Shown in pieces: positions 1 through 45,600 of a stretch of DNA of 45,600 nt. Position numbers and translations under genes: made by a program. Numbering within the stretch: the first letter of the stretch is position 1; every line of letters begins with the position of its first letter. Location: positions 1 through 45,600 of the forward strand of contig DASRSQ010000355.1 of NCBI GenBank assembly GCA_035656475.1. Direction: 5' to 3'. Origin of the DNA: Gemmataceae bacterium (GTDB taxonomy: Bacteria > Planctomycetota > Planctomycetia > Gemmatales > Gemmataceae). The notes below the pieces were generated by a model. The model searched no databases, was not told where the DNA came from, and was given only the letters and a program-made list of their open reading frames with translations.

Positions 1-85
1 GACGCTCGCCTGGGCGACCAAACAAAAATGCTTCGCCACATTCCTAATTTAGATTGCTGATTGTCAATTGCGGAACAATTCCCGA

Positions 86-1087
86 TCACTTCACCGCTTC
101 CTGAAACTTCTTGCGCTCCTCGCTTTGCTGCAGCGTGTTCATTTCGACATAGCCCGCGGTCTTCACCAGATCGGTGCGACGCTGGTAGAAATCGACGAAT
201 TCCTTGACCTCGGGCCGCTTGAGCGAATCCTTCTTGACGTAGATGAAGAGCGGTCGGCTGATCGGATACTTTCCGCTGAGCACGTTTTCTTCGGTCGGCT
301 CATAGTAGGGATCGCCAGCTTTCTTGGCTATGGCGACGACGTTCAGCGTGCTCTTGTTGGCTGTGTAATAAGCGACGCCGAAAAACCCCATGGCGCCGTC
401 ATTCTTGGAGACGCCGGTGACGATTACGTTGTCGTCCTCGTGGCCGTTGTAGTCCTGGCGGATCAGGCGTTCCTTGCCGTTGACCGCTTCGGTGAAGTAG
501 TCGAAAGTGCCTGAGTCCTTGCCGGCGCCCCATAACGTCGATGCATTGAAGGGCTGATCGGGAAAGCTTGGATCGACATCCTTCCACGACTTGGCGTTCT
601 TGAACGTGTCGGTATCGGGATGCCAAATCTTTTTGAGTTGTTCCATCGTCAGCTTCTTGGCGAAGTCATTTTTCTTGTTGATGACGACGGCCAGCCCGTC
701 CCAGGCGACCTGTAGTTCGAGGAACTCGATTCCTTTTTTCTTGCACTGCTCGGCCTCGGAGCCCTTGATTTTTCGCGAGGCATCGCAAATATCGAGCTCG
801 TTGGCGATGAACTTGCGTAGGCCGCCGCCGGTCCCGGAGATGCCGATGCTGATGTTGACCTTGGGATGCAGCTTCTTGAACTGGGCGCTGACGGCTTCGG
901 TGATGAGATAGACGGTGCTGGAGCCGTCGATCTTGATTTCCCCCTTGGTCGCGCTCTCCTTCTCGTCTGTCGTCTTCTTCTCCTTGTCCCCTTTCGAGGG
1001 ATTGCAGCCCGCCGTGCCCAGGCACAGCGCGACCGTGAAGCCGACCATCGTCAAGAAACGGAGAACGGATTTCATCGTAATCCTCAT
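86..1087 (-). CDS. pstS: PstS-family phosphate ABC transporter substrate-binding lipoprotein
   Basis: 333-aa ORF with a lipoprotein-type signal (LCLGTAG-C). Motifs IKIDGSSTVYLITEAV, GISGTGGG and GKYPISRPLFIYV are typical of periplasmic phosphate-binding proteins. Confidence 0.85.
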   Translation of the reverse strand: MRITMKSVLRFLTMVGFTVALCLGTAGCNPSKGDKEKKTTDEKESATKGEIKIDGSSTVYLITEAVSAQFKKLHPKVNISIGISGTGGGLRKFIANELDICDASRKIKGSEAEQCKKKGIEFLELQVAWDGLAVVINKKNDFAKKLTMEQLKKIWHPDTDTFKNAKSWKDVDPSFPDQPFNASTLWGAGKDSGTFDYFTEAVNGKERLIRQDYNGHEDDNVIVTGVSKNDGAMGFFGVAYYTANKSTLNVVAIAKKAGDPYYEPTEENVLSGKYPISRPLFIYVKKDSLKRPEVKEFVDFYQRRTDLVKTAGYVEMNTLQQSEERKKFQEAVK

Positions 1088-1217
1088 GGCAACAACGGGA
1101 CGCCTCTCGCTCCATCACACATCGGCATTGTCGGAATCAGCGAAGGTTTTTCATCGGGAATACGGTTAAGATTTGATGAAGTGTCGCGCCGCGGGTTGCA
1201 GCGATACCAACCCGAAG

Positions 1218-1268
1218 CGCAAGCGAGGGATCTAACATGCTGCGACTACGATCTCTCGCTTGCGTTTT
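1218..1268. terminator. Long hairpin plus T4; terminator-like, orientation ambiguous
   Basis: CGCAAGCGAGGGATC (1218-1232) pairs with GATCTCTCGCTTGCG (1250-1264). That is 15 bp with one G-T position, followed by TTTT on the + strand. It lies 46 nt past the stop of the minus-strand gene 1310-2155. Confidence 0.4.
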
Positions 1269-1309
1269 GGGTTAGTATAGGCACCAGTCTGAAACAAATT
1301 GACTTATTG

Positions 1310-2155
1310 TCACTCCAGCCGGTCGTGCCGGGTGCGTCGCGCCTGGATCAACTCGGCACCGAAGAAAAGTGTCTGCGACGAGTAGTATACCCACATCAGG
1401 AAGACGACGATCGATCCACCGGCGCCGTACATCGAGGCGGCGCCTGAATAGATGATGTAATAGGAAACCAAGATCTTGCCGATGGTGAACAGGATCGACG
1501 CAATCATGGCGCCATACCAGACGTAGCCCCACGCGATTCGGCCGCCTGACAGAATGCGATACGATAGCGCGAATAGCACCGTGATGAACACGAACGACGC
1601 CCCCACCTCGACCCAGTGCCACGTCTCATCCATCGGCACCCGCGTCTCGCGCAATAGCCGCTGCAACAACGGGCTCACGAGACTGGCGAGCAGCGAAAGG
1701 AGCAACAGCGTGGCGATCACGAAAACCATGGCCACGGCGAGCGCGTAATCGAGCAGTATGCCCAGCCAGGTGTTGCCGTGCGGCGGCTCGATGCGCCAGA
1801 TAGTGCACAGGCTCGTGCGCACATGGAGGAACCCGCCCAGCGCGCCGGCGACCAGAAAGATAACGCTGATGATTGGCGTCCAGAACGTCTCCTGCTGTTG
1901 GCGATTGGCAACTTTCAGAAAGCTCTCGACCTGGCCAGCCACGTCGGTCCCCATGATCGATTCGAGTTGCTCGTGCACCTTCCCTTCGGCGGCATCCGCG
2001 CCAAAAATGCTGCCGGAAAGATAGACGGCGATCAGCAAGAGGGGCGCAATCGAAAAGAGCGTGTAGTAGGCCAGGGCGGCCCCCATGCGCGTGCCGCCGT
2101 CCGCGTTCCAGTTCAGGATCGCGCGGTAGATGATGCGCATGCTGGTCATGAACAT
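1310..2155 (-). CDS. YihY/BrkB family polytopic membrane protein
   Basis: 281-aa hydrophobic ORF. AALAYYTLFSIAPLLLI near the N-terminus and FFGAELI near the C-terminus are characteristic of the YihY/virulence factor BrkB family. Confidence 0.8.
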   Translation of the reverse strand: MFMTSMRIIYRAILNWNADGGTRMGAALAYYTLFSIAPLLLIAVYLSGSIFGADAAEGKVHEQLESIMGTDVAGQVESFLKVANRQQQETFWTPIISVIFLVAGALGGFLHVRTSLCTIWRIEPPHGNTWLGILLDYALAVAMVFVIATLLLLSLLASLVSPLLQRLLRETRVPMDETWHWVEVGASFVFITVLFALSYRILSGGRIAWGYVWYGAMIASILFTIGKILVSYYIIYSGAASMYGAGGSIVVFLMWVYYSSQTLFFGAELIQARRTRHDRLE

Positions 2156-2163
2156 GACGCGCC

Positions 2164-2841
2164 TCAGGAATCAGGCAGCATATCGAAGAACGGCGTGGGA
2201 TCGGACAGGTCGTGCAGCGTCAGGTCGGCCCGAGCCTCGCGCAGCTGCTCGTAGCTGTGGACCCCGGTCGCGACCGCAATCACCTTCGCGCCGATCGCCC
2301 GGGCGCATTTCACGTCGAGCGGGGTGTCGCCGATCACGAAGACACGCTCAAGTACAGGTTCGCGTCCCAGGTGAGTGCGGGTCGCAGCCAGCGCTTCGCG
2401 GGCCACATCGTCGCGGTCGAAATGATGGTCGCCGAAGCCGCCGAACGCGAAATGTTCGAACAGACCGTAGTGTCCTAGCTTGACGCGGGCCCCGGCGCGG
2501 ACGTTGCCCGTCAGCAGGCCGAGCGCGACATCATTGCGCTGCCGCAGCGTGGCGAGCACACCGAGGATGCCCGGCAGCACGCGGCCGTCGTGCCGATTGA
2601 GCGAAGCAGGCAGGCGTGCGAGGTATCCTGTCAGCAGGCGCTGCCAGTTATCGGCGCTTGGTTCGATGTCGTGGGAATGCAAAAGATCGCGGGCTATGGC
2701 CCGATCGGTACGGCCGCTGTATGGGATCTGTACGCGCAGCGGGATGGCGAAGATTTCGGTAAAGGCAAGTTCCAGGGCCGCCTTGCCCGCGCCGCCGCTC
2801 GCGAGGAGCGTTCCGTCGATGTCAAATAGGCATGCAATCAT
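2164..2841 (-). CDS. HAD-IA family hydrolase (phosphoglycolate-phosphatase-like)
   Basis: N-terminal FDIDGTLL (DxDGT motif I), LLTGN, and VIGDTPLDV (motif IV). 225 aa. Confidence 0.8.
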   Translation of the reverse strand: MIACLFDIDGTLLASGGAGKAALELAFTEIFAIPLRVQIPYSGRTDRAIARDLLHSHDIEPSADNWQRLLTGYLARLPASLNRHDGRVLPGILGVLATLRQRNDVALGLLTGNVRAGARVKLGHYGLFEHFAFGGFGDHHFDRDDVAREALAATRTHLGREPVLERVFVIGDTPLDVKCARAIGAKVIAVATGVHSYEQLREARADLTLHDLSDPTPFFDMLPDS

Positions 2842-2905
2842 GCCATTATTGTAGCAGGCGGAAAGGCGACCAGTAACCCGGCCGCTTTCGCGGCACGGCT
2901 CGCCG

Positions 2906-3703
2906 CTACCTGCGGGCCGGGTCGACGACGAGATTATTCTGCACGTCCTGCACGCCGGGCGTCATGCGGACCATGCCTTCGGCGGTGGCGCGTTCGGTCT
3001 CGGTGCCGACGACGCCGGACAGGAGAACGACGGCGCCTTTCATGTTCGTCTGAATGGTGGCACGGTTCTTGAGCATGCTCGAGTTAGCTATGGTCTGGCG
3101 GACATCGTTCTGGATCCACGAGAGTTGCGGCGTCACAAGCGGAAACGTCTCGGCAAGTGCGGTGGAATAGACCGGAGCGCGAGGTTGACCGAACGTGCCA
3201 AAGCCGGTCCCCTGGTTGGAAATGGCGGTGGTGGGAGCGGTGGCGGCGGCCGGATTGGGCACGTAGATATATTTGCCGAAGGCGGGGGCGTTCATGTTGC
3301 CGGAGGTATTCTGGGCGCCGAACTTGGATTGGTAACTCTGGGGAAGGCCAAGGGTGAAGAAGTTGACGTAGTTGCTGCCGAGGTAGTTGGAGTTGCTCGG
3401 GATGGTGGTGGCGGTTGGGGCAGCGGCGGTGGCGGAGATGGTGGCGGCGGGGGTGAGCAGGCCACTGCCGATGGCGGCGCTGACGCCCTGGGCGGTGGCA
3501 CCGGTCGTGCCGCCGGTGGTGCCGCCCGTCGTCCCGCCAGTGATGCCGCCGGTCGTGCCGCCTGTGGTCCCGCCGGTCGTGCCGCCCGTGGTGCCGCCCG
3601 TCGTCCCGCCGGTGGTGCCTCCCTGTGCGGCCACTCTTGCCTGCGCGAGCGCCAATGTCACGCAGGTGCCCAGAGCCAACGCGAGCCATTGCCGACTTGT
3701 CAT
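2906..3703 (-). CDS. Secreted BON-domain protein with (GGTT)n low-complexity tract
   Basis: Signal peptide MTSRQWLALALGTCVTLALAQA, about ten GGTT tetrapeptide repeats, and a C-terminal BON-like segment (GAVVLLSGVVGTETERATAEGMVRMTPGVQDVQNNLVV). Confidence 0.7.
   Translation of the reverse strand: MTSRQWLALALGTCVTLALAQARVAAQGGTTGGTTGGTTGGTTGGTTGGTTGGITGGTTGGTTGGTTGATAQGVSAAIGSGLLTPAATISATAAAPTATTIPSNSNYLGSNYVNFFTLGLPQSYQSKFGAQNTSGNMNAPAFGKYIYVPNPAAATAPTTAISNQGTGFGTFGQPRAPVYSTALAETFPLVTPQLSWIQNDVRQTIANSSMLKNRATIQTNMKGAVVLLSGVVGTETERATAEGMVRMTPGVQDVQNNLVVDPARR
3503..3622 (-). repeat. In-frame 12-nt tandem repeat (about 10 units) encoding GGTT
   Basis: The + strand reads ggtggtgccgcc / cgtcgtcccgcc / agtgatgccgcc / ggtcgtgccgcc and so on. 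On the minus strand this encodes GGTTGGTT...GGITGGTT. Confidence 0.9.
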
Positions 3704-3943
3704 GCTCCACCTCTTCGGACGGCGAAAAGAAAACGATCGTATTCGATCTATCGACGAGGGCGAAATCGGCCCATCAGTAAATGTGCACTTTCCTTATTAT
3801 CGCGTGCCCTGGAACGGGTGCAACAGGCAATTGATTAAATCCCGGTGAACGAACGAATCGCGCGAAAGTTCTTGTTCCCTTTGCCTGGCCTGTTAAACTA
3901 TCTACAACCTGCCTCAATGCCTCCATCCTACCTACGGGGCGTC

Positions 3944-6376
3944 ATGAGCTTCAAAGCATCCATCCTGTTTGCGGTCATCGTCCTGTTGATGCCGATCAGG
4001 GCGCTTGTCGCCCAGGACAAAGCGGTAACGGTCGCCGTCGATCCGGCCACCGTGAAACTGCAAGGTCCCTCGGCGGTGCAGACGCTGCTTCTGACCGGAA
4101 AAACCGCGGACGGTCGCGATTTCGACCTTACCGGCGCCGCCACCTATCAGTCCTCCCAGCCCGATATCGTCAGCGTCTCACAACGCGGCGTCTTGCGCGG
4201 CAAGAAGGACGGCAAGGCCGACATCACGGTCAGTGCCCAGGGCAAGATCGCGAAGGTCCAGGTCGAGGTGCGCGGCGCGCAGACGTCGCGCGATTACCAT
4301 TTCGAGAACGACGTCATGCCGTTGCTGAGCCGATATGCGTGCAACTCCGCGGGATGTCATGGCAATGCGAATGGGCAGAACGGCTTCAAGCTGTCGGTCT
4401 TCGGCTTCGACCCGACCGCCGACCACAATGCGCTCGTGAAGGAAGCACGCGGCCGACGCCTGATGCCGGCGGCTCCCGCATCAAGCCTGTTCCTGATGAA
4501 AGCCGCCGGCCAGATGCCGCACGGTGGCGGCACGCGCATCCGCGTCGGCTCGGAGGAGTACGAAGTCCTGCGCGGCTGGATCGCCGCCGGCGCCCCGATC
4601 GGCGATCCCAAGGCGGCGCACGTCGTCGCCGTCCGCGTCGAGCCGAAGGAACGCCTGTTGCGCATGAAGTCCGAACAGCAACTCCGCGTCATCGCCCGCT
4701 ACTCCGACGGCCGCGAGGCAGACGTCAGCCTGCACGCGCGTTACCAGACCAACCACGAAGGCCTGGCAAGCGTCAGCGCCGAGGGGCTCGTGACCGTCAA
4801 CAACACGCCCGGCGAGGTCGCGATCATGGCGAGCTACGCCAACTGCATCGACACCTTTCGCGCCCTCGTGCCTCGCCGGGAAGTCATCGCGAACTATCCC
4901 GCCTTTCCCGAGAACAACTTCATCGACCGCCTCGTCGTTGCCAAGCTCAAGAAACTCAACATCGCGCCATCGGACTTGTGCGACGACAGCACCTATCTGC
5001 GCCGCATCTATCTCGACGTCATCGGCACCTTGCCGACCGCGGACGAGGCACGACGGTTCCTCGCGGACAAGCGTCCGAACAAGCGTGAGTTGCTCGTCGA
5101 CGAGTTGCTCGAACGTCCCGAATACGCCGACTACTGGGCGCTCATGTGGTCTGACGCGCTGCGCGTCGATCGCCAGGCGCTCGGGCACAAGCGGGCTTAT
5201 GCGTTTTACCGCTGGATCCGCGAGAGCATGGCCCAGAACAAGCCGTTCGACCAGTTCGCGCGCGAACTGCTGACCGCCGAAGGGCCGCTCGAAGAGACAG
5301 GGCCGGCCAACTTCTACAAGGTTGTCACCAAGCCCGGCGAGACCGCTAGCACGCTGTCGCAGGTGCTGCTCGGCGTCCGCATCGCCTGCGCGGAGTGTCA
5401 TCATCATCCGTACGATCGCTGGAGCCAGACCGACTATTACGGCATGCAGGCTTTCTTCACGCCGGTGTCGATCAAGCCCTCGTCGCGCGGCGATTCGCTG
5501 CAGGTGCAAGGCGACCCGGTGACGAAGCATCCGCGCACCGGCGACACCATCCAGCCATACGCGCTGGCGACGAATATGCCCGAGAAGGCGCCGACCGGAG
5601 ATCGCCGGCTCGTGCTCGCGGAATGGATGACGTCGCCGAAGAACCCGTTCTTCGCCCGCAACCTCGCCAATCGCGTCTGGGCTCATATGCTTGGCCGCGG
5701 CCTCGTCGAACCGATCGACGATGTGCGCGACACCAACCCGCCCAGCAATCCCGAGCTGCTCGACGCGCTCAGCAAGCAGGTTGTCGACAGCAAGTACGAC
5801 GTGAAGCAGCTCATCCGCACGATCGCGAAGTCGCGCACCTATCAGCAATCGTCGAAGCCGAACGCGACCAACGAGAAGGATGCGATCAACTACTCGCGCG
5901 CCTCGTTCCGCCGCATCGAGGCGGAGGTCTTGCTCGATATGGTGAGCCAGACGGTCGGCGTGCCGGAGAAGTTCGGCGGCGCGCCGACGGGCACGCGCGC
6001 CATCCAGCTCTGGGATAGCAAGGTCAACCACTATTTCCTAAAGCTCTACGGCCGACCGCAGCGCCAGACCGCCTGCGAATGCGAGCGCGTGGTTGAACCG
6101 AGCGTGTCGCAGGTGCTGCATCTCTTGAACGCGCCCGAGATCCACGCCAAGCTCACGCACGAGCGTGGCAACATCAGACGCTGGGCCCTCGCGAAGAAGA
6201 GCGATGTCGAGCTGGTCGACGAGATCTACCTGACGTTCTATTCGCGCCTGCCCGACGAGCGTGAACGCGCGACGGCGCTCGAGCACCTGAAACGGCATAC
6301 CACGCATCGGCGCGAAGCCGCCGAGGATCTTGCGTGGACGTTGATGAACACGCTCGAATTCGTGTTCAAGCGATAA
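3944..6376 (+). CDS. Big_2 + PSCyt/DUF1549 + DUF1553 (PSD1) planctomycete-type secreted protein
   Basis: ATG 3944 gives the signal peptide MSFKASILFAVIVLLMPIRALVAQ; the track ORF starts at GTG 3845. Motifs: ACNSAGCHGNANGQNGFKLSVFGFDP (PSCyt), YLDVIGTLPTADEARRF and YWALMWSDALR (DUF1549), ACAECHHHPYDRWSQTDYYG (DUF1553). Confidence 0.85.
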   Translation: MSFKASILFAVIVLLMPIRALVAQDKAVTVAVDPATVKLQGPSAVQTLLLTGKTADGRDFDLTGAATYQSSQPDIVSVSQRGVLRGKKDGKADITVSAQGKIAKVQVEVRGAQTSRDYHFENDVMPLLSRYACNSAGCHGNANGQNGFKLSVFGFDPTADHNALVKEARGRRLMPAAPASSLFLMKAAGQMPHGGGTRIRVGSEEYEVLRGWIAAGAPIGDPKAAHVVAVRVEPKERLLRMKSEQQLRVIARYSDGREADVSLHARYQTNHEGLASVSAEGLVTVNNTPGEVAIMASYANCIDTFRALVPRREVIANYPAFPENNFIDRLVVAKLKKLNIAPSDLCDDSTYLRRIYLDVIGTLPTADEARRFLADKRPNKRELLVDELLERPEYADYWALMWSDALRVDRQALGHKRAYAFYRWIRESMAQNKPFDQFARELLTAEGPLEETGPANFYKVVTKPGETASTLSQVLLGVRIACAECHHHPYDRWSQTDYYGMQAFFTPVSIKPSSRGDSLQVQGDPVTKHPRTGDTIQPYALATNMPEKAPTGDRRLVLAEWMTSPKNPFFARNLANRVWAHMLGRGLVEPIDDVRDTNPPSNPELLDALSKQVVDSKYDVKQLIRTIAKSRTYQQSSKPNATNEKDAINYSRASFRRIEAEVLLDMVSQTVGVPEKFGGAPTGTRAIQLWDSKVNHYFLKLYGRPQRQTACECERVVEPSVSQVLHLLNAPEIHAKLTHERGNIRRWALAKKSDVELVDEIYLTFYSRLPDERERATALEHLKRHTTHRREAAEDLAWTLMNTLEFVFKR

Positions 6377-6430
6377 CACCCTGTTTGTCGCAACCGCGAA
6401 CAGTTTGGGGGGGTAGCGCTGCCTGACCCT

Positions 6431-7117
6431 ATGGTGCGATCCTTGAGAAAGTACCGTGTGTGTTTGCTACTGGTGCCAGTATTATTGATCGCGCTATTCT
6501 GCCTGCGCGAAGCGTACGTCGGTTTGGTGTCCCCAACCTTCCATGCGATTTATTACGAGGCACTCTTGGGCGATGATGAGCGCTCAGTGTCAATCCTCGT
6601 CGAAGCCCTCGCCGACAGGCGCGAAGTGGTAAGATCCGTGGTCGTAAGCCAGTTGGCAAAAAGGGATTGTCTCGACCAGTTGATGGAGCGTGGGCTGAGC
6701 AATTCGAACGCCGCCACCAGAGAAGGGGCCGCATCTGTTTTGGTTCTGATGTCGCCCTGGGTCGTTGTTCCAAAAGACAAGGAACAAGAGTTACGAACGG
6801 AGTTGCGCCGAAATATGCAAGATGCCGACCCGTTGGTGAGAGTGCAGTCCGCGCGGGCGTGCTGGGCGATATTCCGCGACAAGAGCGTGCTTGACGTCTA
6901 TATCGACACTTTTGGCCAACTTGATCTCACTGGCGCCAAGGACCGCAGGACATGCTACCAGCTGTTCAACGGCATCTGGGAGATGCGATCGGATGGCAGG
7001 CCGGCCACCGATTTTCTTCAGGAGCAGACGAAAAGCGGTGATAGAGTGGTTCAGTCATGGGCTCAATCCGCTCTGAAAGGAATCGAAGACCCGAAGGTCG
7101 AGTTCTTCGGTGACTAA
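6431..7117 (+). CDS. Membrane-anchored HEAT-like repeat protein (hypothetical)
   Basis: N-terminal hydrophobic anchor CLLLVPVLLIALFCL. Repeated helical units of the D.D..VR..AA.A type (DADPLVRVQSARACWA; DRVVQSWAQSALK). Confidence 0.5.
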   Translation: MVRSLRKYRVCLLLVPVLLIALFCLREAYVGLVSPTFHAIYYEALLGDDERSVSILVEALADRREVVRSVVVSQLAKRDCLDQLMERGLSNSNAATREGAASVLVLMSPWVVVPKDKEQELRTELRRNMQDADPLVRVQSARACWAIFRDKSVLDVYIDTFGQLDLTGAKDRRTCYQLFNGIWEMRSDGRPATDFLQEQTKSGDRVVQSWAQSALKGIEDPKVEFFGD

Positions 7118-7193
7118 CTGCGGACGCAGTTCAACCGTTTCCGCCTGCCGATGTCCCGCCTTGTTCGCATTCCCTATCCCGAGGAGTAGCGTC

Positions 7194-10100
7194 ATGTCGT
7201 TGCCAGGATCGATTTCCCGAGTCGTCGTGCTGGGAGTGCTCGCGCTGGGGTTCGCCTACGAATCGGGTGCGGGGCCGCAGTCAGACGACAAGGGGGACAC
7301 GAAGCCGGCGCCGCGCCGGCCATGGGATTCGGCGCGCGACATGCCACGCCCGGTTGCCTCGGACCCGGCGGTGAAGCTCGACTATCCGATCGTGTACGTG
7401 CGCGTGCCGCGGCCCTATCCGAAGCCCTATGCGGGGATCAATCATCTCAACCAAGCGGGATTGCACCAGACCAATGCGCCGGGCGCCGAGCTGCGCATTC
7501 TTCACCCGGATGGGCGCGACGAATCGCTGGTGCCGGTGGAACCGCAGGAATCGATCACCGATCCGGTGGTGTCGTTCGATGCGCAATGGGTTTACTTTGC
7601 GAAGTTCCACAACATGAACACCGGTCCGTCGGCAAGCATGACTCATTTGCAGAGCACGAAGGGATCCGACATCTACAAGGTGCACGTTGCGAGCAAGAAG
7701 GTCGTGCAGCTCACGAAGCAGGAGCGCACTCCGAGCGCGGCGGCACTAGCCGTTGGGAAGGAATCGCATCCGCGCGGCGTGCACAACCTGGCGCCATGCC
7801 CCGTCGCCGGCGGCCGCATCGTCTTTGTCAGCGATCGCAACGGCATCCGCGGCGTGCGCGAGCAGACGCAGCCCGCGTTGCAGCTCTTTGCCATGGACGA
7901 CGACGGCACAAACATCGACTTCATCGGTCCGCTCAACTTCGGCACCGCGCTGCACCCGGTCGCGCTGCGCGATGGCCGCGTCATGTTCAGCTCGCTCGAA
8001 ACGCAAGGTTTGCGCAGCGACGAACGCTGGGGCATCTGGGCGATTCACCCGGATGGCACGAACTGGGGCCCGCTGACAAGCGCCCTCGGCTCGCCCCCGG
8101 GCCAGGCAGTCCATTTCCAGACGCAACTTTCCGACGAGAGCATTGTCGTTGAGACGTACTATCAGACCGGCTCGACCGATGGCTTCGGCAGCTACTACAA
8201 ATTCCCGATGCGCCTACCACCCGGTCAGCCGAGCTTCGCCCCTGCCGCAAAGCGATTCACGCCGCATGGCATGGTCAATCTGACGCTGTTCGCCAGCCAT
8301 CAGGACGTGCGGCCCAATCAGAAGACCAATCCCTTCGATAGCAACCCCTTCTTCGGCAACGTCACGCATCCGTCGGCCGCGCCCGACAATCATCTGCTGA
8401 CGACGTGGGCGATGCCGTTCGACGCCCAGGACCAGAGCGTGCCGGTGTACGACGCAGGCATCTATTTGATCAAATCGGGCCGACCGATCAATCATCCGTC
8501 GAAGATGCTGCTCGTCAAGAATGATCCGAAGTACCAGGAGTTGTGGCCGCGCGCCCTCGTGCCGTATCAGCGCATCTATGGCGTCGAGGCGCCGCCGAAA
8601 TTGACGCATCGCAACGATGGCAAGACGTCTCCGCACCTGCCCGCGGGGACGCCGTTCGGGCTCGTCGGCAGTACGAGCCTGTACAAGCGCGAAAGCTATC
8701 CGAATGGCGTCGTGCCGCCGGGCGCCGTCACCGGGCGCTCGGCGAGGCCGGAAGATCGCAAGCAACTCTGGCGCGAGCTGGCCGTGTCACGCTTCGGCTA
8801 CCCGGGCAACTGGGGTGAACAGGGCGCCGATGCCGGCCTCTATTCGAGCAGCGACATCTGGGGCATCCGCATCTTGATTCTCGAGCCGGTCAGCGACGCA
8901 ATCTCGAAAAAGCGCGGCCATTTCGCCCTGGGCAGCGACGCCGAGGAACGCATTCGCATTCTGGGCGAGTTTCCTGTACGACATTTTCTCCCCTCTCCTT
9001 CTGGGAGAGGGGCGGGGGGTGAGGGCAGCAAGCAGCCGCTCGATCCGGACGGCAATCCGGATACCAGCTTCCTCGCCAAGGTGCCGGCCGATGTCGCATG
9101 GACGTTCCAGACGCTCGACAACAACGGCATGGTCGTCAACATGGCCCAGACCTGGCACCAGGTCCGCCCAGGCGAGGTGCGCAACAACTGCGGCGGCTGC
9201 CACGCCCACAGCCAGCAGCCGACGCCGTTCGAGAAGACCGCCGCGGCAAAGCCCGATTACAAGATCTGGGACTTGACCGTGAATCAGCCGCTGTTCACGA
9301 CCAAGGCCAGGGATCGCAGCGGCACGAAGTGGGACGCTGCCGATCGCACCGGCATCACCTTCACGAGAGGCGTGACCGATGTCGAGTTCCATCGCGATAT
9401 TAAGCCGATCCTGGGGCGAAGCTGCGTTGCCTGCCACTCGGTCAAGCACGCGAAGCCCGCGGGACGGCTCGCGCTCGATGACGATAGCCCGATCAAGAAG
9501 CGAGGCCTCGTGCCGTGGGCCGAGAACGTGCAAGTGCCACAGGGATTGCCGCAGAGCTATGCCCGATTGGTGCAATACACCTGGGCGTTTCAAGCGCGGC
9601 GCAGCCCGCTCATGTGGATGATCCACGGCAAGCGCCTCGACGGCTTCGACAACAACGATGTCCCAAGTCCGCCGCTCGATCTGCTTGACGAGAAGAACGT
9701 GCTCGACTGGTGCCATCATGGCAAACGCCGTATGTACGATGTCGACTACAACGGCCACACGATGCCGCCTGCCGACGCAGTCGCCGGCAAGGCGAAGGGC
9801 CCCGACGGCCAGCTCGTCAAGGTCGCGCCGCTCTCCGATGACGACAAACTGACGCTCGCACGCTGGATCGATATCGGCTGCCCCATCGACCGCGACGCCA
9901 AGATCGGCTGGCTGCTTGACGAGGGCCGCCCCACGTTGACGCTCACCGCTCATCCGGACTGCATCCTGATCGGTATGCACGATTACGGCACCGGCATTGA
10001 TGCGACCTCGTTCAAGGTCACGGCGGACGTCGCCATCAATGGCGTCAAGGCGGGGGACAATCTCGCGTCTGCCTTCAAATCGATCGCTCCTGGCATCATG

Positions 10101-10214
10101 GAAATGCGCCCCGCGGCATTGCCGAAAGCGGTGCTCCACGTCGAAGTGCGCGATCGTCAGGGCAACATCTCACGCCTGGAGCGAAGCATCACCGCGCCGG
10201 CCAAGGGGCATTGA
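7194..10214 (+). CDS. Large secreted TolB-like beta-propeller protein with two CxxCH haem-c motifs (resembles 'HzsA-related' proteins of PVC bacteria)
   Basis: ATG 7194 is preceded by GAGGAG (7181-7186) and gives signal peptide MSLPGSISRVVVLGVLALGF. PD40/TolB-like strands: HPDGRDESL, GGRIVFVSDRNG, HPDGTNWGPL. Haem motifs CGGCH at 9189-9203 and CVACH at 9423-9437. The family name is from memory and not verified. Confidence 0.65.
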   Translation: MSLPGSISRVVVLGVLALGFAYESGAGPQSDDKGDTKPAPRRPWDSARDMPRPVASDPAVKLDYPIVYVRVPRPYPKPYAGINHLNQAGLHQTNAPGAELRILHPDGRDESLVPVEPQESITDPVVSFDAQWVYFAKFHNMNTGPSASMTHLQSTKGSDIYKVHVASKKVVQLTKQERTPSAAALAVGKESHPRGVHNLAPCPVAGGRIVFVSDRNGIRGVREQTQPALQLFAMDDDGTNIDFIGPLNFGTALHPVALRDGRVMFSSLETQGLRSDERWGIWAIHPDGTNWGPLTSALGSPPGQAVHFQTQLSDESIVVETYYQTGSTDGFGSYYKFPMRLPPGQPSFAPAAKRFTPHGMVNLTLFASHQDVRPNQKTNPFDSNPFFGNVTHPSAAPDNHLLTTWAMPFDAQDQSVPVYDAGIYLIKSGRPINHPSKMLLVKNDPKYQELWPRALVPYQRIYGVEAPPKLTHRNDGKTSPHLPAGTPFGLVGSTSLYKRESYPNGVVPPGAVTGRSARPEDRKQLWRELAVSRFGYPGNWGEQGADAGLYSSSDIWGIRILILEPVSDAISKKRGHFALGSDAEERIRILGEFPVRHFLPSPSGRGAGGEGSKQPLDPDGNPDTSFLAKVPADVAWTFQTLDNNGMVVNMAQTWHQVRPGEVRNNCGGCHAHSQQPTPFEKTAAAKPDYKIWDLTVNQPLFTTKARDRSGTKWDAADRTGITFTRGVTDVEFHRDIKPILGRSCVACHSVKHAKPAGRLALDDDSPIKKRGLVPWAENVQVPQGLPQSYARLVQYTWAFQARRSPLMWMIHGKRLDGFDNNDVPSPPLDLLDEKNVLDWCHHGKRRMYDVDYNGHTMPPADAVAGKAKGPDGQLVKVAPLSDDDKLTLARWIDIGCPIDRDAKIGWLLDEGRPTLTLTAHPDCILIGMHDYGTGIDATSFKVTADVAINGVKAGDNLASAFKSIAPGIMEMRPAALPKAVLHVEVRDRQGNISRLERSITAPAKGH
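8990..9012. repeat. Perfect 9-bp-stem palindrome embedded in frame in the CDS
   Basis: CCCCTCTCC (8990-8998), loop TTCTG, GGAGAGGGG (9004-9012), followed by CGGGGGGTGAGGGC. It is translated as PSPSGRGAGGEG. Confidence 0.8.
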
Positions 10215-10321
10215 TCCTCGCGCGTGCAATCGCCAGAAGGCAATCAAGTGCCGTTCAACGGCGAAAGAACACCTGTTTCAAAATCAGGCGAATGCTAATG
10301 GCAGCTTGGGCAAGTCAAGTG

Positions 10322-10346
10322 ACAAAAGTGGCCGCGGCGCGGCCAC
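10322..10346 (-). terminator. Rho-independent terminator of pilT
   Basis: The minus strand reads TAG-C-GTGGCCGCG-C-CGCGGCCAC-TTTTGT immediately after the pilT stop (10348-10350). GC-rich 9-bp arms are followed by a T-tract. Confidence 0.55.
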
Positions 10347-10347
10347 G

Positions 10348-11436
10348 CTACGTGTTCAGGAGGTTCGGATCGCGGACATTTTGCTCGGCGGTCGCGCGGC
10401 TGATTTTGCCTGACCGCAGCAATTGCCGGACTGATTCGTCCATGCTCATCATGCCGTCGCCTCGGCTGGTCATCAGGTAATTGTCGATGCTCTCGAGCTT
10501 GCCGGTGCGGATGGCGCTGGCGATCGGATAGGTGTTTACCAGGACTTCCAGAGCAAGGTGCCGCTTGGTTCCCCCTTGCAAGGCCGGCAGCAGGCGCTGG
10601 CTCACGATGGCCCGCAGGCTCAATGCCAGTTGCACACGGATGTCCTTCTGTACATCCTGAGGAAACAGGTCGGCGTAACGACTGATGGCCCCCTTGGCGT
10701 CGCGCGTGTGCAGACTGGTGAACACCAGGTGCCCCGTTTCCGCCGCGCTGAGGGCCATCTGGGCCGTCTCGCGATCGCGGATTTCGCCGACTAGAATGAC
10801 ATCCGGATCCTGGCGCAGGCCATGCTTGAGGCCGTCGGCAAACGTCAGCACGTCCTTGCCCACCTCGCGCTGCGTCACCACCGAGTTTGCGGCACGGGGA
10901 AACTTGTATTCCACCGGCTCCTCCACCGTGATAATACGGTAGCCACCGGCCTTGTTCACCAGGTTGACGAGCATGGCCAGTGTCGTCGTTTTGCCGGAAC
11001 CCGTGGATCCGGTCACGATTACCAGGCCGTCGCGCTGAAAAGCCAGTTGCTGCGCCAGCAGTGGCGGAAACTCGGCCCATGACAAATCCGGAATGCTGGA
11101 CGGCACCACTCGCAGGCAGGCTCCCAGCCGTCCACCCGCATGAAAAATATTGGCGCGAATCCGCTGGATGCGGCCATTTACAATGAGGGAAAAGGAAAAA
11201 TCGACGCTCTTGTGGGTTTGCAATCGAGCTTGGGTTTCGGGTGGACACAAAGCCAGCAGCAGCGACTCCGCCTCGTCACCACGCAACGGGACCTCGGGCA
11301 ATTCTTTGAGTTCGCCGTGCAAACGCAACACCGGAGGATAACCGACGATGAGATGCAGATCCGAGGCGCCGGCTTCGATGGCGCGCCCTAGCAATTCGCG
11401 GATTTCATCCGGAATCGGTAGTGCATTGGGATCCAT
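10348..11436 (-). CDS. pilT: Type IV pilus retraction ATPase PilT
   Basis: ATG 11436 (MDPNALPIPDEIRELL) sits behind GGGAGA. Motifs: Walker A GSTGSGKTTT, LVGEIRD, and the AHLVFSTLHT-like HLVFTSLHT. The track ORF extends to 11517. Confidence 0.9.
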   Translation of the reverse strand: MDPNALPIPDEIRELLGRAIEAGASDLHLIVGYPPVLRLHGELKELPEVPLRGDEAESLLLALCPPETQARLQTHKSVDFSFSLIVNGRIQRIRANIFHAGGRLGACLRVVPSSIPDLSWAEFPPLLAQQLAFQRDGLVIVTGSTGSGKTTTLAMLVNLVNKAGGYRIITVEEPVEYKFPRAANSVVTQREVGKDVLTFADGLKHGLRQDPDVILVGEIRDRETAQMALSAAETGHLVFTSLHTRDAKGAISRYADLFPQDVQKDIRVQLALSLRAIVSQRLLPALQGGTKRHLALEVLVNTYPIASAIRTGKLESIDNYLMTSRGDGMMSMDESVRQLLRSGKISRATAEQNVRDPNLLNT

Positions 11437-11661
11437 CAGTTTCTCCCGGCGAACTTGCCTGGCGTCCCTTGGAAATCCCTCCCTGTCAACAGGGAAGGTA
11501 TTTCCAGCAGGTAACAATATCGTTGTATCGCCAAGTCCAGGAGAATTCCCGGTCCAGTGTTTGCGTGTCTGGTAGTCTGGTAGCGAAGAGTCCTGGACGG
11601 TGTTACTCTACCGCACACAAGATGAAGCCAAGGTGAACACCCATAGACTCTTCCCAGCGCG

Positions 11662-13530
11662 TCACGGCGTCCGTAGCTGATAACAAGCCGCTTCCTGGCC
11701 ATTGCGAACGTACAGCCGGCCGTGCGCGACGACGGGATGATTCCACGTCTTTCCCTCGATCGCCTTGAAGCGTGTCAGCTCTTTGTGCTCCTGCGGATTC
11801 GCCTCGAGCATCGCAACTTCCCCTTGTTCGGCCATGAGTAGCAGCAGGTCCTGGTCTGCGAGCAAGAGTGCCTGGCCGGTGCCATAGCCGCGCTCTTTCC
11901 ACTTCAATTTGCCTTTGTCGAGATCGACGCAGGCGAACAATTCACCGGTGAAGCCATACATGTGATCGCGGTGAGTGACGAAGTCGTTGAAGTAAGGGCT
12001 GATGGCGCGGGATTGCCAGACCTTCTCGGCGTCCCACTTGTCGCCATCATGGGCGACATGCAGCCGGTGCGTTCCACTGTTGAACGGGGAACCGAGCAGG
12101 AAGTCGGCGTTCCCCACGGCCCCGGGCTGGACGCAACGGGCGGCGCCGCTGAGCTTCCACTCGTAGTTCCAGAGCACGGCGCCGGTTTTGGGCTGCAACG
12201 CAAACAAGCCGTCGCCAGTCATCATGAGCGCCTGTTCGACACCATCGATCTTGGCGCCTTGCAGCGAGCTGTAGCTGAATTCGCCATCGCCGGCGTGCCA
12301 GGCAATCTTGCCGGTATCGGCGTGATAGGCCATGACGCATTTGTCCTTGGCGCCGGTGAAGACCAACACCATTCCTTGCATGACCAGCGGTGAAGCGGCG
12401 AAGCCCCACTGCGGCAGCTTGGCTTCGGAGTCGGCGAGAATGTCCCGCGACCAGAGTTCCTTGCCGCTCGCAGCATCGAGACAGCACAGCTTACCGGCCG
12501 CCCCCATCGCGTAGATCTTCCCGTCGTGAAAGGTCGGCGTCGCACGTGGTCCAACGCCGGCGACGGCTTCCCAGAATCGGGCGGGATACTCGTGAGACCA
12601 GAGGATCTTTCCAGTGTCCGCGTCATAACAGACGACCGCCTCGTTCTTGTCCCATTGTTCTTGCGTGAAGAGATGCTTGCCGATGACCGCGAACGATCCC
12701 CAGCCGGGACCGACCTTGTGCCGCCAAACAAGTTTCGGCGGGTTCTGGCCCCAGTCGGTCGCGATCTTGACGCCGGTCAAACGGCTATCGCGGTTCAGCC
12801 CGCGAAAACAGGGCCAATCGCCCGGCTGCAGAGCCAACGGCTTCGCATTCATTTCGACGGGCTTCGAGGTCTTCGACTTGGCAAGATCCGCGAGGAAATT
12901 GTCCTCGGCGCTCGGCGTCCAGCGCCAGTTGTTCCACATGGCCGCCTGGAAGGCGCCAGTGACGCCGTCAAAGCGGACGAGCGTGAAATACCCGCACACC
13001 ATCATCAAGCCGAGCAGCAACCCGCCCCGGCGGATCTGCCAGCTCGTGGAATACGAAGGAACCAGCCAAACCAGCGGATATGACACGACGAGCCAGAGAA
13101 TCCCAAACGCCTCCGCCAGCGGAAGCGTGTAAAAGACAAGCGGCATTCCCTTGATGGATTGATCCGCAAGGAGCAACATCAGTCCAACCATCAGAATGCA
13201 CGCCGCCGGGACGCCCAGGCGATCCGTCCAGCTCAGTCGGCTGAAGAAGAGCCACCACCCGAGGAGGGCGAGCGTGCCGACCATCGGTCCGATCAGCAAC
13301 GACATGAACCCCAATGGTTCGCCGTCAAAGAACAACTGAAGCGTTCCGACGATCGCCCATTGGACTGCGAAAATGGCGACGCCAGGCCACAGCCGCAGCC
13401 GTCGCTGCAGGCTCGGCGGAGACGCCATCGCTTCCGGCTCCGCCTGGCGCGCCGGCATCGGCTCGTCGGTAAATTGCGTGGTAGATTGCTTCAAGGGCTG
13501 ATCGGAAAACTGCGATTGAATGTCGCTCAT
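11662..13530 (-). CDS. Polytopic membrane domain fused to a PQQ-like (BamB-type) beta-propeller
   Basis: About 190 aa with 5-6 hydrophobic helices are followed by repeated propeller blades (AVVCYDADTGKILW, KLCCLDAASGKELW, CVMAYHADTGKIAW, LFALQPKTGAVLW, LFACVDLDKGKLKW). Confidence 0.75.
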   Translation of the reverse strand: MSDIQSQFSDQPLKQSTTQFTDEPMPARQAEPEAMASPPSLQRRLRLWPGVAIFAVQWAIVGTLQLFFDGEPLGFMSLLIGPMVGTLALLGWWLFFSRLSWTDRLGVPAACILMVGLMLLLADQSIKGMPLVFYTLPLAEAFGILWLVVSYPLVWLVPSYSTSWQIRRGGLLLGLMMVCGYFTLVRFDGVTGAFQAAMWNNWRWTPSAEDNFLADLAKSKTSKPVEMNAKPLALQPGDWPCFRGLNRDSRLTGVKIATDWGQNPPKLVWRHKVGPGWGSFAVIGKHLFTQEQWDKNEAVVCYDADTGKILWSHEYPARFWEAVAGVGPRATPTFHDGKIYAMGAAGKLCCLDAASGKELWSRDILADSEAKLPQWGFAASPLVMQGMVLVFTGAKDKCVMAYHADTGKIAWHAGDGEFSYSSLQGAKIDGVEQALMMTGDGLFALQPKTGAVLWNYEWKLSGAARCVQPGAVGNADFLLGSPFNSGTHRLHVAHDGDKWDAEKVWQSRAISPYFNDFVTHRDHMYGFTGELFACVDLDKGKLKWKERGYGTGQALLLADQDLLLLMAEQGEVAMLEANPQEHKELTRFKAIEGKTWNHPVVAHGRLYVRNGQEAACYQLRTP

Positions 13531-13645
13531 CGGTTGCTCCTGAATTCTTTCGCGACGCGGAAGCTATTGCAAGACTTGAATGACCTGGATTGACATGGAT
13601 GGCCAGGTTCTTAATAATTGAGCATAGACTCGCATAGAAACTTAT

Positions 13646-14266
13646 ATGAGCAGACCCTCGCATAAGTCAAGCCCCAAAAAAACACGGGCCATCCACTTGC
13701 CCCAGCGATCCAACGGCAGATTGCGCGTCGCCGCCATCTTGCGGGCGGCGGCCGACGTCGTCGCCGAGAAAGGATACGAGGCGGCAACGATGGCGGAAAT
13801 CGCGGAACGCTCCAGCACCAAGATCGGCTCGCTCTACCGCTTCTTCCCCAACAAGGAAAGTCTTGCCGAGATGATGATCGCCAGCGCCCGCGAAAACCTG
13901 GACATGGAATTCGACCGCTTTGACGCGGCCGTGCGGGGTTTATCGATCGAGGCGCTGGTTGACCATCTCCAGTCTCTGCTCTTTCAGCGACTCCTCACCC
14001 CCGCGCTGAAGAAGCTTCTCGATGCCAGCAAGGATGGATCGATAAAATGCGATGAATTCCGCGATGCCGTTCTGGGGCGCGTCACCAAAACACTGATGAT
14101 CTACCGCCCAAAGCTGCGGAAAGAATCGGCGGGAGACATCGCCCTGGTCATCCTGCTCAACATGAAGGCAGCCGCAACGCACCAGGAATTCTTCGAGTCC
14201 GCGCCCAGCATCCTGGCCGAGTTTCGCGACATGACACGACTCTATTTGCAAAACAGGCTAGGATGA
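13646..14266 (+). CDS. TetR/AcrR family transcriptional regulator
   Basis: N-terminal HTH AAADVVAEKGYEAATMAEIAERSSTKIGSLYRFFPNKESL, 206 aa. It lies 31 nt upstream of the peroxiredoxin-like gene. Confidence 0.85.
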   Translation: MSRPSHKSSPKKTRAIHLPQRSNGRLRVAAILRAAADVVAEKGYEAATMAEIAERSSTKIGSLYRFFPNKESLAEMMIASARENLDMEFDRFDAAVRGLSIEALVDHLQSLLFQRLLTPALKKLLDASKDGSIKCDEFRDAVLGRVTKTLMIYRPKLRKESAGDIALVILLNMKAAATHQEFFESAPSILAEFRDMTRLYLQNRLG

Positions 14267-14296
14267 TTCCACCTTGTACTCAAAAACCTTTGGCAT

Positions 14297-14860
14297 ATGG
14301 TTTGGCAAATTGGCGATCTGGTCGGCGATGTGAAGTTCGTACTACCGGACGGCGCCACGACCGCGCTCACGGCATACACCGGTAAACCCCTGCTTCTGAT
14401 CTTCTTCCGGCACCTGCTTTGAATCTCCTGCCGGGCGCACCTGGTCGAGGTGCAAAAACGCTATGACGAGATTCGGGGCGTTGGCGCCGATGTCCTCGTC
14501 GTCACTCAGGCAGGCGTCGAGTTGCTGGCGGCCTTTGTTCGCGAGGAGCCGCTGCCGTTTCCGATTGTCGCAGACCCCGCACGTGTCGCGTATCGTGCCT
14601 TCGGCCTGGAGCGAACAACGTGGTCTACGTTCTTGCGCTTCGGCGTGATCCTTCGTTATCTGCAACTGATGTTGGGCGGCTGGTTGCCCCGGCGGCCGCA
14701 TAAAGAAGAGGACATTCTGCAACTCGGAGGCGACTTCGTTCTCGACGCAGCGGGACGCCTGTTTTATGCCCACCGCAGCGCGGAACCCACGAATCGCCCG
14801 GGTATCGAGAACCTGTTGCAGGTACTCCGACAAGCGGCGGGTGTTCTCCCGAATCCATGA
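14297..14860 (+). CDS. Peroxiredoxin-like (AhpC/TSA-type thioredoxin fold) protein with in-frame UGA, candidate selenocysteine in a UxxC motif
   Basis: ATG 14297 is in the same frame as the 136-aa track ORF (GTG 14450). The only interruption is TGA at 14420-14422. The product MVWQIGDLVGDVKFVLPDGATTALTAYTGKPLLLIFFRHLL-U-ISC-RAHLVEVQKRYDEIRGVGADVLVV places the UGA at the first Cys of the redox CxxC. Confidence 0.6.
14437..14453 (+). promoter_or_regulatory. Candidate bacterial SECIS hairpin
   Basis: GCACCU-GGUCG-AGGUGC forms a 6-bp stem with a GGUCG apical loop. The stem starts 17 nt after the U of the UGA. Confidence 0.35.
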
Positions 14861-15368
14861 AGATGCAGTTCGTGGGCATGATCCTGATCTGGGATTCCTG
14901 TCCCACAGAGCTGTCGACGGGACGCTGAAGCAGTTCACTGGCCTTTCTGTAAGCCGGCTCATGTCACGATCTCGATCTGGGGCGGATCGTTTACATCGAT
15001 GTACGGGCCCTTCTCTCTACGTATTGTTTCGCTTCAGTCGAATCTGGACGATCGCTTCGTTCGGGTCAGCATGACCTGAACGGAGGTTTGTCTCCTTAGG
15101 CTCTGCTTCGGGCGGCAGCCGGGCCAGGGTCTTGCTGACGTCGCCACGCGGCGCCCTTCCTCGAACAGGGCCGTCATGACCTCGCGCTTGATTTCCAAGG
15201 GACGTGGCGAAGACGGGTAGGCGGGATCGAAAGGAAATGAAAGTCCTTTCCGGCAAAAATGCAAAGCGTGTAGCGCCTGAAGATCGCCCCGCGTTTGTGC
15301 ATGCAGCGTCGCAACGTTTTTACCGCCTGAGTCAGTGCCCGTGCGGTCGCATCTTTGTCGTGAACCGC

Positions 15369-15476
15369 TTGCCTTTATGGCAAATCGGGAGCGCTCCTCG
15401 GCGCACCGAACCTGCCAAATTGGCAGCAAATCGCTCACGGGAGAAAGGTATGGTTGTCATCATATTTGCTTGCAAA
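15369..15476 (+). promoter_or_regulatory. Cluster of palindromes upstream of the sigma-54 promoter (candidate enhancer-binding-protein sites)
   Basis: TTGCC-TTTAT-GGCAA (15369-15383), GGAGCGCTCC (15388-15397), the perfect 15-mer CTGCCAAATTGGCAG (15412-15426), and TTTGC-TT-GCAAA (15465-15476). Confidence 0.3.
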
Positions 15477-15504
15477 CAAATGACTTGCCGCCTTTCCATG
15501 GTGC

Positions 15505-15520
15505 TGGCACGCTGCTTGCT
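15505..15520 (+). promoter_or_regulatory. Sigma-54 (-24/-12) promoter for hsp20
   Basis: TGGCAC-GCTGC-TTGCT matches the TGGCAC-N5-TTGC(A/T) consensus with GG-N10-GC spacing. It lies about 120 nt upstream of the hsp20 ATG on the same strand. Confidence 0.55.
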
Positions 15521-15546
15521 AACGTCGATTTTTTGAGCAGGCAAAT

Positions 15547-15635
15547 CGATCCACCTTTGAACGGGCAAGTGGATCGGCCTGTTCGTAGTGTATGTCACTT
15601 TCTTTCATCGTTGCCCGTGAACCTTGGAAGGAGGT
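15547..15635 (+). promoter_or_regulatory. Structured hsp20 5'UTR: two hairpins, the second sequestering the Shine-Dalgarno (RNA-thermometer-like)
   Basis: Hairpin 1: CGATCCAC (15547-15554) pairs with GTGGATCG (15569-15576). Hairpin 2: ACUUUCUUUC (15597-15606) pairs with GGAAGGAGGU (15626-15635), giving 10 bp including three G-U pairs, with a 19-nt loop. Confidence 0.35.
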
Positions 15636-15640
15636 CTCCT

Positions 15641-16081
15641 ATGCTGTCTCCGCTTCAGACGAATGGCTTGGTCCAGGTTGCCGAGCCGGTCAATCGCCTG
15701 TCCGCCATGTTCGATCGCTTTTTCAACGAAGACATTTTCCAACCCGTTGCGTCGCCGCAGGCTGGTGTCGCGGTCCCATTGGCGATGTGGGAAGATGAGG
15801 ACAACTATTATGTCGAGATCGATGCTCCGGGCATGACTGAGAAGGACATTGACATCTCGGTCCAGCACGGCGATCTCATCGTCAGCGGCGAGCGCCGCTG
15901 CGAGCGGACAGGACCTGGCTACGACACCCGTTCCTATGGCCGGTTCCAGCAACGCATCAGTCTGCCGACGGCGGCCAAGACCGACAAGGTCGATGCCAAA
16001 CTCGCCCACGGCGTTCTTTCGTTGACCTTTCCCAAAGGCGACGAAGCCAAGCCACGCAAGATCGCTCTTCGTAGCGAGTAA
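15641..16081 (+). CDS. Hsp20/alpha-crystallin family small heat-shock protein
   Basis: ATG 15641 sits behind GGAAGGAGG. The alpha-crystallin core is present: PLAMWEDEDNYYVEIDAPGMTEKDIDISVQHGDLIVSGER...SYGRFQQRISLP...KLAHGVLSLTFPK. The track ORF (from 15335) over-extends upstream. Confidence 0.9.
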   Translation: MLSPLQTNGLVQVAEPVNRLSAMFDRFFNEDIFQPVASPQAGVAVPLAMWEDEDNYYVEIDAPGMTEKDIDISVQHGDLIVSGERRCERTGPGYDTRSYGRFQQRISLPTAAKTDKVDAKLAHGVLSLTFPKGDEAKPRKIALRSE

Positions 16082-16326
16082 CTTGCGTTGCCGGACCGCC
16101 GCGGTTGCCGCGCTTGGCGCCGGCCTGTGTTAGCAGAAATCGCCTGGTGACGAACTCGTCGCCAGGCCCGTTTCGTCGGCCTTCGATCATCGGTCGAGGG
16201 CCGATCCGAATCGGCGACAATTCTAGGAACTTCCAAATCCCGTCGCCGGCTCGATTAACACCACAGGATTTACTCCGATCACCGTCCGCGCGAACGGTCG
16301 TGGTCGGCATTCTTGGAGGTTCTTCA

Positions 16327-16614
16327 ATGCCTGCTCGCATGATCGCTGTGCTTCTTGGGATTGGATCGATTCTCCCGCTCGTTGCCGGAATCGCGAATGC
16401 GGAATCACCTTCATGGGTGATTCTTACCGATCGGCAAGAAATTCCACGGCCCTCGTTCCGCTCGAACGCAACACCACTCCCTTGGCGTGACAGCTTTCTC
16501 GATCGTGAGATTAACCAAGAGATTGATAAGGACTCTGAATTCCTTCCGTTCTATGACGATCCCCAATGGCAAGCGCCAAACACCTGGTGCTCGGCCACAG
16601 GGACGGTTGTTTGA
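16327..16614 (+). CDS. Small secreted hypothetical protein (95 aa)
   Basis: ATG 16327 is preceded by GGAGG (16315-16319). Signal peptide MPARMIAVLLGIGSILPLVAGIANA. No recognisable domain. Confidence 0.4.
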   Translation: MPARMIAVLLGIGSILPLVAGIANAESPSWVILTDRQEIPRPSFRSNATPLPWRDSFLDREINQEIDKDSEFLPFYDDPQWQAPNTWCSATGTVV

Positions 16615-16675
16615 TTTGGACCGTCTTTAACTCATCGAGCCGAAGACGCGGAACGACGCGTAAAAGGGGGCGAAC

Positions 16676-17068
16676 ATGGTTCTTTCGCTGCGAATTGCTG
16701 TTGCCGACGATCATCCCGACATGCGCGAATACTACCAGGAAGTGTTACCACGCCTTGGTCATCGCGTCGTCGTTGCCGCATCCAATGGCTGTGAGCTGGT
16801 CGAACAATGCCAAACCGCCGAGCCTGATTTGATAATCTCCGACATCAACATGCCCGAGATGGACGGTGTTACGGCTGTTGCAACATTGTGCCGGGAACGC
16901 CGGATCCCGGTGATTTTCGTGTCTGCCAATCAACACTGGGATTTAAGTGTGTGCGCCGAACTTGGCGTCGTGTTGGGCCGTGTCGACAAACCGATCAAGC
17001 TCTCGGAGCTTCAACTGATGATTGCAAGGGCCTTGTCTTACGTTGAGCCCGAAGGCAAAGCGGTTTAG
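16676..17068 (+). CDS. Single-domain CheY-like response regulator
   Basis: Receiver residues are present: IAVADD, DLIISDINMPEMDG and VDKP. 130 aa with no output domain. Confidence 0.85.
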   Translation: MVLSLRIAVADDHPDMREYYQEVLPRLGHRVVVAASNGCELVEQCQTAEPDLIISDINMPEMDGVTAVATLCRERRIPVIFVSANQHWDLSVCAELGVVLGRVDKPIKLSELQLMIARALSYVEPEGKAV

Positions 17069-17122
17069 AAACGCCTCGGCTCGGCCTGGCCGCGATACTT
17101 GCGTTTCCCTCCAGCGGTCTTC

Positions 17123-20100
17123 ATGGGGGACATCATGAATTCACAATCGCCTGTGGGCGACACGACCAAACCTGCCATTACCAATCATCCCGAAACTGCC
17201 CGTCGCCCAGTTTCCCAGTTTGTCGTCGGCATCGGCGCCTCCGCTGGCGGCCTGGAAGCGATCGAGAAGTTCTTCGATCACGTCCCTGAAGACTCCGGCT
17301 TGACGTTTGTGATCGTCCAGCACCTTTCCCCCGATTTCAGAAGCCTGATGGACGAACTGTTGGCTCGCCACACCAAGCTCGCCATCCACCGTGTCGAAGA
17401 CGGCATGGCGATTCAGCCCAACGCCATCTACTTAATCCCGCGCAAAAAGAATATGGTCCTGTCGTTCGGCAAGCTGATACTGACAGACCAAGATCAGAAG
17501 CCCGGACCGAACCTGCCGATCGATATATTTTTCCAGTCGCTGGCTCAGGACATGGGGGACCGCGCTGTCGGCGTGGTCCTTTCCGGCACCGGTAGCGACG
17601 GGTCTCGCGGCCTCAAAGAGATTCACGAAGCGGGCGGACTTGTCATCGTGCAAGACCCGGAAACCGCGGGCTTTGACGGTATGCCTAAGGCTGCTCTCGC
17701 GACAGGGGTTGCTGATTGCGTATTACCGCCCGATGTGATGCCCGACAAGATTCTGCAATATGTTCAGCATCCGGTGCGAGCCGAGATTCGCAAGGCGTGC
17801 ATCGATGTGCAGTCGGGCGACGGACTATCCGCCGTCTTTTCTCTGTTGCGGCGTCATTTCGGCGTCGACTTTTCTCTTTACAAACCTAGCACCCTTGGCC
17901 GGCGCCTGGAACGACGTATGACGTTGCAAAACACGGGCTCTCTCGCGGATTACATGGCCATGCTGGAGGCCGACTCTGATGAACTCGATCATCTTTACCG
18001 CGACCTGCTGGTCGAAGTGACGCAGTTCTTCCGCGACAAAAATGCGTTCGATATCATCAAGAACGAGGTAATTCCAAAGCTGTTCGAGCAAGCGTCACCA
18101 GACGATGGAATACGCATCTGGGTGCCTGGCTGCGCGACGGGAGAGGAGGCATATTCCCTGGCCATGTTGTTCCACGAATTCGCCCAGGAGCACAAGCGGA
18201 ACATCGACGTCAAGATTTTTGCGACCGATGTGCATCGCACGTCGCTCGAAGCCGCCGGTGCCGGCGTTTACCGTGAGGCGAGCGTGCTTGATATTCCGCG
18301 GAATTACCTTGAACGCTACTTCGTGCAAAAGCGCGGCCAGTACGTCGTCAATCAGGACCTGCGCAAAATGGTGATCTTCGCTCCGCACAATCTCACCAAG
18401 GATCCGCCATTTACCAAGCTTGACCTCATCACCTGCCGCAACGTGCTGATCTACTTGAATCCGGCGACGCAACGGAAGGTGCTAACTTTGTTTCATTTTG
18501 GCCTGCGCACCGGTGGCGCTCTGTTCCTGGGGCCTAGCGAATCGGTCTCGGACCTGGAGGAAGAGTTCGATGTTGTCGACCGCCATTGGAAGGTCTTCCG
18601 CAAACGGCGAGACATCCGTCTGCATCCGGGCACCGGCCTGGCCACCATGCCGCTTTCCGAAACAGTGATGCTGTTGCGCAATCCGCTCGCCAATCCAGGA
18701 AAAAGTGATTCTCAACTTTCCGATATTTACGAACACCTGATGGGTCGCTACGTCCCACCCAGTTTGCTTCTGAACGAACATCACGAGTTAGTCCATGCCT
18801 TTGGCAACGCTCGCAGGTATCTCCAGGTGCCGGAGGGCAAGGCCACGACCGATGTCCTGAAAATGCTGGACAGTTCGCTGCGCATCGCCGTTAGTTCGGC
18901 GCTGCATCAGGCGGCGAAGGCCGACAAGCCCATTGTTTATTCCGGCGTGCGTTTCACGATCGACGGGCAGGACCGACTGATGAAGGTCACCGCGGTCTCT
19001 CTGCCCAACAAGCGGACAAAGAGCAACTTCTACCAGATTTGCCTCGAACCCGAGGAAGCGCTGCCCCCCGCGGCGCCGGCCCAGGCGTTCGATATTCAGG
19101 GCGAGTCTGCGGAACGGATCGCGAGCCTGGAACGCGAATTGATGTATACGAAGGAGCATCTGCAATCGACCGTCGAGGAGCTTGAGACCAGTAACGAGGA
19201 ATTGCAATCCACGAACGAGGAACTGGTCGCTTCCAACGAAGAGTTGCAATCGACCAACGAAGAATTGCACTCCGTCAATGAGGAACTTTACACCGTCAAC
19301 GCCGAACACCAGCGCAAGATCGAGGAGTTGACCCAGCTCACCAGCGACATGGACAACCTGCTGGCGAGCACCGAAATCGGCACGCTCTTTCTCGATCTCG
19401 ACATGAACATCCGCAAGTTCACGCCGGCGGCGGGTCGGCTGTTCAATCTTCTGCCCCACGATGTCGGAAGGCCGTTCAAGCACATCTCGAACAACTTGCA
19501 GATGGAGGTTGCCACGCTGGTTGGTTTGATCGACCGCATGCAGGCGGACGGCAAAGCCGTCGAGCAGGAAGTCGAATCGCCGCAAAAGCAGTCGTTCTTG
19601 ATGCGGATCCTTCCGTATCAAGCCCAGAACGGACAAGTTGTCGGGACCGTCTTGACCTTCATCGACATCACGGCGGTGAAACAAGCAAAACAGGAGCTTG
19701 GCGTCAGTCAAAGCCGGCTCGACGCCGTGCTCGACAATTCGACGGCAATTATCTTCGTCAAGGATCTTAACGATCGGTACACCGTGGTCAATCGCCGCTT
19801 CGCCGTGCTGATGCACGGCCAATCGCAAACCATCGTCGGCAAGACCGATTTTGAAATCTTCCCAGTGCCTCTGGCCCGAAGCCGGTACGAATACGATCAT
19901 CGTGTGCGTGACACACAGGCAGTCGTTGAAACCGAAGAGGTCTTCGAACTGCCCGACGGGCCTCACACTTACCTGACCATTCGCTTTCCGCTCAAGGATG
20001 GCCAAAATCGTGTCTACGCGGTTGCCGGCATTTCGACCGATATCACGGACCGCAAGCGTGCCGAGGATGAGGCACACGAGGCATTGAGCCGGCGTGACCA

Positions 20101-21178
20101 GTTTCTGGCGATGCTCTCCCACGAGTTGCGAAACCCCTTGGGCGCGATCCTGAACGCGACGCAAGTTCTGGAGCGCGACGGATCCGACGACGCCTTGAAA
20201 AACGAAGCTCGTGAGGTGATTCAGCGGCAAGTCGGTCAAATGTCGCGTCTACTGGACGATTTGCTCGATGTGACCCGCATCGCCCAGAATCGCATCCGCT
20301 TGCAAAAGGTGGTGCTCGACCTGCGTGAACCCATTACCGAGGCAATTGCCACCGTGAAGCCGGTGTATGAAACGGCGCGGGTAACGCTGGATCTGGACAA
20401 CTTTCGGGACGCACTGCCCGTTCTCGGCGATACCGCTCGGTTGCAACAGATGTTCGTCAATTTGCTGATGAACGCGGCAAAATATACGCCGTCTGGCGGC
20501 AACGTGCGCTTGTCAGTGGAAAAGACGGATGAGCAGATCGTCATTCGCGTGAAGGATTCCGGGGTCGGCATTCGTGCAGAGATGTTGGAAAGAGTTTTCG
20601 ATCTGTTCGTTCAGGCCAATGAAACACTTGACCGCGCGGAGGGGGGCATGGGCGTCGGGCTGACCTTGGTCCGGACCATTGCGGAAATGCACGGCGGCAC
20701 CGTGAAGGCGTTCAGCGATGGCCAGAACAAGGGAAGCGAGTTTGTTGTCCGCTTGCCGCTTTCAACGGAAAAGCCGACCATGGGAATGTCATCGCCTCCT
20801 CGTGATTCCAAGTTAGCGACGGTCGTGATCGTGGAGGACAATGCCGACAGCCGCCGCATGCTCGAAGCCATGCTCAAGTTGGACGGCTACACGGTGCATA
20901 CCGCGTCTGACGGCAACGAAGGACTCGATGCGATCCTGAAGCTGCGCCCGCAATTTGCGATCATCGATATCGGCTTACCCGGAATGGACGGCTACCAGGT
21001 CGCGAAACGAACGCGCGCGTTGTTGGCGAAAGACGAAGTTCTCCTGATCGCATTGACTGGATATGGCCGGCCAGAAGATCGTCGGGCCGTTTTGGAAGCA
21101 GGCTTCGATGACCACCTCGTCAAACCGCTCAAACCAAACGAGCTATCGCGGGTGCTTGGGAATGTAACAGAAAAATGA
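17123..21178 (+). CDS. CheB methylesterase - CheR methyltransferase - coiled coil - PAS - histidine kinase - receiver hybrid sensor
   Basis: CheB: [30 protein letters not shown]. CheR: [29 protein letters not shown]. Also a heptad NEEL repeat and PAS segments. H-box [14 protein letters not shown]-box [20 protein letters not shown]-terminal receiver VVIVEDN...[12 protein letters not shown]...LVKPL. The start is ATG 17123 or 17135; the track gives TTG 17099. Confidence 0.9.
19160..19300 (+). repeat. 21-nt (heptad) tandem repeat encoding xS/TNEELx coiled coil
   Basis: Encodes [47 protein letters not shown]. It lies inside the kinase CDS between the CheR and PAS regions. Confidence 0.6.
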
Positions 21179-21235
21179 CGGCCGCGAGTCACCGACGCTC
21201 CAAAGTCCTTGCACGGGGTGGGCAGTGAGAAGAGT

Positions 21236-21270
21236 GGGTGGGAACCGGGAATTCTCCGGATTTCCCACCC
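21236..21270. terminator. Strong hairpin between convergent genes (bidirectional terminator-like, no T-tract)
   Basis: GGGTGGGAA-CCGG-GAATTCT-CCGG-AT-TTCCCACCC forms 9 + 4 bp with a 2-nt bulge. It sits between the kinase stop (21178) and the CsrA-REC stop (21387). Confidence 0.4.
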
Positions 21271-21386
21271 GGACGCCACTTGGGAAAGAGCCTTGCGAAA
21301 CGGGTCCGATCCATGGACTGCCGATGCTTCATCGGTTCGCATCTTCCGACAAAGTGGCGAGGCTTCGGCAATCTCTCAAGTCCAAC

Positions 21387-22094
21387 TTAGTTCAGCGACA
21401 GATGCAATTCGTCAACAAGGTTCTTTGGGTTAACGGGCTTCGTAAACCAGCGGTCGATGCCTTGGGAGCCGGGGTCGATGCTGCATTCCGAAGGATCGGC
21501 TCCGCTAACCGCGAACACCTTCAGCCCCTCGTAGGCCGCATTTCGTCGGATCGCAGCGACGGTCGTGGGCCCATCACAACGCGGCATTCGCATGTCGATC
21601 AGAATCACATCGGGACGATCGTGCGATTGAAGGTAGTCAAGGGCATCCTGGCCATCGCAGGCGGTCTCCACTTTGACGCCATGCAGACGCAAAAACTCCG
21701 CCAGGAGCGCGCTCTCGTTGCCGTTGTCTTCGACGAGGAGCGCGCGAATCTCACGCTTGGGGCTCCCGCCCGTCGCCGCCAGTTCTTGCTCCAGTGCCGA
21801 GAAGTCGCGCAAGGCGCTGTCGAGCGTTTTCCCGGCATCCTTGTCCAGGCCCGCTTGCAATTGCCGCTGAGCGAGATGGACGGCCAGGCACGCCGTGTGC
21901 AAGCGATTGCGGAGCCGATGGCGCTCGGAAACGTACTGCGTCGATTTGGCAATTTCTTCGCGAACGATCGGCACCGACGGAGGCGCATCAATGCCAAGGC
22001 GAACAACATTTCCCTTGACGCTGCACACCTCCACGGTGACGCCCAGGGTGGGGAAAAAGATCTTCTCTTTGGGCTTTCGCGACAGGACCAACAT
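21387..22094 (-). CDS. CsrA (carbon storage regulator) RNA-binding domain fused to a CheY-like receiver domain
   Basis: Residues 1-50 are MLVLSRKPKEKIFFPTLGVTVEVCSVKGNVVRLGIDAPPSVPIVREEI, compared with E. coli CsrA [47 protein letters not shown]. Residues about 116-235 form a full receiver (VEDN, VILIDMRMP, FAVSG, FTKP). ATG 22094 follows AAGGAGA. Confidence 0.85.
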   Translation of the reverse strand: MLVLSRKPKEKIFFPTLGVTVEVCSVKGNVVRLGIDAPPSVPIVREEIAKSTQYVSERHRLRNRLHTACLAVHLAQRQLQAGLDKDAGKTLDSALRDFSALEQELAATGGSPKREIRALLVEDNGNESALLAEFLRLHGVKVETACDGQDALDYLQSHDRPDVILIDMRMPRCDGPTTVAAIRRNAAYEGLKVFAVSGADPSECSIDPGSQGIDRWFTKPVNPKNLVDELHLSLN

Positions 22095-22101
22095 TGGAGT
22101 C

Positions 22102-22132
22102 TCCTTTCCAAGCCGCGCCTCGCCTCCGCGCG
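22102..22132 (-). promoter_or_regulatory. GGA-in-loop hairpin plus GGA-rich Shine-Dalgarno in the CsrA-REC leader (candidate CsrA autoregulatory sites)
   Basis: The minus-strand leader is ...CGCGC-GGAGGCGAG-GCGCG-GCUUGGAAAGGAGACUCCA-AUG. It has a 5-bp stem (22128-22132 with 22114-22118) and a GGA-containing loop. Two more GGA triplets lie across the SD. Confidence 0.35.
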
Positions 22133-22482
22133 CAGAAACTGCACGGCCTCAGCCTTGAAATTGTCAATCGATAGAAACGATTAGCGACGAAGAGTTGGAA
22201 GAAGAATCCACACCTCCGTGCGCAGATCTTTGTGGAGACATCCATGTCGCGTTACAGAGGGAATCCTTCCCAAAAGAGATGAAATTGTACAACAACCGAC
22301 GTTTTCGGTCAAGGTTTTTTCTTGAGACCGTGGAGCCTTGTTGTGTGGCCCATGATGTAGATCGTCGCTTATTTGAGGTCTATTCTGGCCTCCTACCGCC
22401 CTTGTCAATCGAGGGTAACCTACTGTGCAACAATCGATAAAATGGCTTGAAAGGCCAGCATTCCCGAACTGAGCGACTCGGC

Positions 22483-23274
22483 ATGGATAATCAAACCATC
22501 GTGGAAGCGCCGCCGCAACTCTACGCGCTGCCCGGCTTTCATGAGCCGTTCGCTGCCATGAGCCACCTGATCGGGGCGTTTGTCTTCTTCATCCTCGGCT
22601 GCGTCTTGCTTATGCGCGGCCGGCATAATCGAAACGGGCTTATCTGTCTCAGCATCTACGCCGTGTCCGTAGTGACGCTGTTGGCCTTGAGCGGCGTGTA
22701 TCACATGCTGATACGCGGCGGCACCCCGAATCTCGTCCTGGGCCGGCTCGATCACGGCGCCATCTTCGTTTTCATCGCCGGCAGTTTCACCCCTGCCCAC
22801 GGCATCCTATTACGCGGCTGGCAACGATGGGCCCCCCTCTTCCTGATCTGGACCATTGCCGTCACCGGCATCACGCTCAAGACGATCTTCTTCGACGAGA
22901 TGCCTCATTGGCTCGGGCTAACCCTGTACCTCGCGATGGGCTGGCTCGGCCTCTTCAGCGGCATCATGCTGGCCCGCCGCTACGGTTTCAACTTTATCAA
23001 GCCGCTCCTGATCGGCGGCATCGCCTACTCGATTGGCGCCGTCATTGACGTGCTGCCATGGTTCATCGTGGTGCCCGGTGTGGTCCATCCGCACGAGTTG
23101 TTCCACGTCGCCGTGTTGATGGGGGCGTTCTGGCACTGGCTGTTCATCTGCCAATTCGCCGGGGGTGGGCCGTCCGAGTCACGAACGAGAGCAACTGGGT
23201 CTGCGCGGTCTGATTGTGTCGGATCGGAAGGGCAGCAAAAGACGGCAAGTGGAACATTGACCGCGCCGAGGTAG
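22483..23274 (+). CDS. Hemolysin III / PAQR family membrane protein
   Basis: ATG 22483 (MDNQTIVEAP). Seven hydrophobic segments and family motifs SHLIGAFVFF, RLDHGAIFVFIAGSFTP and HELFHVAVLMGAFWHW. It has an unusual 35-aa hydrophilic tail. Confidence 0.85.
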   Translation: MDNQTIVEAPPQLYALPGFHEPFAAMSHLIGAFVFFILGCVLLMRGRHNRNGLICLSIYAVSVVTLLALSGVYHMLIRGGTPNLVLGRLDHGAIFVFIAGSFTPAHGILLRGWQRWAPLFLIWTIAVTGITLKTIFFDEMPHWLGLTLYLAMGWLGLFSGIMLARRYGFNFIKPLLIGGIAYSIGAVIDVLPWFIVVPGVVHPHELFHVAVLMGAFWHWLFICQFAGGGPSESRTRATGSARSDCVGSEGQQKTASGTLTAPR

Positions 23275-23456
23275 CCGCCATTCGGAATGTCCCATGTAAA
23301 CTGGTTGAGCAAACTCCCCTGGCTGGCCAATGAAGCGGATCACGATCTGCACGTCATTCGCTACGACAATTTGAGTCTTCCCCTCGGAATGCCCTTTATT
23401 GGACTGACACGGCCGCGATTCGTGGAAACCAAAGATTTCTACCTTTCGCACCGCAC

Positions 23457-23974
23457 CTACGCCGCCAAGAGCTGCCGCGCCGGCGAGCGATTCGGCGTTT
23501 CCTGAACGATGCTCAGCACGTGGCCCGCTCCCATGGAATGACCGACGACGTGAACGCGCCTTGGGCCGATCGGATATCGTTTCCGCAATTGTTCGAGGAT
23601 TGCCGCAGCATTGGACGCGGCGCTAACGCCGAATAATCGGTTTGCACGGGTGGCGACCATGATCCAGTCGCGCTCTTTGCAAACCTTTGCGGTGACTCAG
23701 CCCAGCGCGTTTCGGCCGGTGCGGCATCCTGCGAGACGAGCACATGTCGGGCACGGTCAAGCGCTTCCCCAGCCCTGCCGAAGCGGAACAAGAAAAAGGA
23801 ACGTACCGCTTGATTGAGATGAGGGACCGCCCGCTTCCGTACGTCGACGTCGCTACACTTGTCCCACGCTTTTTCGAATGGAATAAGCCGTCGACCCCAT
23901 TCGCATCGATCCGCGTGTCCGGAAGCGAAAGCTGGCAGCGTCAACATCACCAGCAAAGCGACAAATCGCGTCAT
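23457..23974 (-). pseudogene. Alpha/beta-hydrolase (GHSMG nucleophile elbow), apparently frameshifted
   Basis: ATG 23974 gives signal peptide MTRFVALLVMLTLPAFASG. That frame stops being sensible near 23700. A second frame (open after the stop at 23697-23699) reads VTAKVCKERDWIMVATRANRLFGVSAASNAAAILEQLRKRYPIGPRRVHVVGHSMGAG and ends at 23457. Confidence 0.4.
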
Positions 23975-24015
23975 CGGCCAAACTCCGGGCATGCTTCGAC
24001 TTCGTTGGAACGCAA

Positions 24016-25269
24016 TCACGGTTGTTGCCAACGGTAAACGGCCATGGCGTTTAACTCACGAATGAACAATTCGTTGCCACAAACCGCCAGATGGGCCCAT
24101 GTGTTCTGGCCGACCTTTAGTCGATTGATGATCTGCAATTCCTTGGGATTAGCCTGAATCAGCAGCAGTTCGCCGTTCTGATCCAGGGCGAGAATGCGTT
24201 TCCCCTGCGCCACCATGCTCCAATACTGTCCGAAGGGCGCGTCGCTCGTCCAAGTCCGATTGCCGGAGTTGAGGTCGATGCAAGTGAAACGCTGATTCTG
24301 CAGATGCAAATACGCATGGCCGTCAATGATGACGGGTGATGACATGTAGGCCTGGGTCTTGCTAGTCCAGGATTCAGCAACGCTGAAGCGGTCCTTGTCG
24401 AGCGACACTTTGTAAAGCCAGGCCTTGTTTCCGTAACTGCTGGTGAAAATCTCCTCACCGACCATTGTTGGCGTGAGGATGTTCATGCCACGGAAAGACG
24501 GGACGACCTGCGACCAGAGGACATCGCCGGTGTCGAGATCCACCCCCGCCAGTTTCTCCCGGCCCTGCACAATGAGTTGACGTTTGCCGGCGATGCTCGC
24601 GATGATCGGCGACGAGAACGCTGAGCCGTACATGCCGCCTTTGTCTTTGAGAGCCCGCCAGATGATCTTGCCTGATTTCTTTTCGAGCTTGGCAACCGAG
24701 GCGCCGGCTTGCACGTAGACGAAATTGCCGTCAACCAAGGGCGAGCAGACAAATCCAAAATCGGGAAGCGAGGTCTTGAGCTCCTTGACGAAATCAACCC
24801 TCCATTCTTCTTTTCCCGACTTCGCATCCAAACAGACGAGCACATCGCGCATTCCGGCGACGTACAGGCGTTCGCCGTCGTACGCGGGAGTTGAGCGAAT
24901 CCAGCTACCGTTGGCGGCGGCGAAGAATGGCACCGACATCGCCCCCTTCCATTCCGCGCGCCAACGTTCTTTCCCAGTCGCGCGATCCAAGGCGAATACG
25001 ACCTCGGATTCCTTGTTTCGCGTTTCCGTTGTAAACACGAGATCTTCGGCGACGATTGGTCCCGAGTAGCTAGGCCCCAGTGGGACCCGCCAAAGCAGTT
25101 TGAGCGACTCCTTCGTCAAACGATCGGGCCAGGCTGCGCCGCGGACCTGACCGTCCCGCGCGGGGCCTCGCCATTGTGGCCAGATGGCGTCACCCTTTTC
25201 TTGGGCGCCTAAATCGACAACCCAACACAACGTCAATGCCAAGACAAGGCAAACGCGTGATCCGATCAT
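24016..25269 (-). CDS. Secreted PQQ-like (BamB-type) beta-propeller protein
   Basis: ATG 25269 follows GGAG and overlaps the upstream stop (ATGA). Signal peptide MIGSRVCLVLALTLCWVVDLGAQ. Repeated blades: VVFALDRATGKERW, VLVCLDAKSGKEEW, LAGVDLDTGDVLW, FTCIDLNSGNRTW. Confidence 0.8.
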   Translation of the reverse strand: MIGSRVCLVLALTLCWVVDLGAQEKGDAIWPQWRGPARDGQVRGAAWPDRLTKESLKLLWRVPLGPSYSGPIVAEDLVFTTETRNKESEVVFALDRATGKERWRAEWKGAMSVPFFAAANGSWIRSTPAYDGERLYVAGMRDVLVCLDAKSGKEEWRVDFVKELKTSLPDFGFVCSPLVDGNFVYVQAGASVAKLEKKSGKIIWRALKDKGGMYGSAFSSPIIASIAGKRQLIVQGREKLAGVDLDTGDVLWSQVVPSFRGMNILTPTMVGEEIFTSSYGNKAWLYKVSLDKDRFSVAESWTSKTQAYMSSPVIIDGHAYLHLQNQRFTCIDLNSGNRTWTSDAPFGQYWSMVAQGKRILALDQNGELLLIQANPKELQIINRLKVGQNTWAHLAVCGNELFIRELNAMAVYRWQQP

Positions 25270-26078
25270 TGGCAATCTCCTTGAGAACGGTCGAGGGATT
25301 TCACTTTTCTTGCCGGCCAGGGGAAGAATGCGCTCGTCCGCGCGACGTAGTCCGCGTAATCGGGCTTGCTCTCGCGCAGGCTGTGTTCCAACAGCGTCAC
25401 TCCAGAGACGCGGAGCAAGAGGAATGACATCAGTAGCGGCGAGAGCATCGTCCACCATGTGCCACCAGCCCCGAGAGCAACGAAGTACAGCCCCCACCAG
25501 ACCGCGAAATCGCCAAAGTAATTAGGATGCCGTGTGTAGCGCCAGAGTCCGCGATCCATGACCTTGCCGGCATTCCGAGGATCGGCTTTGAAATTCGCCA
25601 GTTGCCAGTCACCGACTGCTTCGAAGAGAAAGCCACCGGACCAGATCATTGTGCCGATCGCGTCCAGCCAACCCAGCGGCGCGTCATCGAGTTGGCCGAC
25701 AACGATTGGCAAGGCAATGATGTTCATGATGAGGCCCTGCAGTAGGAACACGATGCCGAGGCTGACGATCCAAAATCGGGGCCCGATTGCCGCGCGCATC
25801 GCTTGATATCGATAATCCTCGGGACTGCCGAATTTGCGAACACCCAGGTGGACGGCTAGTCGCAGTCCCCACACCGCGGTCAAGCCGAGAAGTAGGTACT
25901 TGCGAGGGGATTCGTATGTCGTCAGGAAAAACGTTAATGCCGAGATCACAACGAAGCCTGGACCCCAGAACACATCCACGATACTCACGTCGCGCAAGAT
26001 CACGCTGACGCTCCACAGTGCCGTCATGAACACAAGCGTCACCAGTAGATTCAAGGCTAGCAATTCGAGTAGATTCAA
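25266..26078 (-). CDS. DUF1295 family membrane protein (steroid 5-alpha-reductase / ICMT-like fold)
   Basis: Motifs VSIVDVFWGPGF and GLWRYTRHPNYFGDFAVWWGLY. The likely start is TTG 26078, which overlaps the upstream stop (TTGA). The track ORF runs to 26207 inside the upstream gene. Confidence 0.8.
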   Translation of the reverse strand: MNLLELLALNLLVTLVFMTALWSVSVILRDVSIVDVFWGPGFVVISALTFFLTTYESPRKYLLLGLTAVWGLRLAVHLGVRKFGSPEDYRYQAMRAAIGPRFWIVSLGIVFLLQGLIMNIIALPIVVGQLDDAPLGWLDAIGTMIWSGGFLFEAVGDWQLANFKADPRNAGKVMDRGLWRYTRHPNYFGDFAVWWGLYFVALGAGGTWWTMLSPLLMSFLLLRVSGVTLLEHSLRESKPDYADYVARTSAFFPWPARKVKSLDRSQGDCQ

Positions 26079-27121
26079 CGGATGCTCTCCATCAGATCGG
26101 CGCGAGCAAAGCGATGTACCGGTTCGAACAAGTAATGACCGACTCCCCATTGCTCGCCGCCGCCGAAAGCAAAAAGTTCCGCGCAGGCCATCAAGAAGAT
26201 CCGCCAACGTTGCAAAACAACAGAGGCTTTGGTCTTGCCCATTCCTTGCGAGAACAGGCTATTCAGTTCCGATCGGCGAGCGTCCAGGTTTCGCAGCCAC
26301 ATTTCGCAAGTTCGTGCATAATGTCGGCCATCGATGAACCAGCGCTGGCGAACTTTGAAATCGCGGTCGAATTGGTCGAAGAGATGGAACGATGGCATAA
26401 TGCCGCCCGTGAAAAAGTGCCTCGCCATCCAGTCGCCGTCGCCGTCGATTTCGAAGGGATACGCTAAGGCCCGATGGCAGAAGATGTGGACGAACAGTTT
26501 TCCACCCGGAAGCAACCAGCTGGCCACACGTTCGAGCAACCGCTCGTAATTCCGCATGTGCTCGAACATTTCGACGGAAACGATACGATCGTAGCGGCCT
26601 GGCGCCCAAAACTCTGCGACGTTGGCAGTCACGACTTCAATGTTCCGCACACCTCGCTCCCGGCAACGAGCTTCCATAAACTGCTTTTGACTTCGCGAAT
26701 TGGAAACGGCCGTCAAATTGCAATTCGGATAGTGCTCGGCAATCCACAAGGTGAGCGATCCCCAACCGCAACCTAGTTCGAGGATGTTCATGCCGTCGGC
26801 AATCCCGGCCCGCTCACATGTCAAATCGAGCATGGCATCCTCCGCTTGCGCGAGCGACTGAGCACCATTCTCGAACATGCAACAACTGTATTTCAAACGC
26901 GGGCCGAGCACGGCACGGAAAAAGTCAGCGGGCACTTCGTAGTGCTGCGAATTGGCCAGGTCCGTTGCGATCACCACGGGCTGTTGGCGAAGCCAGGCGG
27001 CGAACTCTTGCGTCGAGGAATTGCATGTCTGGCGCAATCGTTGCTTCAGCATTCGCCGAATGCCGACGCGGACCAGCCAATCGGGAATGAGTCCACGTTC
27101 CACGAAATCGATGATTGTCAT
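26075..27121 (-). CDS. Cyclopropane-fatty-acyl-phospholipid-synthase family SAM-dependent methyltransferase
   Basis: 348 aa. SAM motif ILELGCGWGSLTLWIAEHY, plus VSVEMFEHMRNYE and LLPGGKLFVH, typical of the CFA synthase family. Confidence 0.85.
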   Translation of the reverse strand: MTIIDFVERGLIPDWLVRVGIRRMLKQRLRQTCNSSTQEFAAWLRQQPVVIATDLANSQHYEVPADFFRAVLGPRLKYSCCMFENGAQSLAQAEDAMLDLTCERAGIADGMNILELGCGWGSLTLWIAEHYPNCNLTAVSNSRSQKQFMEARCRERGVRNIEVVTANVAEFWAPGRYDRIVSVEMFEHMRNYERLLERVASWLLPGGKLFVHIFCHRALAYPFEIDGDGDWMARHFFTGGIMPSFHLFDQFDRDFKVRQRWFIDGRHYARTCEMWLRNLDARRSELNSLFSQGMGKTKASVVLQRWRIFLMACAELFAFGGGEQWGVGHYLFEPVHRFARADLMESIR

Positions 27122-27130
27122 CGTAACTCC

Positions 27131-27475
27131 TCAGCAAACTTCGGCGGCAGCACGACCCAGAAACAAATGATCCCAGGTGTTGGACGGTTTGAGGCGCCAA
27201 ATGGCGATCAGTACGTAAAGCGCGATGGCAATGTTGCCAAGCCCCATGATGGCAACGAACCAGAACACCCGGGCAATGAGGCTTGTTTCCCGGTAACCGA
27301 CCCAGATATAGAAGGTGACGAAGCCACAATACGCATCGCAGAAGGTGGCCACGAACCAGCGGTCGGCAAAAAGATCGCCGGCGTCCCATACACTTCGGTC
27401 CAGGGACGCCCACGTCGTGACGCCGATCATCAGTGTCAAAATGCCGGCGAACAGGCTAGTTAGGAGCACTCGCAT
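27131..27475 (-). CDS. DUF1475 family small membrane protein
   Basis: ATG 27475 (MRVLLTSLFAGILTLMIGVTTWASL). Motifs FCDAYCGFVTFYIWVGYRE and LGNIAIALYVL. The family assignment is from memory. Confidence 0.65.
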   Translation of the reverse strand: MRVLLTSLFAGILTLMIGVTTWASLDRSVWDAGDLFADRWFVATFCDAYCGFVTFYIWVGYRETSLIARVFWFVAIMGLGNIAIALYVLIAIWRLKPSNTWDHLFLGRAAAEVC

Positions 27476-27487
27476 TGGCACCAAGCC

Positions 27488-28768
27488 TCAAATGGTGGCA
27501 GTGTATCCGCAAGCCGGCTTCGACAGCATAATCTGGGCAAGGCCGATCTGACGATCCAGGAAACCGGCCTCGCAGTAGCAGAGGTAATAGTGCCACATGC
27601 GAACGAAACGCTCATCGAACCCGAGTCCGCGAACGGCGTCGACGTTTTGCCAAAAGCGAATTCGCCAGTGTTTCAGCGTCTCGGCGTAATGCGATCCGAA
27701 ATCGTCGAGACGCGTCATTCGAAAATCGCTCGCTCGCCGGACAGAATCAGCGATAGCCGATATGCACGGGATGCATCCACCCGGAAATATGTAACGCTGG
27801 ATGAAATCAACGGAGCGGCGATAGGCGTCGTAGCGTTGATCGGGGATAGTAATCGTTTGGAGCGCCATCGCGCCGTTCGGTCGTAATAAGTTCGAGCACT
27901 GGCGAAAGTACGTGTCGAGAAACTCATGGCCGACGGCTTCGACCATTTCGATCGATACGAGTTTGTCAAAGGCTCCGTGTAGCCGGCGGTAGTCTTCGCA
28001 AAGCACAGTGACGCGATCGCACAAACCGGCCGCGCGAATTCGCTGCTTGGCGAAATCGTACTGATTGCGAGAGATCGTTGTCGTTGTGACCTTGCAACCG
28101 TATTTACGAGCGGCATGCACCGCGAAGCCGCCCCAGCCCGTTCCGATTTCGAGCACGTGATCGCCTGGCGTCAGGTTCAACATTCGGCAAATGCGATCGA
28201 ATTTCTCCGTTGACGCTTCCGTGAGCGTTGTGTCGGCAGCGGAAAAAATCCCGGCGGAGTACGCCATGGTTTCGTCAAGAAACAGGGCGAAGAATTCGTT
28301 GCCCAGGTCGTAGTGAGCGTGGATGTTATCCCGGCTTCCTTCAATCGTGTTCCGGCGAAATCGATGCATCCATGCCGAGGCCCACGTGGCCCATCGTGAG
28401 AACGCTCCATCCAGGGCCGCCATCGTTTCGGCGTTTTTCGTCAGCAGACGAAATAAGCCGATGAGATCGTCGCAGTCCCACCAGCCATCAATGAAGGCCG
28501 CTGCGGCGCCGAGCGTGCCTCTGGTTGCCAGCGTCGTGTAGGCGCGTGCGTCGGCAATTCGAATTTCGACTGGATTGGCCGCGTTGTCGCCGTGCACGGT
28601 TGTCCCGAGGACGTCTCGCAGTCGAAGCGATCCCTGACGAATGGCGTTCAAACGTCGCAAGAGGCCGTCGCGACATGCTCGTTGCAGGAAGGTCGGGTGA
28701 CCACGCTTCCGACCGGCGAAACCGCGGGGCCTGGTTTCACATGCTTCGGGTGCGAGTAGAACGGACAT
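27488..28768 (-). CDS. Cyclopropane-fatty-acyl-phospholipid-synthase family methyltransferase (long form)
   Basis: ATG 28768 follows GGAGA. Motifs HYDLGNEFFALFLDETMAYSAGIF, VLEIGTGWGGFAVHAARKYGCKVTTTT, SIEMVEAVGHEF, YIFPGGCIP and LCYCEAGF. Confidence 0.85.
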   Translation of the reverse strand: MSVLLAPEACETRPRGFAGRKRGHPTFLQRACRDGLLRRLNAIRQGSLRLRDVLGTTVHGDNAANPVEIRIADARAYTTLATRGTLGAAAAFIDGWWDCDDLIGLFRLLTKNAETMAALDGAFSRWATWASAWMHRFRRNTIEGSRDNIHAHYDLGNEFFALFLDETMAYSAGIFSAADTTLTEASTEKFDRICRMLNLTPGDHVLEIGTGWGGFAVHAARKYGCKVTTTTISRNQYDFAKQRIRAAGLCDRVTVLCEDYRRLHGAFDKLVSIEMVEAVGHEFLDTYFRQCSNLLRPNGAMALQTITIPDQRYDAYRRSVDFIQRYIFPGGCIPCISAIADSVRRASDFRMTRLDDFGSHYAETLKHWRIRFWQNVDAVRGLGFDERFVRMWHYYLCYCEAGFLDRQIGLAQIMLSKPACGYTATI

Positions 28769-29484
28769 TTCTTTCTCCACAGCTGAAAAGCTTGCCAGTA
28801 AATTGCGGCCGTGATGCGAAATGGCGCCAGCGGATAGCGCAGCAACAGCCGATTGCGGTTCGCTCGTGTCCAGGGCACGCGCCGAAGATGGAGGCCAGCG
28901 CGGAACACCGGCGCCTCGTCCACCAGATTCTCGATGCGCACATCCAACCTCTCGTCCGGCTGCTGAATGTGCCACCGGTATTCGACATTCATGCCCATGA
29001 ACGGCGACACGTGAAAATTCTTCGCATGACGATAAACGCCATCACCGCGGCTGGTTTCGCGATTGCCGTCGCAGAGGACATAAGCATGCCGTTCAAGCCA
29101 CGGTGTATTCTGCACTTCGGCAACAACCGCCTCCAGCGATTCGCCGTCCGGTTCGCTACAATAAAACAGGTTGAGCGGACTGAAGTAGTAGCCCAAGCAA
29201 CTCAGTTGTGTCAGAACCCGGATCGACCCCGTAGGCCGGGCGTCCGATTCTCTTTCCACGATGTCCCGAATGCAGTCGGCCATATTTTGCCGAGGATCGC
29301 CGACGTGATCGGTGCGCCGAAACGAAGCAAGTCCGAATCTGTCCGTCGAAATCAAATTCAACTTCGCCAAGCCCGGAAGCTCTTCCAGGGCGAGATAGGC
29401 CAGGCACAGCCGATAGTGAAAGCGGTGTCGCACAGGCGTCAAACGCTCGTGGTGCAAGACGCCTTCGTAGAGACAACTTTCCAT
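28648..29484 (-). CDS. DUF1365 family protein
   Basis: ATG 29484 (MESCLYEGVLHHERLTPVRHRFHYRLCLAYLALEEL) shows the typical DUF1365 N-terminus. Its 3' end overlaps the next gene's start by about 121 nt. Confidence 0.8.
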   Translation of the reverse strand: MESCLYEGVLHHERLTPVRHRFHYRLCLAYLALEELPGLAKLNLISTDRFGLASFRRTDHVGDPRQNMADCIRDIVERESDARPTGSIRVLTQLSCLGYYFSPLNLFYCSEPDGESLEAVVAEVQNTPWLERHAYVLCDGNRETSRGDGVYRHAKNFHVSPFMGMNVEYRWHIQQPDERLDVRIENLVDEAPVFRAGLHLRRVPWTRANRNRLLLRYPLAPFRITAAIYWQAFQLWRKKCPFYSHPKHVKPGPAVSPVGSVVTRPSCNEHVATASCDV

Positions 29485-30731
29485 TGGTCCAATCCCAATC
29501 CGAAAAACCTTGCGACGGCGAGGGCACTGTTGACGCCGTCTTCGTGGAAGCCGTAACCCCAATAGGCGCCGCAATAATAGGTACGGCGTTTGCCATTAAG
29601 CTTGCCGTGCTCCGTCTGAGCGTGGATGGATTCCCGCGTGAACACGGGATGATGAAAAACGTGGCGATCGAGCACCGTTCGCGGGTCGATCCGCTCCTCA
29701 CCATTGAGCGTCAACAAGATCGGCGTCGCCGAATCAACGCGTTGCAACCTGCTCAGATCATAGGTGACCGCGACCGGGGCCGCAGGATCGTCCGACACGT
29801 GATAATTCCAACTCGCCCACGCCCGTCGCCGCCTCGGGAGCAGTGAGATGTCCGTATGCACAACGGCAACGTTTGGCTGATAGGGGAACGACGCCAACAC
29901 GCGCCGCTCGTCTGCATCCGCATCGCGCAACAATACCAGCGATTGGTCCGCATGGCAGCCAAGAACGACAGCGTCATAGATTTCGGAGGATCGATCGCGG
30001 GCCTGAACAACGACGTGGTTTTCGTGCCGCCAAACTGCTTGCACGGGAGCGTCGGTGACCGTGCAGCTTCGCAACGGCGCCGTGAGACCTTCCACGTAAC
30101 GTCGAGCCCCACCGTCCACCGTTTTCCATTGGGGGCGATCATGAAGTTGGAGCAGTCCATGATTGCGCAGGAACCCGAGCAGAAAATGTGCCGGGAAATC
30201 GAGCAACTCTCCCGCCCGACACGACCAGATGGCCGCCGCCATGGGCACGAGGTATTTCGAAATAAACCAGCCGCCAAATCCTTTGTCTGCCAGCAACTCA
30301 CCAACGGTCCTCACACCAATACCTTCTTCGATCCAAGCTGGCGCCGCGCGGTTGAAACGCACAATGTCTGCCAGCATTCGAAGATAAGAGGGCCGAATGA
30401 GGTTACGACGCTGTGCAAATAAGCCATTCAGCGAACTTCCCTGATATTCGAGTCCCGATGCATCGCATCGAACACTCAGGCTCATGTCGGTGTCCGTGGT
30501 GGTCACGCCGAGCAACCGAAGCAGTTGGCAAAAGTTCGGGTAGGTGCGTTCGTTGAACACCATGAAACCGGTGTCAACGCGGTGATCCCGACCGGCCACT
30601 CGGATGTCGATCGTGCGACTGTGTCCACCTGGCCGGCGTTCCGCCTCGAACAGAGTGATCTCGTGCTCCTGCGCCAGCAAGCGTGCAGCCAAGATTCCGC
30701 TCACCCCGCCGCCGACAACCGCGATCCGCAT
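29439..30731 (-). CDS. NAD(P)/FAD-dependent oxidoreductase (amine-oxidase / desaturase-like)
   Basis: Rossmann dinucleotide motif MRIAVVGGGVSGILAARLLAQEHEITLFEAERRPGGHS. 430 aa. Confidence 0.85.
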   Translation of the reverse strand: MRIAVVGGGVSGILAARLLAQEHEITLFEAERRPGGHSRTIDIRVAGRDHRVDTGFMVFNERTYPNFCQLLRLLGVTTTDTDMSLSVRCDASGLEYQGSSLNGLFAQRRNLIRPSYLRMLADIVRFNRAAPAWIEEGIGVRTVGELLADKGFGGWFISKYLVPMAAAIWSCRAGELLDFPAHFLLGFLRNHGLLQLHDRPQWKTVDGGARRYVEGLTAPLRSCTVTDAPVQAVWRHENHVVVQARDRSSEIYDAVVLGCHADQSLVLLRDADADERRVLASFPYQPNVAVVHTDISLLPRRRRAWASWNYHVSDDPAAPVAVTYDLSRLQRVDSATPILLTLNGEERIDPRTVLDRHVFHHPVFTRESIHAQTEHGKLNGKRRTYYCGAYWGYGFHEDGVNSALAVARFFGLGLDQWKVVSTKASCTTSV

Positions 30732-30765
30732 GGCAAACCTCTCAAACGCTCAAAACGTTCATATA

Positions 30766-30793
30766 ATGATAACCGGCCCGATTTACGAGTCAA
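30766..30793 (-). promoter_or_regulatory. Sigma-70-like promoter candidate for the minus-strand lipid operon
   Basis: The minus strand reads TTGACT (30793-30788), then 16 nt, then TATCAT (30771-30766). It lies about 35 nt upstream of ATG 30731 in an AT-rich spacer. Confidence 0.3.
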
Positions 30794-30866
30794 GGCCGTT
30801 GAAAGGAATTGATATTTTTCTTTCGACTATTATTCGAGACGTTCAAAACGTACACTTAAGTGATCG

Positions 30867-31805
30867 ATGGCCGCATCGGAGACTGCAATGAAGCCGAATC
30901 AGGACACAGGGCACGTCAGTACGGCTACCGTGGCGCGAGCGCTCGGTGTGAGCGTCAGCACGGTGAAACGCTGGGTGGACGATGGAATCCTGCCGGCGCA
31001 CAAAACGGCGGGAGGACACCGCAAACTGCTCATTGCGGACGTTCTGGAACTGGCGCGTCGCACCGATTTGCCTCACGCGGATCTGTCACTGCTTGCCGAC
31101 GAGCGACGAGGGGCATTCATTGCCACAGGCGATGACTTGGCCCTCCAGCTGCAACGTGCCTTGCTTGCCGGCGAGGTGGAAAAGGCGCGCGTGCTGATTC
31201 TCGGCCACTATCGCGCCGGAATGTCTATCGCGGAGATCGCGGACCAGGCCGTGGCCCCGGCGATGGCTTCGATTGGCCGCGACTGGGAAAGGGGCAAAAT
31301 CGACGTGATGGAAGAGCACCGCGCATCGCAGCTGTGCGCCAGTGTCCTCTATGAGCTGAAAGCCAAGCTTGAGGCTAGAGCAAGCCGCAACCGGCCCCGT
31401 GCCGTCGGGGCCGCCCCAGAGGACGATTACTCGGTGCTGCCGACGCTTATGGCGCAGATGACGCTTCTAGATGTCGGATGGGACGCCATCAATCTCGGCC
31501 CCGACACGCCCTTCAGGAGCCTGACTCGCGCCATAGTCGAACTGCGGCCGCGGCTAGCGTGGGTGTCTGTCTCGCACTCTGGACCGGAGGACGCATTTAT
31601 CGCGGCATATCGTGAGTTCTATCGGCATGCCGAGGCTGCCAACGTTCCCGTGGCCATCGGCGGGTACGGTTTGAAAGAAGGGATTCGGTCACGCATCCCT
31701 TACACGACCTATGGTGACCGATTGGATCATCTCGCCGCCTTTGCGCGAACACTCCATCCGCGGCCGGCACGCCCCGAGCGCGGCCGACCAAGGTCACGCA
31801 ATTGA
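30867..31805 (+). CDS. HTH (MerR/excisionase-type) + B12-binding-domain regulator, CarH/LitR-like
   Basis: N-terminal HTH VSTATVARALGVSVSTVKRWVDDGILPAHKTAGGHRKL. W140-x9-E150-H151 (DWERGKIDVMEEH) matches the CarH Wx9EH motif. A Rossmann-like B12-binding fold is present (VGAAPEDDYSVLPTLMAQMTLLDVGWDAINLGPDTP...VAIGGYG), with Tyr188 where the His ligand normally sits. Confidence 0.75.
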   Translation: MAASETAMKPNQDTGHVSTATVARALGVSVSTVKRWVDDGILPAHKTAGGHRKLLIADVLELARRTDLPHADLSLLADERRGAFIATGDDLALQLQRALLAGEVEKARVLILGHYRAGMSIAEIADQAVAPAMASIGRDWERGKIDVMEEHRASQLCASVLYELKAKLEARASRNRPRAVGAAPEDDYSVLPTLMAQMTLLDVGWDAINLGPDTPFRSLTRAIVELRPRLAWVSVSHSGPEDAFIAAYREFYRHAEAANVPVAIGGYGLKEGIRSRIPYTTYGDRLDHLAAFARTLHPRPARPERGRPRSRN

Positions 31806-32085
31806 AACTCGTGCTCATCTCCTTGACGCAGATCGCACGCTCGCCTAGAATTTAATGAACGATTTGACCGATTGTAGTCCTTTGGTAACGGCGGGGGCTC
31901 CATGAAGCAGCGAAACAGCATGGCTATCAAGGCCGAGGCAAACCGGTTTTTTTTTCCGCTCTTGCCGTACCTCGCATGTGTCTCCTGCGCGACGGTCTTG
32001 ACTGGACATTGTGACGATTGAACACATGAGCAACGAATTGAATCCGTGATGGCGGGCTGGAAACGCTGCGAGCGAGGGAAAAATC

Positions 32086-33525
32086 ATGAAACTCCCACAT
32101 TTTCTCTTACGCACGCCGATGCCCGCCCCCGCGGACAGGGTATTTGCCTGGCACTGCCGCCCTGGCGCCTTCGAACGATTGACCCCACCGTGGGAAAACG
32201 TGAAGGTCCTTGAGCAAACAGGAACTATCGAAAATGGCGGCCGCGTCATCCTTATGGTGCGGGCCGGCGGCTTCTGGCGTCGCTGGGTTGCACAGCACGG
32301 CGATTATCAGCAAGGAAGACAGTTTTGCGACGTGCAAGTCGAAGGTCCATTCCGCTCATGGCGGCACTGTCACCGAGTTGTCCCCGATGGCGATCTTTGC
32401 ATTCTTGAAGATGATATAGAGTACGCACTGCCGATGGGCTCGCTCGGCGATTTCGTCGGTGGCGCCCTGCTTCGCCACAAGCTCGAGCGGATGTTCCGCT
32501 ACCGACACGAAATCACCGCGCGTGACCTCGCATTACATCAGAAATACTCGGAGGGTTCGACGATGCGAATCGCGATCACCGGCTCGACCGGTTTGGTCGG
32601 CTCGGCCTTGGTCCCGTTCCTCACCTCGGGTGGTCATGAGGTCGTCCCCATTGTGAGGAACCGCACGTCAGGAGAAGATGTTTCATGGACGCCTGAGGCT
32701 GGCCTGATCGACGCAGAGCGACTGGAGGGCCTTGATGCCGTCGTCCATCTGGCCGGTGAGAACATCGCGGCCCGACGCTGGAACGCTGCACAGAAGGCAC
32801 GCATTCGCGACAGCCGCATTCAGGGCACAAAAGTGCTTTGCGAAGCGCTGGCGCGGCTGCGTCGTCCTCCCCGCGTACTGGTCAGCGCTTCCGCCATCGG
32901 CTTCTATGGCAATCGCGGCGATGAGGAGTTAACTGAAGCGAGCGCAAGCGGCACGGGCTTCCTGCCCGAAGTGTGTCGTGAATGGGAAGCAGCCACAGTG
33001 GCCGCGGAGAAAGCAGGCATCCGAGTCGTGCACTTGCGCTTCGGCATCATTCTCAGTCCCAAGGGGGGAGCACTGGCGCAAATGCTCACACCATTCCGCC
33101 TCGGCGTGGGCGGTCGGCTTGGCAACGGCCGCCAAGCGATGAGCTGGATCGCCCTCGATGACGTGGTCGGCACCATCTACCACGGGCTCGCCACTGAGAC
33201 TCTGCGCGGCCCGGTCAATACGGTTGCACCGAAGCCGGTGACCAATCTCGAATTCACCAAAACGCTCGGCCGCGTTCTCGGCCGGCCAACGATGTTTCCA
33301 GTCCCCGGATTCCTGGCCCGATTGGCGTTTGGCGAAATGGCCAACGATCTACTCCTGGCAAGCACGCGCGTCGTTCCCGAGGCGCTGCTCGATTCGGGTT
33401 ATGAGTTCTTGTATCCCGACCTGGAGCACGCGCTGCGCCACCTGCTCGGTAGATACGGGACAATGACGCCCGACGATTCGGCGAATCTACCGCATCTCCG
33501 CAGGGAGGCGGGAACATCAACATGA
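32086..33525 (+). CDS. SRPBCC (START/cyclase-like) domain fused to a TIGR01777/YfcH-type NAD-binding epimerase-like protein
   Basis: N-terminal SRPBCC segment: PADRVFAWHCRPGAFERLTPPWENVKV...FRSWRHCH. It is followed by MRIAITGSTGLVGSAL (GxxGxxG) and a C-terminal DUF1731-like segment, RVVPEALLDSGYEFLYPDLEHAL. Confidence 0.8.
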   Translation: MKLPHFLLRTPMPAPADRVFAWHCRPGAFERLTPPWENVKVLEQTGTIENGGRVILMVRAGGFWRRWVAQHGDYQQGRQFCDVQVEGPFRSWRHCHRVVPDGDLCILEDDIEYALPMGSLGDFVGGALLRHKLERMFRYRHEITARDLALHQKYSEGSTMRIAITGSTGLVGSALVPFLTSGGHEVVPIVRNRTSGEDVSWTPEAGLIDAERLEGLDAVVHLAGENIAARRWNAAQKARIRDSRIQGTKVLCEALARLRRPPRVLVSASAIGFYGNRGDEELTEASASGTGFLPEVCREWEAATVAAEKAGIRVVHLRFGIILSPKGGALAQMLTPFRLGVGGRLGNGRQAMSWIALDDVVGTIYHGLATETLRGPVNTVAPKPVTNLEFTKTLGRVLGRPTMFPVPGFLARLAFGEMANDLLLASTRVVPEALLDSGYEFLYPDLEHALRHLLGRYGTMTPDDSANLPHLRREAGTST

Positions 33526-33983
33526 TGATCTATACCCTGCAGCGTGAACAGCATCTGCCACATCCAATCGAGCAGGTCTTCGCATTCTTTGCGGATGCCG
33601 GAAACCTTGAGGCGATTACTCCACCGTGGCTGCGCTTCCAAATCCTGACACCACGGCCGATCGGGATGGTGCCCGGCGTGTTGATCAAGTATCGGCTGCG
33701 TTGGCACGGGATGCCAATCCACTGGGTGACCCGGATCGACCGATGGGAGCCGCCGACGCGATTTTGTGATGTGCAATTGCAAGGGCCGTATCGATTGTGG
33801 GAGCACGAGCATGCATTTGAGCCGTGCGATTCGGGCACGCGCATGCGAGATGTCGTCCGCTATGCTATCCCGTATGGCGTGCTGGGACGTTTCGCCCATC
33901 GCGTGATCGTGCGGTCGGACCTCGAAGCAATCTTCGACTATCGCGCTGTCCGAGTGGAACAGATGTTGGAAGGCGCCCGATGA
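33522..33983 (+). CDS. SRPBCC family protein (paralogous to the N-terminal domain of the upstream gene)
   Basis: The ATGA overlap with the upstream stop suggests coupling. EQVFAFFADAGNLEAITPPWLRFQIL...YRLWEHEHAF parallels the upstream SRPBCC domain. Confidence 0.75.
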   Translation: MMIYTLQREQHLPHPIEQVFAFFADAGNLEAITPPWLRFQILTPRPIGMVPGVLIKYRLRWHGMPIHWVTRIDRWEPPTRFCDVQLQGPYRLWEHEHAFEPCDSGTRMRDVVRYAIPYGVLGRFAHRVIVRSDLEAIFDYRAVRVEQMLEGAR

Positions 33984-34111
33984 CCGCCACGCATGCGACG
34001 AGCGTCTGTTTCGGCACGATCTGCGCCTTGCCGACAATCCCACGCTGACCGCCGCCACGGGCCGGGGAGGCGAGGTTGTTCCCGTTTTGAAGTGGCGACT
34101 TGTATCGTTAT

Positions 34112-34675
34112 CTATCCATTTTTTGGTGCTTCAAGAATCACATCGACTGCTGCTGCAATATCGGCAACCACACTGCATGATATCCGAAGCTCGCTACGAT
34201 GCTTGGATCCGTGGCCAGTAAGAACATAGATTCCATTGGCCCCAACCGCGTGCGCCAGTTCAACGTCCGACGGGTGATCTCCGATGACAAAAGAGCGGCT
34301 GAGGTCGATCGCATATTCGAGCTGCGCGAGGTTCAAGAAGTGTGGTTTCGGCTTGCGGCACAGGCATTTGTCCGCATGATCGTGAGGGCAACAGTACACG
34401 GCTCGTATCGTTATCCCTTCCTCGGAAAGCCTTTGGACAACGAAATCGTTGACTACCTGGGCTTCCTCGGATCGTATATGACCTTTGGCGATCCCACTTT
34501 GATTCGTCACGATAAACAGTGCAAAATCGCCGAGGCGGCGCAAAGCCGGAAAGGTCTGCGGATAAAAGTCAACGGCTCCGACATCGCGAATGAAACCGAC
34601 GTCTTCGATCAGTGTGCCGTCTCGGTCCAAGAAAACTGCTGGCTGTTTCACGATGCGACCCCACGTGACTCTCAA
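34112..34675 (-). CDS. gmhB: HAD-IIIA D,D-heptose 1,7-bisphosphate phosphatase (GmhB-like)
   Basis: Motifs VFLDRDGTLI, VTNQSGIAKG, CPHDHADKCLCRKPKP (Zn-binding loop) and VIGDHPSDVELAHAVG. The start is TTG 34675 or GTG 34651. Confidence 0.75.
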   Translation of the reverse strand: MRVTWGRIVKQPAVFLDRDGTLIEDVGFIRDVGAVDFYPQTFPALRRLGDFALFIVTNQSGIAKGHIRSEEAQVVNDFVVQRLSEEGITIRAVYCCPHDHADKCLCRKPKPHFLNLAQLEYAIDLSRSFVIGDHPSDVELAHAVGANGIYVLTGHGSKHRSELRISCSVVADIAAAVDVILEAPKNG

Positions 34676-34728
34676 GAGACGGCGAATGTGAATCCCGACG
34701 CCGAAAGGGCAAGCGCGAAAATTCGTAT

Positions 34729-36222
34729 CTATTTCGCTGCGGGAATTTCGTTCACGGTGTAATACGCCTTGCGATGTACTAGCTGATCGCCGTCTCGTGC
34801 CCGCAATGCCCCCAAATCGAAATCATAGACGTGACCACGGATCAATTCGTTCAGGACGAGATGCGCGGACGCGCCGTCTTCGGCAAGCCGAGCGGATTGA
34901 ACTTTTGGCGTCGTTTGCTCGATCTCCGGGCCGCCATAACCGGCATGGTAGGGGTGCGTGAAGGTACTGATCTTGTAGGATTTCGGATCGCTGGCCGTCT
35001 TGGAATCGACTGGTTTGGTGAACTCGAGCTTGAAGCCGGTGGATTCGATGGTGATGCGCTTGATTTCAAACGGCATCTTGCCGTTCCATTCGATACGTTC
35101 GAGGGCGAAGGGTTTGGCGCCGCGCACGGGCCAGCCGCGATTGGTGCCGCCGCCCAGCAAATTGCCTTCGGGAGTGAACACGACATTCAAGATGCCGGTG
35201 GAAAGGCCTTCGCGGAATTGGTAGCACGCGCCCTGCCAGACACCTTTGACCCGCTCGGTCGTCGCACGCATGATGATCGATTGCGTATAGTCGCCGACGA
35301 AAATCTGGTCTTCGAACGGACCGAACTTCCCCTTGGTGCGATTCACCGTGAAGCCGGTGATCGAGCGTCCCATGCGAATGTAGGGAAACACCACGGCCGG
35401 GGGGACGAGCTGCTTGACTCTTTCCTTCTCGACGACGATCCGCGAGCCGGATTTCGGCATCGGCGGGACTGGCCCCATCTCCGGCGCATACTTGTACCAG
35501 TTGAAGCTTGCTGGATGCCCCTGAAAGCTGCCCGGGGTGACGGCTTTCAGGCTGCACGCGCAGTTCCACGGCCCCTGGCTCTCGACGTAAAACAGATCGC
35601 CAGTCTCGTTGAAGCCGATCCCTCCTGGACTGCGCAATCCGCTCGCCACGGCGGTCGTCTTGCCGTCGGGCGTAACTTTCAGAATAAAGCCGCGATAGAG
35701 GGCACGCGATTCGTAGGAGAACGACAAGCCGAGCGCGACGTACTGATTTCCTTCGCGGTCGAATCGTGAACCGAAGGCATATTCGTGGTAATTTGCATAG
35801 CCCCACGCGTCCGAGAGTGTCTCGAACTTGTTTGCTTTGCCGGTCTTTTTGGTATCGCTGACGCGCGTAAGTTCGCAACTCTGCGTGACGTAGAAGGCAT
35901 TGTCCTTGAATTCGAGGCCGAAGATCTCATCGAGGCCGGTCGCGAACAGATGGTACGACGGGTTCGGTCGCTTCGCATCGGCCCCACTGACAATGTAAAT
36001 CTCGCCGTGCCGCGTGCCGACGGCGACCCGACCATCGGGCAGCACGCAAAACGCGCCTGCCTCGATCACGAGTCCTTTCGGGATTGGGACGTTGACAATC
36101 GGGTAGAATTCGCGTTCGCGCTCCTCGGTGCCCCAGCGGGCGCCGACTTCCTCGGCCTTGGCGATCGAAGCAGTCAGCGCACAAACTGCAAGGAGCAACA
36201 GCAATTTACCTGAGCAATTCAT
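34729..36222 (-). CDS. Secreted beta-propeller protein (sugar-dehydrogenase/NHL-like fold; partner of the upstream cytochrome)
   Basis: Signal peptide MNCSGKLLLLLAVCALTASIAKA. Blade-like repeats: LPDGRVAVGTRHGEIYIV, VTPDGKTTAVASGLRSPGGIGFNETGDLFYVESQGPW. Its start overlaps the upstream gene by 17 nt. Confidence 0.6.
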   Translation of the reverse strand: MNCSGKLLLLLAVCALTASIAKAEEVGARWGTEEREREFYPIVNVPIPKGLVIEAGAFCVLPDGRVAVGTRHGEIYIVSGADAKRPNPSYHLFATGLDEIFGLEFKDNAFYVTQSCELTRVSDTKKTGKANKFETLSDAWGYANYHEYAFGSRFDREGNQYVALGLSFSYESRALYRGFILKVTPDGKTTAVASGLRSPGGIGFNETGDLFYVESQGPWNCACSLKAVTPGSFQGHPASFNWYKYAPEMGPVPPMPKSGSRIVVEKERVKQLVPPAVVFPYIRMGRSITGFTVNRTKGKFGPFEDQIFVGDYTQSIIMRATTERVKGVWQGACYQFREGLSTGILNVVFTPEGNLLGGGTNRGWPVRGAKPFALERIEWNGKMPFEIKRITIESTGFKLEFTKPVDSKTASDPKSYKISTFTHPYHAGYGGPEIEQTTPKVQSARLAEDGASAHLVLNELIRGHVYDFDLGALRARDGDQLVHRKAYYTVNEIPAAK

Positions 36223-38536
36223 AGGTCACAGTCCGCGTCGATTGGCCTTTGGGAATATCGAATCGGAGCAAGAGTTCGAGCGTATTCTTGTCGGCGGAGT
36301 TTGCTCGCAGCACCGCAGGAACGGACGGGATGCTCAGGCGAATCTGGTCCGTCTTGAACCGCTCCTTGGATTCGGCTTCGATCTTCCCGGTGAGAGCGCG
36401 AAACCAAAGAGTTTGTTCCTTGGGCGAGTGAAACATCAAGTGCCGACGAAGCCGATTGTCCTTGCCGGCGTCTGCGGGCACGGAGCGGTCCTCAATCTCA
36501 ATGGTAGTGCACCGGTAAAGAAAGGTCGGTATCGAAGCATCGTCGAGTTGATAACCCTTGAACTGGTAGCCGCGATTCTTCGGATAAAGCGGATCGGGGT
36601 TGACCGGCGCCTCCTTGGTCATCACCGGCCGTAGTGGCCAGGACGTTTTCTCATTCACAAGGTCGAAGAACGACAGATCCTGGGCGAGCTCGACAAATTT
36701 GCTTGCCGGGCGGAATGCGCCAGAACCCTGGCCGCCGCGATCGACATTGATGAAATCGCCGCGCCAGATGGCCGACAACGTCCCGGTCTCAGCGTTGAAG
36801 GCGTAGTTCAGCTTCTCCGGAAAGCCGACCGCAATGCCGCGGTAGCCGGCAACGTTGCTGCGGCCGCGATAGGTGTGCGTGGCGTCCGTCACGGCAATCT
36901 TGGTGGCGACATTCTGGATGCCGGGCGGATCGGCCGCGGAAGTTCCCAGCGACAGATAGTACCAGATTGCCTCGATCTGCCGGTCCGTCTTGCCGTCGAG
37001 AACCGTCTTCAGCATTGCCTGGCCATCCGGCCATGACGTGGGCATGATCGTGCGTGGGCGAAAGGCGTTTGGATCACGCAAGTAGTGATAAAACCAACTC
37101 GGCTGCAGACGCTGATACGAGATCATCAAATCGATTCCCTTGAAATTGCTCGCTTTCCCGTTGAAGGTGTGACATGCGATGCAATTCAACGCCTTGTTGC
37201 CAAGCATCTCGCGGCCGGCGACGCGCAGTTCTCGTTCGCGTTCGCGCTCCTTCTTGTTCGGGCTCTCCACATTCGGAATCGAAAGGTCAACTTTTGCCAC
37301 CGAATCAAGATCTGCGAACAACTTCGGCAGATGCGAGAGGTTCGACTCTCCAAATTGCGGCATGCGTGTCAGCATGTAAGGTCGCACGCTATCGCCGTCG
37401 AAGAGCATTTTCTTGACGGCAACGGGTCGCAACTTGGCGCCGACCAGGGTGAGTGGCGGCGGAATGCGAGCCTCTTCGCCAAGATTGATCTCACTGGTCT
37501 TGAAATGAGCATTGCGCTCGGCCGAGACGCCGCCGTAGTCGTCCCGGGCATGACAAGCGATACAGTTAAACGCGGTCAATGTTGTCGCCAGCCTGGTCTT
37601 TTCCGAGGCTGGCGTCGCCTTCTGCGTAAGTGCCGCCCGGATCGCTTTGGCCTGGTCGTCGCTCAAGTTGAAACGCGGGCTTCGGCCAGGCATTTTCGAC
37701 AGACAGCCGCCATCCAGATTCGACCCATTCAATGTGGAAACGGGTGCGGCGGCGGCGATGCCACCGAACTTGTGGCACGAGGCGCAGTTGAGGCGTTGAA
37801 AATGCTTCTTGCCAAGGGCAACCAGCCCGGGCTGCGGTTGAATCGCGCTGACTGGGGCGTCCGCCTTTCCGAGCAAGTAGCTGGCCAGCGCTTTGGCCTC
37901 GACCTGCGTCAATTTCAAGTCCGGCATCCGGCCCGATGGCCGCACACGGAGCGGGTCTTGAAGAAACTCGGCCAGGGATACCAAGCTGTATTTCGCCGGA
38001 ACGTGAGCGAGCTCGACAATGCCCACCTGAGTCGTCTCCTTGCCGCCGTCATCGCGCGACGAGTGACAGGCGACGCAGCCGATCGTGTGAAAGATTGCCT
38101 TGCCCGCGACGGCGTCTTCTTCTTTGATCTTGTCCCGTTGAAATTTGCGAGGCGATTGAGCGACCAAAAAATGAGTAATGGATTCGGCGATCTTGGCGCG
38201 CTCTTCCGCCGATTCGGCCGCGAGCAGATCGGGCATGGCCGTGCCTCCATGTGCGGCCGCTGGCGACGCGACGAACTTGCGCAGGAATTCCGGGGCCACA
38301 CGCGAGCCGACGTCGGCCAAATTCGGCGCCGTCCTTTCGAGCGGCTGGATATCTTTCATATCTTTCAGACCGTGACACGCGGCGCAGCGCATTTCACCGA
38401 GCATCAGCCGCCCCACTTCGGGCACCGTGAGGGGATGTTTGTTCGCCAATCCCGGAAGCCGTGGCGAGGCAGCGCATGTCGCAGCGAACAACGGCGCACA
38501 CAGCAAGGCCAATAGCGAATGGCGCAATATTCTCAC
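36206..38536 (-). CDS. Secreted pentahaem c-type cytochrome with a large C-terminal non-haem domain
   Basis: Five CxxCH motifs: CAACH, CVACH, CASCH, CIACH, CIACH. Signal peptide MRILRHSLLALLCAPLFAATCAA. 776 aa. Confidence 0.75.
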   Translation of the reverse strand: MRILRHSLLALLCAPLFAATCAASPRLPGLANKHPLTVPEVGRLMLGEMRCAACHGLKDMKDIQPLERTAPNLADVGSRVAPEFLRKFVASPAAAHGGTAMPDLLAAESAEERAKIAESITHFLVAQSPRKFQRDKIKEEDAVAGKAIFHTIGCVACHSSRDDGGKETTQVGIVELAHVPAKYSLVSLAEFLQDPLRVRPSGRMPDLKLTQVEAKALASYLLGKADAPVSAIQPQPGLVALGKKHFQRLNCASCHKFGGIAAAAPVSTLNGSNLDGGCLSKMPGRSPRFNLSDDQAKAIRAALTQKATPASEKTRLATTLTAFNCIACHARDDYGGVSAERNAHFKTSEINLGEEARIPPPLTLVGAKLRPVAVKKMLFDGDSVRPYMLTRMPQFGESNLSHLPKLFADLDSVAKVDLSIPNVESPNKKERERERELRVAGREMLGNKALNCIACHTFNGKASNFKGIDLMISYQRLQPSWFYHYLRDPNAFRPRTIMPTSWPDGQAMLKTVLDGKTDRQIEAIWYYLSLGTSAADPPGIQNVATKIAVTDATHTYRGRSNVAGYRGIAVGFPEKLNYAFNAETGTLSAIWRGDFINVDRGGQGSGAFRPASKFVELAQDLSFFDLVNEKTSWPLRPVMTKEAPVNPDPLYPKNRGYQFKGYQLDDASIPTFLYRCTTIEIEDRSVPADAGKDNRLRRHLMFHSPKEQTLWFRALTGKIEAESKERFKTDQIRLSIPSVPAVLRANSADKNTLELLLRFDIPKGQSTRTVTYELLR

Positions 38537-38635
38537 GCGACGACCTCACAGATCAGGCGACAAGAGTGTCACTGGCCAATTGTATTGGTAAGAATAGGGT
38601 ACGATTCCGTGCGCTTGCCAATAGAGGTCACGACC

Positions 38636-40279
38636 ATGGTTCTTTCCCGTTTCCTTTCGATATTCGGATGCTTCCTGTTCGCGGCGTTCCTGCGCGCGGC
38701 CGACAAGCCTGTGAAAGTATTTGTTCTTGCCGGGCAATCGAATATGCAGGGGACGGGGTTTGTGAAAGCCGACCCGAAGCGCAACGGCGGCAAAGGAAGC
38801 CTTGAATACCTCGTCAAGGATCCCGCCACGGCCGACCGGTTCAAACACCTCGTGAGCAAGGATGGCAAATGGGTCGTCCGTGATGATGTCTGGATCCACT
38901 ACTTCGATCGCAAGGGCAAACTCACCGTGGGCTTTGCCGGCAATGGCGATCAAATTGGCCCAGAGCTGGGTTTTGGTCACATCGTCGGCGACGCGCTTGA
39001 GGAGCCGGTTCTGCTCATCAAGTTGGCCTGGGGCGGGAAGAGCTTGGCAAAAGATTTCCGGCCACCAAGTTCCGGCGGCGACGTGGGGCCGTACTACAAG
39101 GAAATCGTTCAGCGAACCAAGGACGTCCTGAGCAACATTGACAAGGAGTTCCCGCAATGGAAGGGACGCGGCCACGAACTCGCCGGTTTCGGCTGGCATC
39201 AGGGGTGGAACGACCGCGTCAATCAGGCATTCAACGACGAATACGAAAAGAACATGGCCAACTTCATCCGCGATATTCGCAAGGACCTCGGCGTGAAGAA
39301 TCTTCCCTTCGTGATCGCCGAGACCGGCATGAGCGGCAGCGAGGAAAAGCACCCGCGTGCCCTCTCCCTCATGAAGGCCCAGGCCGCGGTCGCCGAATAC
39401 AAGGAGTTCAAGGGAAACGTCGCGTTCGTCGGGACGAAGGCATTTTGGCGCGCCAAGGAAGTATCGCCGAGCGGGCAGGCGTTCCACTGGAACACCAATG
39501 CCGAGACCTACTATCTCATCGGCGAGGCGATGGGCAAGGCCATGACGAAACTGTGCGCGACGAAAGCACAATCAACGGATGGCGACTTCAAGCCGGACCA
39601 GAGCAAGCTCCCTGTCCCGGCGCCCAAAAACGCCATCGTGCTCCTTGACGACAAAGGAAACCACTCGTTTCTCAGCATGGCGGGCGAGGCGATCAACTGG
39701 CCAATCAAGGATGGGATGATCACTCCGACGTTCAAAGGAAATCGAAATCATATCGTCTCCAAACTCCACTTCCGGGACGCTGACATTCACGTCGAGTTCA
39801 TGCTGCCGGAAAAAGGTCCCGGCAACAGCGGCGTTTACATCCACGGCCACTACGAGGTGCAGATTTTCAACTCGTTCGGCAAGCAAGCCGTTACTCAAGA
39901 AGATGCCGGGGCTCTCTATGGCTTTCACAAGCCGCTCGTGAATGCGTGCCGCAAGCCGGGCGAGTGGCAGGTCTTTGACATCCGTTACCGGGCGCCCCGA
40001 CGCGACAAGTCGGGGAAGATCACCGAGAACGGAACGGTCACGGTGTGGTTCAACGGGAAAAAAGTGCAGGATGTCGCTGCGTTCGGCGAGCCCAGGTCAA
40101 CATTCCATCCGTTTCGCTTCGGCACTACCCCTTACCTGGAGAAGATCCGAGATCGGCAGAAGCAGACAATGACCGGCCCGGTGTTCCTTCAGGATCATGG
40201 AAATCCCGTGCAGTTCCGTAATATCTGGGTCATTCCCTCGGACGACCTCGCATTTGTCTACGATCCGACCGGTAAGTAA
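38636..40279 (+). CDS. SGNH/sialate-O-acetylesterase-like domain fused to DUF1080 (3-keto-disaccharide-hydrolase-like) domain
   Basis: ATG 38636 gives signal peptide MVLSRFLSIFGCFLFAAFLRAA. VFVLAGQSNMQG is the GQSNM esterase motif. C-terminal DUF1080-like motifs: DIHVEFMLP...NSGVYIHGHYEVQIFNS...GPVFLQDHGNPVQFRNIWV. Confidence 0.75.
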   Translation: MVLSRFLSIFGCFLFAAFLRAADKPVKVFVLAGQSNMQGTGFVKADPKRNGGKGSLEYLVKDPATADRFKHLVSKDGKWVVRDDVWIHYFDRKGKLTVGFAGNGDQIGPELGFGHIVGDALEEPVLLIKLAWGGKSLAKDFRPPSSGGDVGPYYKEIVQRTKDVLSNIDKEFPQWKGRGHELAGFGWHQGWNDRVNQAFNDEYEKNMANFIRDIRKDLGVKNLPFVIAETGMSGSEEKHPRALSLMKAQAAVAEYKEFKGNVAFVGTKAFWRAKEVSPSGQAFHWNTNAETYYLIGEAMGKAMTKLCATKAQSTDGDFKPDQSKLPVPAPKNAIVLLDDKGNHSFLSMAGEAINWPIKDGMITPTFKGNRNHIVSKLHFRDADIHVEFMLPEKGPGNSGVYIHGHYEVQIFNSFGKQAVTQEDAGALYGFHKPLVNACRKPGEWQVFDIRYRAPRRDKSGKITENGTVTVWFNGKKVQDVAAFGEPRSTFHPFRFGTTPYLEKIRDRQKQTMTGPVFLQDHGNPVQFRNIWVIPSDDLAFVYDPTGK

Positions 40280-40365
40280 TTTGAGCTTGAGTCATACGCC
40301 CATTCGCAAGTCCTGGCTTCGGAGGGGCGGATTCGAGATGATCGAGGAATGGGAGAGCTTGGACG

Positions 40366-40422
40366 AAAAAATGTGACGCCAATTGCATTTTCAATAAATG
40401 GTTGAAAAACCTCTGGCGTGAC
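40366..40422 (-). terminator. Compound hairpin followed by T6 on the minus strand
   Basis: The minus strand reads GTCACGCCA..TTTTCAA-CCATTTA-TTGAAAA..TGGCGTCAC-A-TTTTTT (stem 40373-40422, T-run 40366-40371). It lies about 215 nt downstream of the stop of gene 40636-42060. Confidence 0.45.
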
Positions 40423-40635
40423 TCCCTTATGCTCCTTATGCTCTCGTGCTGCTGAAATGAGTGACCGACGCTTCTTCTTCGTGCCATTACGGTCCGGCTC
40501 GTGATCATCGCTGCCGAATTCGTCCTCGGCATCCTGAGTAGGGAAGCGATCAGGCACAGCACGGACCGGCAGCGATGCGGCCTATCTTTATATTCGTGCG
40601 CGATTCGGCAGCAGAACCGCGCACGCTGATTTAGT

Positions 40636-42060
40636 TCACTTGGCAACCTTCACCGGGGGCGGCGTCCACGTCCCATCAATGATTGACGGAGCCGATACCT
40701 GCGGCCAGTAAAGCCGCATCATCAGGATGAACTTGCCAGAGGGGGCCGGTAGCCAGTTCGACTCCTTCTCCTTGCCCGGCGAGTCCTTCTGAATGTAGAG
40801 GTCCAGAGAACCGTCGTCATTGTACTTCAGGCTGTTGCGGGGGCTGAGGGTGTAACGGTTGAGCGGGTTCTTGACGAAAAAGTAGTCGCCGTCATACATC
40901 GTCAAAGACCAGAAGCCCTTGGCTGGCGGAGTCTGGCCTTTGGGGAAGTGCATGACGTACTTGTTGGCCCCATCATACGGCTTTCCATCGCCATCGACTT
41001 CCGAGGTAGGGTAGACAGCATCTTGGGGCCGGTTCGCCCCAAGTCCGATGGCAGTAACAAAGGCCCGTTGGAGGTAGTTGGTTCCGTAGATGCCTGTCTC
41101 CGTCATGATCTGCCAGCCATTTACCTCCTTGCCAGCCTGCTTGAAGTAGCCCATGATCTTCGCTTGGGCTGCTTTCGGCACCCCCTGCAAGGCTTTCGCC
41201 ACGGCGGGATCAAGTTTGCTCATGTCGAAGTCCTTGCCAGGAACAATCCCGATCTTTGCCAACTTCTCGACCATAGGTGAGTCGGCCTTGGCCGGTGGGT
41301 TGTCTTTCAAGAGCGAGGCCAGCATCTTAAAGTACGTCGCAGCATCCAGCCGGTTCACCTGATCCCGCACAGGAGTCTTCATGTCGATATCGGGATCGAC
41401 CTTTCCCTTGGGCGGCGTGTAGGCTTTCCCGTAGGCACTGAGCGGCACGAGGGCATATTTATCTTGGATGGCGTGGACAGCCTTGTAATCTTCCGGCGTG
41501 CCGGTGCAGTAGGTCCGACCGATGATCCAAACCGTGCTGGTTGGAGATTTCAATTCCTTGACGCCTTCGGGCAGGTCGCCCTTCCAGCCAGGGCCAGTGA
41601 TGGCGTACTTCTGAGGGCCAGTGCCGGTAGTCCGCTTCCCTGGTACGGCAAAAACGTCCGTCCAACCGGAAAGCATAGGCAACAGGAAGTACCGCCCTTC
41701 CTCGTCGGGAATGCTCAAAACGTATGGCTCCTTGCCCACGTCGAGGAACGCAGACGAGTAAAGCGTGTCGGCGTTGGGAGCCGTCACGTCCTTGAAAGCT
41801 GCCGTGGGGTACTCCCTCAAGTTCACGAACTGGCCCATTGGCCCCCGCATCCCTTTCACCGTCGGCGAGTTGGTTATCACCTGCCGAGTCATCTCCACTG
41901 TGACCAGCGGGTAGCCATAGATGTAGGCTTCCACGGCGATCTTGGCGGCTTCTTCGGCGTCCGGCTTTGTGTCCTGGGCTGGCACTGGCCTGGTCATGGC
42001 CGTCCAGCCGAGGGCGACGGCGGCAACGATGCCGCAGGTCAGCCACTTGGCTGTCTTCAT
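40636..42060 (-). CDS. DUF1254 + DUF1214 domain protein (secreted)
   Basis: Signal peptide MKTAKWLTCGIVAAVALGWTAMT. AVEAYIYGYPLVTVEMTR is the DUF1254 signature. C-terminal FWSLTMYD...NWLPAP...LMMRLYWP is DUF1214-like. Confidence 0.85.
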   Translation of the reverse strand: MKTAKWLTCGIVAAVALGWTAMTRPVPAQDTKPDAEEAAKIAVEAYIYGYPLVTVEMTRQVITNSPTVKGMRGPMGQFVNLREYPTAAFKDVTAPNADTLYSSAFLDVGKEPYVLSIPDEEGRYFLLPMLSGWTDVFAVPGKRTTGTGPQKYAITGPGWKGDLPEGVKELKSPTSTVWIIGRTYCTGTPEDYKAVHAIQDKYALVPLSAYGKAYTPPKGKVDPDIDMKTPVRDQVNRLDAATYFKMLASLLKDNPPAKADSPMVEKLAKIGIVPGKDFDMSKLDPAVAKALQGVPKAAQAKIMGYFKQAGKEVNGWQIMTETGIYGTNYLQRAFVTAIGLGANRPQDAVYPTSEVDGDGKPYDGANKYVMHFPKGQTPPAKGFWSLTMYDGDYFFVKNPLNRYTLSPRNSLKYNDDGSLDLYIQKDSPGKEKESNWLPAPSGKFILMMRLYWPQVSAPSIIDGTWTPPPVKVAK

Positions 42061-42461
42061 GGTGTTTCCCTTTCATACCGGTCACTTGCTGATGCGGCTA
42101 TTTTATGGAGCGGTTGGGCAGAGAGATAGAGTCGGCGGCGGTCTGTGCTTCCACCTGCATTCGTTGCTCGTCGGCCAGCAGGCCGCTGCGGAATTGGGTG
42201 ACGTCGAGCGGGAGGGCGTGTCCGACGAGGAGGCGGTGAAGGGCTGGATTCAGCGAGCGGTGAAATTCGTGGGGAAGCTGCCTGCGAAGCAGAACGCCGC
42301 CCGCTTCCCTTCTGCCCCTATGTCAGCAAAATGCTGTTCGGATAAGATATGCCCAGTGTGCATGATCCACTACCGGGCGAGCCAAGAAAACTGGTGAAAA
42401 ACAGGCAAACCGTGAAAATGGTACAAAGCCAAAAAAGGTGAACAGCAAAGGAAATACGGTA

Positions 42462-43484
42462 ATGATTCGCATCGGCATCGTCGGCGTCGGTTTCATGGGC
42501 ATGATCCATTATCTCGCCGCGCGGAAGCTCAACGGCGCGCGAGTCGAGGCGATTTGCAGCCGCGATGAGGCGAAGCTGGCCGGCGACTGGCGGTCCATCC
42601 AGGGTAACTTCGGGCCGCGCGGGGAAATGATGGACCTGGGCGGGATCAGGAAATATCGCAGCGTCGAGGAGATGGTTGCGGATAAAGACCTCGATCTCAT
42701 CGATGTCTGTAATCCGACGCACCTTCATCCCGCAACCGCGATCAAGGCGCTGCAAGCCGGCAAGCACGTCCTCGTCGAGAAGGCGATTGCGCTCGACACC
42801 TGGGATGCCGACGCCATGCTCGATGCGGCCGCGAAGGCGAAGAAATTATTGATGGTCGCGCATGTGTTGCCATTCTTTCCGGAGTTCGCCTATGCCGCCG
42901 AAGCGATTCGCGGCGGGCGCTTTGGCAAGCTTCTCGGCGGGCATTTCAAGCGCATCATCTCCAAGCCTGACTGGTCCGCGGAGATTGGCGATGCGTCGAA
43001 GACCGGCGGGCCTGCGATCGATTTGCACATCCATGACACCCATTTCATCGGCCTGGTATGTGGTGTTCCCCGGCAGGTCTTCTCAACCGGCGTCGTTGCC
43101 AATGGCGCGGTCGACTACCTGACCACCTCGTACCTCTACGCCCCGGGCGGTCCGGCAATCACCTGCTCCTCCGGCGCCCTCACCATGAAGGGGCGCCCAT
43201 TCGTCCACGGCTATGAGATCTATCTCGAGAAGGCGACGCTCGTTTACGAATCGGGCACCTGCCCGCTGACCGTGCTGAAAGCGGATGGCTCCAGCGATCA
43301 GCCCAAGTTTGCCGGCGGCGACGATGCCACCACCGCCTTCACCAGCGAAATCCAGTCGGCCATCGACGGTATCAACGCCGGACGCGAACATGATTGCCTA
43401 AGCGGCAAGCTGGCGCGCGATGCCCTGGTCATGTGCTTTCGCGAATGCGAATCGGTCAAGTCAGGCAAAGTCATCGACATCTGA
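42462..43484 (+). CDS. Gfo/Idh/MocA family NAD(P)-dependent oxidoreductase
   Basis: ATG 42462 gives MIRIGIVGVGFMGMIHY (Rossmann), plus CNPTHLHPATAIKALQAGKHVLVEKA. The track ORF starts at 42438. Confidence 0.85.
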   Translation: MIRIGIVGVGFMGMIHYLAARKLNGARVEAICSRDEAKLAGDWRSIQGNFGPRGEMMDLGGIRKYRSVEEMVADKDLDLIDVCNPTHLHPATAIKALQAGKHVLVEKAIALDTWDADAMLDAAAKAKKLLMVAHVLPFFPEFAYAAEAIRGGRFGKLLGGHFKRIISKPDWSAEIGDASKTGGPAIDLHIHDTHFIGLVCGVPRQVFSTGVVANGAVDYLTTSYLYAPGGPAITCSSGALTMKGRPFVHGYEIYLEKATLVYESGTCPLTVLKADGSSDQPKFAGGDDATTAFTSEIQSAIDGINAGREHDCLSGKLARDALVMCFRECESVKSGKVIDI

Positions 43485-43601
43485 CATGGCTCCTCGGCTC
43501 CGCGCATTGGTGTTTACACCGGATGCGCTGAAAACTTGCTTTCACCCCAAAGCGTGACCTAGACTTCCCGAAGGGGAGGAGATTGCCTTCGGGGATGCGC
43601 C

Positions 43602-44591
43602 ATGTCAGCCCGCCGTGCCCGGTTTGCGCTTGCACTTTTGTTGGCTATCTGCCCGAGCGCCATTGCCCAGGATTCGTTGCCAGGCGTCTTCTACAAGAAA
43701 GTGCCTGACAGCATCCAGGACCTGCGCGACATTGAATCGCATGTGCAGGATCTCATCGAACGGGTCCGGCCCGCGACAGTCTGCCTGCGCATCGGCAATT
43801 CGCAAGGCAGCGGCGTCATCATCAATCGCCAGGGCTACATCCTCACTGCGGGACATGTCTCCGGCGAGCCCAACCGCGAGGCGACCGTGATCCTCGCCGA
43901 CGGCCGACGCCTGCGTGGCAAAACGCTCGGCGCCAATCATGGCGTCGATAGCGGCATGGTCGTCCTCACCGAAAAGGCAAACGTCCCTTACCTGGACCTG
44001 GCGCGCTCGGCGGACGTGCATATCGGGCAATGGTGTCTGGCCCTCGGCCATCCGGGCGGCCTCAAGCCGGGGCGACCGACGGTCGCGCGCCTGGGACGCG
44101 TGCAATTTGCCGACGAGTCGGCCATCGTGTCCGATTGCGTCCTCGTTGGCGGCGATTCGGGCGGACCGCTCTTCGACATGTATGGCGACGTCATCGGCAT
44201 CAATAGCCGCATCGGCAACAAGGTGACGGCGAACGTGCATGTGCCGGTCGACACCTATCACGACACGTGGAGTCGGCTGACCAAAGGCGAGTCCTGGGGC
44301 GCACCGCCGAAGGTGCTGACCTTCAACAAGCCGGCGGCAGCGTACATGGGGGTAAGCGCCAGCGTCCAGAACAAGACGTTGCGCGTGGTGCTGGTGACGC
44401 CGGGCTCTCCCGCGGATCATGCGGGGCTGAAGACGGACGATGTCATTGTCAGCATCGACAACTTCTATTTCCTGTCATCCGACGATTTCGCGGACTTCAT
44501 GCGCAGCCGACGTCCCGGCGCCCGACTCACGCTGCAGGTCCGCCGCGGCGCCGAGAACCTCGCGATTTCGGTGGTGCTCGGAAAGCGTTGA
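43602..44591 (+). CDS. HtrA/DegP-like S1C serine protease with C-terminal PDZ domain
   Basis: Signal peptide MSARRARFALALLLAICPSAIAQ. Catalytic triad contexts ILTAGHV, VDSGMVVL and GGDSGGPLF. PDZ segment: YMGVSA...VTPGSPADHAGLKTDDVIVSID. Confidence 0.85.
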   Translation: MSARRARFALALLLAICPSAIAQDSLPGVFYKKVPDSIQDLRDIESHVQDLIERVRPATVCLRIGNSQGSGVIINRQGYILTAGHVSGEPNREATVILADGRRLRGKTLGANHGVDSGMVVLTEKANVPYLDLARSADVHIGQWCLALGHPGGLKPGRPTVARLGRVQFADESAIVSDCVLVGGDSGGPLFDMYGDVIGINSRIGNKVTANVHVPVDTYHDTWSRLTKGESWGAPPKVLTFNKPAAAYMGVSASVQNKTLRVVLVTPGSPADHAGLKTDDVIVSIDNFYFLSSDDFADFMRSRRPGARLTLQVRRGAENLAISVVLGKR

Positions 44592-44639
44592 GAACCGCAC
44601 GCAGCTGAGTAACGCGAGGCATAAGCTCGCCTTATGGAG

Positions 44640-44832
44640 TTCCGGCCTGAAGGGCCGGTTCTGTCAGCCCAGGCCGCAGGCCTGGGAAACGAGGCCTTGA
44701 TTGACTTGGCCCTGAAAGGGCCGTTCGACCGTCTCGATCGCGAATGTACGAGCCCTTCAGGCTCGAACGTTGGAATGCTGGCTTTCCCAGGCCTTTGGCC
44801 TGGGCTGACAGAACCGGCCCTTCAGGCCGGAA
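44640..44832. repeat. 193-bp palindromic element with perfect 36-bp inverted termini and six mirrored sub-hairpins (REP/MITE-like)
   Basis: 44640-44675 is the exact reverse complement of 44797-44832; I checked this base by base. Internal hairpins are at 44642-44658, 44668-44686, 44708-44722, 44749-44765, 44786-44804 and 44814-44830. Confidence 0.85.
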
Positions 44833-44872
44833 GACATCTAAGTTATTGGCTCGGCCCACCTGAAAGAACCTT

Positions 44873-45600
44873 ATGCGACGAATCAGCTTCATCCTGGCCC
44901 TCTTCCTTCCAACGGTCGCGTACGGCCAACCCAACGACTACCTCCGCAGCAATCCGACATTCCTCAACGCATTCCGCGAAGTCGTCCAACCCGCGGCGCG
45001 TTCGACGGTGCGCGTCACCTGCAATGGCAAGGACACCTGCCTGGGCGTCGTTGTCGGGGCCGACGGCTGGATTCTGACCAAGGCGCACGATCTGACCGGC
45101 AACATCCAGTGCAAGCTCAGTGATGGCCGCTTGCTCGAGGCCCGCCTCATCGGCGTTCACGAACCGAACGATCTCGCGATCTTGCGCATTAGCACCGCCC
45201 AGCTGACGCCGATCAAGTTCGCCAGCAGCAAGAACGTGAAGGCCGGCAGCTGGGTCGCGTCGGTCGGTGTCGGCGCCGAACCTGCCGCTGTCGGCATCGT
45301 CAGCGTCGCCACGCGCAAGGTCAACGAGGCCTACCTCGGCATTCAGGTCGATGACACGTCGAGCGGCCTGCTCGTGATCGCAATCATGAAAAAGTCCGCG
45401 GCCCTCAAGGCCGGCCTTCGGCCGCAGGATCATCTGCTCTACCTCAACGGCCAGCGCATCGCCAGCGGCGATCATCTGATGCAGATCCTTGCCGAGCGCC
45501 GCCCCGGCGATACGATCACGCTGACGGTGCGCCGTGGCAACGATGAGCACGACATCAAGCTGACCCTGCAAAGCCGCGAAGAGACCGGCGACTATCGCTC
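44873..45600 (+). CDS. HtrA-like paralogue (partial, runs off the window): half protease domain plus PDZ, no catalytic-Ser segment seen
   Basis: My own translation from ATG 44873 is open to the window end. Signal peptide MRRISFILALFLPTVAYG. His context WILTKAHD and Asp context NDLAILRI are present. After VGIVSVATRK it goes straight into a PDZ domain (AYLGIQVDD...KAGLRPQDHLLYLNGQRI). It is not in the ORF track because it has no stop. Confidence 0.7.
   Translation, partial: MRRISFILALFLPTVAYGQPNDYLRSNPTFLNAFREVVQPAARSTVRVTCNGKDTCLGVVVGADGWILTKAHDLTGNIQCKLSDGRLLEARLIGVHEPNDLAILRISTAQLTPIKFASSKNVKAGSWVASVGVGAEPAAVGIVSVATRKVNEAYLGIQVDDTSSGLLVIAIMKKSAALKAGLRPQDHLLYLNGQRIASGDHLMQILAERRPGDTITLTVRRGNDEHDIKLTLQSREETGDYR

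Follow-up and report, generated by a model that had tools for sequence, protein, structure and literature searches.

The window, that is, the whole stretch of 45,600 nucleotides analyzed here, carries on its forward strand a gene that very probably encodes a selenoprotein and that is split by standard ORF calling. The gene, its internal signals and its immediate surroundings are the following.

13583-13608, + strand: inverted repeat ACCTGG-N14-CCAGGT, overlapping the promoter-like site (consensus match only)
13590-13618, + strand: promoter-like site TTGACA-17-AATAAT (consensus match only)
13646-14266, + strand: gene for a TetR-family regulator (Pfam TetR_N, E = 5.9e-15), ending 30 nt upstream of the ATG at 14297
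14297-14860, + strand: complete coding sequence of a very probable SelL-related (Prx-like2 / AhpC-TSA_2) selenoprotein of 187 aa, counting Sec at codon 42 (NF040769 and Pfam matches)
14420-14422, + strand: UGA predicted to be read as selenocysteine, U42 of U-I-S-C (TGA column in 80 of 82 related loci; Cys in full-length homologues)
14429-14431, + strand: TGC, the putative resolving Cys C45 of UxxC (invariant Cys in the alignment; aligned with the peroxidatic Cys of BCP/PrxQ)
14437-14453, + strand: SECIS-like core hairpin GCACCU-GGUCG-AGGUGC, to which SelB is predicted to bind (pairing, covariation, synonymous constraint, bSECIS model)
14420-14475, + strand: extended fold of the window sequence only, with lower stem UGAAUCUC/GAGAUUCG and a 3-bp middle stem (single-sequence fold)
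15055-15085, + strand: terminator-like hairpin about 195 nt past the stop codon (consensus match only)

The reading frame that opens with the ATG at 14297 runs to the terminal stop at 14858-14860, and the TGA at 14420-14422 is its sole in-frame interruption, as a preliminary description of this DNA had claimed. That description also stated that ORF calling yields just a 136-aa fragment, starting with the GTG at 14450 and lacking a redox motif. We found the same split: in the ORF list the gene appears as two pieces, one of 41 aa (14297-14422) and one of 136 aa, the latter starting with GTG 14450, 27 nt after the UGA, and there is no redox motif in this downstream piece. The read-through peptide reads ...GKPLLLIFFRHLL-U-ISC-RAHLVEVQKRYDEIRGVGADVLVV..., in which the motif FFRHLL-U-I-S-C-RAHL surrounds the interruption. 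In the alignment, the start at ATG 14297 lines up with the N-termini of homologues.

For the family scans against Pfam and NCBIfam, a cysteine was written at the TGA position. The protein belongs to the NCBIfam family NF040769, "SelL-related redox protein", which it matches with 162.1 bits, where the curated cutoff is 120 (E = 9.5e-48), over residues 10-176 and profile positions 4-172 of 173. It also matches the Pfam families AhpC-TSA (E = 1.3e-15), AhpC-TSA_2 (PF13911; E = 1.9e-15) and Redoxin. These matches, together with a column in which the UGA is aligned with Cys, agree with the earlier proposal that the UGA occupies the place of the first Cys of CxxC in an AhpC/TSA-type thioredoxin fold. 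The models of genuine peroxiredoxins, on the other hand, score far under their cutoffs (PrxU 17.1 against 270 bits, BCP 24.2 against 140, AhpC 15.8 against 301). Furthermore, the peroxiredoxin signature PxxxT/SxxC(U) is absent, as FFRHLL-U-ISC has neither Pro nor Thr at the signature positions, and for these reasons we rejected the view that the protein is a canonical peroxiredoxin (Prx, BCP or PrxU). Alignment to a solved BCP places U on the Thr of the peroxiredoxin TxxC motif and Cys-45 on the peroxidatic Cys. Because the peroxiredoxin models stay under their cutoffs and U is aligned with this Thr, the sequence argues for a CxxC-type, thioredoxin-like arrangement on a peroxiredoxin-like scaffold, with a motif geometry that resembles that of thioredoxin and TlpA. 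Thus, the label "peroxiredoxin-like" that had been given to the gene holds for the scaffold and for the AhpC-TSA matches, but the signature and the model scores indicate that the protein is not a true peroxiredoxin.

Structural information was taken from the AlphaFold model of a Cys-form homologue that is 54% identical to the window protein (P0008; pLDDT 90.4, pTM 0.86). In this model, Cys42 is located at the start of helix 43-54 (alpha-1), directly after strand 32-36, and the first Cys or Sec of the motif would therefore occupy the classical nucleophile position of CxxC oxidoreductases with a thioredoxin fold. The best fold matches of the model in the PDB are BCP/PrxQ, followed by other peroxiredoxins and thiol peroxidases, with TM-scores of about 0.65-0.72. 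The human prostamide/PGF synthase PRXL2B, a CxxC enzyme of the Prx-like2 type, ranks 23rd among these matches.

Among 5.8 billion proteins searched, 342 matches to the window protein were obtained. About 115 of the best 120 of these are calls of 123-159 aa that cover 60-82% of the query. Another of the best 120, P0092, has 175 aa and covers 60% only, its N-terminal part being without match. Four of the best 120 cover at least 91%: three of them contain CxxC (P0008, P0048 and P0072), and the fourth (P0001) has a "W" at the position, which is a TGA translated under another genetic code. So many short homologues in the database are what one would expect if the members of a family were cut off at one common in-frame stop.

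Alignment with homologues, which had been proposed as a check, was carried out at the DNA level on 82 related loci from Gemmataceae genomes and metagenomes. Two are loci of Gemmataceae MAGs (57% and 41% identity), both with TGA in the column; 80 further loci came from a metagenome scan, using patterns that do not involve the TGA column. Across the 82 loci the column contains TGA in 80, a count that includes one locus read by eye as FLRYLG*LVC (L079), TGT in one (L067) and a frameshift in one (L060); TAA or TAG was found in none of the 82. The TGA is kept in related loci down to 36% identity. A Cys codon (TGT or TGC) occupies the column in the three rare full-length CxxC proteins mentioned above and in the loci L067, L085 and L086, and a further locus, from a nanopore assembly, has TTT at the column together with a frameshift (L003). 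The fourth codon of the motif is TGC or TGT in all 76 aligned loci, the TG being invariant.

Because 68 of 69 loci have an open frame over the 41 codons that precede the TGA, and the mean identity of these codons to the window (41%) is close to that of the downstream part (48%), both sides of the TGA appear to be under coding constraint. The preliminary description had considered that close orthologues might carry a sense codon elsewhere and a genuine stop here, which would point to a pseudogene; the related loci carry TGA, and their flanks are intact. A genome-wide reassignment of TGA was rejected, since TGA is the usual stop in the window: it terminates 18 of the 26 Pfam-supported genes, including the TetR gene and the selenoprotein gene itself. 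A search of the window for other selenoprotein candidates, that is, in-frame TGA codons with a redox-like context, gave only low-complexity, out-of-frame noise besides the TGA at 14420.

The hairpin that the preliminary description had pointed out, GCACCU-GGUCG-AGGUGC at 14437-14453, is present in the window, where it forms a perfect stem of 6 bp topped by a loop of 5 nt. The distance from the U of the UGA to the start of the stem is 17 nt, the spacing between UGA and loop is 20 nt, and the hairpin lies within the codons for A-H-L-V-E-V. We aligned 66 nt from the TGA onwards for 76 distinct loci, without gaps. The core stem (columns 18-23 and 29-34, corresponding to 14437-14442 and 14448-14453) has 93.6% of its cells paired across these 76 loci. 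At the closing pair, 32 loci have G-C, 21 have C-G and three have U-A, a covariation with Fisher p = 3e-8 (uncorrected for phylogeny), and a neighbour-joining tree of the downstream protein places at least five independent switches between G-C and C-G. The hairpin is thus conserved and covarying.

The codons that form the stem are conserved, and part of the stem conservation is driven by the protein; hence, we compared codon choice in the stem with that in the rest of the same genes.

Val, GTG: 69 of 72 in the stem, 38% outside it
Glu, GAG: 64 of 64 in the stem, 56% outside it
Leu, CTC or CTG (the first-position C pairs): 76 of 76 in the stem, 68% outside it
His, CAC (CAT still permits a U-G pair): 65 of 76 in the stem, 59% outside it

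These preferences point to constraint on the synonymous sites of the stem. The mean minimum free energy (MFE) of the core is -10.7 kcal/mol, against -6.2 kcal/mol after synonymous resampling (Wilcoxon p = 1e-13, uncorrected for relatedness); in the window, the MFE of the core hairpin is -8.9 to -10.4 kcal/mol, that of the 17-nt hairpin being -8.9. The published bSECIS model describes a loop of 3-9 nt, an upper stem of 4-16 bp, a G in the first two loop positions (PMC13188914), 16-37 nt between UGA and loop, and an MFE of at most -7.5 kcal/mol (PMC13188914, Fig 2 legend). The preliminary description had suggested running a bacterial SECIS predictor, and the window hairpin falls within all of these limits (loop 5 nt, stem 6 bp, spacing 20 nt, MFE -8.9). 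The family hairpin has the uniform consensus CACCUCGGCGAGGUG, and its consensus loop, C-GG[C/U]-G, fits the bSECIS pattern N1-G-[G/U]-N-N2 (PMC13188914). It had also been stated that the apical loop contains GGUC. This is true of the window but is specific to it, the family being described by the consensus loop instead.

Conservation is confined to the core. When folded as a single sequence, the SECIS region of the window has -19.9 kcal/mol, with z = -0.9 against shuffles, which is not significant. We rejected the lower stem of this fold (14420-14427 with 14468-14475, which pairs the UGA itself) and its middle stem as conserved elements, since just 54% and 53% of their cells, respectively, are paired. 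RNAalifold returned no consensus structure for the 76-sequence alignment, and pairs were counted explicitly instead. Searches against Rfam, with gathering and permissive thresholds, gave no family match, which was to be expected because, to our knowledge, Rfam has no single curated family for bacterial SECIS elements that are embedded in coding sequence. The stems of the three Cys-form loci are suggestive: that of L085 is broken (G·A mismatch, GTC, GAA) and that of L086 is weakened (TTG Leu codon, two G-U pairs), while that of L067 is intact, and the two stems that are kept count against the Sec reading; three loci are too few to weigh.

Several of the features by which bacterial selenoprotein genes are recognized thus occur together in the window gene, i.e., a UGA aligned with Cys, conservation of this UGA, coding conservation on both sides of it, and a bSECIS. 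The interruption could nevertheless reflect a pseudogene or a sequencing or assembly error, the first Cys codon (TGC or TGT) of a CxxC Prx-like gene having been mutated to, or misread as, TGA; one base change is enough to turn TGY into TGA. Damaged relatives do occur, namely the frameshifted L060 and the nanopore-derived L003 with its TTT and frameshift, and the exact 136-aa fragment is absent from the protein collection although the PilT protein of the same contig is present, so that the source annotation may have no product here. We give this explanation practically no credence, and regard it as effectively refuted, because independent errors or decay cannot yield a TGA that is shared by 80 of 82 independent loci at such low identity, and never replaced by TAA or TAG, together with intact, conserved flanks and a covarying hairpin downstream. 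It is also extremely improbable that the UGA is a true stop and that function resides in the 136-aa piece, made by re-initiation at GTG 14450 and possibly accompanied by a separate 41-aa peptide. Gene callers do output such pieces for more than 100 homologues, and the GTG lies 27 nt past the UGA. However, according to the structural model, the downstream piece would be without strands beta1-beta3 and without the redox motif of the thioredoxin fold, the starts after the UGA vary such that truncated calls begin at different residues, and each of the Cys-form homologues consists of one polypeptide. It would moreover be left unexplained why TGA alone is used, with no TAA or TAG. Because of the database pattern, the TGA column, the upstream constraint and the use of TGA as a stop elsewhere in the window, the sequence comparisons rule out that the TGA marks a pseudogene, results from a sequencing error or is a genuine stop.

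Another conceivable explanation is that the UGA is read through as Cys or Trp, by near-cognate decoding or by SelB-mediated misloading, in a lineage that has lost the synthesis of selenophosphate or Sec. Within the window, which is a complete contig of 45.6 kb, no tRNA-Sec, selA, selB or selD was found, and scans of the window and 60 related loci detected no tRNA. One source did give W for the TGA of a homologue, but this reflects the genetic code chosen by the caller and not biology. We consider such read-through very unlikely, since TGA is a normal stop in 18 of the 26 window genes, with no global reassignment, the hairpin fits the SelB-type SECIS model and is under selection, and a full set of Sec genes is present in a member of the Gemmataceae (PMC4807772). 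Indeed, Gemmata obscuriglobus and Isosphaera pallida possess selA, selB, selC and selD (PMC4807772, text and S8 Table), and in another planctomycete AhpC/TSA-type genes split into two calls have been put forward as selenoprotein candidates (PMC4807772, S9 Table). By analogy, it is plausible that Sec decoding is a trait of the Gemmataceae lineage to which the window belongs. As to this lineage, the window encodes typical planctomycete proteins (PSCyt2/PSD1, PQQ-propeller proteins and a 3-keto-disaccharide hydrolase), and the closest named proteins to its PilT are from Gemmataceae, with 75-77% identity. No synteny around PilT was found with the 356-kb contig of a close relative, whose PilT is 89% identical.

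Based on these results, we are highly confident that 14297-14860 is a genuine Sec-encoding gene of the SelL-related thioredoxin-fold family. The central claim of the preliminary description, namely a Sec UGA at the first CxxC position of a thioredoxin-fold protein, with a SECIS hairpin after it, in a gene that ORF calling had overlooked, has thus withstood comparison at the level of family, column, flanks and hairpin. We infer that decoding depends on SelB, and the chemistry and substrate outlined here are likewise deduced. As the ribosome reaches the UGA at 14420-14422, a complex of SelB, GTP and Sec-tRNA(Sec) would bind the hairpin at 14437-14453, and SelB would deliver Sec in competition with release factor 2, so that the UGA is decoded as selenocysteine. 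The product would be a cytoplasmic thioredoxin-fold protein of 187 residues, whose Sec-42 may attack an oxidized substrate (a disulfide, a sulfenic acid or a peroxide) and then form a selenenylsulfide with Cys-45, which a cellular thiol reductant would recycle.

The preliminary description had suggested an operon with the TetR gene, and the regulator is indeed encoded on the same strand, 30 nt upstream; however, this adjacency is not conserved, as it was seen in none of 87 other loci, in which tblastn with the window TetR detected no homologue. Because the gap is 30 nt, both genes are on the same strand, and the only promoter-like site lies upstream of the TetR gene, with none in the gap itself, it is possible that the two genes are co-transcribed in the genome of the window. 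More speculatively, the inverted repeat at 13583-13608 could be a candidate operator for TetR. Of the 64 loci whose downstream flank is long enough, 11 have a gene for a di-haem cytochrome c peroxidase downstream on the same strand, which hints that the proteins of this peroxidase-adjacent subclade might have a peroxide-related function. A link with a neighbouring P-type ATPase gene, apparent in 28 loci, was discarded: it came from the clustering of overlapping alternative-frame ORFs and is real in two loci.

The window gene belongs to a catalogued selenoprotein family and is mis-annotated; it does not reveal a new system or mechanism. It is a correct example of a selenoprotein cut short by standard ORF calling, and the same truncation hits well over 100 homologues in public protein collections, including the NCBI entries named "SelL-related redox protein". 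Corrected annotation gives the protein back its catalytic N-terminal third, with the active-site motif in it, and the uniform hairpin consensus can be used to find and correct members of the family automatically. For the planctomycete from which the window derives, the gene would imply that it decodes Sec and that at least one of its redox proteins needs selenium. In most selenoprotein families Cys forms are in the majority. In the Gemmataceae-centred clade of Planctomycetota, the Sec form is found in about 95% of the loci sampled, most of which come from metagenomes of soil and freshwater, and the SECIS stem is written into the almost invariant peptide A-H-L-G/V-E-V. A broader reading, which we offer tentatively and regard as rather doubtful, is that this clade is near-fixed for Sec, that with the stem lying in a near-invariant peptide the protein motif and the RNA signal are co-evolving, that Cys is a poor substitute, and that one subclade may be linked to cytochrome c peroxidase.

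How does the window gene compare with known systems? The members of NF040769 (PF13911, Prx-like2) have the same thioredoxin/peroxiredoxin-like fold, with the redox motif where helix alpha-1 begins, and the window gene is one of them. Two homologues from Gemmataceae MAGs (P0029 and P0059) already bear the name "SelL-related redox protein", and the entries with this name are cut short to 140-145 aa, their called starts lying just past the UGA. A literature search did not find this family name in any paper of the library covered.

SelL itself was reportedly described by Shchedrina et al. in 2007 as a diselenide protein with a UxxU motif that occurs in aquatic animals and in marine bacteria. Its fold is Prx-like2, its redox motif is at the position of the thioredoxin CxxC, and in bacteria its SECIS is within the coding region; in all of this the window gene is the same. 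However, SelL contains two Sec residues (UxxU), whereas the window gene has one UGA followed by a TGC (UxxC), as do all 76 aligned relatives. Given its single TGA, with TGC at 14429-14431 as the fourth codon of the motif, we rejected the possibility that the window gene is SelL proper. SelL has been cited as "SelL (a Prx-like protein)" (PMC2398784).

Canonical peroxiredoxins (PrxU with TxxU, and BCP/PrxQ) provide the best structural matches, with TM-scores of 0.65-0.72, but are weak matches in sequence. They carry PxxxT/SxxC, while the window protein has Sec at the position of the Thr and Cys-45 at the peroxidatic position.

The SECIS of E. coli fdhF has GGUC as its apical loop. This hairpin follows closely on the UGA, and its small apical loop has G and U in it; the loop GGUCG of the window, which contains GGUC, is likewise of this kind. 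In contrast to the fdhF element, the window family is without a conserved bulged U or a long lower stem, and what it matches is the general bSECIS model (PMC13188914).

Finally, Prx-like and Trx-like UxxC selenoproteins have long been established as bacterial predictions (PMC1794560; PMC2398784 Table 2; PMC13188914), which bears out the earlier statement that UxxC Prx-like proteins are a known bacterial selenoprotein class, and UxxC/UxxU Prx-like thiol:disulfide oxidoreductases are among the prokaryotic selenoproteins "predicted with high confidence" (PMC13188914 Table 1). With Prx-like 1/2/3 from marine metagenomes and with the UxxC/UxxU families, the window gene shares the AhpC/TSA-type domain, the UxxC motif and a SECIS inside the coding region. 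The published Prx-like families were defined mostly on Deltaproteobacteria and on marine samples, and as a rule their Cys forms far outnumber their Sec forms. The clade of the window, on the other hand, was sampled largely from Gemmataceae MAGs and from metagenomes of soil and freshwater and is close to fixation for Sec, and it is by this description that it is set apart from them.

In public databases, members of this family are consistently annotated as truncated proteins that begin just past the UGA; about 115 of the best 120 of 342 matches are of this kind. The truncated calls include NCBI entries bearing the name 'SelL-related redox protein' (P0029 and P0059), and in one JGI call (P0001) the UGA is rendered as Trp. 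Damaged homologues were also found. In the related locus L003 (9960-10080; protein P0013), which comes from a nanopore-based assembly, the alignment column of the window UGA is occupied by TTT (Phe), and a frameshift lies upstream of this column, yet the hairpin is kept. This copy is either a decaying gene or the product of an assembly error. A frameshift is likewise present in L060, another related locus.

Regarding the gene neighbourhood, 11 of the 64 loci with sufficient flank (L040, L046, L047, L050, L052, L058, L067, L069, L072, L074 and L075) encode a di-haem cytochrome c peroxidase (PF03150) in the same orientation as the SelL-related gene and some 250-550 nt downstream of it. The 45.6-kb window has no such gene. 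The two genes may be functionally linked in one subclade. In the window, the selenoprotein gene is flanked by the following features:

13583-13618, inverted repeat ACCTGG-N14-CCAGGT with promoter-like site TTGACA-17-AATAAT
15335-16081, + strand, Hsp20-family small heat-shock gene, the next gene downstream

The promoter-like site is strong (11/12 consensus matches) and is overlapped by the inverted repeat immediately 5' of the TetR start codon; judged by its sequence, the repeat is a candidate autoregulatory operator for TetR. The HSP20 domain spans residues 151-244 of the listed Hsp20-family product, so translation probably begins downstream of the GTG given as its start.

Among the other genes in the window are:

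7110-10214, + strand, 1034-aa protein
17099-21178, + strand, single fused polypeptide of 1359 aa
26075-28975, - strand, two cyclopropane-fatty-acid-synthase-like methyltransferase genes
29439-30731, amine-oxidase-type flavoprotein gene, adjoining the methyltransferase pair
30867-31805, MerR/B12-binding regulator gene, adjoining the same group

The fused polypeptide combines a CheB methylesterase, a CheR methyltransferase, PAS domains, a histidine kinase and a receiver domain. The gene for the 1034-aa protein comes after one for a PSCyt2/PSD1 protein and another for a HEAT-repeat protein; the sole Pfam match of the 1034-aa protein is the middle domain of the hydrazine synthase alpha-subunit (E = 4.8e-12). 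The two methyltransferase genes lie near each other on the same strand and, together with the flavoprotein and regulator genes, may constitute a light- or B12-regulated lipid-modification cluster.

Follow-up and report, generated by a model that had tools for sequence, protein, structure and literature searches.

Introduction

CsrA proteins are major post-transcriptional regulators. Those characterised are stand-alone polypeptides of 60–75 amino acids, controlled by sponge sRNAs, FliW, or CesT; autoregulation of CsrA is also known. All of the known control (sponge RNAs, FliW, CesT) acts, to our knowledge, from outside the protein.

The window analysed here (45,600 nucleotides of contig DASRSQ010000355.1, assembly GCA_035656475.1, from a member of the Gemmataceae) encodes a protein, CsrA-REC, in which a CsrA domain and a phospho-receiver (REC) domain belong to one polypeptide. 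The first-pass annotation knew of no characterised protein of this kind, and none was found in the literature searched; the architecture itself is not new, since Galperin's 2006 classification of response regulators, as cited in PMC2222644, already includes a "CsrA" class with RNA-binding output. Public databases already annotate CsrA-REC proteins, and the window protein is a further member of this known but unstudied class. The original examples of CsrA output are reportedly also planctomycete proteins.

On balance, our analysis favours, if by no means decisively, CsrA-REC as a predicted phosphorylation-controlled and autoregulated translational regulator of the CsrA type, placed as terminal response regulator in a conserved two-component pathway.

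The CsrA-REC Gene and Its Relatives

The gene (21387..22094, minus strand) opens with ATG and encodes 235 amino acids, exactly as first annotated; the product consists of a CsrA domain, a helical hairpin, and a receiver, with both Pfam domains above their cut-offs. An assembly error or frameshift that fused a csrA gene with a receiver gene has next to no probability as an explanation and was rejected: the same continuous open reading frame recurs in hundreds of independent NCBI, ENA, JGI, and Logan assemblies, conservation extends through the hairpin, which is the junction region, and no evidence supporting an artefact was found. Both Pfam domains occur together in more than 110 independent full-length proteins, relatives are encoded at 409 loci in species-representative genomes (essentially all of them Planctomycetota), and the CsrA-REC layout recurs in 2,309 clusters at 50% identity (E ≤ 1e-30). 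Nearly all of the best 150 of these clusters are full-length matches, mostly of 240–290 amino acids (full range, 197–339). The recurrence of one architecture in these proteins, loci, and clusters removes the doubt, raised in the first-pass annotation, that the fusion might be a chimeric join; across Planctomycetota the fusion is conserved, and a hybrid kinase is the one conserved neighbour of its gene.

CsrA-REC is a real, widely conserved planctomycete protein, and the size and uniformity of the family argue that selection acts on its three parts as a whole. One carrier is in culture, Stieleria tagensis TO1_6 (locus L030). Foldseek matches in the PDB cover the receiver only, with query-side TM-scores of at most 0.48, and the whole protein has no structural precedent there. 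Residue conservation is given below over 330 full-length relatives or, where stated, over an alignment of 112 full-length sequences (A1).

The CsrA and Receiver Domains

The CsrA domain (residues 1–53; 21936..22094, minus strand) matches positions 1–52 of the 53 in profile PF02599 (E = 2.1e-16, 60.0 bits, cut-off 27) and aligns to PDB structures 1y00, 7yr6, 2bti, and 1vpz. Its alignment to E. coli CsrA had been described as position for position; this is nearly so, with residues 1–53 corresponding to residues 1–52 of the E. coli protein (1y00) and a one-residue insertion near positions 15–16. L2, L4, R6, R/K7, G34, A37, P38, R45, E47, and I/L48 vary hardly or not at all in the family alignments; conservation reaches at least 99% for each of L2, R6, R45 (equivalent to E. 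coli R44), and E47. The β1 and β5 positions that contact RNA were compared with the E. coli set (L2, L4, R6, R7, V40, V42, R44, and I47) and are kept as L2, L4, R6, K7, V41, I43, R45, and I48. All residues known for contact with GGA-containing RNA are retained, and RNA binding is predicted, with indirect support from the enrichment of GGA-loop hairpins in the leaders of the family (below). In the AF2 monomer model, strands are predicted at residues 11–14, 19–27, and 30–36, with β1 and β5 unformed, as expected for a strand-swapped dimer.

The NCBIfam CsrA equivalog models NF002469 and TIGR00202 score 46.4 and 44.9 bits, below their cut-offs of 73 and 70.1, so the name "carbon storage regulator" should not be used. 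With these scores, and with at least one related genome (L041) that also encodes a stand-alone CsrA, the earlier description of the protein as a "global" regulator is unsupported.

The receiver (residues 119–230; 21405..21740, minus strand) matches PF00072 with E = 8.7e-19 and 68.2 bits (cut-off 30.2), so that both domains proposed from inspection are found by their Pfam profiles. The residues picked out in the first reading are all present: the acidic pair E122-D123, the phospho-acceptor D167 (codon 21594-21596), S197, and K219-P220. Conservation is 100% for D123 and K219, 99.7% for D167 (329/330, so that orthologues keep the acceptor Asp), and about 99% for S/T197; E122, the aromatic switch residue W216, and the K219-P220 pair are also conserved. 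Taken across both domains, R6, R45, D123, D167, and K219 each reach at least 99.7%. The receiver region of the AF2 model has alternating β/α secondary structure, and Foldseek aligns it with RR468, CheY4, PhoB, and the SLN1 receiver at target-side TM-scores of about 0.9 (0.90–0.92 for RR468 and CheY4). In this model the domain folds like phosphorylatable receivers, and its phosphorylation is predicted.

The Partner Kinase and Other Neighbours

Tail to tail with the CsrA-REC gene, as first annotated, lies a hybrid histidine kinase (17123..21178, plus strand); the open reading frame begins at TTG 17099, and 17123 is the first ATG. Pfam confirms the domains assigned to it, CheB-CheR_N-CheR-PAS_10-PAS_4-HisKA-HATPase_c-REC, with no Hpt. 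A hybrid kinase is found beside the CsrA-REC gene in 51 of 81 loci, and any other neighbour cluster in at most five. Among loci with complete flanks it is adjacent in 39 of 53, or 41 of 53 when L005 and L051 are counted from tblastn (about 75%), and it is adjacent in all eight of the extra loci that were fetched independently; about a quarter of complete-flank loci have no adjacent kinase. A kinase with a HisKA-HATPase-REC core is the only conserved neighbour across the family; this core is constant among the partner kinases, and their sensor domains vary.

The first-pass annotation had put forward as candidate phosphodonors both this kinase and a single-domain receiver just upstream of it (16676..17068, plus strand; PF00072, 79 bits). 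The kinase holds its place as the conserved neighbour; the single-domain receiver was rejected as a conserved partner, its relatives having been found nearby in just two of 80 loci, L001 and L005. An HlyIII gene and the open reading frame at 23513-24031 were likewise rejected as partners, neither being conserved beside the CsrA-REC gene. Hpt is missing from the window kinase and from all 10 partner kinases examined, and no Hpt partner was found among the neighbour clusters, in these 10 kinases, or in 6-kb flanks (a crude H-x-[hydrophobic]-K-G scan). Because the partner hybrid kinase has a receiver of its own and no Hpt, direct phosphotransfer from it to D167 is an assumption.

Fusion of CsrA to a receiver, combined with the pairing with a sensor kinase, suggests that translational control is probably placed directly under two-component signalling. 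The loci with no adjacent kinase would also suit a constitutive CsrA paralogue whose receiver is decorative or serves dimerisation only, with the kinase signalling elsewhere and phosphorylation playing no part, and some receiver domains do function without phosphorylation. We regard this as very improbable: pseudo-receivers typically lose active-site residues, whereas D123, D167, S/T197, and K219 are 99–100% conserved here over 330 divergent sequences, and the kinase pairing stands far above that of every other neighbour.

The Helical Hairpin

Between the two domains, residues 57–108 (21771..21926, minus strand) are predicted to form a helical hairpin with an H-box-like start. AF2 places helices at residues 57–80 and 84–108 with a pLDDT of about 90 (pTM 0.51). 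The preceding residues, 50–56, are a tether of variable length and low confidence (pLDDT below 50 at residues 51–54), which makes a rigid allosteric link between CsrA and the hairpin unlikely. The region had been annotated as a helical linker of about 65 residues; the helices are confirmed, but it is a conserved hairpin with an H-box-like first helix, not a plain linker.

The hairpin carries the motif H-x-L-R-N-R-L-[HN]-T-A, which reads HRLRNRL in the window protein. Its His, H59 (codon 21918-21920), is present in 110 of the 112 sequences of alignment A1 and in 306 of 330 (93%) in the wider survey. When the linker profile was aligned with helix 1 of 49 kinase DHp domains, hhalign gave 87.5% (P = 3.6e-6, score 32.1) and placed H59 on the phospho-His; 22 reversed or shuffled controls gave at most 4.1% and a score of at most 16.3. 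Weak Pfam matches to HisKA (7/60, best E = 0.0063) and SPOB_a (2/60) were found among 60 family linkers.

These alignments allow the hairpin to be read as a degenerate DHp, in which H59 would, in the manner of Spo0B and ChpT, take a phosphoryl group from the hybrid-kinase receiver and then pass it to D167 of the same dimer (H2-D2), so that CsrA-REC would be both a phosphotransferase and the terminal regulator. The lack of an Hpt in the window kinase and in 10/10 partner kinases, together with the lack of an Hpt-like protein within 6 kb at any locus (crude motif scan), fits such a relay, as does the loss of H59 from the lone D167E sequence. We nevertheless think it unlikely. H59 is less conserved than D167 (306/330 against 329/330); it is lost in 24 of 330 sequences, and 23 of these are real His-less variants that keep D167 in a perfect receiver, for which reason H59 was downgraded as an obligatory relay site. 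It is followed by Arg, whereas HisKA has Glu or Asp there, and the predicted helix begins only two residues before it. The genome may also encode Hpt proteins elsewhere.

Single-profile searches point the same way. The window linker gave no match in a single-sequence Pfam scan even at E ≤ 10, and a plain linker HMM run against 8,441 open reading frames recovered only the CsrA-REC family, with no significant kinase. A PDB profile search with the linker gave only a weak TPR-like match (2hr2, E = 0.005), and the weak TPR-like matches, which fall on the hairpin turn, are about as strong as the kinase-type ones. HATPase_c is absent from the CsrA-REC protein, and the best 150 cluster representatives (197–339 amino acids) are too short to include one alongside the three parts; the hairpin has neither a Pfam match to Hpt (PF01627) nor an H-x-x-K-G motif. 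Judged from these comparisons, homology between the hairpin and DHp domains is only moderately supported.

The Leader, Ribosome-Binding Site, and 3′ UTR

A promoter-like site, TTGACC-17-TACAAT (22284..22312, minus strand), was located by consensus scan with 10/12 matches, and CTTGAC ... TGTAAAAAT is kept in 11 of 12 aligned leaders. Downstream on the same strand are three hairpins with GGA in the loop. Hairpin 1, GGGA-AGGAU-UCCC (22259..22271), is kept in 12 loci, with 95.8% of cells paired, and RNAalifold predicts it as well. Hairpin 2, GACA-UGGA-UGUC (22237..22248), has 91.7% of cells paired and closely resembles the CsrA SELEX consensus. Hairpin 3, GAUCUGCGC-ACGGAG-GUGUGGAUU (22205..22228), has a 7-bp core with 96.4% pairing and one compensatory change (C-G to G-C, in L081); RNAalifold favours another pairing for it, of GGAGG with a downstream CUCC. 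The GGA hairpin noticed in the first reading of this leader is thus borne out more strongly than it was put, as three hairpins conserved in 12 loci.

The ribosome-binding site, GGAAAGGAG (22101..22109, minus strand), contains two GGA motifs and lies about 6–7 nt before the ATG; GGAAAGGA is invariant across the 12 leaders. Of 65 occurrences of GAAAGGAG in 1.35 Mb, 39 are at CsrA-REC ribosome-binding sites, and 52 of 70 tandem-GGA ribosome-binding contexts belong to CsrA-REC genes; a GAAAGGAG ribosome-binding site is nearly exclusive to the CsrA-REC gene.

GGA-loop hairpin sites number 152 in 80 leaders, compared with 69 ± 7.6 in dinucleotide shuffles (maximum 93; about 11 standard deviations), or 1.9 per leader on the sense strand versus 0.66 on the antisense strand, and the densest cluster of GGA hairpins on the minus strand of the window is the CsrA-REC leader. 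Covariation for the leader hairpins is not significant (one compensatory pair, equalled by 83 of 500 shuffles), and the full 121-nt window leader is no more stably folded than its shuffled versions (z = 0.21). The predicted leader hairpins are backed by conservation, not by covariation. A stand-alone CsrA, as in L041, could read the leader GGA sites in place of CsrA-REC, a point against the reading that we favour.

The 3′ UTR (21224..21363, minus strand) is also conserved and structured, with a multi-stem element, containing a GUCC-AUGGAUC-GGAC hairpin, followed by an intrinsic terminator (GGGUGGGAA...UUCCCACCC and a U-run). It has 72 invariant columns in nine loci, and its consensus fold shows A-U/G-C covariation at the closing pair. 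A covariance model (R1) scores 84–162 bits in 10 loci; L052, L063, L042, and L012 give weak matches at the corresponding position, and the rest of the 1.4 Mb gives none. No Rfam family was matched in the window, the 3′ UTR included, and no sponge RNA gene was found there.

The conserved GGA elements at the two ends of the CsrA-REC mRNA could also mean that CsrA is the input of the protein: a GGA-rich RNA, either an sRNA or the protein's own UTRs, would alter the geometry of the dimer and gate phosphate exchange with the kinase. The order of parts is sensor-like, with an N-terminal ligand-binding domain, a DHp-like hairpin, and a C-terminal REC as in hybrid kinases, and the receiver is most similar to hybrid-kinase receivers and to that of SLN1. 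CsrA-REC would then be an RNA-gated phosphate sink or a modulator of the kinase pathway. We hold this reversed arrangement to be decidedly unlikely, since no output beyond the receiver is evident, the role of phosphate sink is already filled by single-domain receivers with no CsrA, and the conservation of RNA contacts and the GGA motifs overlapping the Shine-Dalgarno sequence fit ordinary CsrA-type repression.

Proposed Mechanism

In the mechanism that we favour, CsrA-REC would be a homodimer formed through the interleaved CsrA fold and a four-helix bundle contributed by the hairpins. The partner kinase would use its PAS domains to sense a cytoplasmic signal, and a phosphoryl group would pass from it to D167, directly or by way of an intermediate His. 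Phosphorylation may then change how the receivers pack on the hairpin or on the CsrA module, exposing or hiding the two RNA-binding faces. The active form would bind GGA hairpins and GGA motifs at Shine-Dalgarno sequences and so control translation; its own leader would be among the targets, giving negative autoregulation.

A bolder variant, to which we assign a small share of our confidence, is a three-part device, unprecedented among characterised proteins, made of CsrA, a kinase-derived hairpin with H59 as the second relay His, and the terminal receiver, in which the relay would end within one polypeptide and switch translational repression directly. The 5′ leader GGA hairpins and the 3′ UTR would, in that same improbable case, complete an autoregulatory circuit or act as a titrant of the protein. 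If true, this device would be a third mode of CsrA control besides sponge sRNAs and FliW/CesT, widespread in Planctomycetota.

A CsrA domain covalently wired to a receiver would represent direct phospho-control of translation, in which few steps separate the signal from the ribosome-binding site. With 2,309 clusters and 409 species genomes, the family is large, and it occurs in a phylum about whose regulation little is understood. The question is now testable, with a likely kinase, two residues (D167 and H59), and a set of likely RNA ligands in hand: three leader hairpins, a tandem-GGA ribosome-binding site, and a 3′ UTR element.

Comparison with Known Systems

Like CsrA/RsmA/RsmE, CsrA-REC has the contact residues of β1 (L2, L4, R6, R/K7) and β5 (V41, I43, R45, E47, I48), and its leader has the classical target layout of hairpins with GGA in the loop and a GGA overlapping the Shine-Dalgarno sequence. 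It differs from them in some 180 extra residues (hairpin and receiver), a score below the equivalog cut-offs, and the pairing of its gene with a kinase gene. In BarA-UvrY and GacS-GacA a hybrid kinase pathway also ultimately sets CsrA activity, but the link is indirect, the regulator transcribing sponge RNAs (CsrB/RsmZ), whereas the receiver of CsrA-REC is covalently joined.

Spo0B and ChpT, which are DHp-like histidine phosphotransferases, are comparable in their helical hairpin, whose first helix opens with a conserved His as the H-box-like hairpin of CsrA-REC may do, in acting after a receiver in a relay, and in having no ATP-binding activity. They are, however, separate proteins with a degenerate CA-like domain, and the His of CsrA-REC is dispensable in about 7% of members.

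The ANTAR regulators (AmiR, NasT, EutV, PdtaR) are also receiver-containing proteins with an RNA-binding output, in which phosphorylation controls dimerisation through an interdomain coiled coil. Their receiver is N-terminal and their RNA-binding fold is helical and unrelated to that of CsrA; they act by transcription antitermination at paired hexaloop hairpins, not by translational control at GGA/Shine-Dalgarno sites. An RNA that contains the EutV binding site also titrates EutV (PMC7602753).

The "CsrA" output class of the 2006 classification, as cited in PMC2222644, has the same combination of REC and CsrA in one polypeptide, and the window protein belongs to it. The entry as given in that source is a catalogue listing, to which the present analysis adds the partner kinase, the hairpin, the leader and 3′ UTR elements, and the size of the family.

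Domain Architecture and Family

A gene on the minus strand (21387-22094, ATG start) encodes a 235-residue protein with a CsrA domain (residues 1-53; 60.0 bits against a Pfam cut-off of 27) and a receiver domain (residues 119-230; 68.2 bits against 30.2). The fusion read by the first-pass annotation is therefore borne out by both profiles, and the protein belongs to both Pfam families without being an equivalog of E. coli CsrA. The reported "position for position" alignment with E. coli CsrA (1y00, residues 1-52) holds across residues 1-53 of the fusion except for one single-residue insertion. Alignment to solved structures indicates that the RNA-contact residues of beta1 and beta5 are retained, as had been claimed, and each receiver residue named by the annotation (E122-D123, D167, S197, and K219-P220) is present.

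Among 330 full-length sequences, L2, R6, R45, and E47 of the CsrA part are conserved at 99% or more, D123 and K219 at 100%, and S/T197 at about 99%; W216, at the position of the CheY aromatic switch residue, is invariant in a 112-sequence family alignment. Loss of the acceptor aspartate in relatives would have counted against the annotation, and D167 is kept at 99.7%. This pattern is characteristic of a functional RNA-binding domain fused to a functional receiver that can be phosphorylated. The sole member with a replaced acceptor, family protein P0069, carries a phosphomimetic-type change (D167E) and is missing H59 and N63 as well, both from the H-box-like motif described below; it is a single case. 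A rival reading, in which the receiver is not phosphorylated, is very improbable.

The fusion is shared across a large family, and an assembly artefact, which the annotation had wished to exclude, is barely conceivable. Searching 5.8 billion proteins gave 1,895 matches, the best 120 of which are nearly all 233-263 aa with both Pfam domains, at identities down to 47%. When 1.84 billion cluster representatives were searched exhaustively with a profile, 2,309 clusters matched at E≤1e-30; the best 150 are nearly all full-length (about 240-290 aa), a few being shorter fragments or carrying extensions or insertions (197-339 aa), and all 150 are too short to include an additional catalytic kinase domain. 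Database annotation calls these proteins either "response regulator" or "carbon storage regulator CsrA." In GTDB (one genome per species), 409 loci encode a relative, with two copies in some genomes; the best 80 loci are all from Planctomycetota (Gemmatales, Isosphaerales, Pirellulales, Planctomycetales, and Thermoguttaceae), including the cultured Stieleria tagensis TO1_6. Two loci with both gene and kinase partner (L051 and L062) are labelled "uncultured Alcaligenaceae bacterium," probably through mis-binning in the source MAGs.

Partner Kinase and Gene Neighborhood

The neighbors are as first described: a CheB-CheR-PAS-HisKA-HATPase-REC hybrid kinase (17123-21178, plus strand) lies tail to tail with the fusion gene, and a single-domain receiver (16676-17068, plus strand) lies upstream of the kinase. 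Both had been proposed as candidate phosphodonors. Of the window's neighbors, the kinase alone recurs close to the gene in tblastn searches; the single-domain receiver shows no such conservation. Unbiased clustering of all open reading frames (ORFs) within 6 kb of the gene at 81 loci places the kinase cluster in 51 and any other neighbor cluster in at most five. Where at least 4.5 kb is available on both flanks, the kinase is present in 39 of 53 loci, usually within a few hundred bases and either convergent or co-directional; tblastn detects it in two more (L005 and L051), and the pair recurs in all eight further loci found by exact-protein look-up in independent samples. Because this synteny is conserved, the hybrid kinase is strongly supported as candidate phosphodonor. 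Pfam scans of ten partner kinases reveal a constant HisKA-HATPase_c-REC core with variable sensor ends (CheB-CheR-PAS, CheB-PAS, MASE3-PAS, PAS only, or none); none of the ten has an Hpt domain, nor does the window kinase.

Locus L086 (5892-9999) has individual genes for the CheB, CheR, and PAS-HisKA-HATPase-REC portions of the partner rather than one 1,350-aa protein, which may reflect real gene fissions or assembly frameshifts. The window kinase contains near-identical short repeats between CheR and PAS_10 (19100-19300; residues about 670-760), overlapped by a long spurious antisense ORF (18788-20239); the segment has a weak coiled-coil-type Pfam match and is the densest GGA-hairpin region of the plus strand, probably owing to its GAGGAA codons. 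Two PQQ_2/BamB-like beta-propeller proteins are encoded on the window's minus strand (11662-13530 and 24016-25497); relatives at 22-25% identity occur near the fusion gene in five loci (L038, L059, L066, L076, and L084), probably by coincidence, planctomycete genomes being propeller-rich. In one locus only (L087, 2437-4616), the fusion gene directly follows flagellar genes (FliL and two FliM/N_C proteins); a connection between canonical CsrA and flagellar regulation is known from other phyla.

The Helical Hairpin

What was first described as a helical linker is indeed helical, but it is a conserved hairpin with an H-box-like start. AlphaFold2, given the 112-sequence alignment (mean pLDDT 83.9, pTM 0.51), places its helices at residues 57-80 and 84-108 (pLDDT about 90), and the hairpin is probably a dimerizing module. 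The tether before it is of low confidence (residues 51-54 below 50) and variable in length across the family; such flexibility argues for control by occlusion or re-packing over a rigid helical lever.

Helix 1 begins H-x-L-R-N-R-L-[HN]-T-A, resembling the H-box of the neighboring kinase (SHELRNPL), with H59 in 110 of 112 sequences. The hairpin may derive from a kinase DHp domain. In a profile-profile comparison against 49 DHp regions taken from kinases of these loci, the linker alignment scores 32.1 over 39 columns (87.5% probability, P=3.6e-6), with H59 falling on the phospho-accepting histidine, while reversed and column-shuffled controls reach no more than 16.3 in score and 4.1% in probability. 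Against this kinship, the window linker has no Pfam match, a plain linker HMM gives no significant kinase match, HisKA is touched weakly by only 7 of 60 linkers, and TPR-like families score about equally on the hairpin turn; HisKA or Hpt identity is not demonstrable. H59 occurs in 306 of the 330 sequences, the 24 exceptions being real His-less hairpins, 23 with D167. H59 may take part in phosphotransfer in the main subfamily but is no requirement of the family at large, and an internal H2-D2 relay through this residue seems unlikely. Small ORFs just upstream of the fusion gene in L031 (9487-9762) and L074 (9437-9820), both with the kinase upstream on the same strand, bear a weak likeness to the hairpin (E about 0.05-0.1: LRIRDELHSVQIGLDLLRQEMLSG) and lack CsrA, receiver, and a histidine at the H59 position.

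Leader and 3′ UTR Elements

Twelve leaders from the window's clade (proteins 63-93% identical) align well and share a sigma-70-like promoter (TTGACC-17-TACAAT in the window; 22312-22284, minus strand), three hairpins whose loops carry GGA (GGGA-AGGAU-UCCC, GACA-UGGA-UGUC, and GAUCUGCGC-ACGGAG-GUGUGGAUU), and an invariant GGAAAGGA at the ribosome-binding site. Paired cells in the hairpins amount to 93.6%, against 40-60% when partner columns are slid; covariation among the 12 leaders is not significant, and for the third hairpin RNAalifold proposes a different pairing. GGA-loop hairpin sites number 152 across 80 family leaders, compared with 69 +/- 7.6 (maximum 93) when the leaders are shuffled with dinucleotides preserved; this is 1.9 per leader in sense against 0.66 in antisense. 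The motif GAAAGGAG occurs 65 times in 1.35 Mb, 39 of them at ribosome-binding sites of the family, and the window's leader is the densest GGA-hairpin cluster on its minus strand.

Classical CsrA targets show this arrangement, which suggests autoregulation. These sites could also be recognized by a stand-alone CsrA: L041 encodes a 71-aa CsrA-like ORF (1548-1760; 29 bits to the family CsrA-domain HMM) 8 kb from the fusion gene, so that at least some carrier genomes have a free as well as a fused form. Autoregulation through the UTRs combined with a relay ending inside the fusion protein itself has roughly a one-in-five claim on our belief.

Past the stop codon, a 140-nt stretch (21363-21224, minus strand) exceeds much of the coding sequence in conservation, and nine loci share 72 invariant columns there. 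The predicted fold comprises an outer stem, a CCGAU...AUCGG hairpin, a GUCC-AUGGAUC-GGAC hairpin with GGA in the loop, and an intrinsic terminator. A covariance model detects the element in L001, outside its training set (84 bits), matches weakly at the same position in L052, L063, L042, and L012, and finds none elsewhere in 1.4 Mb; no Rfam family matches. GGA hairpins are modestly enriched in 3′ UTRs family-wide (79 against 52 +/- 7). The region could be a cis element or a 3′-UTR-derived small RNA that binds the CsrA domain. A reversed logic for the protein, with RNA as the input, is improbable.

An Hsp20 gene beyond the kinase (15641-16081, plus strand; leader region 15535-15655) recurs in the clade (L001-L003, L083, L086, and L088). 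Mechanical calling begins at GTG 15335 (15335-16081, 248 aa) with the HSP20 domain spanning only residues 151-244; the conserved ribosome-binding site points to ATG 15641 (146 aa) as the real start. The leader has a sigma-54-like promoter (TGGCACGC-N3-TTGCT), an inverted repeat (AACGGGCA...UUGCCCGU), and a ribosome-binding region (UUGGAAGGAGGUCUCCUAUG) similar to that of the fusion gene; these Hsp20 genes supply 4 of the 18 tandem-GGA ribosome-binding contexts outside the family in 1.43 Mb. The Hsp20 transcript is a possible target mRNA, or else it may act as an RNA thermometer.

Proposed Mechanism and Comparison with Known Systems

On the parts list, residue conservation, synteny, and RNA motifs observed here, we lean slightly toward a phosphorylation-controlled, autoregulated CsrA-type translational regulator at the end of the partner kinase's pathway. 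The protein would dimerize through the CsrA domain and hairpin, D167 would be phosphorylated, and RNA binding would change with phosphorylation.

A CsrA output class of response regulators has been catalogued (Galperin 2006, as cited in PMC2222644). As the first-pass annotation had supposed, no characterized member was found in the literature searched; the protein belongs to a known but unstudied kind, and its architecture is unsurprising to those who know response-regulator censuses. The partner kinase, H-box-like hairpin, and UTR elements are, as far as can be told, new descriptive detail, and they make the system testable; direct phospho-control of a CsrA domain would be attractive to specialists and is now easy to test.
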